Assembly: GCA_043822065.1 (NCBI GenBank)
Contig: JBDRCC010000005.1
Coordinates: 1 to 10,197, forward strand
From: an archaeon
GTDB taxonomy: Archaea; Undinarchaeota; CAZHTU01; JBDRCC01
Direction of reading: 5' to 3'
Length of the DNA stretch: 10,197 bases
Positions 1 to 10,197 of the stretch are shown piece by piece. Position 1 is the first letter of the stretch. Each line of letters opens with the position of its first letter. The position numbers and the translations under genes are program-made. The notes under the pieces were generated by a model. That model saw nothing but the letters and a program-made list of their open reading frames with translations, was not told the origin of the DNA and did not search any database.

Positions 1-914
1 TCCATTTTTGGCACTTTCCTTTTCTTGGTTTTTTTGATGGATATCCTGCCTGTTTTGTCAGCGTCAATCCTTTCCAGGAGGCCCTTCGACACAAGGTACT
101 GGTCAACCGCAAGCCTGTGCGGGAAGAAACTGATGCTCCGCGTCCCCATGAGTGCGGCTTCTCTAGACATGCTCCCGCCTCCGGACAGCACAGCATCTGC
201 GAAATAGCTGAGCGAAAGCGTGTCCACAGGCTTCCTCGCGACAAACAGGTTGCTTCCAGTATACTTCTCGCCTGGCTGGCGCGCAATAACAACCTTCTGG
301 ACGCCGTCATCAATCTTCTGGAGTATCTTTTCGGCGCCGCCTGGCCCTGCCGAATACGAAGCATTGTACGCTTCCGGCCGCACCACAACTATCTGCCCTT
401 TCCGGTCGAGCCCAAGCTCCTCAAGGACGGCACCGCTCCTTTTGAGGTTCTTGATATTTGCAACTTCGCACACACCGTCAAACTTTTCAAAACGCGCATT
501 GTACTTTCTTATTTCTGAATCCGGTATCGCCGCCGGGCAGACGACCTTGTCCGCGAACGGGAGCGTCAGAAGGTTTTGGACCCTTGCGTATTCATTGTCC
601 ATGACGGCTATGTATCTTACTCCGAGCCCTATCGCCACTCTCGCGCCCTCGACAGAGTACTTGTGGACGCACACGTCTGGCGAGTACCCCTTTACAATCT
701 TCGCGAGCTCAACAACCCGCCTGCCGCTCTCAATGAGCTTGTCCGCCTTTTCCTTCCCGCCATGAGCCCCAACCAGCTTGTAGTCAAGCCCTTCGAGTAT
801 GTACTCTATTGCGCCAAAATCGCGGGCGGTTATCAGCGTGTCTTCATGCTTCTCAAGGAACTTCCTGAAAAAGAGCGCCTGCGGGGCGTTTGAGATGTCC
901 ACCCAAACCTTCAT
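1..914 (-). CDS. DUF354 family protein (putative GT-B glycosyltransferase-like), 3' end truncated by window edge
   Basis: Not in the ORF track because it has no stop inside the window. Manual translation from ATG at 914 is open to position 3: MKVWVDISNAPQALFFRK...LITARDFG...VGAHGGKEKADKL...MDNEYA...LTLPFAD...VVRPE...SGGGSMSREAALMGTRSISFFP...LAVDQYL. These match DUF354 motifs as I recall them. Start overlaps the upstream stop (ATGA, 911-914). Confidence 0.88.
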   Translation of the reverse strand, partial: MKVWVDISNAPQALFFRKFLEKHEDTLITARDFGAIEYILEGLDYKLVGAHGGKEKADKLIESGRRVVELAKIVKGYSPDVCVHKYSVEGARVAIGLGVRYIAVMDNEYARVQNLLTLPFADKVVCPAAIPDSEIRKYNARFEKFDGVCEVANIKNLKRSGAVLEELGLDRKGQIVVVRPEAYNASYSAGPGGAEKILQKIDDGVQKVVIARQPGEKYTGSNLFVARKPVDTLSLSYFADAVLSGGGSMSREAALMGTRSISFFPHRLAVDQYLVSKGLLERIDADKTGRISIKKTKKRKVPKM

Positions 915-1825
915 GCGAGCCACCCCCACAGTGCGAGCAAGAGAACAACGAGAACTTCCGTTGACAGGACCCTTGCAACGAGCTGGGGCTCTGTAAGCGG
1001 CTTCCTTAGGAAATGCCTTGCGAGGGAGCGGTAGCCTTTCTTAGGCAGGTAAAGCCTGCCCTTCTTCAGGACAACGGGCTTGAAGTCAGACCGGCTCATA
1101 ACCCCTGCCGACCTGAACTTAAGCCAGGCGTCGGCAATGTGCGGCGCAAGCGCCAATGGCAGGACGTAGGGGTATGGGCTCAGCAGCACTATGCTGGCGA
1201 TTACCGCCCCGCAGAACATCGTGCCAGAATCCCCTGGAAAGACGCTGGCAGGATAAAGATTGTAAAGCAGGAACCCCGCGAGGCATGCGAAAAGCAGAAG
1301 CAGGGAGTAGGATTCAAACATGTAGCCCTGCAGGTAGAAAAACACAGCCAGCCCGGCTGAAGCCAGCGCACTCATGCCGGCTTCTATGCCATTGAACCCG
1401 CCGAGCATGTTTGTGAAATTGCTTGAGGCCATGAATCCTGCCGCAAGCAAAATTGCGTACAGGACCTTCCAGCCGCCGTCGAACTGGTATATCGCCGGCA
1501 TCAGCATCAGCCCCGCAACAAACGGGAAGACCAGCTTAACCCTTGGCTTGAACGCGAATTTGTAGTCTGCAAGCCCGAAGGCAGAAACTGCAAGTGCCGC
1601 AGCCAGTGCCCAGAGCATTTCAACCTTCCCGTAGGCGTAAACCAACATCAGGAAAAAAACCGAAAACGAGGCGACAAAGGCAATTCCCACGTGCTCCGGC
1701 ACGGCATGCCCATTCTCCTTGTTCACGTCCCGCCCGACAACCCGCAGCCGCATCATCAGCCTGCCTATGGCTGGAGTAAGGACTGCAGTTAGGGCAAATG
1801 CGTAAACTGATAGCTCAATCGCCAT
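911..1825 (-). CDS. Glycosyl transferase family 4 (MraY/WecA/GPT-AglH-like polyprenyl-phosphate N-acetylhexosamine-1-phosphate transferase)
   Basis: Multi-pass hydrophobic protein with GRDVNK..VPE..G, SNFTNMLGGFNGIEAG and YNLYPASVFPGDSGT motifs typical of GPT/AglH-type enzymes. ATG at 1825, 2 nt after the Sua5 stop, is preferred over the ORF-track start at 1849. Confidence 0.9.
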   Translation of the reverse strand: MAIELSVYAFALTAVLTPAIGRLMMRLRVVGRDVNKENGHAVPEHVGIAFVASFSVFFLMLVYAYGKVEMLWALAAALAVSAFGLADYKFAFKPRVKLVFPFVAGLMLMPAIYQFDGGWKVLYAILLAAGFMASSNFTNMLGGFNGIEAGMSALASAGLAVFFYLQGYMFESYSLLLLFACLAGFLLYNLYPASVFPGDSGTMFCGAVIASIVLLSPYPYVLPLALAPHIADAWLKFRSAGVMSRSDFKPVVLKKGRLYLPKKGYRSLARHFLRKPLTEPQLVARVLSTEVLVVLLLALWGWLA

Positions 1826-1826
1826 T

Positions 1827-2471
1827 CTATTGACGGAGTATCTCTCCAACCGTCATGTCTATTATCCGGGAGGGCTTTTTATATTTGCACATGCCCCCAT
1901 CTATCATTATGTCTGCCTTGACTTTTACCTGGTTGAAGGCCCATGGCGCCTGCTGCCCTGTCTTGTTGGCGCTTGTGGTTATTATCGGGCCGGTCAGCTC
2001 TATAAGCCGCCTTACCGCCCTGGCGTCAGGAATCCTGATGCCAATGTTCCTGCGGCTGACATAGTCTGGCACCCCCTCAAGAAGTATGCCGCTTGAGCTG
2101 TAAACCGGGGGCTTTTTTTGCAGTATCACAGTAACCGGTCCGGGGAGCTGCTCAGCCACGAACGACATCTGCGCGTTAGAGATAACTGCATACTTGCGTA
2201 TATCCTCTAAATTGGCGACTGCTATCGAAAGCGGCTTCGAAGGCGCGTTTCCCTTTATTCTTCGTATTCTCTTAACTCCCCCCTCGCTCGAAATTACAGC
2301 CCCGAGGCCATAAACTGTATCCGTTGGGTAGACTGCTACCTTCCCGTCCCGCATGGCGGCGGCAATCCTCTTTATCTTCTCACTCTCAATTATGTCGACA
2401 TTTAGCGTTATGACTATTGGCTTTGCGCCAGGCTTCTTTCCCGTTTTTGGTTTTGGCTTTTTTGCGCTCAT
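1827..2471 (-). CDS. sua5: L-threonylcarbamoyladenylate synthase (TsaC/YrdC/Sua5 family, YrdC domain only)
   Basis: YPTDTVYGLG, K..KPLSI, LPGPVTVIL, IGIRIPD, TTSAN and PSRIID motifs. No C-terminal Sua5 domain. Lys/Pro-rich N-terminal tail. Confidence 0.92.
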   Translation of the reverse strand: MSAKKPKPKTGKKPGAKPIVITLNVDIIESEKIKRIAAAMRDGKVAVYPTDTVYGLGAVISSEGGVKRIRRIKGNAPSKPLSIAVANLEDIRKYAVISNAQMSFVAEQLPGPVTVILQKKPPVYSSSGILLEGVPDYVSRRNIGIRIPDARAVRRLIELTGPIITTSANKTGQQAPWAFNQVKVKADIMIDGGMCKYKKPSRIIDMTVGEILRQ

Positions 2472-3139
2472 TTTAGCATCCTTATCGCAGATGGCAGCTG
2501 GCTGAGGCTGTTTATCACCGCGTCAGCTCCATGCATGCTGCCCTTTTTGTTCCTATCCACTAGAATCGCCCTGAGCCCGGCGCCCTTTGCGCCCTTGATG
2601 TCGGTCTCGGGCTTGTCACCGACCATGACCGCATCCTGCGCCCTGGCGCCAGCCTCCCTCAGCGCCGAAGCAAACAGCTGCGCGTCAGGCTTCTCCATGC
2701 CTGCAGTTTCTGAGACGTGAACAACATCGAAAAAGTGGTGTATCCTGAGCCGGATAAGCTTCTCCCACTGCTTCACGGCTCGCCCATTTGATATTATCCC
2801 CAATGAATACCCCTCGTCCCTGAGCGAAAGGAGGACGGGGACTGTTTCCGGGTAAGGCCTCAAAAATGACAGCTTCGTGTCGTGGTATGCCGCAACCCCT
2901 GCAGCTATAATCTCAGGGTTCCATTCGACCTCGAGCCTGTCCAGCAGCGCGTCAAAATGCTTGTCATAATTCGAGCCCTTCCCTTTGACTATTGAGTTCA
3001 GCGCACTCAGAATTTTTTTTTCATTTCCCTCAAGCCCAGCCTCAATCATCGCCTTTACGGCATTCTCCCTCGCAGTGTCGGCAAGCTTCCTGCTGTCATA
3101 CAAAGTCCCGTCAATGTCAAAAAAGACTGCCTTTATCAT
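2468..3139 (-). CDS. HAD-superfamily hydrolase, subfamily IA (archaeal TIGR02253-like)
   Basis: Motif I FFDIDGTL, motif II ISNG, KQWEKLIRL, motif III KP and motif IV MVGDKPETDI. Stop overlaps the Sua5 start (ATGA). Confidence 0.92.
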   Translation of the reverse strand: MIKAVFFDIDGTLYDSRKLADTARENAVKAMIEAGLEGNEKKILSALNSIVKGKGSNYDKHFDALLDRLEVEWNPEIIAAGVAAYHDTKLSFLRPYPETVPVLLSLRDEGYSLGIISNGRAVKQWEKLIRLRIHHFFDVVHVSETAGMEKPDAQLFASALREAGARAQDAVMVGDKPETDIKGAKGAGLRAILVDRNKKGSMHGADAVINSLSQLPSAIRMLK

Positions 3140-3149
3140 CGCACCAAAT

Positions 3150-3180
3150 TGTAAAAGCGCTTACAGTTAATAATGATTTT
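3150..3180 (-). promoter_or_regulatory. Putative promoter of the HAD-sua5-GT4-DUF354 operon with a downstream palindrome
   Basis: Minus-strand TTATTAA (3173-3167) preceded by A-rich GCAAAATC, about 28 nt from the ATG at 3139. TGTAA-N6-TTACA at 3150-3165. Confidence 0.45.
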
Positions 3181-3184
3181 GCGT

Positions 3185-3607
3185 TCAGGACGCCGCCGCT
3201 TTTTTTGGGTTTTTGCCAGTTTCCGCAAATTTGGCTGCCTGTACCATCTTAGTATAGAACCACGGCATAGACGGGTAAACCTGGGAGCAAAGGTTTTTGT
3301 TTAATATGTCTCCAAGCGCGGCGTCTACTGCCTTCACGACTTTGGCGTCTGGCGCTGTAAAGAAGATATACGGGAAAGTATAATGCACTATGCTTTGCCC
3401 CCCTGCCGTGCTTATTATCCTTGAAATCACCTTTGCGCGCATCCTCGCGGCGTTGGCGTCAGCAACCTTCCAGGGCGGGGCGTAGACTAGGCAGCGCCTT
3501 TTGCCTTTTCCAGTTTTGGCGACGGGAACCTCAAACTTGCTGCCGAATACTCCGCCAAACCTCTTTGTTTCCGTTTGCCTGTTCTTGTCGGTATCGCCTT
3601 TTTTCAT
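3185..3607 (-). CDS. Hypothetical basic protein (140 aa), possible ferredoxin-like alpha/beta fold
   Basis: Fills the intergenic space in the same orientation as its neighbours. Purine-rich GAGGGTAGG precedes the ATG. No recognisable family motif. Confidence 0.7.
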   Translation of the reverse strand: MKKGDTDKNRQTETKRFGGVFGSKFEVPVAKTGKGKRRCLVYAPPWKVADANAARMRAKVISRIISTAGGQSIVHYTFPYIFFTAPDAKVVKAVDAALGDILNKNLCSQVYPSMPWFYTKMVQAAKFAETGKNPKKAAAS

Positions 3608-3654
3608 TTTCCTACCCTCTTGTTAAACCGGGTGAACCACTTTCCCTCCTATTT

Positions 3655-3685
3655 AAAAAAATAGGAGGGGGGCTGTGCCCCCCTC
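3655..3685 (-). terminator. Stem-loop plus oligo-U terminator-like element
   Basis: Minus-strand RNA reads GAGGGGGGC-ACA-GCCCCCCUC (perfect 9-bp stem, 3685-3665), then CUA and U7 (3661-3655). Confidence 0.65.
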
Positions 3686-3709
3686 AGAAGAAGTTCTGGT
3701 CCGCGCTTC

Positions 3710-3781
3710 TTAGACGGTCAGAGCTCCTTGGCTTTCGCTTCCGATCTCTTCTTCGTCTCGGTCTGCGTTGTTTCTTTCCAT
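3710..3781 (-). CDS. Putative 23-aa upstream ORF / leader peptide MERNNADRDEEEIGSESQGALTV
   Basis: ATG at 3781 is preceded by a textbook SD, AGGAGG (3792-3787, 5-nt spacer). TAA at 3712-3710, shortly before the terminator-like hairpin. Confidence 0.4.
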   Translation of the reverse strand: MERNNADRDEEEIGSESQGALTV

Positions 3782-3792
3782 GTTTTCCTCCT

Positions 3793-3866
3793 GGGTGACG
3801 CCGCCTGGTCTCCCAAGTGGTTCACCCGATGCTTGTTCGCGTGAACATGACCGGGTGATCCGGTTT
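3793..3866 (-). ncRNA. Structured 5' leader RNA with alternative hairpins (unassigned cis-regulatory element)
   Basis: Hairpin 3858-3822: UCACCCGGU/AUCGGGUGA plus UGUUC/GAACA. It competes with a GAGA-tetraloop hairpin at 3827-3793: GGGUGA/UCACCC plus CCACUUGG-GAGA-CCAGGCGG. Starts about 23 nt after a TATA box. Confidence 0.5.
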
Positions 3867-3888
3867 GGGTATACTTTGTGCTTTAGAC

Positions 3889-3904
3889 TATATAAACTCC
3901 CTTA
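3889..3904 (-). promoter_or_regulatory. Archaeal TATA box (TTTATATA) with purine-rich BRE-like upstream sequence
   Basis: Minus strand AAGGGAG-TTTATATA (TATA at 3896-3889). Predicted transcription start near 3866. Confidence 0.65.
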
Positions 3905-3945
3905 ATGACCCCTGATCTGCATAATCAGCACCGCCTGTTTTTAAT

Positions 3946-4563
3946 CTACCTCACCAAGTAATTTATCCAGTAAACCATGCCCTGCCTGCCCGCAGCATAC
4001 TCCCCATGCCAAACATGAAGCGCCCTTGCGCCATTCCGCGCGGCCGCAAGTTCGAGCCTTTTTTGTTCGCCATCAGTTGCAGTCACCCACAGGCAGATTC
4101 CTTCCGCAGCCAACACCTGTAAAACTTCCGCAAGCAAACCATCCATATTGTGTTGGGCCTTTGGGGTCCTGAAACTTATAACGACATCTGCCGAGCCTTT
4201 CTTGAGCCGCATGCCTTTCTCCGAGTCTGCACGCATGAACCTGCACTGGAGCTCAAGCTTCCTGGCAGCTTTCTTTGAGGGAGCAGCCATTCTCATTATT
4301 TCAGTTGTTCCAACAACCCTTGCGCCGTACTTCCAGGCAATATAGCATACCGTCTCGCCGCTCCCGCAGAACAGCTGGAGCACCCTCTTTTCAGGGGAAA
4401 GAAATGGACACCTACTTGCGAGCTCCGCAGGTAGCTTCTTGCCCCCATAGTTTGCCTTTTCAACCGACTTAAGCGCCTCGGACATCAGCAGGTCATCTGG
4501 CGACTCCTTAGAGCCAAGTATGAGCTTCTTGAATCCCAAAAAGGAAAGCGGCGCGCTCTTCAT
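3946..4563 (-). CDS. Class I SAM-dependent methyltransferase-like protein with degenerate motifs
   Basis: RVLQLFCGSGE (motif I-like), YGARVVG, FMRAD, ADVVIS and VLAAEG follow Rossmann MTase strand order. ATG at 4563 is preferred to 4572 because of TATA spacing. Confidence 0.72.
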   Translation of the reverse strand: MKSAPLSFLGFKKLILGSKESPDDLLMSEALKSVEKANYGGKKLPAELASRCPFLSPEKRVLQLFCGSGETVCYIAWKYGARVVGTTEIMRMAAPSKKAARKLELQCRFMRADSEKGMRLKKGSADVVISFRTPKAQHNMDGLLAEVLQVLAAEGICLWVTATDGEQKRLELAAARNGARALHVWHGEYAAGRQGMVYWINYLVR

Positions 4564-4583
4564 GCTAACCATTTGTAGAATGC

Positions 4584-4599
4584 TTTAATAAATCTATCG
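4584..4599 (-). promoter_or_regulatory. TATA/BRE promoter for the methyltransferase-like gene
   Basis: Minus-strand CGATAGA-TTTATTAAA (TATA at 4592-4584), about 21 nt from ATG 4563, which is leaderless geometry. Confidence 0.55.
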
Positions 4600-4640
4600 G
4601 GGACAGACGCATAGCTAAATGCCGCACACATGCGCTCTGT

Positions 4641-4781
4641 TTAGTGCCACTCAGTGTCGTCCTTTTTCGGCTTGTGCGAGGAGACGCAGACATACCTCAG
4701 CTTGCTGCCCTCGTAGCAGTTGTCCGCCAGGTCGCATTCGTCCTTAATCCTGACGGGGCACTTCTTTTTCTCGCCCTTCAT
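4641..4781 (-). CDS. 46-aa Cys/His-containing microprotein (possible metal-binding)
   Basis: MKGEKKKCPVRIKDECDLADNCYEGSKLRYVCVSSHKPKKDDTEWH. Below the ORF-track cutoff. GC3-rich codons like its neighbours and a dedicated TATA/BRE about 23 nt upstream. Confidence 0.72.
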   Translation of the reverse strand: MKGEKKKCPVRIKDECDLADNCYEGSKLRYVCVSSHKPKKDDTEWH

Positions 4782-4803
4782 GGGAGAACTATCTAAGGCT
4801 TAC

Positions 4804-4818
4804 TTTATAAAACTTTCC
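4804..4818 (-). promoter_or_regulatory. TATA/BRE promoter for the microprotein
   Basis: Minus-strand GGAAAG-TTTTATAAA (TATA at 4812-4804), at leaderless spacing from ATG 4781. Confidence 0.65.
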
Positions 4819-4819
4819 G

Positions 4820-5977
4820 CTACAGCTCCTTCCAGTGGTAAAGCGCCTTCAACATAAGCGGTGCGAGAAGGCTGGTCACTATTGCGAGCGCGACAATGTT
4901 CGTCAGGAGTGCGTCGTTGAAGACCCCGAATGTCGAGGCTATCATGGCAATCGCGAGAGTCGACGTCATCTGCGGGATTGTCGCAATCCCGACTCCAAGC
5001 GCCTTCTTCCTCGGCAGCCCTATGAGCTCGGCTCCAAGCGCCCCGCTTCCTGCCTTGCTTATCACCAGCGTCAGCACGATTAGCAGCAGAACGCCCATGT
5101 CCGCGCCTGAGGATATGAGCCTAAGGTCAGTCCGCATCCCAAGGTAGAACATGAACACAGGTATCAGGAACCCATACCCTATTGCGTGCATCTTCGCTAT
5201 GACCTGCTCATGCTTCAGCACGCCCGCAAGCGCGACTCCAGCTATGAACGCGCCAATCATTGCAGGGAGCCCTATGTACTCAGATATGAATGCGACCACA
5301 AGCAGGGTGAAAAACACAAACCTGACTTCCCTGTCCTCCGGGTCCTTCCCAAAGTGCTCCCACTTCAGGAATTTTGCTTCTGCCTTTGGCAGCAGCCAGA
5401 ACACCGATAGGAGGAAAGCTGCAAATACAGCCAGGTACGCCCAAAGGCTTAGCTTCGAGACGCCAACAGCCGACTGCAGCAGGACTGCAAACAGTATGAG
5501 GCTGGCTATGTCCTCAAAAACAGTGGTGACGACTATTGATTTTCCCATTTCCCCGGAAAGAAGCTTGTGCCTCTCAAGGAACGGCATCATTATGCTCACG
5601 GAAGACGACGCAAAAATTGTCCCAAGAATCATCGCAGGTATTGTCCCAAGCCCGATGTAGATGCCCAGATAAGTTCCAGTTAGAAGCGGAATTACGAAGT
5701 TCAGCGTTGCAACCATGATTGACTTTCCGTCCGCCTTTCTAAGCTGCCTCATGTCCACACCGGTCCCGACAAGGAACATCATGTAGAGAAGCCCGAACAT
5801 CGCTATGAAATGGATGCTGTCGTTTACAGGGATGGTCTTGAAGCCGAATGGCCCAAGGAGCATTCCGGCCAGTATAAGCAGGGTCAGGTGGGGCATGTGG
5901 CTCTTCCTGAGAACCTCAGGCAAAAAGAAGGTCGCAGCCATCACCAATAGGAAAAACACAACATAGTCAGTTACCAT
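4820..5977 (-). CDS. Cation:proton antiporter, CPA2 (KefB/NapA-like) family, membrane domain only
   Basis: About 12-13 hydrophobic segments; LAGMLLGP, GLLYMMFLVG, ASSSV, FEDI, IGAFIAG, FLIPVFMFYLG and a conserved K in VISK. No C-terminal KTN/RCK domain. Confidence 0.92.
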   Translation of the reverse strand: MVTDYVVFFLLVMAATFFLPEVLRKSHMPHLTLLILAGMLLGPFGFKTIPVNDSIHFIAMFGLLYMMFLVGTGVDMRQLRKADGKSIMVATLNFVIPLLTGTYLGIYIGLGTIPAMILGTIFASSSVSIMMPFLERHKLLSGEMGKSIVVTTVFEDIASLILFAVLLQSAVGVSKLSLWAYLAVFAAFLLSVFWLLPKAEAKFLKWEHFGKDPEDREVRFVFFTLLVVAFISEYIGLPAMIGAFIAGVALAGVLKHEQVIAKMHAIGYGFLIPVFMFYLGMRTDLRLISSGADMGVLLLIVLTLVISKAGSGALGAELIGLPRKKALGVGIATIPQMTSTLAIAMIASTFGVFNDALLTNIVALAIVTSLLAPLMLKALYHWKEL

Positions 5978-6066
5978 GGTTATCAGCTAGTTAACAGCGC
6001 CCCAATTTATAACTCTTTCTTTCGCCTGAAAAACGTATTTATACTACCCTGCCATTCTACCCATAC
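5978..6066. promoter_or_regulatory. Divergent promoter region (antiporter / MscS)
   Basis: Plus strand GAAAAACG..TTTATA (6038-6043), about 23 nt before ATG 6067. Minus strand GAAAGAG-TTATAAAT (6012-6005), about 28 nt before ATG 5977. Confidence 0.6.
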
Positions 6067-7170
6067 ATGAATATCCAGTGGTTTTACTCCTGGCTTGGCA
6101 CCTACGGCATCCAGCCGGAATGGGTCTCCGGCGTTTTCGTAATCCTGTTGGGCCTCATATTTGGCAAGTATGTTTCGGGATTTGTCAACCGGATGCTTGA
6201 GAACCTTGCAAAGAGGACACACAGCTCAGTCGATGACATGCTTGTCGGGATATTCGGCAAGCCGCTGGCAGTCATATCTTACCTAATAGGCATTTGGGGC
6301 GGGCTCTACATCGCCGGCATAAACCCAGCCAATCTTGGAGTGTTCTACAGGTTCTACAAAATAATATTCATACTAATCGCAGCCTATGCAATCATCACCG
6401 GTTTCAAGAGCTTCTGGCTGAGCTACAGGATTTACGTCCGCCGCCGGGGAATGACCTCTGCCGAGAAAATCATCATACCGCTCGGAAGCCGGCTCGTTCC
6501 GCTTCTCATCTGGTTTGGGGCAACATTTGTCATACTCTCCGTCCTGGGGGTAAACGTCACGCCGTTCCTCGCAGGAGCCGGCATAGTGGGTCTTGCCCTG
6601 GCGCTTGCGGCGCAGACCCCGCTCTCAAACTTCTTTTCAGGCATACTGCTGACCGTCAACCGGCCATTTGACGTCGGGCACCGCGTAGAGGTCATCGGCA
6701 AGTACGTTGGGGACGTGGTGGACATCGGAACCTTCTCGACCAAGATACGCACGCTCGACAACAACATAATCGTCGTGCCGAACGTCCAGCTCACCCAGAC
6801 CGAGGTGATAAACCACGACCTAACCGACGACCGCGTGAAGATACAGGTCCCGATAGGCGTCGCTTACGGCACTGACTCAGAAAAAGTGAAAAAAGTCCTC
6901 CACAAAGTAATCTCCGGAATCGACGGCATAGTCGAAAGCCCGCTAGAGAGTTCAACCCACCTCGATGCCAAAGCCGAGGCAAAGACTGGCATCTACTTCC
7001 TTGGCTACGGCGACTTTGCCCTAAACTTTATGATAATAGCATGGATAAAAAACACCCGGATGAAGTTCAAAATCTTAGACGAGATTAACACCAGAATCCA
7101 GAAAGAGTTCAAGAAGGCAGGAATCCAGATACCATTCCCAGTCCGCGACGTCTACCTGCACAAGGGCTGA
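6067..7170 (+). CDS. mscS: Small-conductance mechanosensitive channel (MscS family)
   Basis: Extra N-terminal TM helices, then LAGAGIVGLALALAAQTPLSNFFSG, RPFDVGHRV, GDVVDIGTFSTKIRTLDN, VPN, IGVAYGTD and GIQIPFP. Confidence 0.95.
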   Translation: MNIQWFYSWLGTYGIQPEWVSGVFVILLGLIFGKYVSGFVNRMLENLAKRTHSSVDDMLVGIFGKPLAVISYLIGIWGGLYIAGINPANLGVFYRFYKIIFILIAAYAIITGFKSFWLSYRIYVRRRGMTSAEKIIIPLGSRLVPLLIWFGATFVILSVLGVNVTPFLAGAGIVGLALALAAQTPLSNFFSGILLTVNRPFDVGHRVEVIGKYVGDVVDIGTFSTKIRTLDNNIIVVPNVQLTQTEVINHDLTDDRVKIQVPIGVAYGTDSEKVKKVLHKVISGIDGIVESPLESSTHLDAKAEAKTGIYFLGYGDFALNFMIIAWIKNTRMKFKILDEINTRIQKEFKKAGIQIPFPVRDVYLHKG

Positions 7171-7180
7171 ATGCGCATTT

Positions 7181-7639
7181 TTACATCGCAAGCCAGGTAA
7201 CAATCTTCCAGCCAAACTGCGAGGTTATCAGCCAGCTCAGCCAGGTCGAGAAGGCGAAAAATTTCAGTATTGACATGGGGTTCGGCCATATCGGGTACAA
7301 AACTACATTTGATACTATGTTGTACGCCACGACGAGAAGAAGGACGTTCTTTACAATACTCGCTTCCGTGAACGTGAACAGCCCAGTAAGATAGCAGAAG
7401 ACGACCATGCATACGCCCATGATGATGAGCCCCATCAGGTTGAAGGGAAAGAGGAACCAGGAAACTACCATTATGGTAAGGGCAACCGCAATCCCTGCAA
7501 GCGGGCTGATGCCTATGCTTACCAGAATCCCCATCGGCAGCCAGAGCTCAAGCCCGCCCATGTCGACCCTGCGGACCCAGTAGCTGAGCGGGATGCCTGC
7601 CGCAATAACACAAAGGACAAACAGCGCCTGCTGGATCAT
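7181..7639 (-). CDS. Hypothetical integral membrane protein (~5 TM), weak resemblance to ECF S-components
   Basis: 152 aa, almost entirely hydrophobic, with its own TATA box upstream. Confidence 0.8.
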   Translation of the reverse strand: MIQQALFVLCVIAAGIPLSYWVRRVDMGGLELWLPMGILVSIGISPLAGIAVALTIMVVSWFLFPFNLMGLIIMGVCMVVFCYLTGLFTFTEASIVKNVLLLVVAYNIVSNVVLYPIWPNPMSILKFFAFSTWLSWLITSQFGWKIVTWLAM

Positions 7640-7661
7640 GCGGTTTTATACTGCCCAGCGG

Positions 7662-7669
7662 TTTATAAA
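7662..7669 (-). promoter_or_regulatory. TATA box for the membrane protein gene
   Basis: TTTATAAA about 23 nt upstream of ATG 7639 (leaderless geometry). Confidence 0.6.
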
Positions 7670-7692
7670 GATTAGGTAAAATCTTTTTTTAT

Positions 7693-8355
7693 CTACTTAA
7701 ACCACGCATCAAGCTTCTTCTGGTCGCCAAAATCCATGCCGTTGTACCCGAACGCCTCAAGAATCCTGAGCACCGGCGGGAGGACCTGGTTCTCAATATA
7801 GTACTGCGGGTCGTACCCGCCCTCATAAAGCTCAACGGGCACTGCCCTGTCGCCGATTTTTCCCTTGCTTGCGCCCTTGACAACGATGTACCCTATGACG
7901 CTTCCCTGCTCCACCTGCCTTCCAGCCGCCTTCGCCTTTCGCGCAGCGGCGACGTGCGGCCCCTCCGCTTTGTAGCTGTCTATCTCCTTTATCAGCTGGG
8001 TGTATATTACAAGGTCTTCAGTCTGGACGTCGCCCTTCTTCAGGCGGAGAATTACTTCCTGGACAATCTTTACGGCCTCGTCCTGCTTGCCTTCAAGCAC
8101 GGTCCGGATAACCCCCTGCTGGGTCTCCTTGGCAATCTTCGACCAGTCGCGCCGCCTGACCTCAAGCCCGCGCGTCTTGATGTTTCCGTCATAATCTATC
8201 AATGCATACCTCTTCTTTGTTATGAACACCCCGCGGCGGTAATAGCCCTCAAGCTCGAGCTCCATCACCCCAGGGAGGTTTTTGTTCACCTCCGCCAAGA
8301 ACTTCCCGACCTTGCCTACGAATTTCTCCGGCGGCTTATCCATTGGCATCACCAA
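7693..8355 (-). CDS. polB: Family B DNA polymerase, C-terminal part (rest of palm, thumb, PIP box)
   Basis: ELELEGYYRRGVFITKKRYA, TRGLEVRRRDWS, GPHVAAA, YYIENQVLP and C-terminal PCNA-interacting motif QKKLDAWF. Continues the upstream ORF in the +1 frame. Confidence 0.93.
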   Translation of the reverse strand: MVMPMDKPPEKFVGKVGKFLAEVNKNLPGVMELELEGYYRRGVFITKKRYALIDYDGNIKTRGLEVRRRDWSKIAKETQQGVIRTVLEGKQDEAVKIVQEVILRLKKGDVQTEDLVIYTQLIKEIDSYKAEGPHVAAARKAKAAGRQVEQGSVIGYIVVKGASKGKIGDRAVPVELYEGGYDPQYYIENQVLPPVLRILEAFGYNGMDFGDQKKLDAWFK

Positions 8356-10135
8356 AGAACAGGGAATCCGTGTCCCCGTATATGACTGTGAATCCCGCCT
8401 TTTCCGCCCTGTCCATTATGTCCTGTATGAAATGCCTTCCAAACGCAGTCACGCTCTCTGCGCATTGGCGCGAATGCCAGCGCGAGCCTGCGTAGCCCAA
8501 GTAGCCGTAGGCAGAATTCAGGAACAGCTTGAGCGCGTACTGCTCGGCGTCAAGGCGCTTGTACTCCTTGCTGCCCTTCTGCGCCTCCTTCATTCTTTTC
8601 TTTATCGCGCCACGGTTATCGAGCAGCTCCTTCAGCGCTGAAGGCAGGAGCCCAGTCCGCTTCTTGCAGAAGTAATGCGGCATCCCCGGTACAGCCATCC
8701 GTTCCTTCGGCGAACAGCAGTCGCAGTTCAGCATATCCGGTCCGATGTTGTGGCTTATTATCACCGAGGGGTACAGGCTCCTGAAGTCGAGGACCGCAAG
8801 GTGCTCGTGCATGCCCTTGATTGGGTCCCTCACGTAAGCCCCTTCGATTGCGCCCTCTGCAATCCTGCTTGACCGCTCGTCATAATGCGGGCGCGACGGA
8901 GCGACTTCCCCCCGCTCATGCGCCTTGTTTAGGAGGAGGCTCTCGACCAGCTGGCCGGAGGTCATCCTGCTGACGTCAAAAATCGGGCCCTTCACGAGCC
9001 TGGAGAACTCAAGCTGGAGGGGAAGGAACTCGAGCGCCAGCTTAGCCGTCGCGTCGGCGTCCTCGCGGGTGTACTGCATTATCCTGTTGAGGTCCTTGCC
9101 CTCGTCCCAGACCTTCCACATGTCGCCGTCGAACGGCTTTTTGTCCGTCCCGAAAATGTGGTTTGCCACGTGCTCAAGCGTGTACCTGGGGAGGCTCAGG
9201 CTGCCCCTCAAAATATTGAACACTACGTGGTAAAGGTCGGCATGAAGCCTTCCAGGAATTTTCGCCGCCTCAAACCGCCCGCGCTTTGAGAAACTGACGC
9301 CCATCTTCTCACGCCCTAAGATAAGCTCGACCTTCAGGGCGTCTGCCCTCTTCTCAATATACGGGAAGTCAAACTGGTCGCCGTTGTAGGTCACGACAAC
9401 GTCCGGGTCTCTCTCCTGGTAGGTGCTGACGATTTCCTCTATCAGCTCACGCTCATCCTTCACAACCGTTATCCACGGCTTTTTCTCCTTCGGCTCTTTT
9501 GAAGTTATGACCCGCTCCCAGCCGGAATTGTCAGCAAAGCTTGCAGCGATTATCGGGTCAATCTCAGGCCGCGGCGCGCCTTCGGGGTTGTAGACCTCAA
9601 GGTCGAAGCTCATTATCCTCAGGGAATCAATGTCTGTCAGCTCGGCGGAGCGCTTTATGTCCTCAACCGCGTATGCGTTCTCAAGCCCCTCTGCATTCTT
9701 TGCCTCCTGCGCCTTGACGTCCAAGAGCACGGACTGCTCGAGCCCGAGGTCAATCATGTACCTCCTGACGAATGGGATGTCGTCCTCCCGCGACTCGTAT
9801 CCGAGGTTGCGCACGAGCTCACGATAGATAGGCACGTCGCCCGGGCGCTTGAAATACACTTTCAGGACTTCCCTGGGCGTCCCGCTAACATTCCTTTGGA
9901 CATGCTCAAATCTTACTGCCTTTACTTCCTGCCCGCTCTCCGTCGCCCCTGACTTGCCCTCCAGCTCCTTTTCGGCGTCCGCTGGCTTTGGCGCGAGCAC
10001 ATAAATATACGGCTGGTGCCTGGAATCAAGGAGGACTGCCGGCTTCCATTTGCCATCAGAAAGCGCCTTTCCGAAAAGCCTGACTGTTGTGAACTCTTCA
10101 GAACGGTAGTCTATGTCCAGCAAAAGAAATTTCAT
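8336..10135 (-). CDS. polB: Family B DNA polymerase (PolB3-like), N-terminal part (uracil-sensing domain, 3'-5' exonuclease, motifs A, B, C)
   Basis: EDDIPFVRRY (uracil pocket), ExoI FDLE, ExoII YNGDQFDFPY, ExoIII YTRED, motif A DFRSLYPS, motif B KLFLNSAYGY and motif C YGDTDS. Stops 6 codons after YGDTDSLF. Confidence 0.95.
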   Translation of the reverse strand: MKFLLLDIDYRSEEFTTVRLFGKALSDGKWKPAVLLDSRHQPYIYVLAPKPADAEKELEGKSGATESGQEVKAVRFEHVQRNVSGTPREVLKVYFKRPGDVPIYRELVRNLGYESREDDIPFVRRYMIDLGLEQSVLLDVKAQEAKNAEGLENAYAVEDIKRSAELTDIDSLRIMSFDLEVYNPEGAPRPEIDPIIAASFADNSGWERVITSKEPKEKKPWITVVKDERELIEEIVSTYQERDPDVVVTYNGDQFDFPYIEKRADALKVELILGREKMGVSFSKRGRFEAAKIPGRLHADLYHVVFNILRGSLSLPRYTLEHVANHIFGTDKKPFDGDMWKVWDEGKDLNRIMQYTREDADATAKLALEFLPLQLEFSRLVKGPIFDVSRMTSGQLVESLLLNKAHERGEVAPSRPHYDERSSRIAEGAIEGAYVRDPIKGMHEHLAVLDFRSLYPSVIISHNIGPDMLNCDCCSPKERMAVPGMPHYFCKKRTGLLPSALKELLDNRGAIKKRMKEAQKGSKEYKRLDAEQYALKLFLNSAYGYLGYAGSRWHSRQCAESVTAFGRHFIQDIMDRAEKAGFTVIYGDTDSLFFGDANG

Positions 10136-10197
10136 TATTTGAGGGCGGCAGAAACCTTGTCAAGGGTTTTTCTCCTCTTTGACATGTCCTTCCTCAT
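10135..10197 (-). CDS. 3' end of an upstream gene (partial), product unknown
   Basis: Open frame ...MRKDMSKRRKTLDKVSAALK* whose TAA (10137-10135) overlaps the polB ATG (TAATG), which suggests translational coupling. Confidence 0.55.
   Translation of the reverse strand: MRKDMSKRRKTLDKVSAALK

Follow-up and report, generated by a model that had tools for sequence, protein, structure and literature searches.

What do the promoter and the terminator ahead of a 140-aa archaeal gene enclose: a small gene of its own or a switch for the gene behind it? The window was the whole 10,197-base contig. It belongs to an assembly of 1.03 Mb in 22 contigs that is 82% complete, from what is taken to be a DPANN archaeon, probably one of the Undinarchaeota. 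Sixteen other genomes of the phylum, 0.6 to 1.1 Mb in size, were compared with it. Gene calls were crude and took the longest non-overlapping frames of at least 100 aa. They gave 974 genes covering 90% of the genome, and gene-free DNA made up 10.5%. The parts of the locus, in minus-strand order, are as follows.

3946-4572, minus strand: class I methyltransferase gene, flanking the region upstream.

3896-3889, minus strand: promoter P1, a consensus archaeal TATA box (TTTATATA) read from the sequence.

3861-3819, minus strand: leader hairpin P1, two-tier, formed with partner (i) (minimum-free-energy fold).

3830-3815, minus strand: X2', the shared strand (core CGGGUGA plus ACCACUU), with computed pairing options.

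3817-3790, minus strand: second leader hairpin, which includes a GAGA-loop hairpin at 3817-3804 (predicted folds).

3792-3787, minus strand: Shine-Dalgarno sequence AGGAGG, 5 nt ahead of the ATG at 3781.

3781-3710, minus strand: putative 23-codon acidic short open reading frame (ORF), read from the sequence and called a uORF in the earlier note.

3711-3688, minus strand: small hairpin AAGAAG/CUUCUU over the stop codon (predicted folds).

3685-3655, minus strand: terminator, with a 9-bp G+C hairpin at 3685-3665, CCUA, and seven T's (T7) at 3661-3655.

3669-3644, minus strand: second hairpin of 11 perfect bp, CCCUCCUAUUU/AAAUAGGAGGG (inverted-repeat search).

3657-3650, minus strand: candidate promoter P2, TATA-like TTTAAATA (consensus match only).

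3644-3627, minus strand: X3, a perfect 14-nt complement of X2' (repeat search).

3607-3185, minus strand: 140-aa protein gene downstream of the small unit, with a weak Shine-Dalgarno sequence GAGG at 3619-3616.

Past the 140-aa gene, minus strand: genes for a HAD hydrolase, Sua5/YrdC, a family 4 glycosyltransferase and DUF354, of which the last three overlap.

The earlier note had described a TATA box at 3896-3889, a strong Shine-Dalgarno AGGAGG with a 23-codon frame, a 9-bp GC hairpin plus U7, and a CGGGUGA segment with three partners that included a 14-nt complement at 3642-3629. All of these are present where it placed them.

The box of P1 is a common promoter element in this genome. TTTATATA occurs 66 times, and 52 of the 66 copies fall in the gene-free 10.5% of the DNA. 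It is identical to the consensus of 51 aligned promoters and has the form of an archaeal TATA promoter. The pattern TTTA[AT]ATA is found at 96 gene-free sites. An ORF of at least 50 aa starts 22 to 75 nt downstream of 83 of them (50 at 25 to 39 nt and 33 at 40 to 75 nt), one site precedes a tRNA, and 12 have neither gene nor tRNA. The P1 box at 3896 is among the 12 of 96 with no gene or tRNA at the usual distance. P1 is very probably a promoter, and to judge from the sequence, it does not serve a normal gene.

The TATA-to-start spacing of the genome places the predicted P1 transcript start at about 3866 to 3868, and we infer from this spacing a start near 3866. Genome-wide, TATA-like motifs upstream of start codons peak at 26 to 35 nt and Shine-Dalgarno-like motifs at 9 to 15 nt. 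Start codons lie 27 to 33 nt past the TATA start in the logo built from the 51 aligned promoters, which indicates leaderless mRNAs. By this spacing the promoter-proximal genes of the genome are mostly leaderless, and long leaders are rare. The earlier note had taken the neighboring promoter-proximal genes to be leaderless or nearly so, and this holds both genome-wide and within the window. The logo also carries AA at -4 and -3. P1 has G and G at these positions, and TTTAAATA lacks the AA.

The terminator is of a form used elsewhere in the genome. A hairpin followed by a few bases and six or seven T's recurs 31 to 43 nt past the stop codons of several genes. Here the T7 run begins 48 nt past the stop codon of the short ORF. 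The 40 nt upstream of it rank first in stability of 180 such stretches (gene-free T-runs of at least six). The site has the T-tract of at least five, with an optional hairpin, of an archaeal intrinsic-like terminator. The hairpin and T7 appear to form a real terminator, as the genome-wide statistics support. According to a passage of a 2026 review (PMC13675443), T-rich tracts suffice for termination by the archaeal polymerase without a hairpin, and a hairpin can enhance T-tract termination.

The T7 run takes part in two further features. Four of its bases are the loop of the perfect 11-bp hairpin. This hairpin and the 3' arm of the terminator have CCCUC in common, so the terminator hairpin is excluded when the 11-bp hairpin forms. 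The last three T's are also the start of TTTAAATA, which lies 50 nt ahead of the ATG at 3607. TTTAAATA fits the strict TATA pattern, and its spacing of -50 is that of the leadered class (33 of the 83 promoter-gene pairs). It is found 41 to 70 nt before genes in 12 cases genome-wide. With this box ahead of it, the 140-aa gene may have its own promoter. Most likely, the gene is driven mainly by this TATA-like box. The predicted P2 start near 3628 would give the 140-aa gene a 20-nt leader with a weak Shine-Dalgarno sequence. The perfect complement at 3644-3627 would lie just outside that transcript. TTTAAATA may instead be an accidental by-product of a T-tract followed by A's. Comparison loci that join a terminator to a TATA-like box were weaker parallels than hoped.

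The short frame has a strong ribosome-binding site. AGGAGG is a perfect complement of the 3' end of the genome's own 16S rRNA, ...GGAUCACCUCCU (CCUCCU). AGGAGG with a start codon occurs in 136 cases in the genome. It is not decisive alone, because 48 of the 136 open frames of fewer than 30 codons. The 23-codon frame has a codon-usage log-odds of 1.77, the highest of the three frames. Among real coding segments this score ranks at the 5th percentile, it is reached by 29% of antisense segments, and the statistic is ambiguous. The peptide has 5 Glu among its 23 residues and no other run. It has no homologue in the phylum genomes, where the only match among 17 was itself. An alternative frame of 32 codons starts at TTG 3816, 5 nt past a Shine-Dalgarno-like GGGUGA, and encodes a basic peptide. 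Its codon score is -4.15, below that of the 23-codon frame. Both the 23-residue and the 32-residue peptides are hydrophilic and charged. A type I toxin mRNA was rejected as a candidate because neither possible peptide is hydrophobic. In the predicted folds, the pyrimidine run CUUCUUCU is able to pair alternatively with the Shine-Dalgarno region.

The 85-nt leader is predicted to fold stably. Its minimum free energy is -34.9 kcal/mol with a z score of -4.01, and no shuffle equalled it. In leader hairpin P1, UCACCCGGU pairs with AUCGGGUGA, and GUUCACGCGAAC is enclosed. The 3' arm of the second leader hairpin, CCCAGG, reaches into the Shine-Dalgarno sequence. X2' can pair with 3858-3851, with 3798-3793 or with 3644-3627. 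For its core CGGGUGA (3828-3822), partner (i) is UCACCCGG at 3858-3851. Partner (ii) is UCACCC at 3798-3793, which closes the GAGA loop. Partner (iii) is the 14-nt perfect complement, in which 3815-3828 pairs with 3629-3642. Helix (iii) grows to 16 bp through one G-U pair and one A-U pair. X3 is a direct repeat of X1 (3866-3850) and lies between the second TATA-like box (TATA2) and the predicted P2 start. It is the sole other copy of the 14-mer in the genome. X3 copies X1, yet it fits X2' better than X1 does.

The predicted structure depends on where the RNA ends. In minimum-free-energy folds up to 3644, the RNA retains the two-tier 5' hairpin, the second hairpin that reaches into the Shine-Dalgarno sequence, and the terminator hairpin. 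From 3627 onward, the 16-bp helix (iii) forms and the 11-bp hairpin displaces the terminator hairpin. The Shine-Dalgarno sequence of the short frame then pairs with UUCUUCU. The computed pair probabilities follow the same division. In the terminated RNA they are 0.94 to 0.97 for helix (i), 0.02 for helix (ii) and 0.93 to 1.0 for the terminator. In the read-through RNA they are at most 0.01 for helix (i), 0.0 for helix (ii) and at most 0.08 for the terminator. Helix (iii) there has 0.94 to 1.0 for 13 of its 14 pairs, and the 11-bp hairpin has 0.89 to 1.0. Three mutually exclusive partners of CGGGUGA had been proposed, and all three exist, but partner (ii) is a minor conformer at a probability of 0.02.

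The folds also bear on termination. When the nascent RNA has reached 3675, the predicted partner of the terminator's 5' arm is the Shine-Dalgarno region. When the 3' arm is present, the terminator fold has -78.0 kcal/mol and the best alternative -64.5, a gap of 13.5 kcal/mol in equilibrium energies. No antiterminator that matches the strength of the terminator was found among the predicted folds. X3 comes only after the T-tract, too late to influence termination at that point.

The anatomy of the unit is real and non-random. The fold z score was -6.13 for a 271-nt RNA and -6.46 for a 240-nt RNA. The plus strand folds about equally well (-5.58 versus -6.46 for the minus strand), so folding does not favor a role in RNA over one in DNA. 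The unit ranks fifth in folding among 78 scored regions, out of 105 gene-free regions of 240 to 520 nt. Eight other regions share the top nine ranks with it, and four of them contain rRNA or tRNA. Dinucleotide shuffles of 3608-3945 gave a 14-nt inverted repeat in 0 of 3,000 cases, and the maximum was 13 nt, reached once. The 1.03-Mb genome contains four perfect inverted repeats of at least 14 nt with arms within 400 nt. Our own rough estimate predicts about 1.5, so in a large scan a repeat like this would not by itself be remarkable.

The reading that we favor, with slightly less than even confidence, is a self-contained small gene (a short-ORF mRNA or a small RNA [sRNA]) whose RNA refolds on read-through into the next gene. 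TTTATATA at 3896-3889 would drive a transcript from near 3866. The hairpin plus T7, the standard terminator of the genome, would place the 3' end at about 3655. This would give an RNA of about 212 nt with a stably folded 5' part of 85 nt. Its purine-rich middle would carry the strong ribosome-binding site and the 23-codon acidic frame. It may act as a short-ORF mRNA, as a small RNA or in both roles. Expression of the 140-aa gene that follows would come mainly from its own promoter TTTAAATA, embedded in the terminator's T-tract. Read-through past the T-tract would add 30 nt that hold the perfect complement of the leader strand. The 5' hairpin would then open, and the 16-bp long-range helix would close a domain of 200 nt. 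The 11-bp hairpin would take the place of the terminator hairpin, and CUUCUUCU would pair with the short frame's ribosome-binding site. Different start sites would thus be accessible in the short RNA and in the long one. Computed probabilities of 0.97 for helix (i) and 1.0 for the terminator in the short RNA, and of 0.99 for both helix (iii) and the 11-bp hairpin in the long RNA, speak for this refolding. In this reading the promoter, the class of terminator and the helices are taken from sequence and computed folds, and we infer the two ends of the transcript, translation of the short frame and a switch between isoforms. With a separate promoter starting near 3628, the complement would be transcribed only by read-through, and the favored model explains its perfection loosely.

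The same parts could make a cis-acting RNA switch, which we consider rather unlikely. The 140-aa gene would be expressed only from P1, and termination at the hairpin and T7 would be conditional. Whether the polymerase stops or reads through would depend on a signal, which could be a ligand or the loading of a ribosome onto the short frame. In one version, the nascent 5' arm of the terminator and CUUCUUCU would pair with the Shine-Dalgarno region. A ribosome on the Shine-Dalgarno sequence would free the 5' arm and CUUCUUCU, and the terminator would be favored. The order of promoter, 85-nt folded leader, Shine-Dalgarno-led short frame, terminator and gene is consistent with such a switch, and X1, X2' and X3 are a strand set of the 1:2 / 2:3 type. 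Long leaders are otherwise rare in the genome, and until the 3' arm of the terminator is made, the predicted fold joins the 5' arm to the Shine-Dalgarno region. However, the alternative fold is 13.5 kcal/mol below the terminator fold in stability, and X3 lies past the T-tract, where it has no effect on termination. Hairpins are unnecessary for archaeal T-tract termination in the account given by the review passage (PMC13675443). The consensus TATA-like box 50 nt ahead of the gene also argues against expression from P1 only. The short frame has no codon run tied to a known function. The region had no Rfam match at E values up to 1 and no conserved copy in 17 phylum genomes (blastn, covariance model) or in 13 metagenome matches. 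A more specific form, a translation-coupled attenuator, is quite improbable. In it the ribosome-binding site would hold the 5' arm of the terminator open, and ribosome loading or stalling on D-R-D-E-E-E would release the arm. The read-through RNA would be locked by the 16-bp helix and would translate only the 140-aa protein. The earlier note had proposed an attenuator or riboswitch, or else an sRNA-plus-protein module. The module is close to the reading favored here, but the attenuator lacks a matching antiterminator.

Other explanations place less weight on RNA pairing. X1, X2, X3 and a weaker fourth copy (core GGnTCACCCG) may be transcription-factor sites in DNA, possibly bound by the 140-aa protein itself. 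The usual place for archaeal repressors to bind is at or just past a TATA box, and these sites are so placed at both boxes. X1 spans +28 to +46 relative to the P1 box (TATA1), and X3 spans +13 to +30 relative to TATA2. Three repeat copies of about 17 nt occur in two orientations, and folding is as good on one strand as on the other. With 19 copies in the genome on both strands, the octamer TCACCCGG is rare, and by our reading the only truly non-coding ones are the two here. The distances to the TATA boxes are unequal, though (30 versus 14 nt), the repeat core is non-palindromic, and there are no other sites in the genome. The G-U pairs that extend the helices are relevant only in RNA, and the 140-aa protein has no recognizable DNA-binding domain or usable model. 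We consider this reading very unlikely. It is doubtful, but less so, that the promoter and terminator are real while the long-range complement and alternative helices are functionless leftovers of a local duplication or of gene acquisition. The finding was selected from a very large scan, and the genome has four inverted repeats of at least 14 nt against the roughly estimated 1.5. A 6-mer seen four times arises in 120 of 3,000 shuffles, and purine-rich and pyrimidine-rich runs pair readily in any fold prediction. The locus is also unique in the genome, and the gene family has two known members. Chance fits poorly with a z score of -6 or lower for the unit, with an inverted repeat reached in 0 of 3,000 shuffles, and with four independent strong helices (17, 16, 11 and 9 bp) within 240 nt. 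It also fits poorly with X3, which copies X1 and matches X2' better than X1.

Searches for relatives of the unit found no family and no second leader from which conservation or covariation could be read. Rfam 15 cmscan of the whole window at E values up to 1, a check that had been proposed along with the original description, found nothing in the region and no known RNA family there. The sole match was sR32 at 4238-4303, inside a coding frame (E of 0.33, 17.9 bits against a gathering score of 40). A mobile-element match had been named as a result that would speak against a new element. None was found, the locus is single copy in the genome, and its hairpin recurs nowhere else there. A blastn search with the 338-nt region against the 17 phylum genomes gave only chance-level matches (E of at least 0.11). 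A single-sequence covariance model run on the same 17 genomes recovered itself at 116.7 bits and one match at an E of 0.3. A scan of metagenomes for the leader pattern gave 13 matches of at most 13.1 bits, all with a G+C content of 62 to 75%. These are G+C-rich chance matches.

Several other identities were tried and set aside. A MITE was rejected because the locus is single copy and the flanking AACAAG is 1 and 2 nt from the arms, not adjacent. A C/D-box or H/ACA RNA had no Rfam match and no box motifs by eye. The 16-bp helix has no bulges and is not a bulge-helix-bulge processing stem. A genome-wide TCACCCGG regulon was also set aside, as the only other copies flagged as gene free are, by our reading, one inside a short coding frame and one at the end of a contig.

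The 140-aa frame is a real gene. One homologue, P0002, was found by HMMER among 1.84 billion representatives. It is 118 aa long with 44% identity and an E value of 3e-22, and its source organism is named Candidatus Undinarchaeota. The alignment has 53 invariant positions, which argues for a real gene. The gene had been described as an orphan. It is not a complete orphan, as it has this one homologue, but the family has only two known members. A word-based search of 5.8 billion proteins returned only the protein itself, and no homologue was found in the 16 other phylum genomes. Profile scans for the family in genome, metagenome and viral contigs gave no confirmed locus. The protein had no match in Pfam, PHROGs, NCBIfam or a PDB profile search. 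It had no feature match in the ESM Atlas, where its model is of low confidence, and its AlphaFold model has a pLDDT of 49.1 and is unusable. The methyltransferase upstream has no phylum homologue at an E of 1e-10 or better (1 of 17 genomes matched, which was itself).

The unit resembles several known systems in part. Bacterial leader-peptide attenuators are of the trpL, leuL and hisL type. Like them, the unit has a promoter, a Shine-Dalgarno-led short frame, alternative helices that share one strand, and a G+C hairpin with a U-tract before a gene. Unlike them, it is in an archaeal host, whose polymerase terminates at T-tracts without hairpins as the review passage has it, and its gene has a candidate promoter of its own. 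The alternative to its terminator is 13.5 kcal/mol weaker, and its third strand comes after the U-tract. Its short frame also has no regulatory codon run.

Dual-function sRNAs and small-protein mRNAs that have a promoter and terminator to themselves include SgrS/SgrT and RNAIII in bacteria, and sRNAs with short frames occur in Haloferax and Methanosarcina. The unit is like these in its RNA of about 200 nt with a structured part, its short frame, its own promoter and terminator, and its unrelated neighbor gene. It differs in that its only perfect complement in the genome is the segment right behind its own terminator. The hok/sok type comprises type I toxin-antitoxin mRNAs inhibited by folding back. 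As in these, a long-range helix between leader and 3' end is predicted to close the mRNA and hide the ribosome-binding site of the short frame. In contrast to hok/sok, the peptides are hydrophilic and charged, the 3' strand is beyond the terminator, and no antisense RNA gene is evident. The T7 run after a G+C hairpin, as at other gene ends, is like the archaeal intrinsic-like terminators in the review passage (PMC13675443). What sets the unit apart from these terminators is the further use of its T-tract, as a loop in a second perfect hairpin and within a TATA-like box.

Should the unit prove to be no more than a small gene, it would add modestly to what is known, as a candidate small RNA or small protein. 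To our knowledge, the phylum has no cultured member and no described non-coding RNAs of such a kind. If the read-through refolding or attenuation is true, it would be a rare case of control based on RNA structure in Archaea. We know of only a few riboswitch classes in Archaea and of no established case of classical attenuation there, and a literature search on archaeal attenuators found no paper. A translation-coupled attenuator, if true, would be a hairpin-dependent, ribosome-sensing switch in a mostly leaderless lineage. The design is compact, and a single T/A-rich stretch could be terminator, hairpin loop and TATA box.

The stop of the 140-aa gene lies 46 nt from the start of the HAD hydrolase. 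No T-run was found in the sequence between them (window 3140-3184, minus strand), so this gene may be co-transcribed with the HAD-Sua5-glycosyltransferase-DUF354 row.

Two further features lie on the same strand.

4563-4594, minus strand, TATA-like TTTATTAAA and second ATG of the methyltransferase
4641-4781, minus strand, Cys- and Lys-rich frame of 46 aa, of unannotated size, flanked by the Na+/H+ exchanger and methyltransferase genes

The second ATG of the methyltransferase (4563) is about 30 nt downstream of TTTATTAAA. Given this spacing, its true start may be 3 codons downstream of the longest-frame start. The 46-aa frame has a TATA-like TTTTATAAA about 31 nt upstream of its ATG, and on that basis it is likely a leaderless small-protein gene.

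The window also encodes a family B DNA polymerase in two overlapping frames.

7693-10135, minus strand, family B DNA polymerase (8336-10135, 599 aa; 7693-8355, 220 aa)

The frame breaks at a TTCTTTGG stretch, directly after the YGDTDSLF motif. The split is taken as a genome-specific frameshift because 12 of the 14 matches, from relatives within the phylum, have the polymerase in a single open frame of about 800-850 aa. It would stem from assembly error, decay or recoding.

Some gene-free regions on other contigs (C1, C3, C7, C11 and C18) of the source genome, G000, also stand out. Four do so by their folding, scored as z against shuffles.

C7:91489-91904, gene-free folded region
C1:21497-21804, gene-free folded region
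C18:5356-5646, gene-free folded region
C7:89076-89376, gene-free folded region

Their z values were -3.6 to -4.4 (15 shuffles), and their folding is at least as strong as that of the gene-free region upstream of the 140-aa gene, which holds the leader/short-ORF/terminator unit. Rfam, searched at E up to 0.01, matched none of them. All four are candidate unknown structured RNAs, as judged from predicted folding. A genome-wide scan gave the two longest perfect inverted repeats, both gene-free and A+T-rich.

C11:4123-4199, perfect inverted repeat of 16 nt with a 45-nt spacer
C3:17255-17284, perfect 30-nt palindrome
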